Shown piece by piece: positions 1-64,000 of a DNA stretch of 64,000 bases (positions are counted from its first letter, which is position 1; the number at the start of each line of letters is the position of its first letter). The position numbers and the translations under genes were made by a program. The stretch is from the NCBI GenBank assembly GCA_030704615.1, contig CM060731.1, positions 34,782,001 to 34,846,000 of the forward strand, written 5' to 3'. The notes under the pieces were generated by a model. It was not told the origin of the DNA. It did no database searches and saw nothing but the letters and a program-made list of their open reading frames with translations. The DNA comes from Takakia lepidozioides (lineage: Eukaryota > Plantae > Bryophyta).

Positions 1-1036
1 TATAATCCACCCTTTTAACACAACAAAACAAGGGTGGTCGGGTGACAACCACCCGGGATCGTGACCGGCAGAGTAAGCGGTAGCCAGCAGGACACGCGGC
101 GACGGTGGTGCTGACGACCAGTTACATGTGCGAGTCACCTCGCCGTCGGATCCAATAAGATCGTCTCTGACAGATAATCGAGACCCTCCAGATGGCCCAG
201 TAGCAGTATACAGGACGACCATGAACATAAACCGGACCTTTCTCACTCTCATTTACTTTTACCGAATGTCGGTGTAAGGAAAAAGTTTCAGTTAGCTGCA
301 AGTGGTTTAGGTTTAGTAGGGCATGGACTCGGCGCCCTCCGTTAAGCGACGTAAATTAATAAATAGCAAAAAAGAGAATAAGTATAGAATTTGAAATATT
401 CAGCTATATTTAGCCACGGGCGAAACGCCGCTGGTCGGGACCACCGATGAACGCTTTCCGTTAGTCAGCGCCGCGAATGGAATCTGTTGACCGACGGAGA
501 TGGCCCGGTAGGTAACGACGGTAGGGGTGGTTGTCGGACGGATGGAAGATTTCTTTCCCGTAGCCCTAGTTTGAAGAAGGACGAATGGATTTAAAGAGAG
601 CAGGACGGATGATAATCAGCTGGTGTTGGGTAAATGGGGGATTTTACCGTTTGTAGTTCAAAATTGCGGGCACGGGCAGGTTACTAGTGAGGGGAGGAGA
701 GGGTGGCGCTGGCGTCAGTCGTCTCTTTCCCCCAGGGCCTTTTCCTCGCTGTGGACCCACTGGACCCACCATCGCTGGAGGCCGCACTGTCTGGTTGCGA
801 CCTGGTTGCGTGTTGTGGAGCTGGAGAAGAAGCTCACAATCATTCGCTTGCTTCAGATTCACATGCGCTGGTCCCAATTGTCTACTCATGTTCACTGGGC
901 CGCATTGTTTGGGCTTGGCTACAGTGGTGGACTCGCAGCATTCCGATCTCCGTCTATGTGTTTTCCTCTCCCAAACTCTCTGTTTGGTGCTAAGGTGCTT
1001 GCTTTGAAGTAACTGCATAAGGAGGAGCGGGGAGTG

Positions 1037-4000
1037 ATGGCAGCTGCCGGCCCGCCGGTCACTGTGGTAGTAGCGCCACCGATCATCAAACCAGAGGAGC
1101 TGCACCACCATGCGCTTGAGCAGCTGCCTGGCCTGGCCTACTGCATCAATGATAATCCTCGCTGGGGTGAGTGCTTCCTGATTGCATTTGGGTTCTGCTG
1201 AGAAGGAACATAAACTGTGAATTCATTCCCTCATCGATTGCTGAGGTAGTCCCGTGACACTGTGTCATGGTTTAGCTCAGTTTCCAGGTTCAGGACAGGT
1301 CAGGGTCGGGTTTCGAATCTCGCGGCTAGACTGATTCACTCCAAATCCTCCAATTGTCGGGTCCTTTTGACACGCCAGTATTCTTCAGGAAATTTCCCTT
1401 AGATTGATGTAACCGTTTGAACAACGTATGCTGCTTGAAGGTGCAAGACGATGATAATTCTGACAATTGGATATACATTGAAATTCCGATGGGTTTTTCT
1501 TCCGTGTTGAAGAAGCATTATTCGTTTCTCCGGAAAATCTGCACTTCTGTTCCTTCCTGTCTCATCTGGGTGTCTTCTCTATCGTGCTGCCCACTCCTGA
1601 GCATGCATTCTGAGCTTCCCCAGCATGGGATCATGTGAACTGCTGCCTGTCTGTCCCTCTCTCCCCTCCCCTTGAACTTCGTTTGCTCGGGCTTTCTGTT
1701 CACACTGAAGTTACTCAAAAACCCTCGGTCACTTTCCAGCTTGTCGAGTTCACTGCAGTCATTGCAGGTCTTGCAACACGGGTATTCGATTGCGTCATGG
1801 GAATTGTGCTCCAATGTTTGGACCTGTCATCTTCTTCTTATGCCTTTGGGTGCAAGCTTACGACAGCCATATACTTTAAAGCCGGTATAAAGTTCGGGGA
1901 CCTGTCATAAGGCGGGCCCCCTTAGGTCCTCATGACTTATCCGAGGAATTTCATTTTATGGAACCTTGCTCAGTACACTTGAGGCGATCCCCCTCTCTGG
2001 CATGGCTGCTGGTTTGATCATTCTAGGGTTTGTTCAGTTCGACCCTCTCCTGCAACCTGGGACTATTCCTCTGGGACTATTCCTCAAAGAGTACATGTGA
2101 GGGCACATTGATTGTGCAACATATGTTTACCATTCCATTTTGCACATCTCCTGAAAGGTTTTCAGAAGCAATCAGTCATGCCTATTGAATGCCAAACTGA
2201 AGTCTGATTTTTTGTGCCTATATCTTGTAAGTCTACTCGGAATGCCCCCTCTACATCGCCATGACTGTGGAGGCCTGTATTATTTTGATACTACGGATAT
2301 CCAAGTGCAGTCGACCATGTCTCCCTGTGCGCTAGGTGTGATTGCTGGAATCATGGCTGGTGTGGAGGGATAGCACCAACAAATGCTGAAACATTTTACA
2401 TGCATGCACATCCTGAGTTGAAGTTCCTTGGGAATTCTAAATGCTCCAAATACTGGACTCCTAGCTATTTAATACTTCTGTTAACTAATTCTCTGTAATA
2501 GCACAACTCTAGATACTCTCATGCTTCGTATTTTGGATGGTGAAGGTCACAACTCGTATATAGGTCATTCTGGGTTTAATCTAGCAGCGCATGTACCATG
2601 CCTCTCTCGTGGATGTGAGGAGCATCGCACAACTCATTCATCCTGCTGTGGGGAGTTAGCAGCTGCTTTGAGGATGTCGGCATACAAGTGCTGATAATCG
2701 AGATTGCATGATGCAGGGGAGGCTATTTTTCTGGGATTTCAACACTATCTCACGATGCTGGGTACAGCTGTGTTAATTCCTCTGCTTATATTTCAGACTG
2801 ACATGAGCGGCAACACGGTATTTTCTAGACCTTCGCAGCCGTGATCAAATTTACTATGGTAGGTGTTTGGCAGGCATGACTGCGAATGGCTTTCAACACA
2901 GACCAAATTGTAATTTGGTTTTGTTGAGTATTCTCAAATTCCACCATTTGCTGGCTTCCACCGTCTTTAGTGTGGAGGTGGAGTCCAAGACCAAACACTA
3001 CAGTCATATGATCAGGTTGTGTCAGCCTTGTGATACAGCAGGACCACTTTGTTGGTTGGATTCGGTGGGAGTTTATGACTGATTGTGTTTATTTTCTGTG
3101 CAGGAGGACTTAGCAAGGGTTGTTCAGAGTGTGGTATTTGTCTCTGGTATCAACACCTTCATTCAAACTATAATTGGAAGCAGGCTACCAACAGTCATGG
3201 GAAATTCCTTCTACTACCTCATGCCTACTATGGCCATTGTGCTGTCCCCAAGGCTTGTAACTATTACAGATGTCCACGAGGTGCGATTATACTGTCTCTG
3301 AACTCTGGCATCCACTTTCACGGTTATACAATTCTCAGTCTTATTGCTTGGCCCAAATCTGTTTCCATACAATGGTGCTTCTCTTGAAAATCAACCGAGC
3401 CTCCAGTGGTTTGATTATGTGGCATACAGAAGCAAGTTTTTTTGTTTTGGTTGGGCCATTTATTGACAATGTCATGAACTATTTTTTCATGGTGGCAGAG
3501 GTTCCTGCAAACAATGCGGGCCACGCAAGGCGCCTTTATTGCTGGATCAGCACTTAACATAATTCTTGGATTCAGTGGACTCTGGGGTATTGCTGCAAGG
3601 TGGGCACAAGTTTGTGCATGTTTACATGCATTCAGAAATGGTCCACGAACAAGAATTTCTTTTGTGTGTGATTGTAAATGTGGTTCAGGAATGCCTGATG
3701 GAATGTGGTCTGTATTGCAGGTTCATAAGCCCTATAGTTATAGCGCCTATAACAACCTTGGTTGGCCTCGGACTTTACGAACGTGGATTTCCTGCGGTTA
3801 GCAACCACCTGCTGTTGCCTACATTTATTCAGAGTTTGCGAAAATTACATGGGCTTATGTTTTTGACATGTTGTACAATGGTTGCAAATCCAGGTTGCAA
3901 AATGCGTGGAAATTGGTCTTCCAGGTATTTTGGTCATTCTCCTCTTTTCACAGGTACGTACTTTCTCAGAATTTGCCTCTTTGGGACTGAAACTGCACTG

Positions 4001-6342
4001 GTAGAGGTTTGAATGTCTGGAAATCAGGTTTCAAAGTGTAGAAAGCACTTCTCTTTCATGTTCTATAGTTTACTTTCTGTTTTTCTGTGGAGTTTCTAGG
4101 GAGTTTGTTAGTAATCTGTGACCATGTTGCGTATGTGCAGTATTTGAAATTTGTACGCATCAGGGGCAGACACATCTTTGAGCTGTTTCCCATCATATTT
4201 GGAGTCATTGTTGTCTGGGTCTATGCAACCATCCTCACTACAGCTGGTGCATATCACCATGCAAGCTATCTGGGACAATTGCATTGCCGAACTGACCGAG
4301 CAGGCCTTGTTTCTGCATCTCCTTGGTATGCCAAGGTTTTGGTTTCCTTTTCACTATCAAAAATATGTTTTCCTGCATGCATTCAGGTACCAGAAAATTT
4401 AAGAGTGGTTGGTTAGCAATGGTGACTCTTTATATGAAGCTTGTAAGACTCTTTGATCTCTCACAGTGAGAGAAAGGGAGACTGATTCTGCCTTTTGACT
4501 TGGCAGGGTTAGAGTCCCATATCCTCTGCAATGGGGGGCACCGACATTTAATGCTGGAGATGCATTTAGCATGATGGTAGGAGCTTTTGCAGCACTTGTG
4601 GAGGTATGTGATCCTCAGAAATGTTCTTTGTGCTCAAATTTGTGCTAACGTCAATGGGGTTAATCTGTGTTTGCAATATGTAGTGATAAAATTGTTAGTG
4701 TCGCTCATCTTGATTGTCTTTGGATGTTGTTAGCTCCCCGGGAAAGCTTCTCTGGTGACAGTACTCGTGGCATGCAGTCAACTGGAGGCTTCTATGCAGT
4801 GGCTCGTCTCGCAGGAGCAACACCTCCTCCACCACATGTCATTAGCCGCGGCATTGGATGGCAGGTACTTGTAATCCTTGTTTTGTAACTTGGGTTAGCA
4901 AATGCCACAGACTTGGAAGTGACCTTTCATGGATAGTGCTAAATATACAAGTGAAACCTGTGACATGCACACACTGATAAAAGTGGTCTATATTTTGCAG
5001 GGAATTGGAGTGCTGTTGAATGGAGCATTTGGCACATTTACCGGCCCCACTGTAGCTCCGTGAGTCTCATACTCGTTTAAGGCTTGGAAGTGGGATTTGA
5101 GTAATGCTTGTTAGGCTGTGAGTGTTGTATGCTGAAGGCGTCGTGACCCTCACTCAAATTGACATCATAGATTGCGGATGTGTATGTACAGGGAAAATGT
5201 TGGATTGGTTGGACTCACACGGGTTGGCAGTCGGCGAGTCATCCAAATTGCTTCCGCTTTTATGATATTCTTCGGGCTTTTTGGTATGCTTCTGATCATG
5301 ATTCTCACCTGTTCGTCACCATGTTACTCCGATGACATTTTACGGTTTTGGGGCCTGCTCTTGCTCACCAGCTAATGTATTTGCGTTGGCACTTGGTGTT
5401 GTTGATGCGAAACAAGTAGCACAGAAATAAGACAATAGAGGATGGGATACATGTGCGGTATGCGACTTAATGGATAAGGTGTGTTGACTTGGTTATCTTC
5501 AGGTAAATTTGGTGGAGTACTAGCATCTATCCCGCAACCAATTGTTGCCGCAATCTTATGCATCACATTCGGGGTTGTTGGTATGTACCTCTGTGTATTG
5601 CCTTAGTTGCAGAGCGTGACAATTATTATGAATTTCACTCATGTAAGAAGGCAGGTTTTAATGTTGTGTGCCCTCGCTTGGTTTGTTGAGATGTTCTGGG
5701 TTCCCCAGGAAATGGGTTTAGTTAAGTCAGAAGATGGTTTCAGTGTACTGTAGGTCTTGCGCCCCTGACCAAAAGCTCAAGCATTTTTTTGGGGTGGACA
5801 GCGGGCACTGGAATATCGCAGTTGCAGTTTGCAAACATGAACATGACACGCAACATCTTCATTGTGGGCTTCTCCATCTTCCTTGGGCTCTCTGTGCCAC
5901 AATATTTCAATGAATTTACTCTGCGGGCGGGCCATGGTCCTGTTGCCACTAAATCAGCATGGGTATACTGTACCTCTCCCTGGTTTCATTAATGTGCTAC
6001 TTGATGTAATAATGCACATGGACTACATATGGCAGAGTAGCCAGTATGTAATCCATCTGAAGTAAATGCTATTGTTATGTGTTTTAACACAATGCTTCAA
6101 ATGTGGTCTTTGTTACATGTGGGGAGCAGTTCAATGACATCCTCAACAATCTATTTTCAGCTCCAGTGATTGTGGCGCTAATTGTAGGGGTGACTCTGGA
6201 CAACACACTCACGAGGCATGTGACAAAGAAGGATAGGGGTATGCTATGGACAAAGAAGTTTCGAGCTTTTGGTGCAGACCCAAGGAACTTGGAGTTTTAC
6301 CGGCTTCCTTTGGGTCTCCACAAGTTCTTCCCCTCCAGCTGA
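1037..6342 (+). CDS. NAT: Nucleobase-ascorbate transporter (NAT/NCS2, SLC23-like), paralogue 1; 14 coding exons
   Basis: Exons approx. 1037-1166, 2717-2817, 3104-3280, 3499-3599, 3721-3796, 3894-3953, 4141-4325, 4507-4603, 4778-4864, 5001-5059, 5192-5283, 5503-5580, 5802-5962, 6130-6342, all GT-AG. Protein has EQLPGLAYCINDNP, the TM1 QH motif (FQHY), CRTDRAGL, YPLQWGAPTF, the NAT signature ENVGLVGLTR-VGSRRV and a C-terminal EFYRLP..LHKFFP. Confidence 0.95.
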
Positions 6343-9067
6343 GGGGACTTGTATACCGAGTTACTTGTTTCTACTAGAGTGTTACTCTCATTTGATTGCT
6401 TTGGAGCTGGCATTGGAGCTAAGCTTCTTTTCCCATGTGTGCTCATGGAAGCAATCTATCGGCTGGTTGTTGATAAGAGTTATAATCGGTACACACTAGA
6501 AGAATAGGTGCACCCATGGCTGAAATGGTGGACTCTGCATTCTTCTGTTTAGAAGAGATGCAACAGCTGATGACGGTGAGTTCTTCTGGAGGACGAGAAC
6601 TCAAGATATATGACATGTGGTCTACAGCGATGGCATGGTTGTTTGGGTCATGTACACAAGACGACTGTTTTTTCCTCTTTGTCATATAATTGTCTACTAA
6701 ATCCCAGTTTGAACATTTGAACCTCAACTCTGCTTAAAAATGGCTTGCCTTTAGTGCACTTCGAAGCAGTTCGACAAACAGTTTGGCTGACCAAACATGC
6801 CACTCATGCAAGAAAAAGCGACGCCCATGGTTATGTTCTGTAATCCTGAGCCTTATAGGTAGCAGATTCAGCAGGTAAAGTTGAAGATTGAATGCTCCTT
6901 GCAGGAGAATTTAACTGAGTATGATTCTTTGGCAGTGAGAGAGATAGCAGCACTAGGGACTTCCGCTAGCAAGTGTTTATAATGGAACCTAGAAGAGATA
7001 GAGTACCTACATATCTCCAACTGCGAGTACATGTGGCAAATCACCCATCAGAGGCGTCCTCTAAAGATGAGAGCTCAGCTTCAGGTGCATATTTAAGCAT
7101 GACTTTAAACACCTATGGCTGGTACCTTGTCGCATTAAATGACTCTTGCATATTGTTTCAAAACCTAACATCACCATCCTTTATGGAAATTTCAAGTAGT
7201 GGTCATGCCAGGTCATTTCCTTGAAGCTTGCACCCTGTTTAAGATTTCCTGTCATATGAGCAATAACTTTGCAAATTCTCCCACCACCCTTGTGTTGGAT
7301 TTCAAAGATTGATGTGAAATTTGAATCATGCCGTGCGCGCACAAGATACAAAACCTCAGTGGGCCCAAAAAAATTCTGCATTTTCCCAAAACTACTGGGA
7401 TCGGAGTAGGGACAAAACTGTCCAATGATATGTGACACTGGAACATGAAAGTGTGGTGCTTGTCCGCAGACCCAAGATATTCAGGAGTTCCGTACTGGTA
7501 CCTTCACATATTTATGATAAGAAAATGTAGCAAAAGTTGACGGAAGGACGATGTTTTGCTCTATGAAACCCAACAAGCCAAAGTCCAACATAGGCACATG
7601 TGGATTTGAAGCAGACTTGCTGTGATATTGAACAGCCAAGATTCCAGCGTGAATGTCAGGCTCTAAACGGCGGCTGCCCATTTATTAGTACATTACTTGG
7701 ACCACACTTCAGTAGCAGCCTGCTTCTATGGCGTCTTTACATCCTGGCTATTCTGAGTTCAAAATTTGGGGCAATCCGGTACACGGAGGAAGACGATCAC
7801 AAACTGGATTTCCATAACTCTCCCATACACAATCGTTAAGTGTATAGCCAGTTTAGCCAACACAAAATTGATGGAGGTACCCACTTATATAGTGTAGAAT
7901 ACAGGATTTTTTGAAACCCAAGGTGATGATGATCATGATGGCAGGAGTGCGAAGTAATGAGCCGTCTTTGCTGTGTTTGAAGGTCTGCAGCCATCAAGGT
8001 GTGTGTTAAATGTGTGTGTACCTCTCTACCCTGCCTCACACATTGGGCTTTTCTCCCAAGAGAAAACAGCCACCTCCACCTCGTCATCACCAATCTCTGG
8101 AGATTGGAATTAGTGGGGCTGTGGAACGGAACCCAGTACAAACTTGAGTTGCATCATTGGGTCCTGAAAGAGAGTGGGTGGGTAGGTGCCATCCATGCAT
8201 CTAACTCACATACACTGTACAAAGCACAGCAATTCTCTCTCTTAACTGGATACACAGAGGCATGACAGCCTAGAGAGATCACACAGCGAATTAGGGCACA
8301 AGAGGCGCCGAGCGCCGGCCAGCACGAGCAGCATAGAGCCGTTGCTCTTGCCTTCTTCGCACGCGCGAGTTCCCTGGGCAGTCGGATCCACTGGGATCCT
8401 CTGACGCATCACATCCGGGCCGTTTAAAGCCTTCCAAAGAAGGTGACTGGCTTTGTGGGAGTGTGGGCTGTGAATGCAGTTTTCTACCATCAAATCTCGT
8501 CCTTTGCTCGAATGCAATTGTGGGTTTTGTTGGTAATCGAAGCACCTATATTCGGTGCCAACGTTTTATGACAGTCCGCAAAATATTGCGAACAAAGTGT
8601 GGGGTTTTAGAGTGGAGAAAAAACACGGAAAGATAGGAGCTGTTTTGCGGGGGGACTCATTACCGTTGGTTGTAGGAAGGGGCAGGCTGCGTATTTTTAC
8701 TAAACTCGGGCTTTTGTCACTTTGCTGCAACGTCTTTCAACGGCAGGAGAGTCGGTGTCCTTGCGGGCACACTCTGCTGAGACTGCTGTCTGCTGTCTGC
8801 GTGTGGAGGAGTTGTAGGACACCGATTTGCTCTTTGGTAGTGGCGCACAACTCATTCTTCGGAATTGCGTTTATGTGCCTGCTGCTGTGAGTCGGCTGTG
8901 TTCTGGCTGTTGAGCATTTCCTGGGTCCTGAGCTGCAGTGATTGATCCGCAGCTCTGTGTTTCTCCTTTGTCTGTTTTCTCAGTGCTGCGGGAGATCTGT
9001 GCTTGTTGCGAACGTAGTGCCTTTGAAGCAGCTGCATTGGGTTGTGAGAAGGGGGGCAAAAGAAGTT

Positions 9068-12000
9068 ATGACGGCCCCAGCGGTAGTGGTAGTGGCGCCA
9101 CCGCCACAGAAGAATATGAAGGCCGAGGATCTGCATCACCATGCTATGGAGCAGCTGCCCAACCTGGCTTACTGCATCAATGATAATCCCCAATGGCGTG
9201 AGTCTTTCATTCTATTTTTGTGGACTTCGTTATATTTCAGAAGGTCAATTTCACTCGCGCTTTAGAAAGACTGGCTCGTCACAATGCCTACTCATCCGTC
9301 GCTATTGGAGGTTCAGCACAGTTAGTTTCTTGTGTCGCTTTTTGGGTGCTTCTTCTTTGCGTGCGCACCACTGAATCCTGCTGGACCGACACAGCATTTC
9401 CTTGAGCGACGAGCGTTTTTGCTAGTTTTTCATTCTTAATGCAATCTTGCAATCCCATTCTTTTTCGAAGCTAAAGTCCTGAAAGGGCATACGCTTTGGC
9501 ATTTCTGATGGTTTTGTGCCGTTTCCGAAAGCAGCATTCCTTTGCTGGGAGATGTTTCCGTCCTTTCCAGATCTCGTATCCCTTCTCCAAAAGAAATTTT
9601 CTTCTCTCTGCGAATGCCTGTTGTAAGCTGGCTTTATGAGTTTTTTCAGCTTGCTTATGCAACTCTGTTCCTCTTCCGCCACCCCTTCTGCGTGATCCTG
9701 GTCCGAGTGCTTTCCACGTTTACTGGTGTAGAAGCAGAGGAGACTAGGCACAGTCATTTGGAACTGTTTGGATTTCAGTCAAGGTGCACTTATGGGGGTA
9801 TTCCGGTGGCCCCAATTTAACTGGTCCCCAAACCTCTGTGACACCCTTCACCGGAGAGAAGATACCAACAGGTTATAGGACCGTACTATGGTGTGGGAAA
9901 TGTCATAAGGCATGCCCCTCTGGTCCTTACCAGTTACACGAAGAATCATGGGGTATAGCGTAATCGAGACTAATTCTTTGATGTAGTGGTCGGCTTTTGC
10001 TATATTTGGCATTGCCGCAAGTTGCACTCTCTAAGGTTTATTCGATCCGAGTGCCGGTGGATTTCCTTCAGAATGCAGGTTTCGTGGGCTTGTTTGGACT
10101 AGCAGTAGTTCAATTTTTCTGGTTAGCAGATTTGGAGAATCACAACAGACACATCATGCCTGAGAATGTGAAACTTTTGGTTTCCTAATCTCGTATATCA
10201 AGTAGTTGTTCGTGGCTTGACTACTATCTGCGTATTGACGCTCAGGTGCCGCGAACCGTGATCCCCTTACTTCTCCCTCAGTAGTGGAGATACACAAGTG
10301 GGAATTCCTGAGTCGGATTGATCCTGCTAATGCCACATTCCCGGATTGAGATTTTCTGTTCTTCTGAACCAGTACAACCTAATGTGATGGAATGTGGGAA
10401 CCAGTGTGTGGAGCTTGTGAACGTTGCCTTGTGTAGTTGGTAAGCTAATGTGACAAATAATCTGGCAATGCTCGGAGGACGTCATGGTTAATGACATTAC
10501 TGCATGTAAAATGGTAGTGGGAGTTTAGCTTGCAATAGCCTCAGTCACCACGGACTCCCATATCAATTACGTGTGTGGAATGCTGTATAGAAGCTGTAAG
10601 GAAGCACCTGTGTCACATGAGAAGTGAGTTCTGCCATTTGTTCAGAGCTGTCAATGGAGTGTTGCAGACACATTCTGATAGTGAATGTGGGCTGATGCAG
10701 CGGAGGCTATTTTTCTTGGATTTCAACACTATCTTACTATGTTGGGTACCTCTGTGTTGATTCCGCTGCTTATATTTCAGACTGATTTGGCTGGCAATAC
10801 GGTGAGCCTATTGTCTCTGTTTGGTATTGTCTATGGAAACTTCATCTGTTTTGGTGCATGTGGAAGTGTACCAACTGCCAAGAACTTACGAACCAGGATG
10901 AAATGTCTCAGATATAGCAAGTCCATCACAATTTGTGCTTGCAGAGTGTTCATTTCTACGTGTTCTTTCCTGTATAGTAGGAGGTCAGATGTTGAAGGAC
11001 GGATTTGACAGCAGTCATTACATATATCGTACCAGCTATCTGCTTAGGCAGGACATCCCTTAGTTGTCTGAATTGGTGGTTCTTGCTGATGTCAAATGTT
11101 GTATATGCAGGAGGACTTAGCTAGGGTTATTCAGACTGTGCTATTTGTGGCTGGTATCAACACCTTGATTCAAACAATAATTGGAGCTAGACTGCCAACA
11201 GTTATGGGAAATTCGTTCTACTTCCTCATGCCTACAATGGCCATTGTGCTGTCCCCAAAGCTTGTAACTATTCCAGACCCTCATGAGGTATTCTTACTGA
11301 CTTCATAATTTGTATCATTTGCTTTATTCTATATGTTCATGTCAGTTGCATATGTTTATCACATGTTATAATTGATGTTGAAATGTCCACCATTCAGAAA
11401 GTCAAGCAGCAATATTTCTTGTGGTTCATGAGTAGTTTGAGGTTTTCCCTGAAAATCTTGCCGTACCTTGTGTTTGCAGAGGTTTCTGCATACTATGCGA
11501 GCCACACAAGGTGCCTTTATAGCGGGATCAGCTCTCAACATTATTCTTGGGTTCAGTGGTCTTTGGGGTATTGGTGCGAGGTGGGAAATCACTTCCAATC
11601 TGTGCTATAATGAAGTTCTTGAGATTTACTAGTATTTCCACCTTGAGGCAGTATAGTAAGTGTTGCAGCCAATATCTGATTAAGTGTTCTTTTGCAGGTT
11701 CATTAGCCCCATAGTTATAGCACCTGTGACAGCTTTGGTTGGCCTTGGGCTTTTTGAACGAGGGTTTCCAGCGGTAAGGATCTATCCTATGTTCTTCACA
11801 TAGTTTGTGTGGTATATTGTCTTTTGTCTCTGCTAAAATTATTAAATTCAGTAGTCTTTGTCCTTGAACTATTCAGACATTCTGCAAGCTATGTTCTGAT
11901 ATTTTGATTTGATTGTGCATTTCTGTTTCAGGTTGCAAAATGTGTTGAAATTGGTATTCCAGCTCTATTGGTCATTCTTATCTTCTCACAGGTATGTATG

Positions 12001-14286
12001 TTTACACCCCCTATTTCTGTATGGAGTGTAATATGTTACATGGTATATCTTGTTCGCACAGGAGGGGAAAGAATTGTTGTGAGACCGGTCTTTGTTCTTC
12101 TTTGACTTTGATTTGCATGTGCAGTACCTCAAGTTTGTACATGTTCAGCACAAACACATCTTCGAGCTGTTTCCGATTATATTTGGAGTCATTGTTGTGT
12201 GGGTATATGCTGCCATCCTCACTGTATCTGGTGCATATCATCATGCTAGTGCTTTGGGACAATTACATTGTCGAACTGACCGAGCTGGTCTTGTCTCTGC
12301 AGCTCCTTGGTATGCCCACGGTTGACCTCATTCCTGGTTATCAAGTTGTAGGATGCAGGGTAATGCTCAGATTATTCTGAGTGTGGTTTCCTGAAGTTTA
12401 TAACAGTTAGCAGGCTCTTAGCTGTTGGATTGGGGGGTACCTACATTTGATGCGTGGAAGCAGGCTCTTAGCTGTTGGATTTACTTTTCAGGGTTAGAGT
12501 ACCGTATCCTCTGCAGTGGGGGGCACCATCATTTGATGCTGGGAATGCCTTTAGTGTGATGGCTGGAGCATTTGCTGCACTTGTGGAGGTATCTTGATTA
12601 TTTGCCATATTTTCCCTTGTATTTTCTGTTTTCAGTCTGTGACTTGTTTTCTACAATGTGTGATATGGTGCGGGAGTGAAAGCTTGCCAGTGCTAGATAG
12701 GCTGTATTTGTAATGTTTGATTATTCAATGTGTTTTTTGGTAATGTATATTGCATGTGGTAATTTTCTTTGACCCCTGGACATTTCAGTCAACTGGAGGC
12801 TTCTATGCTGTTGCTCGACTTGCTGGAGCCACGCCTCCTCCACCACATGTCATTAGTCGTGGTATTGGGTGGCAGGTATATTGTTTTCTTCTGAACATTT
12901 TAAGAATGTGACAATCTTGGAAGTACTCCTTTGTGACAGTTTCACAAGTGCAAATTCTGATATATGTTGCACTTTTGCAGGGTATTGGAGTCCTGCTGAA
13001 TGGAGCATTTGGCACATTTACTGGCCCCACAGTAGCTCCGTATGTCTCAACATTTTTCTCCATTGCTGTGAGGATTGATTCTTGATGTTGTTCTTGAATG
13101 AAGCCCTTACTTCAATTTGTTTGTCTATCGTGTACAGGGAAAATGTTGGATTGATTGGACTGACTCGGGTTGGAAGTAGGCGAGTCATTCAAATTTCCTC
13201 GGCTTTCATGATATTCTTTGGACTTTTTGGTACGTACGGCATTGATTGAATTCTTGTTACCTTTCCAGAAGAGGTTAATTGTGTTGTTATTGTGGTCTAT
13301 TTTGCTATAAATTTGAACTTTGTATCAAATGTGTTAGAGATTGGGAATGGTTTCTTATATACACTGTTAAAATAACTATGTGCATGTTTATTTTTCAGGT
13401 AAATTTGGAGGAGTACTTGCATCCATCCCTCAACCAATTGTAGCTGCAATCCTGTGCATAACCTTTGGAGTCGTTGGTAGTATATCCATCCATGTGGTTC
13501 CTCCCTTTCATGATATGAGATTTGCTTAGGTTTGTGTATCAACTTATGTAAATGTATGATCCTGTACTGAATGGTTACAGGTTAGTGTCTTGTTTCTCTA
13601 TTCGTAGTTCCTGAAGTTTGTTATGTTGTGTGAACAGTGGGAACAGGAATATCACAGCTGCAATTTGCCAACATGAATCTGACTCGAAACATATTTATTG
13701 TTGGATTTTCTATCTTTCTGGGGCTCTCTGTGCCTCAATACTTCAGTGAATTCACTCTGCGTGCTGGCCATGGTCCTGTGGACACCAAAGCAGCATGGGT
13801 ATGTTGTTCTGTCTCAGAACTGTTATGATTTAAGGTTCTGGGGTTCATTTGCTTCTTGAAATTCTAGTGTTGATGTTGGGAATACTCAGTGTTGTCATTC
13901 TTTGGGTTATGTCATCACCCAGCTTCATGCTGTTGTCAGGTGTCTGTATTTGCTGGAAGTGAGGATAATTGTGTTTTGCACATTTTCTAGTTAGACCCTA
14001 GTTCTAACTAATGCTCTAGTTTCCTAGTTTTGCACATGGTCTCTAGTTCTAATTTTTCTTTTGCATGGAACAGTTCAACAATATCCTCAATGGCATATTT
14101 TCTGCCCCGGTGATAATTGGTCTAGTAGTAGCTGTGGTCTTGGACAACACCCTCCTCGCACATGTGACGAAAAAGGATAGGGGTATGCTTTGGACAAGGA
14201 AGTTTCATGCTTTCGGTGCAGATCCAAGGAACTTGGAGTTTTATCGCCTGCCCATGGGTCTCCACAAGTTTTTCCCACCAACATAA
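9068..14286 (+). CDS. NAT: Nucleobase-ascorbate transporter (NAT/NCS2), tandem paralogue 2
   Basis: Same exon structure as paralogue 1 (exon 1 9068-9197, exon 2 from 10701, last exon ends TAA 14286). Starts MTAPAVVVVAPP, has FQHY and signature ENVGLIGLTR, ends LHKFFPPT. Confidence 0.95.
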
Positions 14287-15379
14287 GTGGGATGTGTAAT
14301 GTGAACTAATTTTCCCTCATTAGATTGCATTGATTCTTGGTTCCTTTCTGATGATCACTCACGGATAAAGGCGCAGAGCAATCTTTCGGTTGGTTGTTGA
14401 TAATAGTTGAGGCAAAAAGGGGTGCACCCACCATTGAAGTGGACTAGTCACTTTTGGAATAGTAGAGGGGATGAAACCAGCTGTGTTACATGCTGGTATT
14501 GTCCTACTGGAGAAAAATAGAATATCTGAATATAGATCAGGTTGCTGGGTATTTTTGGTTTGACTACTGAAGTCTGATTGCTCTAGTTCAAACCTGATCT
14601 ATGGCCGGCCTTGTTATGGGCTTGGTTTTTGTACATCTGTAGGTAGTTTTTAATTGAGGTGCTCCACTATTTTCATTGTTGACTAAACTTGAATGTTCTC
14701 TATGGATGGTTGTTACCCTGTGTTGTATGTTGAAGTTGGGTTTGGGTTTAATGTTCTTGGGCCAGTGTTGTTTGTATAACCTGATGTTCGGTTAGGCTTA
14801 CATGATTATTTCACCTGTTACATGTTTTTCGTCTTTTGTCCCTCCATTTCAGACTATTTCCGACAGTTATGGGGCTGCTCCTCTGGTTGAGTGTGAAACG
14901 CAGCGAGATGAAGGGTTGAAGGGCTTGGGACAGGGAAGGGGGCGTCTGACGTTGGTGTTTGAAGGGATTGGTGAACTAAACTTGGGAAAGAAGGGTTCTA
15001 GCTCTAGACTGTGGTGGTTGTGGTATTCAAAACACATACACACTCATCGTTCCTCTTCCATCAGTTAATCGAATCAGATTGCAGTTGTCTATAGGGTTGT
15101 CTCCAGTTGAGTGTAATCGTTCAGCACCCTTCCTCCGAAATTGCTGAGAGCCCGGTCCCTCGCACAATCTATCAGTCTAGGAAACGCTGATGCTGCGTCT
15201 CCCAAAACAGATGCCAAATTAGGGAACTTCACGTCAGGCGGACATTGAAACCAGCCAATCTTTAAAACTGAACTGGAGACATTCTTGGTCCTCCATGACG
15301 ATAGAATCTTGCAGCTCTATCTCCATGTGTTCTAAATGAATCTTGCAGCCTGTCTGCAGCTCTATCTCCATGTGTTCTA

Positions 15380-16110
15380 AATGTATTGGGGAGGTTTAGG
15401 GTGGGCTCACACCGTCTGCGGAAACAGACTAATAGCTGGGACACACTCAATTTGAGGACCGGCCGTTGCCCGCTTCGCAGTGGGGAAAACATGGAAATGG
15501 AAAGTGAAGAACATTTCTTCCTTCTAATGTCATTTCTACTATGACATCCGTGGAAGATCCTTTTGTCTTTTCCGTGATACCCAATCTCTCATGGAGGTCT
15601 TCCATTACGAGGATCAGAAATGCTGAGCCGTATGTCTACTATCTAATCTCCCTTGACCAATAGTCGGTGTTCGGCTGCTCGTGGAGGGCCTCTTATGGAA
15701 CTATATGTCAGGAGAACTTGGAACCTACCCAATCTCACGACAAAGCTCCATTTCTATCGATAGACATTCATGGTTCTTCGTTATGATAGAATGTTGAGGC
15801 CCATTTACCTTTCGGCATCTTTATCTTCTTCCCTCCTGAGGGCATTGGGGCGTTTCAGGGTGGGCTCCCACAACCTACGGATAGAGACTCGCAGATGGGA
15901 AAACCTGCAACGGGAAGGACCGCCTATGTTCAGCTTGCACAGAGCCTGTGCGAGCTGGACCGGGAAATTTGATACTGAAGAACACTTCTTCTATTGCCCT
16001 CTATACCGTCCACTGTCTATTCCGTGGGACCCAATCTCTCACTGAAGTTTCCCACTATGAGGATCAGAAATGGTTGGCAGCGTACCTGCACGAGGCCTTC
16101 ACTCGAGCAA
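15380..16110 (+). mobile_element. Two tandem degenerate 3' fragments of a non-LTR retrotransposon (LINE ORF2 C-terminal Cys/His region)
   Basis: LGRFRVGSH(R/N)LR...E(S/T)EEHFF occurs twice (~15385-15625 and ~15840-16100), each followed by cca(t/c)ta(c/t)gaggatcagaaatg. It resembles the RFRxGSHxLxIETGRW..C..C..EDEEHF.. motif at LINE ORF2 ends. Frameshifted. Confidence 0.7.
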
Positions 16111-17514
16111 TAGTTTTTATTTTTGGCTCTGGGGTTTTTGGTTTCCTCTCTCATGTTTTCTTCCATTTTGTCACATAAGCTCTATGAGCTTTCCGCGGAC
16201 GTTATAATGCACCATTTCATTTCATGTCTTGTCCATGAACTCGATGAGGTTTCCGCCTACGTTTCAAACAACCATTTCGTTTCTTTCATTCTTCTCGATG
16301 GAGAGTAGCCAAGGTCCATGGGAGTAATGCTGGGCCAGGATCTTTGCATTTGAATGATGACATCTGTGGTCGTGCATGCAAACGCCTTCGGTTATAATAT
16401 CCCGGAATAACCTGAACGACCTGTTAGTTTAGAAACTGGCAGCTATCAACCATTCGCTGAATCTCTCGCCACCGGGCCCTCTGAGTAAAGCAATCATATT
16501 CTGAAGTTGCGCACTGCTGGATTTTACTTGTTATTATCTCTTGGTATCCTTGTTTATGTACATACAGTTCTAAGAAACTCTGAAAGATTAGTCATAGTGG
16601 GCTCCATTTGTGAGACATCTTCATGCTTGTACAGCACATAGCATTAACACCATGCCTGTAAAACAAAACTTTCTTTTTCGGGCTCCATCTTGATCACATT
16701 CTTGCTGCAATCTTTCTCTCAGACATTGGTATGTGGCTGTGGTAAGTATAGCAAACCCATGTATTGATATAAATAGCAATGTCTAGGTGCACCAGTTTGA
16801 AACTAACAAGTGTGTTGTCGAGTGTCAGGGAAGAAGACTTGCAAGGGAGGATGAAGCGGCAAGGTTGAGCCCAGTTCCTGAGAAACTGATTTTCAATACA
16901 GGAAAATGTGTGTGGCAAATGAAGGTTATGCATGAAGAAATCTCGTCATTCATGACAGCACAAGGTGGTTGGCAAAACTTAAATGGAGGGGGGGGAGGCT
17001 TATTAGTCATAGATTCCATGCAGGACAGAGCGATGATGCGTAGCACTCATGGGTATGAGCAATGCTATCATGCGTTTCCTCCACAGCCATCATGACTGTC
17101 TTTGCTCAGGTGTGGAGTCTTCTCTCCCTTGCTGCTCTCTGAGCAAAATGCAGAGACATGAAAGGTGGCTTTAGAAGCACCTGGGCTGCACCCTCTGTTG
17201 TACCTCCTTGCTTCATTTCTTATCCCACATATATGATCGATGAGTGTACAAATTGGTGGGTTTTTTCTGGAGATCTGCTCCCAAATTTTGTCAGCAGGGT
17301 GCAGGGGGTAGGTGGTGACATGATCATTGAACTGCCACTCTCTGTTAATTGTACCATTGGACATGAGTTTATAGAAGGGGTTCAGGGTTTTTGAAAGTCA
17401 ACTGAGGCAACAATTAATGAGCCTCGGGACGTGAGAGAGAGCGACGCTTGGACTCTCGCATTTACACAAGTTGCACTCTCAAGGAACTGGGTGTAGCAGG
17501 CAAGCCCTGTGGGG

Positions 17515-18070
17515 ATCTTGGACCCAAAATTTTGAAAAAGAACATGGGTTGTCAGTTTGCTTCTTTTGTTGGACAAAGACAAAGCACTTAGAGTAAAATA
17601 TTGATGGAAGTTGGGACGTTGGTACACTTGGATGCGGAAATTGGAAGAAGACCATGGTTTGTTTGTTTGCTCCATTTGCAGTTTTCGTTAGACATGAACA
17701 GTAAAAACGGTTGTTTGGACACAAATATTGAAAGATAACCATGTTTTGTTTGTTCGCCTGTTTGCAGTTTTTGCGTTTTGTTTGACAAAGATGGAGAGTA
17801 AAATTTCAATGGGGGTTCAGAACTTTGGACGCAGAAAATGGAAGAAGAACATGGTTTGTTTGTTTGTTGGTTAGTTCGTTTTGCACTTTGGAAGAAGATG
17901 GAGTGTAAAATTTCAATGGGAATCAGAAGTTTGGACGCAACAATTGGAAGAAAAACAGGGTTTGTTTGTTTGTCCGTTTGCAATTTTTGTTTGACAAAAA
18001 AGAGTAAGAACACTATGGGGTTCTGAGTTTAGGGTTTATGGCTAAAATTGGAAGAAGAACATGGTTTTAA
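17515..18070. repeat. Degenerate ~105-120-bp tandem repeat (about 5 units)
   Basis: Recurring ttggac.caaa..ttggaagaagaacatggtttgtttg...gcagtttt..ttgacaaa..gagtaaaa blocks. Confidence 0.7.
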
Positions 18071-18644
18071 AAAATAATAATAATATGTAATAATTGTTTG
18101 ACAAAACAGACTAGAAATCCATCGTGAGACCGACGAGAATGAATGAATGAACGAATGATCTGGACAAAACTAGAGAAGTACGGTGGGAGTTGCTAAGTAC
18201 AGGCATTGCATTAAATGAGGGAAATATCTAGAATATGTGAGACAGAGATTTGCTGCAAAATTCTAGTGTTTTACCGACATTACCGGCTATTCCCGGTGGC
18301 CGGTAGAACGGTAGGGCTCCTGGATAGAGGTCACGTGATGGCCGACAATCTAGCAAAGCTACGCTACCCCCTACGACCTATGCCGCGACCGTATCTAGCG
18401 CTGAATACGGTGTACAGCACCAATACAAAGCAAGGGAATTGCCTTAAGTCATATCCTTTATTATTATTATTCTTTGCTTAGATTGCTTCATCTAGGGGAA
18501 CTGGTGTGCAGGCTGTTTCCCAGTGGGGTTTGTCATCCATCCTTTTATCATCCAGAATATGATGTTTGCATTGTTTGGTACACTGGGTTGTGAGAAGGAT
18601 AACATCGGGGAGAAGAAATAAAAGAAAGTGAGAGAGAGATGCGG

Positions 18645-18900
18645 ATACCTTGTTTTTCTTCCCATTCCGAACACCATGTTTCGCATTTTTCACTTTAGAC
18701 CTTGTTTTTTTCACCATTCCGAAGACCATGTTTCGCATTTCCACTTTAGATCTTGTTCTTTTCTCTCGTTCCGATGACCATGTTTCACATTTCCAGATTA
18801 GATGTTTTTTTTTCCCATTCCAAAGCCGATGTTTGGCATTTTCATTTTAGGTGTTCTTTTTCCGGGTTCTAAAGATGATGTTTGGAATATGCATTTTACA
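18645..18900. repeat. Degenerate ~52-55-bp tandem repeat (4-5 units)
   Basis: Recurring ttccgaa.accatgtttcgcattt..cactttaga units. Confidence 0.7.
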
Positions 18901-19033
18901 TGTGATATGTTGGGCACATGCAAGATGATGAAGGCGTATTAATGTATCACACAAAACAATCTTAGTTTGAACTAGTCAAAGTGTGCCATATATGTCAGGC
19001 ATGTGCTCTACACAAACACACACATCCCAAATA

Positions 19034-19133
19034 GGAGAGGGACAAAGGCTGGCAGGACAGGCTCATGAGCAGGCTTCCTTAATGCCCTGCGCTTTTTCCA
19101 AGTCTCTCTCTGACTGGCCTTGTTGCCCTCTTC
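19034..19133 (+). ncRNA. Candidate pre-miRNA-like hairpin
   Basis: Arm 19034-19063 pairs with 19101-19133 over ~30 bp (G:U allowed, few bulges). Inner gcagg/cctgc stem. GTAAGT donor at 19141. Mature family not recognised. Confidence 0.35.
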
Positions 19134-21631
19134 CAGATGTGTAAGTCAGAGATGGTAAAATCTGGGAAGCTGTCACTCCTGTTCACAAGCTTCTACATAT
19201 TGCTCAAGGCCTGGGGTTTCCGTCAACTGGATCCATGGTTGTTGGGTTCCATGGCATTCCTCCCGGTCCTAGCCTTGCTAACTAATGTGCCCCCATCTTC
19301 GAGCTCACGGCCGGGTTCCCAACTTTGTAGCGGTCGCTAATTAAAATGCCACACTAGGAGCCCGTCTTGGGGACCACCTAATAAGTTTCTCCATAATTTT
19401 GGAACTCATGGCTGGGCCCGGGCCGAACCATAATAGAGTCCATTTCTTGCTGGGTGTTTATAAAAAGCTTGGTTTGAAACCCATAAAGCCAACATTCTAG
19501 TGGTTTATCATAACACCCACATTCATGGGTGTTATGAAACTCTCGATGGATCCAACTTTCAGCTGGCATCCCAACATTTTCAAGAACCCTAATGAGGCAG
19601 AAAAGACAGGGAAAAGACGCCAGGCAGATTGGGCACTCGTGATGCAAGAATGAGGCCCTAGTGAAAGAGGCTTGCAGAAAATCAATCCTACGCAAATTGT
19701 TGATTGCAAAGGCAGGACTTATAACGGCCTCCACCTACTTACCGTTATGCCTGCATTTGAGTGGTAACAGATTAAAGACGGAGAGGTAAGAGGGATGAAC
19801 ACCACACAAACACACACGCACCATCTTCTTAGTTACAAGCACTGTACTGCGAAAGTTAAATGGGAGTCAAAGATGGCAGGGGAGGTGGGGAGAAGACTTC
19901 TCTGGCAGCTGCATGGAAGCAAATCTCCCACATGACTTGGGGCAGATTTTACCATGATTAATGATTACAACACTATAATGACCTTGCGAAGCTCTGTTTA
20001 TATTAGGGACTGTCACAATACAAATACACAAGGTCCAGTTCCAAGTGGTGACAGCTCAAATAGGCCAAAATGGGTTCATATATGTTCCCTGGTCAATGCA
20101 GCGTTTAATGTACGATGCTAATAAAAGGTCTTAGCAACCTTTATGGGCCCTGGCTTGTGGGAAATTATTGTCCATGGTTCAATCAACCTTGCAATTCCAT
20201 TGGAGGGTCACACCTTAGTGGTGTGCGCAGCAGAGGAAGGGATTCTCTCATTGAAGCAATGGTCTAAATGCACTTGAGGAGTCATGCCATATGATATTCG
20301 TCGGTTGCAAGCCTTTTTCAATATCATAAGACAAAGCAGCACAGCATAAACAAAAGTGTTTATAAACTGTATAAAGGGATATAGGCTTACAGTTATGAAC
20401 AGTTGATGAAAGTTGTGCGCTTATGTTGGATCGCTGTCAACGCACACAAATCTAGAAACATCACCTTGCATTGCGCTTGCCCCCAATCATAACATGTCGA
20501 GAATATGTTCCTAAACCGTTCCAGAGTTGTTAGAACACTATCTTCCCTCCCACCTAAAAGAAGGCGGATGAAGAATTTCAAAATAGTGGATGCAGAGATC
20601 CTAAAACAGGAAGAATAACAAGAGGATGAGATAAAGAGTAGATAACGGCTTAGGGCAAACAAGCAGTCGGAGAACAGGTCAGAAATACCGTTAGTGGCAG
20701 TGGCGCTGCAACCTTTTTTGGACATCCACCAGTCCCAGCCAACGGGGTTGTCTCTCTCACATTCGCCCACCATGGACGTTAACTAAGAAACAGAGCTGCG
20801 AGAGTCAGAGAGGGTGCCAGCCTCAGCAGCTAGAGCAAGCTATGGGAAGGTCACGCTTGGCGTTATGACGCACCCCCTGCCTTACGTCATAGCTGCTGCT
20901 GTGGCGGCGCCCCTCCGCAGCTAATTAAGGCTTCTGACAAGACCAGAGTCTGTGAGGCCTTGCCCCCACTCTTCGTCAACCGCCAACTTCTGCTACTATC
21001 CATGGCCTATATCTTCTTTCTGGCCTCTGGGATGCAGACATACAGCTTGTAATAGTCTGTCCCGAAAACATAGAGAGATAATGCAATCTGCGAGGCCACC
21101 TTGCTCGCACTCCCTCCCACACACTTGCCCACTTTGTTGGGCTCCTGTAAGGGATTTCACACAGATTCCGACTTCTGGATTTGGTAGAGACAAGGAACAG
21201 AGAACAACGAAACAATAAACATGCCGATAGAATCATCGCATTCGACACAGCAACTCAAGACATGACGCAATTGAACCATGCATGAATAAGTGAGCACTGC
21301 CATTATACAGCGTTTCGCAAAGCTTTTGTACAGATCAGATGTGACGATCTACAATAAATCACATGAATCGTAGTTAATCCTTCAGTTGTTAAGATTTTTG
21401 TTACGTTAGGGGTTGCCAACGTTATCACACCTGCTTCTTCTGCACGACATGGAGAATTTTTTGCTCAGAGTCATACTTGATCCTAGAGCGTTCTCTTGGT
21501 GGCTGTTTGACTCTAACTGAATCTACGGCCTCCTACTTTCTTCTCGGTTCTTTTCAGTGCTTGGCTAGTGATGGGGTTAGAGAGTTTCAAAATGTGCACC
21601 GGCCTGGCCACAGAGGTCCATCTGCTGTGTG

Positions 21632-23789
21632 CTATAGGGCAGTAAGGCCGCAAGGTGTGCTACAAAACTCATCTAGCTTTCGCCGCTTTAGTGCTGTTGC
21701 TGTGGCCAACCGAACAGCTGGGCTTGCCTCTCCAGAACCTATAGTACTATCACTGGCACAGCTACTTTGAGATGCTGCCTCCAGTACTCCATTAGGGCTC
21801 AGAGCTCCCAACGCGCAACAGAAATTCTTCCGCTTCCCCGGCACTCGCTGGCAATAAGGATCCACCAGTAACTGTTGCATATTAAGAAAACATTTTTTCA
21901 CTGCTTCCTGCACAGAATTGTCCCCACGGAAGTATGAGATACACAACAAAAAAATTTAACCATCCATCAGATGCATCTGATATCATTTCCCAAGGGGGAA
22001 CGAGGACGAAGGAACTTCAGAAGATTTCGTCAGCTGCATTTCAAGACTAAAAGCCGGTTTGTGGTAAAGAGGAGGCTGTTTCGATGATTTCACAAGGAAG
22101 ATCCTATCCGACCCTAGGCAGCAGCTCACCTCCTCGACAGAGAGATCAGAGAACACTCGCTGAAGGTCAGCAGCTTGCAAGGGCGTCGCTTCTTCAAGGG
22201 AACAGATAATGGCGGCAGCAGCAATTGCTGACGGCCGGTAGACAAGAAACGCGGTTTCTGGATCAAACAATCCCTACCTGATTTCAGAAAAATACCTTAA
22301 CCACCTATGCGAAAGCGTACTTCCTCCAATACATTGGTGAAAAACGCAACGTAAACCAGAAGCGTACGCCGTACAAGTACAACGACAGGCAAATCAGAAT
22401 CGCATTTTCCCATAGACCAGATCATAGAGATCTCACCTTTAACAGTTCCCAGAATTAGCTCACTGACACGTTGCAGAAGGGCCCGGAGCAGCAAGTTACT
22501 GATGCCGAGCTTATGGAAGTAGTAATCGATGTAGGAGAATGGCGTAACCGAGCTCATACGCCACTCCAATGTGGACAATACAAGAAGCTCCATTCTTTGG
22601 ATCGTGTGAGCCTCAAATGCGTGCTGGACCTCCTCAACCTGGTGCACATCGATTCAGACAAGGTCAGGCCAAGTAAAGGCACGTGAAACCACCTACGAAT
22701 CACAGAGCACATTAAACAAGGAGGAACCTTTCAAGATGAGGGGGAGAAACTTCAAGACGAGACATTACCTGCAAGTCCAGCAGAATCGGTACTTCCGTCT
22801 CCTCCATTTTGGCAGCCAGAGATATGCAGGCAACTGTCAAGAGTTGAAGCATCCAAGCCTTCCCTTGCTGGATAACAGATACGTTCTGGCTGTTAGTTCC
22901 AGAAGATATTCCACTATTCCTACCGTATTACGTCCTGGTGGACTGAAAGACTCTTAAGAGATTAGAAAGCTTTGCCCTAACCAATCCTATCCTCAACAGA
23001 AAGAGCTGATCAAGCACGAGCAACCAAAGCAACTCATACCGGCAAATGGTGGCGGGACATGAACCGATCCATGTAATTTACAGAGAGCGCGACAGTCAGT
23101 GGACCGAAATTGTAATAAGCTTGAACCTGCCATCAACAGACCATCCTATCTGAAAATCTGATTCTTGCACAGCTTATCGTGTCAACGAAACATTCTGCTT
23201 GGTTGGCCTACGATACTAAGAAATCTCCCTTTAGACATACTTCAAACGACCTAAGTTTGGGAGGATTGAAGCAGAAGCTCAAAAAGAGAACGGACTGTTC
23301 ACATGACACATTGATCAGCGAACAACGCGCTCAGCTCACATTCATCTAATCTTTACAGCTAATCGGGGATGAGAATACACTCCGGTGTGTGGACAAACAC
23401 GACAATGAAGCTCCAAAGAAAATCAACACGGCTGAGCAATCGTCTGGCAATTGATTTCCGGCTCAGCGAAGTACGGGAAAGTTCCCCAGGGCCATGTAAG
23501 GAGAGGAGACCTTCAGCATCCAGCGGATAGCGTTCTGACGAGCTCCAGCATTAAGGCTTTTGGCATGATATCTTTCCAAGTAGTCTTCTTCAGGCATATA
23601 TCGTGCCTCTTTCTGCAGGAGAGTTGATATGGCCTCCTCATCGTCGACAGAAAAATCGAGGAGAACATCAGGACGAAAATCCTCCGCGGCTTCGACCTCA
23701 CTGTATTTGCTATTATCTTCCTCCCATGCACTCCCGCTCACATCTTCGGCACAATAGAGACTCGCAGTGCAGTCAATGCTGGGTGCCAT
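21632..23789 (-). CDS. CYCD: D-type cyclin; 6 coding exons
   Basis: Exons 23789-23511, 23126-23040, 22867-22769, 22638-22437, 22257-22130, 21907-21632 (GT-AG). N-terminal RBR-binding LxCxE (LYCAE). Cyclin box ARQNAIRWMLK..VNYMDRF..WMLQLLTVACISLAAKMEE..TIQRMELLVLSTLEWRM. C-terminal SPNGVL and KRRKL. Confidence 0.96.
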
Positions 23790-24478
23790 CCCGCTGGAGG
23801 ACTTCCCTCCCACAGGTTCCCCGCCACTTCATGCATGGCAGACTGCAACAAAGGCCATCTTTGAGTCTGTACAACTATTCGGATGTCACCAAGTTTGATC
23901 GAAATACGTTAAATATGTGTGTTAGAAGCTGTTGGACAAGCTGGCTGTATGTATATTACAAGTCCAGAAACAGATCTTTATAACAGAATCTACAAATGTA
24001 CAATGTGGCTACTTCCAAGCCTTATCGCTCACATCCAGCAACGGGAAAGCCACAGATGAGAGACTGGCTGCTCACTGCACTATCCCCGCCTCACTGCGTA
24101 TACACCAAAACAACGCGACCAAACAAAAAGAACAAAAGACCGAGCAACCGTTCCCCTTTCTCCTACTCTATCCTTCCATCAGTGGAACGCCATCAGAAGC
24201 AGGCCAGGCGCTGCCTTGCTTCGCGTTGAGTTCAAGACTGCCGTGAGCTGCTCAAGTACAAGGAGAAGGAAGTCCCTTAATAGTTCAGAGGCAGCGCGGA
24301 GAGCGGTGTAGCGCAGTGTGAGGCGTAAGAGAGCGCAGAGTGTCTTAGCGGAAGTGATAGCAGATATTTAGGCGAGCGTGCCAAACTAGAGACTGCTGTC
24401 TGCTTCAGCTTTTTCATTTGCAGGCCCAAGTTGGCGCGCTTTTCTCCCCCCGTCTACTCCCGCTAGGCAGAGACTAGT

Positions 24479-24503
24479 CCATACCATACCATACCATACC
24501 ATA
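24479..24503. repeat. (CCATA)5 microsatellite in the cyclin D upstream region
   Basis: Read directly from the sequence. Confidence 0.9.
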
Positions 24504-24584
24504 GCTCTCCGTGAGGGCGTAACTGGTAGCAAGGAGCAAGGCTAGAGGCTGGCCTCGTGGGCCTTGTATTAGTGCGCTGCTCCT

Positions 24585-24960
24585 GTACGCTGCTGCCGCT
24601 TCATTATAGCGCCCAAGCGTGAGACCGCGCGCTGGATAATGACTCTGGCATGGCGCCCTCGCCGCTTGGCTGCCTCCAAACTGCGCCTGCCACGCCCTGC
24701 CACCCGCCCCCTCCCTCTACACCATTTGTGCGTGTATGTACGCGAGTTGGTGTACGTAGTCCTACGGCTGGTTTGTACGCTGTGAGCGAGGCGGCGGGGG
24801 GGCCGTAGGTATTAGGGAGAATGTAAATACGACTACGGGTACGGGTACGGCGCCAAGATACATGAATCCCGGTGAGGCGTCGGGCAGCGGATGGCGGGTA
24901 CCGCCAAAAAGAGGCGCCGCTAAAAGGGCGGGAAATTTGGGGGGCAGCGCAGTACAGCGG
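24585..24960. promoter_or_regulatory. GC-rich upstream region of CYCD with E2F-type sites and a GTAC(G) cluster
   Basis: E2F consensus WTTSSCSS on the minus strand at 24901-24908 (TTTGGCGG) and 24927-24935 (TTTCCCGCC). Eight GTAC cores at 24585, 24738, 24752, 24775, 24839, 24845, 24898, 24952. Confidence 0.5.
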
Positions 24961-25118
24961 GCAGGCTGGCGGGTGCCGGAACTCTGTGTCGCTATCTTTA
25001 TTACCGCTCTCTTCTGCCCCCCTGCCATCTTTTGCACTCTTTCCTACCCTAACTCTACCTCGCCTTGCCACTACTCTGGTTAGGGGCCCAACCTACTGGT
25101 TCGAATTGGAGGGGTCTG

Positions 25119-25455
25119 CACCGAGGTCGCTCCGGGTTCATTTGATTTGTTGCAACTTGCGGCCGATGTATCACCGAGGTCGCTCTTGGTTCATTCTATT
25201 TGTTGTGACTTGCGGCCGATGTATCACCGAGGTCGCTCCGGGTTCATTTGATTTGTTGCAACTTGCGGCCGATGCATCACCGAGGTCGCTCTTGGTTCAT
25301 ATGATTTGTTGCGACTTGCGGCCGACGTATCACCGAGGTCACTCCGGGTTCATTTGATTTGTTGCGACTTGCGGCCGATGTATCACCGAGGTCGCTCCGG
25401 GTTCATTTGATTTGTTGCAACTTACGACCGTTTGTTGCGACTTGCGACCGATATA
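25119..25455. repeat. 53-bp minisatellite (~6 copies)
   Basis: Unit caccgaggtcgctccgggttcatttgatttgttgcaacttgcggccgatgtat with period 53 (starts 25119, 25172, ...). Confidence 0.9.
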
Positions 25456-25499
25456 TCATTGATAATTGCGGTCGGAAAATGGCCCATGATAAGTTTATG

Positions 25500-27015
25500 C
25501 TCCTATATAAGATGAGGAGGGCACCGGGTTCGCTCTTGGTTCGTCTGATTTGTTGCGACTTGGGGCCGACGTATTGGGAAATGTCCCATGATTGATGAAT
25601 ACAAAAACTGAATAATTGGTTATTGATGTTTTATGGTTATGTTTACTTATTATAAATTGTTTAGTAGCAGTTTTGGCAGCCATCTAGGCTCTGACAACTT
25701 TGAGAGTAACATAAAGATGAGGAGGGCTGTTCTAGGCTCTGGGTTTGAGCTTGGTTCATTTAAGCCTTGCGGTCGATGGTCGTTGATTAGTGAGGATGAA
25801 AAATGTCCCATGATAAGTTGATGAATACGAAAAATGAAATAATTGGTTAATGATGTTATATGATTATGGTTATTTACTGTAAAATGTTGTTTAGAATTTT
25901 TTTGCTTGGCAGCCATCTAGGCTCCGAAAAGTTTGAGAGTAATATAAGATGAGGAGAGACTGTAGTCGGCACCGTTTTCCTCTTGGTTCATTTGATTTGT
26001 TACGCCTTGCGGCCAATGTATCGTTGATAATTGCAGGCGAAAAACTGTCCCATGATAAGTTGATGAATTCAAAAACGAAATAATAGGTTAAGGATGTTTT
26101 ATGATTATGGTTATTTATTATAGATTGTTGTTTAGTAACAGCGTGCTTGGCAGCCATCTAGGCCCCCAAAAGTTTGAGAGTAGTGTAAGATGAGGAGGGA
26201 CTGTAGTTGGCACCGAGTTCGCTCTTGGTTCATTTGATTTGTTGCGACTTGCGGCCGATGTATTGTTCAGACAAAAAACCTCCCATGATTGATGAATACA
26301 AAAAGAAAGAAATAATTGGCTAATGATGTTTTATGATTATGGTTATTTGTTATAAATTGTTGTTTAGTAACAGTTTGCTTGGCAGCCAATCGCTTGCCAC
26401 CAAAGCTCCGAGTACTATAAGATGAGTAGTTGGCACTTACTTCATCTGATTTGTAGCCAATGCATCGTTGATAATTGCAGACGAAATATCATGATGAAAA
26501 ATGAAATTGTAAGATAATAAGGTTTTATGATTATTGTTATTTATTATAAATTGTTGCTTAGAAACAGTTTGCTTGGCAGCAAATTGCTTGCCACAACCCA
26601 GGATCGTTTGAGAATAGTATAACAGACAACCAGCATGTAGCCCAGTAATGGGCACATACCACGTTATGTGGTTGTGGGTTCAAACCACCGCTGGTGTGTC
26701 ATGAAGGTGTCCACCTTCCTGTTATAAGAGGTAAGGAAAAAAAAAAAAGTTGGACTATTTTTTTTTTTTTTTTTTAAAGTATAACATGAGGAGGGACCGT
26801 AGTTGGCACATAGGTGGCTCATTTGATGTGTTGCGACTTGCGGCCAATGTATTCATTGATAATTGTGGATGAAAAATGTCCCAAGATTGATGAATATGAA
26901 AAATGAAATAGTATGTTAATGATGTTTTATGATTATATTTATTTATTATAAATTTTTGCTTAGTAACAGTCTGCTTGGCAGCAAATTGCTTGCCACCCAG
27001 GCTCCAAAAAGTTCG
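25500..27015. repeat. ~200-240-bp tandem satellite (about 6 diverged units), each containing one 53-mer-like segment
   Basis: Recurring gatgaggaggg...ttcatttgatttgttgcgacttgcggcc...gatgaata..aaaa.tgaaata...ttggcagc blocks. Confidence 0.85.
26625..26777 (+). mobile_element. tRNA-derived SINE inserted in the satellite, with 9-bp target-site duplication
   Basis: Pol III A box TAGCCCAGTAATGG and B box GGTTCAAACC. Closing stem accagc/gctggt. A12 tail at 26737-26748. Flanking direct repeat agtataaca at 26616-26624 and 26778-26786. Confidence 0.7.
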
Positions 27016-27086
27016 AGATTGATATATTAATCTGTGTACAGTAAAGTGACTCGGTTGTTTATTCAATGAGTGATCCTTGAGCACAA

Positions 27087-27570
27087 TTTTTTTTTTTTGA
27101 AGGGAAAGGGGAGGAAGCCCTTCAGAGCTCACAATTGGAGTATTCTGAAAACTTATCGAAAATATATCCTAGAATAATGCCATTACGGAACAAAATATGC
27201 TCACATAAGAGAAAAATCTGAAACAGTTTAAGATGGAAAACCATGGCTGGCTTTATTGGCAAGGATGAAAGCCAAAAGCAGTTTGATCCTTTCTACCTTT
27301 GCCAAGTAACAAATCCTTGGTTGTAGAATAAGTGATGAATAAACAAATGATGAAAAAAGTAACCATGGAAGAGGATGAAGTTTTATACTACATAAGTTGT
27401 ATGAGTTTTTGAATTCATTATGTAGACCTTTGGACGAGCATGACCGCTTGTAAGATAACCACTCTCCGCACCCCCAAAAAAAACACTTGACGCGAATGGA
27501 CTTGAGAACAAGTCGTGTATGGCTCCTCTTTGCGAATAGTGAAGTCTACATTCATCCATAATAAACCTCA
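27087..27570 (-). mobile_element. Possible decayed L1-type LINE 3' end
   Basis: Minus-strand AIHDLFSSPFASSVF resembles the zf-RVT motif (ETIxHLFFxCxFAxxVW). Ends in a poly(A) run (T-run ~27087-27098 on +). Confidence 0.35.
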
Positions 27571-28445
27571 AAAATCATCAATTTATTTTCATAATTGTTC
27601 AATAAGAGAGATGTTATCTGAGGGAGGTAGTGCCCTGAGAAGTTGTTTTCAGCAGAGGAGAGGAGGTAACGCCTGGAATCGGACATGGTGATTTTTGACA
27701 GTGATGTGCACTTATCCAAGTGAGCTACAATCCCCGAGAAGTGGATCCTATAAGCGCTCAGTCCACCCTAGGTAATTTGCAAGCCCATGGAATAGCACTC
27801 CGTATACCCTAAGTTCTTTGTCATCCATGGATGATGGAAGGAAACCTATACCTAAGTCGGGCTATGAACAATGTACAGTTACCAAAAAGAATTTTACAAT
27901 TAAGGGTTTTACACCTCACCCGGCAAAGTTGACATGCGCTAGTACCATCTCAAAAGTGAACTGGATGGCGTTGTACTTTGTACCATAAGTCACAATGGAT
28001 CAAAAAGTGACCATACAAGCCATAAGTGCACAATTTTATGAAGCTTTCAATTAATTATGGATGAACGTATGTAGCTCATTGTGCGATTATTCCACCTCAT
28101 TACTAGTAACTTAATGACACAAATAATCCAGTCAAGTTGGACATGTCAATTATTTCCGTATTCCGTGTGCGACTGTCACAATGTGTTTCGAAAAAAGAGC
28201 GTTATATTATGAGGCCTGTTGTCCCATGCTGATTATGGTGCATTCACTCCCTCCCAATTATATGACGGAGTCCCTGTGTTGTGCACAATTCTCATCAAAC
28301 GGGGGGCATTGGGATCATCTCCAGAGGAAGAAGACGACACCAGCAGACTTGGATCCTGACCTCAAACCAAGCTCACACAAGGAGGGAGAGAGAAGCACAA
28401 ACTAATTAAGTTAGAGCCCAGAAAGGGGAAAGCACAAGATCAAGA

Positions 28446-28777
28446 GCTCACATCAAGGCAGAAATGAACAAGCTCACAAAGAGGGAGGGATGATCAGGAT
28501 GGGCTCACATCAAGGCAGAGATGAACAAGCTCACAAAGAGGGAGGGATGATCAGGATGGGCTCACATCAAGGCAGAGATGAACAAGCTCACAAAGAGGGA
28601 GGGATGATCAGGATGGGCTCACATCAAGGCAGAGATGAACAAGCTCACAAAGAGGGAGAGATGATCAGGTGTAAAGCACAAGATCATGAACCCTCAACAA
28701 GGCAGAAATGAGCAAGCTCGTAAAGAGGGAGATCGGGTGTAGATGAGCCCACATCAAGGCAGAAATGAAGAAGCTCG
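28446..28777. repeat. 57-bp tandem repeat (4 near-perfect plus degenerate copies)
   Basis: Unit gctcacatcaaggcagagatgaacaagctcacaaagagggagggatgatcaggatgg starting at 28446, 28503, 28560, 28617. Confidence 0.9.
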
Positions 28778-31700
28778 TGTTCTGGAAATGACAGAACGCT
28801 AGACTGTCCAGAGCAACGAAGAAGAAGGCATCCGAGCGATACCAAACACCGATTCCTTTCAAGATGCTTGGGCGGCGAACTGGCACCTTCCCTCCGGGTT
28901 CGGGTGGCGAGGATTCTGGCGATGAAACCTCACCACCCGGAGGGGCTTCTGGTAAGAAATAAATTAAAATAAGATAATTGTTTAAAACGAATACGACACG
29001 TGGGGATCCACGCTGGCTGTGAAAATTTACAAGTGGGCAGTGAAAATCTTGGGCATTAAATGCATTCGACTTTACCGACAGAGCGCGAGTCTGTTCATCC
29101 ATAATGCCCATCCATTGCAGGTTTGACTGCAGGCTCTGTTCATCTGCTGGATGCTGGCAGGTACGGTCTCTGCCTCGCAGTCTAGTATGTCCTAAAACTG
29201 ATACCAGTACCAGCTTTGTCAGACGGCCGTCTCTCTCCCAGCTCGAGAGAGAGGAGGAATCGGGATTTGCTGGGGTTCTTCGTGCTCGCTGTTGCTTGAA
29301 TTCAGCCCTTGAGGGTTTGGGTCTGTGCTTGTTGCTCTGGTTATGAGAATTTACAATACTCAGCACAATCCCACATCGGTCCGTGAATTGTAGCAACATG
29401 GATTCTTGTAGATCGAAAGGTCAGTGAGTGATTCAAACGTTTCGGTTCAGCTAAGCTCTCAGTACGAGGAATTCATGTACACTCACTTCACAGAAGTAGC
29501 GATCGTTGATTTCAGAACTGGTGCCTTGGTTAGCTGCATGGTTCTCCCCAATATGCGAAATAGCAAGATTCAAGCGCCAGTGGTGGTCTTCCCAGACACC
29601 GAGATCAAATTGGGTTTGACTGATGTGGTCGTGTATAACTGCTTGAGTCCTCTGTTCCTTGAGTGAAGGATGGCGCATGGACATGTTTTTTTTTTAGCAT
29701 GCCTTCCCGTTTGATCAAAAGAGTTCGAGAATACCTTTCTTCGCTCAACTATTGCATGATGACGAAAGCCTCTAACATGATGAAAAACCTTCTTCTTAGC
29801 ACACTTTGCCAACACCCACAACATTCCATTGCCGTTACAATGATGCTGATGAGAGCATGTCCCCGCAGATATCTTCTCACATAGAGCTGTAGAGGTTACT
29901 CGCATGAACCAACTTGTCTGATCTCTTAGACTTGCAATTCAAGCCTGGCAAATGCTGAGTATCGTGGACGCTTCACGCCAGCTTTGGTATGCATCCCAAG
30001 ACTACAAATGCCTCTTCACGGCCCAGGCTTTGCGAATCCATGTCCATTGCAGTCAGACCACATTCTGCTCGGTATTTCTCAAACACTTGGAGCGCATGCA
30101 CCAGGCGCATAAAAGCTAGATAGAGAGAAGCCCGAAAATAGAGTCGAGGAGCAAAGGACACTATTTCCTCTGCAATTTCATCTGAGGTCGTCCTTCCCAC
30201 CGGCGGGTGATCACTTGAGTACGGTTCTTGGGCAGTGGAAAACCACGGGCTTCGGGATTTGCGGATCCAAAAACGTTACCAGTTGTGGTACGAAATTTTC
30301 TTGCAATCTCACGGACAAGCGAGCAGTATTTTGATGTTATGAAGAACTACACGAATTGATGGGTTGCAGTCGCGAAAAAATGAAATTGAAGCATAAGAAA
30401 TTGCTGAGGGAAAGTGGAAGGCGGGGCCCTGGTAATGTAAACTTTGCTGAGACACTCTTTGTGCCTGACAGGGGCCCTTGATTGGGCAGTTGCATGACAC
30501 CCTCTGGAGTGAGATGAACCAAATCTTAAGCTAAACCACGTGAGGTGTCTCCCAGTGTCTGGATTGCACAAGGTTTTGTCAGTTTGGTTGCAATACCAGA
30601 ATGACACATGTGTGCATTTGAAATAGATAGGCCGCAGTCCTGAGACGAAAGTACTGATGGACGATGCTCTCCACAGCCTCGCAGGTGAGTACAGCGCCCA
30701 CAATCATAGATGCATATCTGCGTCAATGATTCTGCTACCGAACCCCCTCAAACACTTTTTCCTTTGTGAGTGTGGGAAGTTTTGTTCTTCTCGTCCTCTC
30801 TCCAGGCTGCACATATAAATAACCGCTGTTGAAGCTTTTAGATGTTTTCTTGTCCATGCCACTGTTATGTTCCAATGTGAACGTGAATATTTGTTTCAAA
30901 TCTACATGTGATCACCTCCGTGGGTTCATAGAAAGAAAACTAGAGAAGACAGGAGTGGTCGTTGGTATAGTGTGACCTCTACACTCAATAGTGAAAGACA
31001 GGAGCGTATGGTGCAAAACTTGAGGTCTTGGATATAGTGGTCAAGTATTTGCTGACAACATACTGACTTGTGCTCCCAGGCAGTGAGCGCGGGAGCCACA
31101 ACTGGCAAGCTTGCTCACATCGATGACGCAAGCGCGCACCATTGCCCTGGTACCTTCTGTCTCTCTCCTCTCTGTTCTCGCTACAGGGAGAAAGCAAGGA
31201 AGGGCAGCCTGTACATAGGGAGAGGAGAGCATGTTCCAAGTAAGCAGCTGATTGAAGCTACTCCCAGTATTTCACTTGCAATTTGAGATAAACAGGATCT
31301 GTATTCTTTTGAGACATAAATCATTCTGGTTATGGTGTTTCTGCCTAGGTTTTCCCTCGGGAATGTGAGAAAAACTGTTTAGCATACAATTGCCATGGGC
31401 TGCTGGCCCCACAGAAGAACTGGTAAGCAACTCGAGCTATTTTTGTCACCCTTTCGCAGCTGCAAATCACTTGTTAGAGACCTTGAAAAGTTTCCCAAGA
31501 GATCTTACCAGGAGAAAAGTATATATAACAGTGATACAAATGCCACATTGGCTTGCACTAGTATAGAGTCATACCTCTGGGAGAGAGCCATTCAACAGGC
31601 ACACTAACAGTTGCACATCTTTCGAGGTCCAAAGTTTGAACAAGATTGTGCAGTGTTGCAGGCAGGATATCAATGCTTGTCCATGGTTACGACCGTAGGA

Positions 31701-34205
31701 GCCGTAGGGAAAGCAGAAATTGTGACAAAAATGTGGGAGAGAACAGCTCAAACTCCAAGGGCCCAACTGTGGATAAGAGAACCGGAGTGAAATGGAATAA
31801 TGGTAAGTCTCATTACCAGATCTCATAAGTGCTTGGCGGTATGAAATTGGTTAGGGTTTTGCAGTGGTAAAAGTTGGAGCTTAAGGTGCAGATCAAGCTC
31901 ACATGCAAACAGCTGTTCTACTTTCAAGAGGACGATGGCAGAATTTCACCAGCTGAGGGTCGAAAGAGTGTGTGCAAATCCTTGAGGTACAAGTGGTTGG
32001 ATGAGAGGGAAGGGAATGGAAGTGGCTGAGTTAGACGAGTTAAAAATCACTGAGGAACCGTGACAGGAAGGGTAGAAATCCACTGCAAGGTCTTGGGAGC
32101 CAATATCTGCATATTATAATTTGTTTATTCAGTTTGGTGTGGTCTCTCCAAAGGCAGTCCATGGCTCGTGGTGATAGTCTGTAGCTCCCCCTGGATGGCT
32201 CTTTTTCAAAACAGGGTAGTGGAGGCTTTTCGATCTGAATCCTTCACGGGCTGGCTTGCAGACTATCATGACATCAATCTCCATGTCAGAGTATACATAT
32301 ATGTTTTGTTATTGAAATCTGGGGGCTTGACATCCCCACCCGGGTGTGTGGAGCCAGGGGAAAGGCTGAAGTGTCAGTATATTCAGGAATTTGGCAGGTT
32401 TCTAGAGAATGTTGAAGCATTTCTTGAGTTTGCCTTGCATACCTCTCCTACTTTGCCACCCCCATGCATCCTATCTACAACAAACCTCTGTAGTCCTTAA
32501 ACTATGATGATGCTCTGCTCCATTTCTGGGTCTGGATGGAGGTGCTTATGCCACTGTTGAGTCTGTTCCCTTCTGTCCTCTCCCGGTGCTGCCCCTGAGG
32601 TGCCTCTACTGTCATCTTACCATGTTAAAATCTTGCTTGGCAGCCCTGTATGCTGTTCCTGGGCCTCCGGTGATGCTTGAAAGCCCCCACAAGCAAGGCA
32701 CCTGTGCATCGGCACTGGATCTGCTTTGGGGTTTGGGATCTATTAGGCCTCTTTACACACACCCACAACTGCACCAATGATATGCATGGGAATCCTGAAT
32801 ATTTCTCCCATTTACTATCCGTACAAGAAGCCCCTATGCAAGCAGCCCATTGACAACGCTGATCTGCTACAGCTTCCTGGTTTTCTACTCTTCAGACCAT
32901 CGACAGCAGTTAGGCAGGATTCTCCCAGATCTCTGTTCATGCAGTTGGAAGTACAGATGGATAACTGTCTCTGGTATAGATTTCGAAGATCCATTTCATG
33001 ATCCATTGTGAAGCAACCCGATGTGGAGAACTGACATGACAGGTGCATAATGGCAGTGTGTTCATGCAGGGGGTTTTCCTTATTACAAAGGGACCAGCCC
33101 TTTGATCCCTCTGTATGCCTCGCATTCTGTTACATTTTAGTATCCCCAATTCTGACCCCAGAATACCTCCTTCACTGGCTAGTGATTGACTGACAGTGTT
33201 TGATACCATTTTCTACTGGCTGTGGAATAGCAAGAAAAATGTAGCATGCTTCATGCAGCCCTAGCAAAGGACCAATGAGCAATCTGCATGGAAAAAGCTC
33301 ATCTTGGGAGCCCTATCACCCAGCCAAGGTTGAGCCTATAGCTTTGGTGCTGCCTGCTTACCACACCAGTGGGACTCAATCAGACGACAGTATCGTTGAA
33401 GAAGCTACTGCACAGAACATGTATCACACAAAATATCATGCTCTACAACAGTTGAAGATCATAAGAAAACCTAAGAGGAAAAGCTACGTTACCACAGATT
33501 CCAGGCAATCCGATTTTGGTTGCCAATGGTGCCGTCCAAGCATTCACAAAGTCGAATATCCGAAAAGCAGAAGAACCCTTGACTCCCAGTACAGACCTGG
33601 AGTGAGAGATGACCTACCTCTGCACATAAACCAGCGATTTGCCCTGTCGAACTTTGACGGTCATTACCTGGGGAAACTAAATCTCCAAGGGGCTGTACCG
33701 AATGTCGAAGGTAGGTAAGGACCCGACACTACGCAGAGGTGTATCTTTGTATATATGGAGTGGGAGTCAGATAACACCAGGCCCGGACTATTAAAAAGAC
33801 GCTTGCTTAGTCTGTCCCTCCCTCAGAACAGATCACCTCCCTCAGAATATGGCCGATGAAACGTGCACGAAGACGTCTGGACGTCTGGACGGTGCCAGCA
33901 CGTTGTTACCCTCTTTGGAAACTTGTTCCCGTATTTTATGACTTGTTCCCAATTCCTGCTTTTGTCTCGAGTGACGGATTCTTGGTAGATCTTGAAGAAT
34001 GTTCTCGTCCTGCAACCCTTTGTTCGGTTGTGCAGCAAGGATACAATCCCTAATCTCGGGTGAGGGCAAGCACAAGCCATTCCATGCTCGTAAGTCGGTG
34101 CAAGAGAGAGGTTTGGTCAATTGAGGAGATTGTGGTGTGATCTTTACGGCAGCTCAGCGGGATTGTCAAGGAACAGGGCATTAAGCTGATGAGTCATTAA
34201 CGCAG

Positions 34206-37200
34206 ATGAGAGGGAGTCTTCACAACCAAGGAGGTATCATCCTCATCCTGGGTGATCACATTCTGCTGAATGTGCTGGAGAGAATAACGGACCGTATAGA
34301 TAGGCAGTCATGGTGCTTAGTTTGCAAGCACTTCCTCTATCTAGAAGCAATTTGCCGAAAAGATTTACAGGTATTGAGATCCGAAGTTCTGTCGAGGGTT
34401 CTTCAGAGATACAGCAACCTCCAACACCTGGATCTGTCCTCCTGCATTCAAGTCACCGACGAGGGTCTAGAGACAGTGGCAAAGTTGTCGGGTTTGCATC
34501 TCGTCTCGATCAAACTTATCAGAGCGGGGGGTTTTACGGACGTTGGGCTGGCAGCTCTAGCAAATAAATGCCTATCCCTGCGGGATGTCGATCTTACTAA
34601 TTGCTCACGAGTTGGGGACTCGGCTCTTATTGCCCTTAGTCAGCTCAAAAATCTGCAGAGTCTAAAGCTTGTGAGTTGTCGGACTATCACCGATACTGGT
34701 CTCGGACGATTGGCGACTGGTTGCAAAGGGCTATGGCTACTCAATTTGAGAGGATGTTTTCTAATCACAGACAAAGGGATTGGTTTTGTTGCAGCCAACT
34801 GCAAGCAGCTCCACACTCTTGACCTTTCCTACACCGAGGTATGGAGTCTTCTTGTCCTGCATTGTTCTCTACTTTCCACAACTTGGATTGAGCTTGCCAA
34901 AACATAGACAGGCGGACTGCTGTCCGTATATAATATGACGTGTACTCTGAGGTAGAGGTAGAGAGAAGAAATTAAGAAACCTTATAACGTCCACAATGCA
35001 CCCAGAGGGCGCAAGCAGTAGAACTACAAGGGGGAAAGAAGAAACATATAATTAAATTTATTAATCCTGCAGGGGGTCCACTTGAGTGAAGAAATGAAAT
35101 GAAACATGTTCAAAGAGGGTAGAGAAAGAGAGAGGAAGACATGTCCATTGGAGGCCAGAGGGCCCAAGGGATAGATTGGGAGAATCAAATGTGGGGTGTG
35201 TATATCCCTGAGATGTAACATGGCAGAGAGGGGTCATAGCTTTCTTGGGAGCTGGTCAGAGGGATACTGATGGTCAATGAATGCGGTGCAGCTCACAGTC
35301 CATGGCTTGTCCTCTGTCGCATCACTGGAGCATCTTGAGGATCTCATTCTTGTCGCATGCAATAGTGTGAGTGATGCTGGCTTGGCTTGCCTCAAGGATG
35401 GTTGTAGGTCTTTAAAGGTATGGCAGATCCCATTGATCTTATTGGCTTATGTTTAGTGGAGATGGATATCTCATCGATGTGAGGATTTTTGTTTAGAACA
35501 CAGGTGCAAAGTTACTGGAGGGTCGAGCAATGATAAATAATCTCTTCTGGCAGATTGATAAATTCTTAATGGATTTTAGATTCACAATTTCAACATTTCA
35601 TGTTGTAGGATATGGCTGCAGATAATAATGACGCCGTGCGGCTTTAATGTCAAAGCAGACAATCTGGAGTGTCAGGATATAGCATGGGCAACTCATGTTG
35701 GCAGAGATTTGTGTGTTTTCTCCTTGTGCTAGCTGTTGCAAGCAAAAAGCAAAAACTGAGTGATTCGGTGGAGGGGTCGTCTCTTTTCTTTATGTCTGGA
35801 AGGAAGGTTTAGAAAGGAAATGATCTTTTTATCTGCATTCTGTAGTAAAGATGGTCACAGTTTTCAGAGCATGGTCTTCCTTGCCGTGGAGATAGTTATA
35901 AATGTTGTTTATGATTGTACATACTTCTAAAGTATGCACAATCAAGACCAGATTTGCAGTGGGGATAGGAGACAAGGAAATCAAGGCCAAAAGGAACACT
36001 ACAAATGCATAGTGGTTGGCATGTGCAGAGTCTGGATGTGTCGAGGTGCCAGAATGTGACTGGTGTGGGCATTGTGACCCTGGCTGGTAGCTCGATACAA
36101 TTGCAACAGCTCACACTCTCCTACTGTTTGCAGGTAATCAAATGCACTTCTCCCATCCATGTCTTCATCATTTATGGCACAGAAGATTCCTCTTCTGAGT
36201 TGGAACAAAGTCTTCACATGAGTTGAATGTCTCTGGCCTTATCAACTTCAGCTTCGTTTACCCTGCACTTAACAGGATGTACCAAGTGGAATGCTGGGTT
36301 CTTTATCTGTTTGATTTAGTCCCTACTTCTGGAAAGAGATTCATCCTGCTGTTGTATGAATGAACCTTGTTCTCTTTACTGAGTCACAATGGCTCAAGAC
36401 TCTGGACATTTAGCCCCAGTAGCTCAAAGGGACAGTGTGTAATTTTTTCATCAAACCATTCCCATGGCTGTTTTGAGAAGAGTGCGCGGCTCATCAAGGA
36501 CTTTGTGTTTGGCAGATATGTGACGATCTGTTTCCAAGTTTCCAGAAGCTAAGATTGCTACAAGGAATAAAGCTGGATGGCTGTGACATTTCTGGGCCTG
36601 GCCTTGAGTTCATAGGCAAAGGCTGTAAGGCATTGAAAGAGTTCAGTGTGAGCAAGTGCCATGGCATAACGGACACTGGTATCGCAGCTCTTGTGGCTGG
36701 CTGTACGGGTCTGCACAAACTGGATCTCACTTGCTGCCGTGACCTGACTGATAAAACACTTGCAGCAATTGCATCAACCTGCAAGGGTCTTCTGAGCCTC
36801 AAGATGGAAGCTTGTGGCCTTATCTCACAGCTCGGCCTGTCCTGGTTATGCAAGGAGTGCCCTTGCCTGGAGGAGCTTGACTTCACAGATAGCAATATCG
36901 ATGACAATGGTACGATTGTCCTACTGTCTCTTGCAAGACGTGGTTTGTGAACAACTGGACAGTGGATTGCAACAGCCAAGAAATTGAGAAAACACGGAAT
37001 GAGGAATAGTGAACTGTGTCCAGGGCTCAGCTCTTGGCATTGGAAGAGCTCGAGTGCCTCATGTACTTCCTGCAAAGTGATTTGAATAGGTTCCCCTGGC
37101 AGTGTCCAGCATGATGGCTGCATCCTATACATAGCATCAGAGTAGGTACTTGGCCTCCTCTTTTGACGATCTTTGTATGCTGCAGGGTTGAAGTCAATTG

Positions 37201-38474
37201 CAAGATGCACAGCCCTTAGGTTTCTGAAGTTGGGCTTCTGTTTAAACATCACTGATGAGGGACTTGCATACATTGGGGGCAGTTGCTGCAACTTGCGAGA
37301 GCTTGATGTTTACAGGTTTGCGTCCACTCTTCCAAGCATCGCCAAAACCTTTTGCCGCATGGAGGAGAAAGATCTTTTTGTAAATGCCTCGTAGTTTTAA
37401 AGTTGTTCTTGGACAGGTGGTTCGGTGTTGAGTATGTCAATATATGGGCAGAACAGTATGAGCAGCTTCTTCAACTGGCTAACACACTTGCAAGAAGCGG
37501 GCTGGTGATGTAGTTCTGACGTGGTTGGGTGGACTGGCAGGTCTCAGAACATCGGCAATGCCGGGGTGGCAGCAATTGCCAGTGGTTGTCCCCGTTTGAG
37601 AGTGATGAATCTTTCCTATTGTAGGCATGTTACAGATGCCAGCATGCACTCACTCGCGCAACTCAGGGACCTTGTGCAGCTTGAGTTACGTGCTTGTGTC
37701 TTGGTGACTTCTGACGGGCTCTCATTTCTGGCAGCTTCCTGCAAGCACCTGGTGGAATTGGACATTAAACGCTGCTCATATATAAGAGACCCTGGTGTTT
37801 TAGCAGTGGCACGGGGATGCCCAAATCTTCGACAGGTGCAGCCTTGCTTCCACTGTGGTATGAGTTGGGTGGTCTGTCAGGAGGGCAAAATACGTTCTTC
37901 AGGCCATGCTTCAATACCTGGGCATAATTTGGTCAATCCAGAAAATCTGCATTCCATAAAATCTGCATTTGTACCAAGCAGTTGGGGAAGGGTGGACTCA
38001 AAAGAATCTCACTCTATAGCACTTGGGATTTAACAAGTGAAAAACAAGGTACCAGTATGTAGGTATCTCTGCTACCCAGAGCTAAATACTCCTCTGTGTT
38101 GTGCGCCTCTAGGTCCACAGAGTGAATAGAGTAACTAATTGTCCTACGATAGGGTAGCCATACCTCATTTGATCTGGGGTGCTGTTGGTAATAGGGCTCT
38201 AACAAGTTGGAGGGGAATGCAGATCAACCTGTCCTACTGTGCAGTGACAGACATTGGGTTGATGGCGGTCGCGAAGCTGAGCTGCATGCAGAACATGAAG
38301 CTGGTGCACCTCAAGCATGTCAGTAATGACTGCTATGCAGCTGCCCTTCTTGCTTGTGGCAGCCTGAAGAAAGTGAAGCTCCTCGCTGGCTTACGAATGG
38401 TCTTACCAGCAGGCGTAATCAGCCAGATGGAGTCTAGGGGCTGCAGGGTTCGCTGGATGGATAAGCCATCTTAA
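34206..38474 (+). CDS. FBL3: F-box/LRR-repeat protein, FBL3/RAE1-like; 7 exons
   Basis: Exons approx. 34206-34838, 35292-35417, 36029-36133, 36516-36909, 37186-37315, 37541-37834, 38223-38474. N-terminal F-box-like LGDHILLNVLE..DRQSWCLVCK, many cysteine-containing LRRs, LKLGFCLNITDEGL..LRELDVYR, and C-terminal ALLACGSLKKVKL..ESRGCRVRW. These match recalled Arabidopsis FBL3/RAE1 features. Confidence 0.9.
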
Positions 38475-39099
38475 GAGGGCAAAGAAAATGTTACGTCTGC
38501 TCCATCATTATTGTCAAACCCAAAAACAGGGTTAGTCGGCTTTAAGATGCATATCTTTTACAATGTCCAGTTGTCAAACGGATGTGCCAAATTAAGGTAC
38601 CGCGTCACTTGATCAGATCTGAGGCACGGTGGATCATTTGTATGAACTGAAGTCGAAACCTGTGTGTGGTGTAATACCAGGTTACAGCTTAAATACTCCT
38701 GTAAACCCCCTTGCGGTGACAGAAGGCCTGGCCACTTTGTATGCCTGAGGGCATACCTGCAAACGGCCAGAGGTCCGAGGGCAGAAATTTTCCGCCGCAT
38801 AAAAATCTGCTCATCTGGTTCCACCCTCTGACTATCTGGCCCCACATCAACCCTATATGATATCTCATCCAAGGGACAAGATTGTGTTCCATGCCTCTCT
38901 CTGGCAACGGGGTTCCACTTCCATGCTCCTTGCTCAAGGGACCACTGGTGCCCTCCTGGGAAGTAATCTAGAGCAGGTTATTATGCATATGTGAAGGCCA
39001 GCTAAATGCAAACAAAGTATCACCACTCCAAAATTCCAGCACCACATCTACTCCTAAGTAGACTGTCCATCTCACTTATTTTGATACTAAGGGAGAGAG

Positions 39100-39195
39100 A
39101 TAATTAGTCGCAAAAATGTCAGAATGAGCCTCCCCTTCTCCCCCCTAGTCTGCATAATAATTAGTCGAAAAATGGCAGAATGAGCCTCCCCTGCT
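39100..39195. repeat. Direct repeat, left copy (tandem ~57-bp dimer); partner at 41872-41967
   Basis: aatgagcctccccttct..ctgca.aataattagtc.aaaaa.ggcagaatgagcctcccctgc occurs at both sites. Confidence 0.85.
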
Positions 39196-39648
39196 CTTAA
39201 CCGTCCTTTACCCCTAAAGGACGGCTCAGAATTTTGTGTGGTAATATAGGAGCAAACTACCTTCATGCATCAAGGACTTGGAATTTTTTTGGCATATGAA
39301 TTTTACAACTACCTCATGCAGGTAGTTTTAGGATTTTCTACCTGAAGGTAGTTGCAAAACCAAGCTGAACTACCTGCATGAGTGTAGTTGCATACCCTCC
39401 GTGGAGGTAGTTAGCACCATCCACCGGAACTATGTTCAAGGAATGGAAACAGACACCTGCACCGCCACATTGCCATCGACCTACCACCAGACCACAACCT
39501 CCGCGATGCCAAAATCTGCCGTTTTTTCGATATATAAGAGAAACAAGGGAATAGGGATCCTTTTAATGTAGGGGGGCCGCTGTCAGGTCTCTGTCCCCTC
39601 TGACTGTTCGTCTACTTGTGAGATTTAGGATCAATGTGTGTAGGTATG

Positions 39649-39743
39649 GATGGATGAGAGTAGGATGTATGTGCAATCAGATGGATGAGAGTAGGATGGA
39701 TGTGTAATCAGATGGATGAGAGTATGAATGGATGTGTAATCAG
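39649..39743. repeat. 31-bp tandem repeat x3
   Basis: gatggatgagagtaggat(g/t)atgtg(c/t)aatca-like units. Confidence 0.85.
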
Positions 39744-39764
39744 AGGCGAGTCTCCATGGAATCA

Positions 39765-40706
39765 CTCTTGAAGGTTTAGCATAAATTGTAGTGTGTCTTC
39801 ATCCCGAAGAAATATTGTTTTCGCATTGGAAGGTGGATGATATATTTGTGGATATTGTCAAAATTACCTCATGATGTATTTGCCCTTGTTATACTAAATT
39901 TTCTGATTGTTGGTCACATTTTTGTTGCAGTCATGCGTCAATACAAATTTGCAAATTTGCATGCATATTGTTAACATGAACTATGTCAAAATCATTGACA
40001 TGTTGACCCTTTTTCGTGCATTTATGAAGAAGTATGATCAAAAGAAAGCCCACAATATGTTGGATGCAATAATTGGGATCCCAGATTTAACGGCCTTGGA
40101 CTAGTGCTAAGTTTGTTTGGTTGTGAGGCTGCAGTTACTTTAATAGTTGTATGTAGAGTATGGCTCCAAATCATTGACCATGCCTTTGCTTTTGCATGAC
40201 TCATTGATCTATTAGTTATATAATTAAGAATGTTCCAGAACATGTCACTAATCTGAACAATTTTGGACGACGGAAACAACAAATTGAGAAAAAAATTGAT
40301 AGTATATTTCCAAAAGCTATCAGTACTATACGGGTCCATTGGAGTGGTAGAAGGCTCATGAGATCAGGTTCCCTTCAATGGGCTTAATTTTTCCCTGACA
40401 AGTCATTGGGAGTTGGCTCAAGATGTTTGAAAGAGTTTTTTTTAATAGCCAGAGTTTATTATTGTACATTTGTGCCATTGCTACCTTTAATTAGCGGATT
40501 ATAATTTAGATAATTTAATGATATATTCGTTGCCAAAAATAAGCCATATGATCCATGACTGAGACTAATCCAAAAACTCTTCTAGAACTGTGAGCGGAGC
40601 AGAAAGAAGACTTGATTGAGGAGCTTGAAGAGGAGGGTGTGGAGACACTAGTGGTCTCCAACACATGATTTATGTGGTTTTCAACCATCACTAGTGAAAT
40701 GATATT
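39765..40706 (+). mobile_element. Decayed DNA-transposon (hAT-like) remnant, copy A
   Basis: Residual FMKKYDQKKAHNML..(LDPRFKGLG in copy B), resembling hAT transposase C-terminal LDPRFK. Colinear inverted homologue at 56728-57649. Confidence 0.6.
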
Positions 40707-41871
40707 ATGCCCTACCCATTACAGATCATTGATACATAGCTGTATCTACTAGCCCCACCGCATCGAAAGGTGAGTGCCTAAAATGAATACTTCAACTTTA
40801 AACATGTAGGGGGGGGGATTGCGGATTAAATGTGAGGTTCCTAGTAAAATTACATGTGAGATTTTTGGTCCAAAGCAGTGTTGGGCGGGTATCAAGTTTT
40901 CAGGTGGATATTGATTAGGGTATTAGGAATTGGACTTAATTGGGTATAACTTTAGAGATGTAACATAGACTTTATTAAAAACCGACAATATTGGATTTTG
41001 AATAAACCATATCCGGATCAACATCCAAAGATATATTTATTAAAAACGGATGTCCAATATCCATGTAATTACATAACTACCTAACACATATATCATTTGG
41101 CACCTACAATATATTAATAATATACATTTCTTTAGTTATATATATGAAATTTCTTAAATCTAGACTATCATCCAAGTGGTCACTGTTTGGGATTCAAAAT
41201 CGAAGCATTCTTGAATGTAAGTTTGTTCATTTTTTATATATCAAACAGCAAACAATTGCAGCTACATAGTTGTCAATTATGACATGACGTGACGCAAACA
41301 TGTCAGTGTCCAAAACTAACTTTATATCAGATTTTTTTCTTAACTTGTTTACTTTTATGCCACTTTAACTACCCCATTGACAGGGCAACAGCCTATGTGT
41401 ATTGCACACCTGGCTCTAAAAAAAGAGAAAATATTTTAAAAAAAATGTTAGACCTCCCTGGCAATGGCCGGGCGACTGGCGGACGACATAGTCGGATGAC
41501 AGGCGCAGATGACTATGCAGATTTTTATTTTATTTTCATTTTTTCGGAGATGGCGACGGTGGGAATCGGGACGACTGTCGAGCGATGGACGACGGTGGGG
41601 CACCGCCGACAGACCGCTGGACGAGGGTCGCTATGCGGATTTTTTTTTTAATTATTTTTCGTTTTTCATTTGGACGGCAGGGAGGGACGGGCGGGCAACC
41701 GCCGACCGACGGTGGCTATGCGGTTTCTTTTAATTTTTGTTTTTTGTTTTTTGTTTTTATTTTAGTGGGGGCGGGGTTCGTAGGCTGTACCTATAAGCTC
41801 AATTGTGCACCATAAAATCAAGCCACATAGATATTGGGACTAAAATCCACAGTCACCTTCCATCCCCCTAT

Positions 41872-41967
41872 TCTGCATAATAAAAAATGACAAAATGAGC
41901 CTCCCCTTCTTCCCCTCTACTCTGCACAATAATTAGTCAAAAAAACGGCAGAATGAGCCTCCCCTGC
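41872..41967. repeat. Direct repeat, right copy of 39100-39195
   Basis: Read directly from the sequence. Confidence 0.85.
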
Positions 41968-41969
41968 AA

Positions 41970-42917
41970 CCCTTAAGCGCCCACAGGTCAAGTTTGACTT
42001 TTCCAAAAAACCAGACCCCAAGCCGAAAAATGATTGTAAGACTGTGAAAAGCGAATCTGAAAAAACTGACCGCACAATGTGTGGCCACCTGCTTGCTGCA
42101 TGCCCTGGCAAAAAATCAAGGGAATCTGGCCACATCCAGAAATTTCCCACCGTTGAGATTGTGGCCCATTTGGGGCTACTTGAAAAGAAAAGAAAAGATT
42201 CCAGCAGGTTTTTTATTTTTTCAGTGACGGGTTCAAATCCGAATTCCATGAAACTGCTTTCTAGTAAGTAATGCGTACAAGATGCAGCATCTGGCAAACC
42301 AAGAATGAGCTCATTTAAATGAAATTGGAACATGTGGCATGCGGTCAACGCGGCTCCTACAAGCATCCTCACTCACGACTCAGGAAACTCGAGAGACATA
42401 GGAGAGAGAAAAACACATGAACAACCTTCAATGCGTGAGCACACACACCCCCCTTGAACTCCAGCCGCTTTTCTGGAACCCTAGTTTTGTTTTTGGAAGA
42501 TCTGCATGTGGACCCTATGCTGCCATGTGGTTGGCATGAGCATACTCGAAAGGCAGAACTACAAGATCAGATCTGCCAAAGATATCTGTAAAAAACCAAC
42601 ATGAAAAGCCCAAAACGGGCCTGGTGGGCAGCGTTTCTCTTAAGAAATCTGAAAAATAGCACGAGTAACTACAGAGTTTTGTGAAAAATAGCCGTACATT
42701 ATGTTCATCATTCATCCACCTTTGTACTTTAATCCATTTATATCATCCATATCTGGTGAATTCATCCATAATTGTCTTTTTTTATTTGGAGAAGTTTGGC
42801 GATTTCATCCATGAAAAAACAGGGAATTTGCGACAGAATATTTTATTTTATTTTTTGAGGTCGCAATTTGGCGATAAATTGCCAATAAAAGAATGGCTGC
42901 TGGTGGGCGCTTAAGGG
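41970..42917. mobile_element. Non-autonomous TIR element (MITE) with CCC termini
   Basis: Perfect 15-bp TIR cccttaagcgcccac (41970) / gtgggcgcttaaggg (ends 42917). No coding capacity seen. Confidence 0.75.
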
Positions 42918-42989
42918 TGGGTGGTCCATTTTGCAGCATATGACATATGTGACTCTAGAAACCACAGAGCTGCAAAATGGACAACCCAC
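42917..42989. mobile_element. 73-bp mini-element with 21-bp inverted termini
   Basis: gtgggtggtccattttgcagc / gctgcaaaatggacaacccac (20/21 complementary). Confidence 0.65.
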
Positions 42990-44478
42990 GTTAACCCCTA
43001 AAGGATGTAGCGACAAGCGACCCAAATTGGGTCGGTTAGGTTTAGAAAAGTGTCTGGTTATCACTGGGGTTAAGCCTGATTTGGGCATGTTTAGGCTCAT
43101 TGGATAGGTAATCGCGTCAGCTATGAGGTGGCATTTCTCAATTCGTCATTGGGCCTGGCCCCAGCCACGTGGAACACCTAGAGTCTGCCACACTCGTGGT
43201 TTTCAGCCCCATTTTGGGCAGCTAACCTGCCCTCCATCCTACGTGTCAACTAGGGTCAGGTTAGGGAGAAATTCCACGCACCCCCACTTGCGCAGGGTGG
43301 CGCATCTCCCAACACCCTTTATTGCACCCCCTCCACCCAAGCACCCCCCATTGGCAGGCAAAGGCAAAGGCATCCCCCCAAACCCATATACCTTAGGGCT
43401 ACGGGCCAAAAAGTATAGGCAAACATAAATGCACATGGAGAAGTCATCAATTCAACAGTTCCGATCTCTTCACCGAATTTTCTAATACGGTTTTGTGCTT
43501 GCCCCTTTTGAAATTGGGAAATTTGACCCCCCAAATTGGCCATACAAAGCAGCCCACATGAGAACATGTCAGAAAAAGCTGAAAATTTTAGGGCAGGTGT
43601 CTTACCTGGCAAGATTCTGGTTTGTGTCATGTCAAAAAAATTCATAGCTGGGAAATTCGATAAGAAAAGCTTTGTTTTTTACCCCATTGAAAATAGGAAA
43701 TTTGTCTTTGGCACAACTTTCAACATTATAAGCTTGCAATCCGGCGGGTCCATTTGGACCAGACTTTTTGTGGTCATAGCTGGGGTAGGTAGGAACATAT
43801 TACAACGGTCAGTTTTACAGGGCATGAGGAAATCGCAAGATATAAATTATTTAGTGGGGAAGGGTCAATTGTTTGGGGGTGGACCCAGAAATTGGGGTTA
43901 GTCCTTTGGCGCACACGGATTGTGACCTGTAGAACAGGCGCACTTCAGAGTTACAGGCTGAGTTTTATACCCTAACGGTGCTTCTTCTTCTCTCTCTTCT
44001 CTATGACTTTTGGGTTTACTTCATGGCCACAACATTACCATGGCGTCGCTGACGCTTCGATGCGGCCCCTCGCCTGTCACCACCCACGTCAATTCTTGAG
44101 TGTTGAGATTCATGGCAGCCTCAGGACATCTTCTCCAAGCTCAATGGCGTCTGATGGGGCCGGATTATATGATCCCGGTGGAAGCAGTATTGCAGGCACT
44201 CTCTTGCATATGAATTGGCTTGCATGTGTTACAAACTGTTCAGTGAGCTCTGGCGGTGAAGCGATTACTCATTGGAGGTCACTTTAGGGTTACTTCTTTT
44301 GTAGTTTTGTAGTCATTTGCAGCTATTTTCTTGCCCTTGCCTTTTTTTTGTCATGAGCAGAAATGGAGTCATTTAGAGTTGATGTGCGTGCAGTCCTGTT
44401 TTAGTGTCAGTTGTTGCTTTCAAAGCGTAGCTGGTCGATTCGCAGAAACGAGTTGTAGGAGGATTTGCAGTGAACAAG

Positions 44479-47400
44479 ATGGTGAAACAATCCAAAATGC
44501 GCGAAGTGCGCAAAACGTACCATGAGGTGTACGACTCGGACGAGTGGGAATCGTTGATATGCGAGGCTCACTCTGAGGCAAGGCTTGAAGAGCTTGGTGA
44601 TGATAATATGAAGCCATTTAGATGTATTCATTGTCGAAAAGTTTTTAAAGATAAGAAGAAAGTTAACATTCACAGGATAAATGGCTGTGATGCAGCTGTA
44701 GGAAAGGGTGGTCCTAAACTGAAAATGTACCTTGTGTTTGAGCCGGGGCAAAGGCACATCATGGAGGGTGTTCTTTGTAAGCATGGGCTGAAGCGTCCTG
44801 GAAAAGGGATGAAGACGAGGGTAGAGGGTGACGACAGTATTATGGAGGAGGCTACACGAGATGTGAGTCTATGGAAAGAGCCAGGGAATGATTATGAGGA
44901 TGACGATATCTCCATCTTGGACACACCTCCTCTCATGCCACAGGTAACTGTTACCACTCAACGCATTGGCAACTCTACTTTGGACAGACCTCTTGTTGTG
45001 CCACAGGCACATGTTACTACTCAACGCATTGGCAGCTCTACTTTGAACGGACCTGTTGCTGTGCCACAGGACACCGTGAAAGCTCAACGCATTGTGAAGA
45101 CTACATTGGACGGACCTGCTGTTGTGCCATAGGAAAGTCGCCGACCTAAAGACCACATTGTGAAGGAGGTACATGTTGCATCTTTAAGTAGAGAAGAGGC
45201 CATAGATGGCTTTGTGAAGGCGTCCTTGCTGCTGACCTCGGATATTGTCGTGCCTCCGAAACCCGCACCTGTTCCATGCCCAGGACTCACCTATCTAATT
45301 CACGTTCAAGAGATGACCTCTTTCTATTCCCCGAAACCAGGTTTTGGAAAGCCTGCAACACCATCTTCTGAATACGCAGGATGGTCATGGTGCCCTTAGA
45401 AATGTCAGTGACAACTTCCTCAAGGTTGGATATTTTCTGTACGGTGCCATGCCCCCATATGAGGAAGCCCGGACTGTGGTGCAGGGGGCAGTTGCAGCCC
45501 TTGTGGGTGTGAGCAGTGAGGACTGCGATCGAGTTGTTCATGAATTGGAAGAGTTCATGCGTGAGGTCCGCTGCAGAGCTGTGCGTGACCTCGCTATGCT
45601 TAATCCGAGTGCCTTCAAGATGTTGTGGTGTGGGAGTGCAGAAAGTGAGGTTGCAGGGGCCAATAAAAAATCCGTGCAGGACTTCATTCATATTCTGGGA
45701 CATCGGGAGGAAGTCGACATGGGATGGCTTCCTTGCCACCAGGTCTGTATTGGCCTTACATTTTGCTGCAATATGCATATTAGATTGTCCTACTTAGTAA
45801 CAATGTTACTGTGCTCGTTTTCACCTGTTTGCAAATGTCACTATAACATATACTGAATGCATTCATACTTCTGCAGGTTCTTTTGATTATGGGGAATCCA
45901 GCATACATGAGAAAATTGCTGCAGCCCGGCAAAGCCTGCATGATGTCCACATTGAGAGGCATGCAAGGGATGAGGCGCGTTTCTCCAAACCTCCACATGA
46001 AGAGCGAAATTTGGGTATCCTCGAACATCAGTCACAAGACGCACGAGGTCCACCTCCCAACAATACGAACATGGGGGCACTCATCCTCGCTGTCGATATG
46101 GCATGCTCAGGCATCCTTTCTGAGGACAGGTCAATTATGCTAGTGGAAAATGTGTTGCATGATCCTCTCCTCCCTCAGCCCGAACACAACGCTAATCATG
46201 AACAACCATGTGACGACATACACTGCCCAGAACCAGGTTCTTTCACATGAGTGACTTCAACAGTCCTCCACCCCTTAGTATGCGATATCCGACTGATGAA
46301 GATGTCATTGTACATGCAGTAAGCAATGTCGGATCTTCCGTAACCCCAGCTAATTCACTGGTTAACTGTGGGACAGAGCCTCCCACCCCCAATGCGATGG
46401 TTTTGGCAGTGCCTTCGCCCTTGCGTCCTTACCAGCTCCTATTTGTTGGTGCTCATACTCCTCACAGTACAGAGGCTACTACACGATTTCATGGTGATGT
46501 AGATGTCAGCGTGCGGGCATTGGATAAAAATGCAATCACCGTCACTGTTGCCAAATCCACTGCCATCCATACCACTGCTGCTGCCAAGGCAAAGGATGCG
46601 CTTCCCCCACCAGCCCTTGCATGCTAGCGCAATAAAACCATGTCCAGGTAACCAGTACCATTCTGGTTTTATTACTTTGAAAGGTCTTTTCTCTCCCGAT
46701 TTCATGTGTTGCATGTACGTTCTTTAGTATGCGTTCACACATTGTGCTCCTGGATGTGCAGGATACATGATGGCCTCGAAAACGTATTGTGAGTTCGAAG
46801 CCCGTGCACCCTTATTTCCTGAATGATATGGTATACCTTCAATCCTTAGTTTACAAGTCCCCATTATGTGCATAATTATGTGGCCTCATTTTCACATCAC
46901 ATTCTCTATGCCTTTTTTGCAGGCTCCGCTGTGGTGCACTCGTCGAAAAAACCACTGACATATGGTTTTTGAAGGGCTCGGGTATTACCTGGTTGTTTGC
47001 CGACTGGTTTACTTCTGTAGCATGAACAATGACGGAAGGCACTATGTATAGAAACATGTGTCACCTTCAATGTGCTTCTTTATGGCAATCAGTTCTCCCT
47101 TGCAGAACAAGTGTGGTTTACTTGTGGCCAATGATATCCACACATGCACATGACATTCCTTGTTCATTCTTTGCTTGTGCATTCTTTGTTCCTCTCTACT
47201 TGCAGCTCACAGCAAATTGGTTCCCTGTTGAGGCCGGGCTCCAGAAAAGATATGACCTGCAACGAATCATTTTGGATGAGCTTCAGGGTCAACCAACGCA
47301 CTAGCTTCCATATGCACTTCCCCCCAGTCCAAACAAGTCAGCAGTTGGTTGCAGCAGCCCCGTCCCCTGGTTGCTGCAGGTTGTGCATGCTCCCTTTCAT

Positions 47401-47560
47401 GTGGAACACAAGTATGGATGATAGTTCTTTCCGACCTTATATATTGGACGCTAGAGAGCCATGGAAAATATTTCTTTCAACCTCAAATGCAGGTCCTTTG
47501 CTAAGGCAACATTACCAACTTCAAATGAAAGAGTTGTACATGGCCAGCGAATCAAAATAG
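44479..47560 (+). pseudogene. Multi-exon unknown protein with N-terminal zinc finger and 21-aa repeats; probable MULE accessory gene, now disrupted
   Basis: MVKQSK..FRCIHCRKVFKDKKKVNIHRINGC (C2H2/C2HC-like) and three 63-bp in-frame repeats (~44930-45130). Consecutive protein-like ORFs at 45160, 45344, 45883, 46011, 46247 and 47144 are joined by stops, frameshifts and GT-AG introns. Converges on the MULE transposase. Confidence 0.6.
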
Positions 47561-48280
47561 GTATTCAACTGCAATGTGAATGTGTAAATTTGGAATGCCA
47601 TCTTCAATTGCAAATGGTTGCCTCAGGAATGAATAAAAAACTTCGACCCCAAACATTTAAACAACGTCTCCTGATTCGAAATACTTACTAAACTGCAGTG
47701 ACCTAAAGCCCACATCCGAACTCGTACGAAGTTGAACTACATCCCACCTCACATGAAAAAGTCACAGAAGGCTAGAAACGGAAAGAGAATCCGCCGTGTA
47801 TCTGATGTCATTCAGAATGAGCCGGTTAAGCATGAACCCTAAACCGTAAACCTCACTTTCCAGACACAATTCTGAAATGCGTTGTGAATAAACATGTATT
47901 ATCCCCCCTCAGACCTGTAGGCCATGCACATCACATACTTCAGACCCGGGGGCCATGCATGCATGCACCTCAAATTGCAAACATTCTTCACTCGGAACTC
48001 CACCTGTTGCACATGCTCAATGCGTAGCAGTTGTACATGGGTTGTTCATACAGAAGTGTACTGTCAGTACGCCCGTGCATGTGCAAGTAAGATGTGAGAA
48101 CCTGCAAAACGGTAGACATTGCCTGAAATTGTGGAGCTGAAAATGGAAATGAAATTGCAGTACTGGTAATGCTGTCAGCCACATGCTTCCTCAGCCCAAT
48201 CCACCTGAAGTTCAAAATGGAAAGAAGGCACATCCAACAGCTGCCCAACCATCTCACCGTCTCATTCGCTCAAACAGGCC

Positions 48281-50345
48281 CTAGTTCATTATATGGACTA
48301 TAGGGATTCCAGGAATATGGTGCCTTACCTGAAGTCCTTCAGCCGGTGTACAACCTCTTCCTGCTCCTGGTGGCAGACGGCACGGATGGGAGATTGCCTG
48401 TGTAGCCATGCCTCTCCAGAAAGCTTTGTACCGTGCAAGTGACTTTCTATTCCCATCATCCACAGTAGTCATAACTAGGTCTTCACCAGGGTACTGAAGA
48501 CCCTCCTCCATCATGGCAGACAAGTCCAAAATCTTTCCCTTCGTAGCTCTCACCAATGCAAGAAGATGTTGTTGGAGGAATTTGCTAGTATCTGCCAGTT
48601 GAAGAATACTTTCCCACTCTGTAGAGATAAGGGCAAGTAGGTTGGGCAATGGATTTGTACCAGCGGATGTTTTGTGAGCCATAGAAGGGGAGGTCAGACC
48701 TGGGGGAGTTTGTGAAGACGAAGGCATGGAAGAGGGGGACTGATGGGCAGCTAGCAAGTTGTGGATGCCACCTTTACATGTGCCCAATAGGGATCCGCAC
48801 AACTTTGCAATCAGCCCGTCCTCCATATGGGGGTGGAGCATCTTCAAAACCTTTACCTGGTGTGCACACATATTTCCTTTCTGGGCCCAATGACAATCAC
48901 AGCAACCCCACTTAGAATCCGGATTGTGGACAGTATATGTCATACCCAAATGGCAGTGACATTGAACTGTTGCAATGCCTCCGGGTGTGTCAGGCAGGTG
49001 CACATTCGCATCTAGAATGTCGTTGGCAAGCAAAATAGAAGTACAAACAAAACCCTCCTGCCGCTTGTTTCGGATGAACCCATAAGCCTTCGCATATGAC
49101 ATGTACCAGTAATGGGTTAGCACATCACCTGTCAGTTCAGAGATGAGCCAATCCACCCGCCTACTACCAAGGACGTTTTTGGTGCTCTTCAATTGCGCTT
49201 TTAGGTTCCCGTGGTATGCTTCTACGGCAACATTAGTGTCTTGAGAGGCATGAGGTATGTTCCGGGATCCCTTCATCCACATTTGGGCTTTTGGAAGCCA
49301 CTCTGTCTCCATGTAGGTGCAAAATTCTGTCTCAGAAGGGTACTTCTCCCGCATGTCCTGAATTTTGAATACGGCCCATGCTTCACCTGCATCCCCAGAG
49401 GTCTCCTTTCTATCGTACATGGTCTGTGCCAAGTCTTGTAAGATAGCCGCTCGCAATACTGGGTCTTTCACCTTTGCTACAACATTCTTCTGCCAGGCTC
49501 GGCGAACATGCCACAAGCACAAGAAAATAGCACAATCCCCCCACACAGATCTGTTCTCTTATCAGGCAAGTAAACTAAAATTCATGTGTAACTAAGAGAT
49601 CATGGTAGGTATATTGCCTGAGTTCATGGACATACCTAATTGCAGCAATTTCAGCATCTGCGTCATCCACAATAAAGACAGTCGGACGCCAGTCTACCTG
49701 CAGACTTCTCATTTGTTTGTTAAGTGCCTCCATCCAAGGCGTAAGATCGATGGTTTTGCACCTTGCAGTGATAATGTAAGCCACTGGAATACCTTTCAGC
49801 CAGTCATCGAATACCATCATGGTATACAAGGGGTACTGCAGCAATAGTCATGTGTAACTGAAGTGAGTTCAAAGGAAATAGTACAAGAACAGAAAATTTC
49901 ACATGCAGAACATAATTTGACAAGCTTTGAGGACATTTGGGTTAAGAAACTGTCGCAACCTTCTTTTCATTCGTCCCGTTGCATCACAAGCAACTATGCG
50001 ACGATGGCCGTGTTTGAGCATTTGTTTTCTCTGCCAATCAGTTTGTATGCCAAGCACAAATGGAAGGTCCAGTTTTCGGTCATTCAACGTCCACGTAGGG
50101 TGATTACACTCTTCCTGGTAGTAGAAAACACTTGTTGGGTTTTCATGCACCCACATTCGGACACTTTGTGCATCATTGGAGTGCTTTTTGAAAGCACCTG
50201 CATTTCAGTTGCACTTGGTTTCGAAGCAGCAAAACAAGATGGGACACGATGGATTCAGATTTCTCGCCAACCAACATGTCGATTTGCAATTCAAAGAGGA
50301 GGCGGTGCTGATACAGGCTGAACGTAAGGTTTCCTGGTGACAGAA
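48281..50345 (-). mobile_element. Mutator-like (MULE) transposase with SWIM finger, element 1; 5'-truncated and frameshifted
   Basis: FVLGIQTDWQ..IVACDAT, GIPVAY, FIVDDAD, CLWHVRRAW, DTNVAVEAYH (DDE/CxxH motifs) and SWIM CCDC..GNMCAH. Frameshift right after CDAT. Cut by the duplicated block at ~50345. Confidence 0.9.
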
Positions 50346-50348
50346 CCG

Positions 50349-53300
50349 TTTCTTTCTTTCCACAAATCAAAACTTACGGTGGCGAGGTTATAAGACTTTC
50401 AACACTTGGTGAGTTCCCACACAAAGTTAGGATTCCCCAAAATTAGGTCACACACACACAAAGCACAATTTAGGGGATGCAGTTGGGAACATGATTCATT
50501 GCTGAAGTTTTGTAGATTTTAACATGTTTTCAGTTATGAACAAAAAGGTGGTCAGAGGTGCAGATTTTGCAATCAATGGTGAAAAAAATTGTAAGCCTTT
50601 AGGGTTTAAAATGTTTACTTGAAAGAAATTCACACTAGATGAATGGGCTAGCAAGGGTGGTATGAACAGTTGGTGAGTGCACATAGAAGGCTGGATAGAT
50701 ATAAATACATCTTTGAAATTCATTGGATGGATTTTTTTTGCAATATCTAGATGGTTTCAATTTTTCTTTGGATTAAATATGCCTCTAGATAGGGTCAAAC
50801 TGGCTGCCAAGTCATTGACTGCCAACACCAATTAAACATCCAGAGTATTAGACATGAATTAGCTAGTTAGTATCAAACAGAAGACGGAGATCTAAACTAC
50901 TTGAATTCTCTAAAATAATACAACGAGCCACGGCAATAATATGTAGTATATCGATGTGAATTCATATAATCACATCAACAATGAGTATTTATCTAGACGA
51001 TGCAAGCATACTCATTTATATTGATTTGTGCCAGTGCTCCACGCAGCATAAGATGTATCAGGAACATAGACATAAAGAACCACATTTCCATCGTCTTGCA
51101 CGTTCAATGAACATCCAGTTGTGTTATCACGTCTTTCCACATCATGGGTCCATAGGACATTGTTTGTCAATCCATCTCTAATTGACATGACCCCATACTT
51201 AGTGAGAGACACATAACAATTGGAACCTTTGTTATAGGTCCCAGAAGACCACAATGAGAAGACGTCCATGTACTTGTACAACACCAAATTGCAATCGCTT
51301 TGCATTTCAAACTTGTAATTGCAGTTGTTGCTAACGAGCCAGTCATCTGCATACATCTTTTGGCTGTTCCACATTACACTGTTACCGCAAAAGCTACAAT
51401 CGATGCCAACACCACTAACACATGTTGCAAACGATATTGCCAATGTCACTAACAAAATGGTTATAGATTTTCTAGTATTCCCTCATTCACTTTGCATCAA
51501 GAACGTAAAATTGGGTGGTTTGGACATGTGCAAATCTAGTGGTAGATCTATGCAGATAGACAAATAGATAGAATGTGTATGAGAAAAGAGTGACATCCTC
51601 AACGAGATCTCAATATTTATTGCTTAATCCCTAAACGTCTGCCCACGGGGTTTGTTGACTTTTCCGGAAAAAAATGATCCATGTCTAGTAAAAAACACCT
51701 TATAACTTGGGGAGAACTTGACCTTTTGATAATTCAACCTAACATATTCCTAGCCACCTACCCCCTGCATGCGGTCCTATATTCCAAATTTGAGGCCAAT
51801 CAGGGAAGACATGCAAAAACCCCACTGTTGCATTTGGTGCCCTATTTTTGGCATTTTTCAAAAATGAACTAGAAAACAACAGGATTTTGCAGATTTTGGA
51901 TGTCGGGTTGAAATCTGTTGGGTGTGGTGGATGGAATTTTAAATACCCACAACAGTCTTCTTCTAACATCCCCAAGATCTAACAATTTGGAAGAGATTAC
52001 GCCACGTTGGGGGGGGGGGGGGGCTTCCAAATATTTCCACTCGTCATGCAAAAAAATATAGGGTACAGTATATTCCTGGCAGATAAAATTTAGAAAACAA
52101 TTACAAATAAGTATGGGTACCAATATATCGTGGTTTCGGGATTTAAATGAACCCTGTTCTCCAAAAAAATAAAAAAATAAATGAAGATACGGTCTAGAAT
52201 ATAGACTACTATTGTTTTTTAGAACTACCAATAGGCCGGTACCGATAAAGGTCCAGGTGACACGTGTCGTCTTGTTACTGGTTTATTTGCAATGGGTACT
52301 TCAAAATGAGGCGGGCTAGACTTGGATTTGGGGACTTGGAGTACTGTTGACAGCACTTGGTTCACGGGGGAGGAGATTGAATTTAGGATTGGGCTTCGAT
52401 GTGCTTCTCTTCTTTGGTTGCGATCACTTCCCACTTAGTTCAGTTACTATGACTTTTGACAAAGTTCATAATGCTTATAGCTTGAATGCCATTGATGCCT
52501 AAGCTTTGGATGAGTTTGTTTCGACCAAGTAATGTACTGTAAAAATAAAAAAAAACTTTTATTGTATTGTTGACATAGCGTGCTTGGAAATGCTAGCAGC
52601 AGAAAAATATAATTAACATAGCCTGTCAGAAAATCCAGTATTTTATAAATTATGTAAGTATAGGGTGGTCGATATATATATATATATCCCCACACAAATT
52701 ACCCCATTTTCGCAAGTGATATATAAAAAGATATAGGGAGTCCCTTGCTCGAGCTCATTTTGTTTGTGCGATGGTGTAATGGAGGATTAAATGGTGTATA
52801 AGATAAGAATATATATCCTAACTGCCACCGATGATGATATAATAATCTTGAATAAAAGTTACACAATGGAGGATAAATTCTATGCACACTACAAATAGGG
52901 CCCACCCTCGAAAGGAGGCAATAGCCGCGAGGCGAAGTGGCGTGTAGTTTATATGCCGGCTTCGGCCGGAGTCTTCTCTCTCTGCACACCACAACAAAAC
53001 ATGTTTGTCACTTATCACCAAATTCAATAATTACACTAGAGAAAAATAAATAAATAAATAAAGTTTTCTTAAAAATTGTGAGATAAGCCATAGTTCTAGG
53101 GTACGTGGAATAAGTGGTGTTGATGTCGTCATGTGTGGTCACACATCGTTGGTGGGAGATTAGTCATTCGATACTTGGATGATAGCTAACGTATCCTACG
53201 TCATGTGAAATGTATAACAACTATCTTTTGCGATCTCTTCGACACCTTTGGTAACAAGATATCTTTGCTACTTTATAACATCGCAATACCTTACAACAAG

Positions 53301-53713
53301 ATATTTTCTTGATACCATCAATGGTTCTCAATATCTTCGACATATGGATCTAGAAATACACACGGAATATTTGTTTGAATCCAACCCATATTTATCTGTA
53401 GTAATGTCATGCCATGTAGCCATTGTGATCAACACCTTTTCGTAGTTTTAGAAAATCTAACATCACCGGCATAGTATGCAAACTCTTATTTTAATTCATG
53501 TATTTCGACGAAGTGTATGTTGCGAGTGTTCAATTGTCAAATCGAATACATGATTCGCAATTCATAGAAGTCTGAGACTCATTAGTTTTCTCTTGTAAGT
53601 AGGGTAGTGAGCACCGGACAGATACCCATGGCCACACATAATGATAGTTCAAGGGTAAAGTCATGAGAAATCAGCACATGTGATAGTAATGGATGTCTTG
53701 TCATCTATGATCG
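50349..53713. repeat. Segmental duplication, copy 1 (~3.4 kb, lectin block)
   Basis: Colinear with 57673-61189 from gtttctttctttccacaaatc to ctatgatcg. Confidence 0.95.
51012..51470 (-). pseudogene. GNA-related/bulb-type mannose-binding lectin, copy 1; ORF intact but start codon inverted out (next in-frame ATG at 51374)
   Basis: QSDCNLVLY and QDDGNVVLY mannose-site motifs and a hydrophobic signal peptide ILLVTLAISFATCVS. An in-frame TGA lies upstream with no in-frame ATG, because 51471-51531 is inverted relative to copy 2. Confidence 0.85.
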
Positions 53714-53794
53714 CACAATTGACTGTCGCAAAGCATTGAATGGTAATAGGAATCTTCCTGCCTGGACCATAGTTGTCCCTGCACAGTTTTCTAA

Positions 53795-56728
53795 GGGCCG
53801 TACCACACTAGCGGCAAGATAACTCAACACCCATGCTTATATCCTATCAAACCCAGTGTTATCAAGAAGGTTGCAACAAGTCTTAGTCCCAATATGCCCC
53901 CCCCCTCGGGACTCCTGAGCCCCGCCCCACCGCTGGCCACGTGGCGGCCCCCCGCTATGGATCCCCTCCCTGGGTTGATCCCCCCCCATCTCCAGCCACG
54001 TGGTGCTCCCCCGAACCATCTATCCCCTCCCCATCCATCCAACCTCAATTAAATGGATGATGTGGGTCATCCGCCCCTCCTCCCACGCAGGGGATGGATG
54101 ACGGCCGGATGAAGGGCCGATGACGCGTCCATCGCCACGTGGCGGTCCCCCCGACCTGGGTTGATCCCCCCTCCAGACCGGGAGTGATCCCCCAACCCGC
54201 ATCGCCCGCCGCGTGTTGCACCCCCGAACCATCGATCCCCTGCGCATCCATCCAACCTAAAAAACAATGGATGTTGTGTGTCATCCGCCCCTCATCCCCC
54301 CGCCATCCTCCCGCACAGGGGATGGACGACGGCCGGATGAAGGGCCGATGACGCGTCCATCGCCACGTGGTGCTCCCCCCACCGTCGATCCCCTCGTCCC
54401 ATCCACGGCGTGAGCCCCCGGGCCATCGCTGCCCCCCCCCCCCCCCCCCCCCCTTCGGTTGATCCCCCATCCAATGCGGTGACTGATCCCCCTCCACCCA
54501 TCGGCCGGCACGTGGTGCTCCCCCGAACCGTCCATCCCCTTGGCATCCATCCAACCTGAAAACTGGGTCATCCGCGGTCCCCCCGCATTCGATCCCCTCT
54601 TCCCATCCACGTGGCGATCCCCCGGGCGCTCCCCCCCGCCTCAGTTGATCCCCCGTCCAAACTGGGAAGTGATCCCCCTCTCGTTATGTATGCAACAGGG
54701 ATGCTGTTCAGCCTAATAGGTCAGTGGTGATGACCCAGTGTCGTAATCCCCTACACATTGGATCAGGCTATGCTCCCCCCTGTGCCCCTGCTCCCCACTG
54801 ATCCCCTTCACAGTGAAAGATGTTATGCTCTCATGCTCCCATGAGTCCGTCGATTCCACACACCTTGTGTTCATTGGTTCCGAAGGTCGCATCACAAGAG
54901 ACGATTCGTTTGTCACCCATTTCGAGCATTGTTTTTTTTCTGAAATTGTGTTTGAATGCCAATGGCAAATTTGAGGTCGACATTGCCGCAACGTATTCCT
55001 CCAGCAGGGGCATCGGGCGCGTCCTCTTGATAGAATAAAACACTTTGGGGCTGGGCCTCCTTCTACATCTTTAGACTGGTCCCCTCGTCCAGTACACAAC
55101 ATCAGACCACATGCGTCCTGCAGAAACAGTACATAGCAGCAAAGTACATGCGCAAGTGTAGCATACACGCGCGCAAAGAGAAACAAATATGTGAGCAGCA
55201 GAAAACCCTAAATTTCAATACATCCACTCCGTTCATCTCGCAGACCAAAATGGCAAGGAATGTACATGGCCGTTGGATGGGGGAGGACGACACAGATGAA
55301 CAGAATGATAGCCACATGCAAACAGCCCTGACACTTGACACGTGGAAGGGGGATCGCGGAAGGGCGGGGGGGAGAGGATGGGGGATCGTGCTAGGTGGTG
55401 TGGCAGATTAATGGAGAGAGGACCGCCATGGGGGGACGATGACGGATCTGTCGTTGACGTGCGGGGGGTGGGGGGGGTTTTCGAGGGTGGGGAGACACGT
55501 GGCCTGACGACGGCGGGGGATCAACCGAGGCGGGGGGGGGGGGGAGCGACAGCTCGGGGGATCGCGCTGTGGATGGGAGGAGGGGATCCACGGCTAGGGA
55601 GACCACCATAGAAACAATGCCAACGATTTGTCAAGTTGGATGTTGGCTCTTCGTCAAAGGCTCTAGGCCGATCAGCCGGATTGGCGTCCCAACGCATTCA
55701 TTGTGGACGATGCCGATGATGAGATTAATGCCATTCGGTTTGTTCACAATCCCTCCCCCCTACCAATGAACTTCCATTGTCTTGCATGCTTCTGCATGAT
55801 TCAGGGAGCACTGAGAAGGGATCAGTCACAATGTTTCCTTGCGAGGGATCTGTGTAGAGGGAACCAGGAGTGTAGGGTTGCATGGGGATCAGTGATCAGG
55901 GTACCAGGAGACTCAGTGATCAGGGGAACATTTGTCAAAGAATCATATTTGTATATGATTTGTGGTGGTTTTGTTGTGGTATTGTAGTAGCATTGCTAAT
56001 GCGGTTATGTGGATGGTTCAGCCATACGTTCCCAGGGGTGCCGGTTTTTCTGTGCCTTTGGCATGTTCGAAGGGTCTTGCTGAGAAATGCCATTGAGAAG
56101 ATCAATGATGCCCAATTAAGGGCCGATGTCTTGCAAGGTATGGGGGACATCATGTACAATAAAGGTGGTCCCACTGGTGACTCTTCGCAGGCCTGGGCTA
56201 TGTTTCAATTGTATGACTTACAAACAAAGTATCCCGCAGCTGAATTGTTCTTCTTGTATATCCACAAATGGTGGATCCCGAAAGTGGACATGTGGGTTAT
56301 TGAAGCTCGAAATATCCCACATGTCGGACAAGATACGAATGTTGGAATTGAAGCGTACCATGCCAACTTGAAGAGGCGTTTGTCCCAAACAAGACAGAAA
56401 ATGGACGGACATCGACTAGATTGGTTGGTCTACATCCTAACAGGTAGCCTCCTCACACTTTATTGGTACATTTTCGACCTTGAAAGCTGAAGGTTTCATT
56501 CGCAACTCTACGATGAAACATTTCGTGCAAAATGCAGTGTGGATGGCTGGGCAGATACCGGAATTCAATGTGGAATTGCCCGAGCACACAGGGGATCCTG
56601 CGAAGGTAAAAAGCACGTCTTCTCCAGGCACTGTATACACTATATGCAATCCAGCATCCGAGTGGGCTTGTTGTGACTGCCCTAACGCCATGGAAGGGAA
56701 CCTATGCAAGCACCAAGTGAAGGTGTGA
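53795..56728 (+). mobile_element. MULE element 2: GC-rich subterminal repeats plus decayed SWIM transposase with an internal inversion
   Basis: Plus strand: WRPNAFIVDDAD, CLWHVRR, DTNVGIEAYH, SWIM CCDC..GNLCKH. Minus strand 54680-55130: SVLFYQE..FAIGIQTQ..IVSCDATFGTN..IPVAYIT. C-rich repeats at 53895-54670 and inverted at 55340-55608. Left boundary is approximate. Confidence 0.85.
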
Positions 56729-57649
56729 ATATCATTTCACTATTGATTGTGGGTTGAAAACCACATATATCATGTGTTGGAGACCCACTAGTGTCTCCTC
56801 ACCCTCCTCTTCAAGCTTCTTTCAAGTCTTTTCGCCCACAGTTCTAGAAGAGTTCTTGGATTAGTCTAAGTCATGGATCATATGGCTAATTTTTGGCGAC
56901 AAATATATCATTAAATTATCTAGACTATAATCTGCTAATTAAAGGTACTAATGACTTGTGGGGGAAAAATTAAGCCCATGGAACGGAACCTGATCTCATG
57001 AGCCTTCTACCACTCCAATGGACCCATATAGTACTTGTCTGCAATGCCAACTTGATAGCTTTTGAAAATATACTATGAATGTTTTTCATAACAATCTTAT
57101 CTGTTGTTTCCGTCGTCCAAAATAATTCAGATTGCTTCTAGTGACATGTTTTGGAACATTCTTAATCATATAACTAATAGACCAATGAGTCATGTAATGA
57201 TCATATGTCAAGAGCAAAAGGGATGATTAGTGATTTCGAGTCATACTCTACATACAACTGTTGAAGTAAATGCAGCCTCACAACCCAACAAAGTTGGCAT
57301 AGTCCAAGGCCTTTAAATCTAGGATCCAAATTACTCCAAATTGCTGCATCCAATATATTGTGGGTTTTCTTTAGATCATAAGTCTTCTTCATAAATGCAA
57401 GAAAAAGGGTCAACACGTCAATGATTTGACATAGTTCACATTAACAAATGCATGCAAATTTGCAAATGTGTATTGACGCATAACTGCAACAAAAATGTGA
57501 CCAACAATCAGAAAATTTAATATAACAAGGGCAAATACATCATGAGGACATTTTGACAATATCCACAAATATATCATCCACCTTCCAACGGGAAAACAAT
57601 ATTTCTTCGGGATGAAGAGACACTATCATTTATGCTAAACCTTCAAGAG
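56728..57649 (-). mobile_element. Decayed hAT-like remnant, copy B (inverted homologue of 39765-40706)
   Basis: FMKKTYDLKKTHNIL..LDPRFKGLG. End-to-end reverse-complement similarity to copy A. Confidence 0.6.
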
Positions 57650-58321
57650 GAGTAAACCTCCTTTTGTCCACAGTTTCTTTCTTTCCACAAATCAAAACTT
57701 GCGGCGGCGAGGTTATAAGACTTTCAACACTTGGTTAGAGTTCCCACACAAAGTTAGTATTCCCCCAAAGTCACAACTTAGGGGATGCAATTGGGAACAT
57801 GATTCATTGCTGAAGTTTTGTTAGATCTTAACATGTTTTCAGTTATGAACGAAAAGGTGGTCAGAGGTGCAGATTTTGCAATCAATGGTGAAAAAAATTG
57901 TAAGCCTTTAGGGTTTAAAATGCTTACTTGAAAGAAATTCACACTAGATGGATGGGCTAGCAAGGGTGGTATGAGTGCACATAGAAGACTGGATAGATAT
58001 AAACACATCTCTGAAATTCATTGGACAGATTTTTTTTGCAATATCTAGATAGTTTCAATCTTTCTTTGGATTAAATATGCCCCTAGATAGGGTCAAACTG
58101 GCTGCCAAGTCATTGACTGCCAACACCAATTAAACATCCAGAATATTAGGCTCTTATAGGCATGAATTAGCTAGTTGTATCAATCAAAAGACGGAGGTCG
58201 AAGCTACTTGAAATCTCTAAAATAATACAGCGAGCCACGACAATAATAAGTAGTATATTGATGTGAATTCAATATATAATCACATCAACAGTGAGTATTT
58301 ATCTAGACGATGCAAGCATAC

Positions 58322-58804
58322 TCATTTATATTGATTTGTGCCAGTGCTCCACACAGCATAAGATGTATCAGGAACATAGACATAAAGAACCACATTTCCA
58401 TCGTCTTGCACGTTCAATGAACATCGAATTGTGTTATCGTGTCTTTCCACATTATGGGTCCATAGGACATTGTTTGTCGATCCATCTGTAATTGACATGA
58501 CCCCATACTTAGTGAAAGACACATAACAATTAGAACCTTTGTTATAGGTCCCAGAAGACCACAATGAGGTGGCGTCCGCTTTCTTGTACAACACCAAATT
58601 GCAGTCACTCTGCATTTCAAACTTGTAAATGTTGTTGTTGCTAATGAGCCAGTCATCTGCATACATTGTTTGGCTGTTCCACATTACACTGTTAGTGCCG
58701 CAAAAGCTACATTCGATGCCAACATCACTAACACATGTTGCAAACGATATTGCCAATGTCACTAACAAAATGGTTATAGATTTGCACATGTCCAAACCAC
58801 CCAT
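58322..58804 (-). CDS. Secreted GNA-related/bulb-type mannose-binding lectin, copy 2 (intact, intronless, 160 aa)
   Basis: MGGLDMCKSITILLVTLAISFATCVS signal peptide, then a B-lectin domain with two canonical QxDxNxVxY sites (QSDCNLVLY, QDDGNVVLY) and one degenerate site (TKYGVMSI). Confidence 0.9.
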   Translation of the reverse strand: MGGLDMCKSITILLVTLAISFATCVSDVGIECSFCGTNSVMWNSQTMYADDWLISNNNIYKFEMQSDCNLVLYKKADATSLWSSGTYNKGSNCYVSFTKYGVMSITDGSTNNVLWTHNVERHDNTIRCSLNVQDDGNVVLYVYVPDTSYAVWSTGTNQYK

Positions 58805-58945
58805 CTTTACTTTCTTGATGCAATGTGTTGAAGTGACTAAGGGGATACTAAAAAATTGGTGGTAGATATATACATATAGACAAATAAATAGAATGTGTAA
58901 GTGAGAAAAGAGTGACTTCCTCAAAGAGATCTCAATATTTATTGC

Positions 58946-59645
58946 TTAACCCCTAAACGCCCGCGGGGTCTGTTGACTTTTCCGTGACATGCGAAACCCC
59001 ACTAATGCATGTGGTGCCCTATTTTTGGCATTCATCAATAATGAACTAGAAAACAACATGATTTTGCAGATTCTGGATGTCGGGTTGAAATCTGTTGAGT
59101 GTGGTGGAGGGAACCTTATTACCCACGGCATTCTTGTTCTAACAAGCCCAAGATCTAACAATTTGGAAGAGATTACGACACGTGACATTTGGTCAAGGGA
59201 GGGGGGGAGGGTTGGTAGGGGGTGGTGGAATTGTCATGTGAATGATCCTGTACAAGTTAGTATTTTTTAGCATTAAAGACAAGTTGCATTACTCCAATAT
59301 CAAAGGCAACCTGCAAGAGATAATGAGCATTGTGTGCTAGGTTATAAGAAGAGAGAAAGGAAATCAAGAACAAAATGAAACAAGTGGGAGCCACCCAAGC
59401 CATATCCATGGCCCTTGTAAACCTAGTAGCTCATTGGGTCAACTCGAAGCAGCAACAGAATTTATAAACTCAAACACCTCAACTATGACCGCAGCTTCCA
59501 AAAGAGGACCAAAAGAGGGAGTCCACAACGCCTCTTCTGGCACTTTTATGTGATGATAGGGCGGCTGGCTTACATTTGCAAAAGTTACACACCCTTAAAC
59601 AACCAATTCGACTCGTTTTGGGCCTTGCGGACGTTTAGGGGTTAA
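58946..59645. mobile_element. piggyBac-like MITE with TTAA target duplication
   Basis: TTAA(58946-49)-cccctaaacgcccgc ... gcggacgtttagggg-TTAA(59642-45), TIR 14/15. A right-deleted homologue starts at ~51624 in copy 1. Confidence 0.7.
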
Positions 59646-62600
59646 CATGCGATAGTGGAAACTCATAACTAACGTTTGGATACAAAAATATTCTTGGGAG
59701 AGGGGGGGGGGCACTTCCAAATATTTCCACTCGACATGCAAAAAAATATAGGGTACAATATATTCTTGGCAGATAAAATTTAGAAAATTATTACAAATAA
59801 GTACGGGTATAGATATATCATGGTTTGGGAATTTAAATGAAGATATGGTCTGGAATATAGATTTTTTTTTTTCAACTACCAATAGGGTATCGATAAAGAC
59901 AGAGGACACATGTCGTCTAGTTATTGGTTTATTTGCAATGTGTACTTCAAAACCAGGCAGGCTAGACTTGGATTCGGGGACTTGGACTTTTTACGGCACT
60001 TGGTTCGTGGGGGAGGAATTTGAGTTTAGGATTGGGCTTCGCTTTGCTTCTCTTCTTTGGTTGCGATCACTTTCCACTTAGTTCAGTTTACATGACTTTG
60101 ATAAAGTTCAGAATGCTTATACTGATGCCCAAGCTAATTTGAATGAGTTTGTTTCGACCAAGTAATGAACTATTTTTTACTATAAAAACTTTCTCTTATT
60201 GCATTGTTAACATAGCGTGCCTGAAATTTGCTAGTAGCATAAAAGTATAATTAATACAACATGTCAGAAAATCCAGTATTTTACAAAATTATGTAAGTAT
60301 AGGGTTGGCCGATAAAGACAAAAAAACAAATGATATATCCCCATACAAATTTCACAAGTGATATATAAATGATATAGGGAGTGCCCGCTCGGAAAACTAT
60401 TCTAGTAGAATCTATATGGACTGCTCAAGCTCATTTTGTTTGTGCGATGGTGTAATGGAGGATTAGATGGTGTATAAGATAAAATATATATCCTAACTGC
60501 CACCGATGGTGATATAATAATCAGTAATAATCAATACACACTGGACGATAAATTCTATGCACACAACAACAAAAATATATTTGTCATATATCACCAAATT
60601 CGTGTTGATGTCGTCATGTGTGGTCACATATTGTTGGTGGGAGATTAGTCATTCGACATAGCTGACATATCCTATGTGAAATGTATAACAACTATCTTCT
60701 GCGATCTCTTCGACACCTTTGGTAACAAGATATTTTTGCTATTTTATACGTCGCAATACCAGCTTACAACAAGATACTTTCTTGATACCATCGATGGTTC
60801 TCGATATCTTCGACATATGGATCTTGAAATACACATGGAATATCTCTTTGAATCCAACCCACGTTTATCTGTAGTAATGTCATGCCGTGTAGCCATTGTG
60901 ATCAACACATTTTCATAGTTTTAGAAAATTTAACAGTTAAATGGACATCACCGGCATATGGAAACTCCTCTTTAAATTCATGTCTTTCGACGAATTGTAT
61001 GCTGCCAGTGTTGACAAATCAATGATTGACACATACATGATTCACAGTTCATAGAAGTATGAGACTCATTAGGGTAGTGAGCCCTATCACCGGACAGAGA
61101 CCCATGGCCACACATAATGATAATTCAAGGATGAACTGATGAGAAATCAGCACATGTGATATTAATGGATGTCCTGTCACCTATGATCGAAATCCATTGA
61201 TAACTTCATCCTATAGAGATGAAAGTGTACGGTCATATCTAGCCTCGTTACCCTATTTCATTTTTTGGCACATGTATGGCAACATGACTATAATTCTAAT
61301 TTGAACGTACGTGGAGAGACCATACTCTAAAGCTCCGACTTCTTCTTGTGGTAAAAACACATTGAGAAGCTCATGCAACAAGGTAGCATATGAGACTATG
61401 GATTGGAAATGATCATCACGCTAATTAGCAATCCCAGGTCATTGCAAGCTATGATGGCTATGAGACCTTCCCACCTAAAGAAAGATGTATATGCAAGTAA
61501 TCACTTACGTTTTGGTCTCCAAATGGTGATTTAGAATGGTCCAAACTTTATTGGTGTCCTTGATTGATACCACACCTCATTTGGACGATTATTGGGTATG
61601 ATCATGTATGTCTTAACAACATGTGAGTTCAGGTATTAACCCTTGACTTCCTACGGGGCCTGTTTCAGGTTGATGTGTCTGGAGGACCATCCTAACTTTT
61701 GCAGATGAACTTTTTTTTCATCCATTCCTTCAAGCATTTATTGCTCATGAGGTGGCCCACCGGCTCCAATTTATTGCATACCATTTGGAGCAGGTAGGCA
61801 ACCTCTAGTTTTTTCTAAAAAGACAAGGGTCAGAAGACAAGGGGTGGAGGAGAGTTGACTAGACATGTGGGCCCCCCTCATTGAGCCACCCCACTCCCGG
61901 AATTTGCAATGTGAATTCCCGTTAGATCATATTGAAAATTTGCCTATTGCTTCAAGCCAGGTGCAGCCCCTCACCAGAGGGATTTTCTTAATTTTGGTTT
62001 TTGGGATGACATGTTTTGGAGGGAAGCTTCAAGTTTGTATGTTTTTATTTATTTATTTTGGGTGTGTGTTTGTTAGGGATGGACATGTCAACCCTTACCA
62101 AAACACATACAAAGCAGCATATGCAAGAAAATGTTGGTTTGATGTGAAAGTTGGCATGCACTTTGCATTTGTAATGTACATTATGAAAATTTGGGGTAGC
62201 CCTTTTGGAAAATTCTCAAAGCCCCTCAACAAGCTTGGTCAAAGCAAATAAAGGTTTTTTTCAAAGCAAAAATTTAAAAAAACTTTCCCAGAAAAACAAT
62301 ATAATCTCTCAAACCCAACGGTGAAAATTCCTGAAATTTGGGTAGATGGTGTAGAGGCCAACTAGATATGTATGTGTATGGTTCATTTTTGTGAATGAAT
62401 GCTGGTAGATGGGTAGCCCCCGATTAGTTCCAAGGGGTAGTAGTTTTTGAGAGAGGAAAAATTCACCTTGTAAGGAAGCTAAGGATTAACTACCAAATAT
62501 CTATATCTAAGCACGTGAGAATGTCGATACCCACCTATAGCTAGATAGGGGTTGGATATAGATTTTTCAAAAATTGTTTGTGTTGGTCTTATCTTGTATA

Positions 62601-64000
62601 TTAACCTCCGTGAGGGAAAATGAACCCCCGTAATGATGACTGAATGTTAGATCTGAATGCTCCGGTTTTTGTCGCTTTCATGACTTTGGGCAATTACAAT
62701 CTCGCTAAGATTTTGTTGTTGGTGTTGCTAGCTCGGGGAATCCACTCCCTATATAGTTTAGGGAATCATGTGCGATAAAGAGGTATTTTGTATGAGGATA
62801 TTACTTTTTTCTTTCTTGTTTCATCCACCCTATAATTGTTTGATTTTGTAATATGCACAACTATCTGGCATACTATTGTTTTTATATTTGAATAACATTT
62901 GGCTTCATGGTCGTCGGAGACACTTCCATTTATAAGTTAACGAATACTTAGTTGTATGAATGTTTCGCCGTTTCTCTAATAAATGGTCCTCATTCTCACT
63001 GTCTACGTACAACTTGACTCTTCTAACCCAATAACTCTCAATCTTCAATTTGCGTGTTAATTATGCACCTACACCATGCTTTGGACCCAAGTGGGTGAGC
63101 TGGGAATGAACGATTATCTTCAACTAACCACCGTACGAGTAGGGAGAAAGTCCATGGACCAGTGATATGAAATCCCCCAAAATATGTTGTCTCGCCAAGA
63201 TACCCCATAGACTAGTTAGATGAGTGAGCATTCGAGGCATCCACTTTGCCAGGAGGGCCACAATTTGCAACAAAGGGGCAATGATACCAAACCCACCATT
63301 TTTTATTTTTTATTTTATTTTTTCTGGGTTATCTGAGCCCAACTGACCAAGCTCAACGCTTGGGGAAGCAGGAGTTGCACCCCACAAGAAGTTAGGGGAA
63401 ATGGGAGTGCTATGACCCTAGGTTTGCAGGTAACACCATCTTTGTGACCCCATTCGGTATACCACTGGAAAATATGAACTCAATGTTTTGAGCGTTGCTG
63501 GCCCAAACAAGGAATCATAGTGATTAAGGATGGATAGAGACAAGATAGCATCACGCATTCTTGTTAAGGCAGGGCTAGCAACGGCCACTGGAACATGCGG
63601 AGCTCCTCGCCTCCATCCCAACACTCTCTTTAATTTTATCTCGGGTTCCGGTTACTTTCAAAAACCTTAAATAACCAGTGGTTTTCATCAAATAACCGCG
63701 GGTATTGGGTGGTTCTTCAAAAGGTTCTTTGCTCGGTCATTTGAATGCCCTACCTCTGCCAATTCCTAATCGGACTGGTTATTTCATTATTTCACCTCAC
63801 AGGATGATCCAATCACACTGGGGAAGATGCCATTGGAAAGATCTCAGTCTGGGCTACAAGTTTGGATTTTGATGCATGTCAATTAGATCAAAATCCAGGA
63901 AGATGTTTGTTGTTGAAGAAAGGGCCTTCAGGGGTGAACTTCATCCTTCACCCAGTCCAAATGTGAACACATCTCAAAATTTAAAAAAAGGTTGAGAAAA

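What the first reader, a model, noticed from the sequence alone, without database searches (positions are those of the whole stretch)
51464..51538. Start-codon 'inverton': a 61-bp flip between perfect inverted repeats switches lectin copy 1 off or retargets it
Seen: lectin copy 2 reads ...ttggacATGtgcaaatcta... on the minus (coding) strand. In copy 1 the same segment (51471-51531) lies on the plus strand, bounded by perfect IRs tagattt (51464-51470) and aaatcta (51532-51538). Flipping it back restores MCKSITILLVTL.. and aligns with copy 2, where the right IR is imperfect. The downstream ORF has no stop or frameshift. Known: replication template switching at quasi-palindromes makes such micro-inversions and perfects the IR, and bacterial invertons use IR-flanked flips as switches. 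Inference: this is either a recent knockout or a polymorphic/reversible ON-OFF switch. Translation from Met 51374 would drop the signal peptide but keep nearly the whole B-lectin domain (a cytosolic form), though the flip also creates short uORFs.
Basis: partly seen in the sequence, partly recalled or inferred. Interest (0 to 1): 0.8.

Follow-up and report, generated by a model that had tools for sequence, protein, structure and literature searches.

The report
Micro-inversion removes a lectin start codon
One of two neighbouring copies of a plant sugar-binding (snowdrop-type) lectin gene has had the 61 bases holding its start codon flipped, most likely by a one-off DNA-copying slip that broke or crippled the gene, and nothing suggests a reversible switch.

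Summary
On the minus strand, copy 1 (ORF 51012-51470) and copy 2 (CDS 58322-58804) are tandem paralogs of a GNA-type (bulb-type, B-lectin) gene. Flipping 51471-51531 restores colinearity with copy 2. It is the only opposite-strand match between the two 3.4-kb duplicated units (E 1e-14). The arms TAGATTT and AAATCTA are perfect.

Short-read contigs from two DNA runs of one sample span both junctions without any difference, at single-copy depth, so this is not an assembly artefact. The only strand-changing contig is copy 2 itself. No un-flipped copy 1 was seen, and no RNA contig lay on either copy.

The pattern fits a known mutation class. This is a short-range replication template switch of type 1-3-4-2, which inverts a spacer and creates the flanking repeat. 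With copy 2 as ancestral proxy, one switch plus one substitution explains the junctions.

The flip separates ATG-TGC from the signal-peptide codons and leaves an in-frame TGA upstream. The first in-frame ATG is at 51374. The "inverton" reading is not supported:
- the arms are 7 bases, AT-rich and common by chance;
- no recombinase was found in the window;
- only one orientation was found.

It is a tidy example of a known kind and of modest interest.

The parts
51464..51470 (.). Arm of the inverted repeat on the coding side (TAGATTT on +; AAATCTA on the coding strand = codons 3-5, K-S-I). Shared with copy 2, so ancestral.
   Evidence: identical in copy 2 at 58777-58783
51471..51531 (.). The 61-nt inverted segment. 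It holds the probable 5' leader plus codons 1-2 (ATG TGC), which now lie on the + strand.
   Evidence: Flipping restores colinearity with copy 2. Opposite-strand match to 58784-58823, E 1e-14. The tblastn piece for residues 1-9 (MGGLDMCKS) lies on the + strand at 51511-51537.
51532..51538 (.). Arm of the inverted repeat on the upstream side (AAATCTA on +). Probably created by the event, because copy 2 has CAATTTT here (coding strand).
   Evidence: 3 differences in 9 nt against copy 2, P about 0.03 at 8% divergence
51012..51470 (-). Copy 1 lectin reading frame after the breakpoint (KSITILLVTL... to the stop). It is open but has no ATG ahead of the signal-peptide codons.
51483..51485 (-). In-frame TGA just upstream of the surviving frame, brought in by the inversion.
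51483..51527 (-). 14-codon upstream ORF (MSKPPNFTFLMQSE*). The ACATGT palindrome keeps an ATG after the flip, and that ATG starts it.
51372..51374 (-). First in-frame ATG after the break. It would give a 120-aa product without the signal peptide.
   Evidence: the GNA core aligns from residue 39 of copy 2
58322..58804 (-). Copy 2, intact lectin CDS: 160 aa from ATG 58804, or 155 aa from ATG 58789.
58784..58851 (-). Copy 2's un-inverted counterpart of the flipped segment.
58852..58858 (-). Copy 2's imperfect upstream arm (CAATTTT on the coding strand).
50345..53713 (.). Duplicated unit 1 (holds copy 1).
57670..61189 (.). Duplicated unit 2 (holds copy 2), in five blastn pieces 83-91% identical to unit 1.

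Best explanation
Copy 1 and copy 2 are tandem paralogs of a secreted GNA-type lectin gene in a land-plant (moss or clubmoss) nuclear genome.

In the lineage of copy 1, a single replication error inverted the segment. The nascent strand left its template just upstream of the leader and copied the opposite strand backwards. It started from the end of codons 3-5 (AAATCTA), ran through ATG-TGC and the leader, and then returned at AAATCTA. This is a short-range template switch of type 1-3-4-2 in the four-point model.

That one event inverted 61 nt. It also wrote a reverse-complement copy of AAATCTA at the upstream junction, which is why the repeat is perfect.

The consequence (inferred) is that the start codon and second codon now lie on the other strand, an in-frame TGA precedes the signal-peptide codons, and the probable transcription start region is turned round. 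The canonical secreted protein therefore cannot be made. Copy 1 is most likely a young pseudogene, or at best a weakly translated product truncated at the N terminus.

The orientation is fixed in the one sample available. It is not a regulated switch.
For: Shown:
- The inversion relative to the paralog is real.
- Copy 2's orientation must be ancestral, because only there is an ATG joined to the signal-peptide codons that both copies share.
- With copy 2 as the reference, forward alignment needs 35 events. The best plain in-place inversion needs 13, including two extra indels of 7-8 nt. A four-point switch needs 12, with one 8-nt indel, and has the best score (115 against 100). Its point 1 lies right after CTACCAC, point 2 at the end of AAATCTA, and points 3 and 4 in the T/A run.
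[quoted passage not shown] Arm homogenisation with spacer inversion is also documented in yeast genes (PMC8604942).
- 560-nt Logan contigs in DNA runs X1 and X2 cover 51441-52000 with 0 differences, at depths 36 and 55. Neighbouring contigs have similar depth.
- The only 'opposite strands' joint belongs to the 423-nt contig that carries copy 2's own differences and its 150-nt gap.
- An in-frame TGA lies at 51485-51483, and the first in-frame ATG is at 51374.

Consistent with decay but not decisive:
- dN/dS between the copies is 0.79, with coding divergence about equal to flank divergence.
- Three substitutions remove the TATA-like motif upstream of copy 1.
- No RNA contig lies on either copy.
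Against: - There is no outgroup. The ancestral state of the upstream arm rests on one paralog. The arm could have been perfect before the event and decayed in copy 2, although 3 differences in 9 nt has P of about 0.03.
- A copied fragment of about 75 nt is long for this class. The yeast cases have spacers of 3-5 nt between the arms.
- The reads evidence is from assembled contigs of one sample. Contigs drop rare variants, so a minor second orientation or polymorphism among individuals is not excluded.
- The two RNA-like runs are small and their type is a guess, so 'not expressed' is not shown.
- Copy 1 keeps both canonical QxDxNxVxY motifs and all three core tryptophans (direct reading), so a residual function is not excluded.
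Confidence: 0.78

Rival explanations
1. The segment was inverted once between an already perfect 7-nt inverted repeat, by hairpin or cruciform processing or by an inter-strand switch within existing arms. Copy 2's upstream arm decayed afterwards.
For: In 9 of 10 yeast spacer inversions the arms were already perfect (PMC8604942). No outgroup is available to polarise the arm.
Against: It needs three extra changes in 9 nt on copy 2's side, P of about 0.03. A 7-nt stem with one G-C pair and a 61-nt loop is not in the predicted fold (MFE -4.1 kcal/mol, z 0.61). The four-point solution explains the arm at no extra cost.
Confidence: 0.14
2. It is a reversible or polymorphic ON-OFF switch ('inverton'). 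The segment flips back and forth, turning the secreted lectin on and off.
For: The segment is flanked by an inverted repeat, the ORF behind it is intact, and flipping back would restore a full gene. Spacer inversions recurred and reverted on evolutionary time in yeast.
Against: Bacterial invertons need a site-specific recombinase and show both orientations in one clonal sample (10.1101/2023.03.11.532203). Here one orientation only is seen in two DNA runs. No recombinase is in the window; there are only MULE transposase remnants. The arms are 7 nt and common by chance. The intact ORF is expected in about half of dead copies.
Confidence: 0.03
3. The flip made a new isoform. Translation from Met 51374 gives a cytosolic lectin without a signal peptide, and the gene is kept for that.
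For: Met 51374 lies about 3 residues into the GNA core as aligned to solved structures. Some GNA-related lectins naturally lack a signal peptide and are nucleocytoplasmic (PMC3048538). The upstream ORFs are very short at 2-14 codons. The binding motifs are intact.
Against: No RNA contig was found. The transcription start region itself is inverted and the TATA-like motif is mutated. dN/dS is 0.79, no different from neutral. Three to five upstream ATGs precede Met 51374.
Confidence: 0.1
4. It is an assembly or polishing artefact.
For: Small inversions can arise in assemblies. The DNA runs may come from the same sample as the assembly.
Against: Independently built k-mer contigs in two runs cross both junctions with no difference, at the depth of their single-copy neighbours. 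No competing contig exists.
Confidence: 0.02

Closest known systems
Short-range template switch mutations: Ripley's quasi-palindrome model, and type 1-3-4-2 of the four-point model of Löytynoja and Goldman (PMC5453318)
   Same: A reverse-complement copy of adjacent sequence replaces the original. The spacer is inverted, a perfect inverted repeat appears at the junctions, and the differences look like a dense mutation cluster in a forward alignment.
   Different: The copied fragment is long (about 75 nt). It lies in a land-plant nuclear gene and removes a start codon. The ancestral state is inferred from a paralog rather than an orthologue.
Template-switch spacer inversions in yeast coding genes (PMC8604942)
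   Same: Arm homogenisation plus spacer inversion inside genes. The events can revert only as further rare mutations.
   Different: The listed yeast examples have arms of 10-16 nt and spacers of 3-5 nt, and they change one or a few residues. Here the arms are 7 nt, the spacer is 61 nt, and the start of translation is lost.
Bacterial invertons, meaning invertible promoters and intragenic invertons (10.1101/2023.03.11.532203)
   Same: An inverted-repeat-flanked DNA segment whose orientation decides whether a gene can be read.
   Different: Those are enzyme-driven and reversible, and both orientations co-occur in a clonal sample. None of these features is seen here, and the host is a plant nucleus.
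GNA-related (bulb-type, B-lectin) mannose-binding lectins, secreted or vacuolar versus nucleocytoplasmic forms (PMC3048538)
   Same: Single beta-prism-II-type domain of about 110 residues behind a signal peptide. Matches SCAfet, gastrodianin and GNA structures at E 4e-14 to 1e-7. Two canonical QxDxNxVxY sites.
   Different: The sequences are divergent: Pfam B_lectin scores below its cut-off, and the word-based search found no close relative. There is a Cys-rich stretch of 12-14 residues between the signal peptide and the domain.

Membership tests
Template switch mutation, type 1-3-4-2 | The region of dissimilarity is explained by a reverse-complement copy of adjacent sequence | tested here: met
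   Alignment score 65 to 183 on flipping. It is the only opposite-strand match between the units, E 1e-14.
Template switch mutation, type 1-3-4-2 | The switch solution needs at least two fewer differences than the forward alignment | tested here: met
   35 events forward against 12 under the four-point model. The criterion is from PMC5453318.
Template switch mutation, type 1-3-4-2 | Order of switch points 1<3<4<2, which gives a new inverted repeat around an inverted spacer | tested here: met
   The best solutions put point 1 after CTACCAC, point 2 at the end of AAATCTA, and points 3 and 4 inside. The arms are perfect at 7/7.
Template switch mutation, type 1-3-4-2 | The ancestral state is known from an orthologue or outgroup | not testable with these tools
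   Only the paralog is available. The word-based protein search found no relatives. The findings index had no look-alikes.
Inverton (site-specific invertible element) | Both orientations present in DNA of one clonal sample | tested here: inconclusive
   Only the window's orientation was found with copy-1 flanks in runs X1 and X2. The single strand-changing contig is copy 2. These are contigs, which can drop rare variants.
Inverton (site-specific invertible element) | A cognate site-specific recombinase (invertase) | tested here: not met
   No recombinase was found among the ORFs scanned around the locus; only a weak MULE transposase domain. The rest of the genome was not searched.
Inverton (site-specific invertible element) | Inverted repeats that serve as specific recombination sites, beyond chance occurrence | tested here: not met
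   7-nt arms occur 5-6 times per 400 nt here. The stem is not in the predicted fold.
GNA-related / B-lectin domain | Sequence similarity to the family | tested here: met
   PDB phmmer gives 1dlp 4e-14, 1xd6 1.3e-13 and GNA 1npl 7e-10. Atlas neighbours carry PF01453. Pfam itself scores below its cut-off: 23.4 and 20.1 bits against 32.4.
GNA-related / B-lectin domain | QxDxNxVxY mannose-binding motifs | tested here: met
   QSDCNLVLY and QDDGNVVLY are present in both copies. The middle site is degenerate in both (read).

The most novel reading that the evidence does not exclude
The perfect arms left by the first event make the segment a recurrent template-switch hotspot. The flipped and un-flipped forms of copy 1 would then segregate, or arise somatically, in populations of this plant. 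That would give a mutational ON/OFF polymorphism of a secreted defence-type lectin: an enzyme-free, eukaryotic counterpart of phase variation.
Probability: 0.04. Interest if true: 0.7.

Novelty: new member of a known kind. Interest (0 to 1): 0.25.

Why it matters
This is a clean, well-bounded example of a short-range template switch in a land-plant nuclear gene. The ancestral form is preserved 7.3 kb away in the paralog. One replication slip produced an apparent cluster of about 35 differences, created a perfect inverted repeat, and removed a start codon.

Such events are easily misread as dense point mutation, as selection, or as a designed switch. They are well documented in bacteria, yeast and great apes, and my searches turned up no account of them in plant nuclear genomes. 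The example is useful for annotation, because copy 1 should not be called as an intact secreted lectin, and as a teaching case. It does not open a new mechanism.

Tried and rejected
1. The word-based protein search with copy 2 found no relatives. That left no orthologous loci to fetch and no outgroup.
2. I did not run the large profile search. The PDB match settled the family, and distant relatives could not polarise a 5' leader.
3. I did not try exact-sequence contig look-ups, because the protein is not in that collection.
4. Two attempts at the brute-force four-point search gave degenerate solutions, because end gaps or gap extension were nearly free. A first unit-cost run was confounded by an unrelated 8-nt indel. 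One search, with ordinary affine costs, is the one I use.
5. I looked for a second template switch behind the TATA-region cluster and the 51259-51272 coding cluster. No donor of 11 nt or more exists in the window.
6. The findings index, searched by words and by sequence, gave nothing.
7. Hairpin-driven inversion: the 7-nt stem is not in the predicted fold.

Full report
**What is there**

The window holds two tandem units, 50345-53713 and 57670-61189. They align in five pieces that are 83-91% identical, with starts about 7.3 kb apart. Each unit carries, on the minus strand, a small intron-less reading frame for a lectin.

Copy 2 is complete. ATGs at 58804 and 58789 lead into a hydrophobic N-terminus (MCKSITILLVTLAISFATCVS) and then a domain of about 120 residues ending at 58322.

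The domain matches solved GNA-family structures: Scilla SCAfet 1dlp at E 4e-14, gastrodianin at 1.3e-13 and snowdrop-type agglutinins at 1e-9 to 1e-7. Its language-model neighbours carry PF01453. Pfam's own B_lectin model scores below its cut-off, at 23.4 and 20.1 bits against 32.4.

Two of the three QxDxNxVxY motifs (QSDCNLVLY and QDDGNVVLY) and the three core tryptophans are present in both copies (read).

A weak MULE transposase match next to copy 1 and an F-box/LRR frame elsewhere in the window fit a land-plant nuclear genome. Earlier notes of this scan call the genome a moss or a clubmoss. I did not test that.

**Checking the observation**

The arms TAGATTT (51464-51470) and AAATCTA (51532-51538) are exact complements with 61 nt between them.

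- The 19-mer TTGGACATGTGCAAATCTA lies on the + strand in copy 1 and on the - strand in copy 2.
- Flipping 51471-51531 raises the global alignment score of copy 1's 5' region against copy 2 from 65 to 183.
- Across the whole 3.4-kb units, the only significant opposite-strand match is 51492-51538 against 58823-58777, E 1e-14.
- Copy 2's upstream arm is imperfect, reading CAATTTT on the coding strand.

The repeat by itself means little, since 7-nt inverted pairs within 120 nt occur 5-6 times per 400 nt here. Its position exactly at independently defined breakpoints is not chance; the probability is about 9e-5 for fixed places.

The downstream frame of copy 1 is open over 152 aligned codons with one in-frame 3-nt indel.

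**Is it in the DNA, and is it polymorphic?**

One search for sequencing runs found four DNA runs of one sample that hold the stretch, and two small RNA-like runs of other samples.

In DNA runs X1 and X2, a 560-nt Logan contig covers 51441-52000, across both junctions, with no difference. Its depth is 36 and 55, like the neighbouring single-copy contigs.

The one 'opposite strands' joint (51488/51580) comes from a 423-nt contig. That contig also carries 19 other letters and skips 51667-51816, so it is copy 2 laid on copy 1 at the 90% threshold I chose.

No contig joins copy-1 flanks to the un-flipped segment. An assembly artefact is therefore very unlikely, and a second orientation was not seen. 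Two limits apply: contigs can drop rare variants, and only one sample could be examined.

Neither RNA-like run has a contig on copy 1 or copy 2. This is weak negative evidence only, because the runs are small and their type is a guess.

**Which state is derived?**

Both copies share the signal-peptide codons, and only copy 2's orientation joins an ATG to them. Copy 1 is therefore the derived state (sequence logic).

**Mechanism**

I took copy 2 as the ancestral proxy and counted events needed to reach copy 1:

| Model | Events | Detail |
|---|---|---|
| Forward alignment | 35 | 27 mismatches, 8 gaps |
| Best plain in-place inversion | 13 | includes two extra 7-8-nt indels, because it cannot make the second arm |
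| Four-point template switch | 12 | a single unrelated 8-nt indel; best score, 115 against 100 |

In the four-point solution the strand leaves the template right after CTACCAC. It restarts on the opposite strand at the end of AAATCTA, copies back through GTGC...TAGTAT into the T-run, and returns at AAATCTA.

The switch points lie in the order 1<3<4<2. [quoted passage not shown] It made up 23% of their human-chimp events (PMC5453318). The classic Ripley model and the yeast survey describe the same pairing of arm homogenisation with spacer inversion (PMC8604942).

At the junctions, one switch plus one substitution accounts for copy 1. The alternative is a perfect arm that existed beforehand, and it needs three changes in 9 nt on copy 2's side, P about 0.03. 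I favour creation of the arm by the event at about 4:1, but only an outgroup can settle it.

A hairpin is not required. The 7-nt stem has one G-C pair, and it does not appear in the predicted fold (MFE -4.1 kcal/mol, z 0.61).

**Consequences for copy 1**

On the coding strand, the frame that continues into KSITILLVTL... is now closed upstream by a TGA at 51485-51483.

The ACATGT palindrome keeps an ATG after the flip, at 51527. This ATG opens only a 14-codon upstream ORF that ends at that TGA. Further ATGs lie at 51596, 51497, 51486 and 51423, and the last three open ORFs of 2-4 codons. The first in-frame ATG is at 51374.

A product from that ATG would have 120 residues. It would lack the signal peptide and a short Cys-rich stretch, and would start about three residues into the GNA core as aligned to 1npl.

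Several points speak against it, though each is inference and not proof:
- The inverted segment probably includes the transcription start and the leader.
- The TATA-like TATATGTATATATC of copy 2 (58865-58878) reads TATCTGCATAGATC in copy 1 (51545-51558).
- dN/dS between the copies is 0.79 (7 synonymous, 22 non-synonymous changes), no different from neutral. Coding divergence (6%) equals flank divergence (5-8%).

The intact ORF carries no weight. With 14 random substitutions, 49% of simulated copies stay free of stop codons.

**Comparison with invertons**

Bacterial invertons are defined by three things: a site-specific recombinase acting on specific inverted repeats, reversibility, and co-occurrence of both orientations in a clonal sample (10.1101/2023.03.11.532203).

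Here the repeat is chance-sized, no recombinase was found in the window, only one orientation was seen, and the host is a plant nucleus. What this locus shares with an inverton is its layout, a segment flanked by inverted repeats. Its mechanism is a different one.

The yeast work notes that spacer inversions can revert through later template switches. A rare back-mutation is therefore conceivable, but that is mutation and not regulation.

**Verdict**

This is a real, well-supported micro-inversion of a known mutational kind. It very probably disabled the canonical secreted product of one of two lectin paralogs.

Confidence in a one-off template-switch inversion, fixed in the sampled plant, is about 0.78. 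A reversible switch is at about 0.03. Novelty is a new member of a known kind, and interest is modest at 0.25.

Noticed in passing
window 51259-51272 vs 58569-58582: Seven differences in 14 nt between the two lectin copies change four of five residues (copy 1 YMDVF, copy 2 KADAT). Such a cluster has P of about 8e-4 among 28 differences in 456 nt. No donor of 11 nt or more was found in the window on either strand. It may be micro-conversion from a paralog elsewhere, a second small switch, or selection.
   Followed up: partly
window 51545-51558 vs 58865-58878: The TATA-like TATATGTATATATC about 60-75 nt upstream of copy 2's ATG carries three substitutions in copy 1 (TATCTGCATAGATC), which remove both TATA runs. 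One of them creates an 8-nt palindrome, TAGATCTA.
   Followed up: partly
window 51667-51816: A stretch of about 150 nt upstream of copy 1 is absent from copy 2, whose contig has 9 other letters there. It has single-copy depth in the DNA runs, so it is not a high-copy transposon. Whether it is an insertion or a deletion is not resolved.
   Followed up: no
window 51273-51305: Four or five extra Logan contigs pile up on the 33 nt that code for the QxDxNxVxY motif, among them a 551-nt contig of the RNA-like run X5. Further B-lectin paralogs probably exist elsewhere in this genome, and at least one may be expressed. At 51294 and 51300 they agree with copy 2, so copy 1 is derived at these two synonymous sites.
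   Followed up: no
window 48281-49844 (-): Long open frames just downstream of copy 1 look like a MULE (Mutator-like) transposase remnant. The Pfam MULE match is weak, E 0.004, on 49578-49844. The 421-aa frame has no Pfam hit.
   Followed up: partly
window 34206-34907 (+): A frame with an F-box followed by leucine-rich repeats (Pfam F-box_5, LRR_6, LRR_4).
   Followed up: no
window 51015-51470 vs 58325-58783: The differences between the lectin copies avoid both ends. There are none in the first 19 aligned codons, which code the signal peptide, and one in the last 30 codons. They concentrate in the middle of the domain. Overall dN/dS is 0.79.
   Followed up: partly
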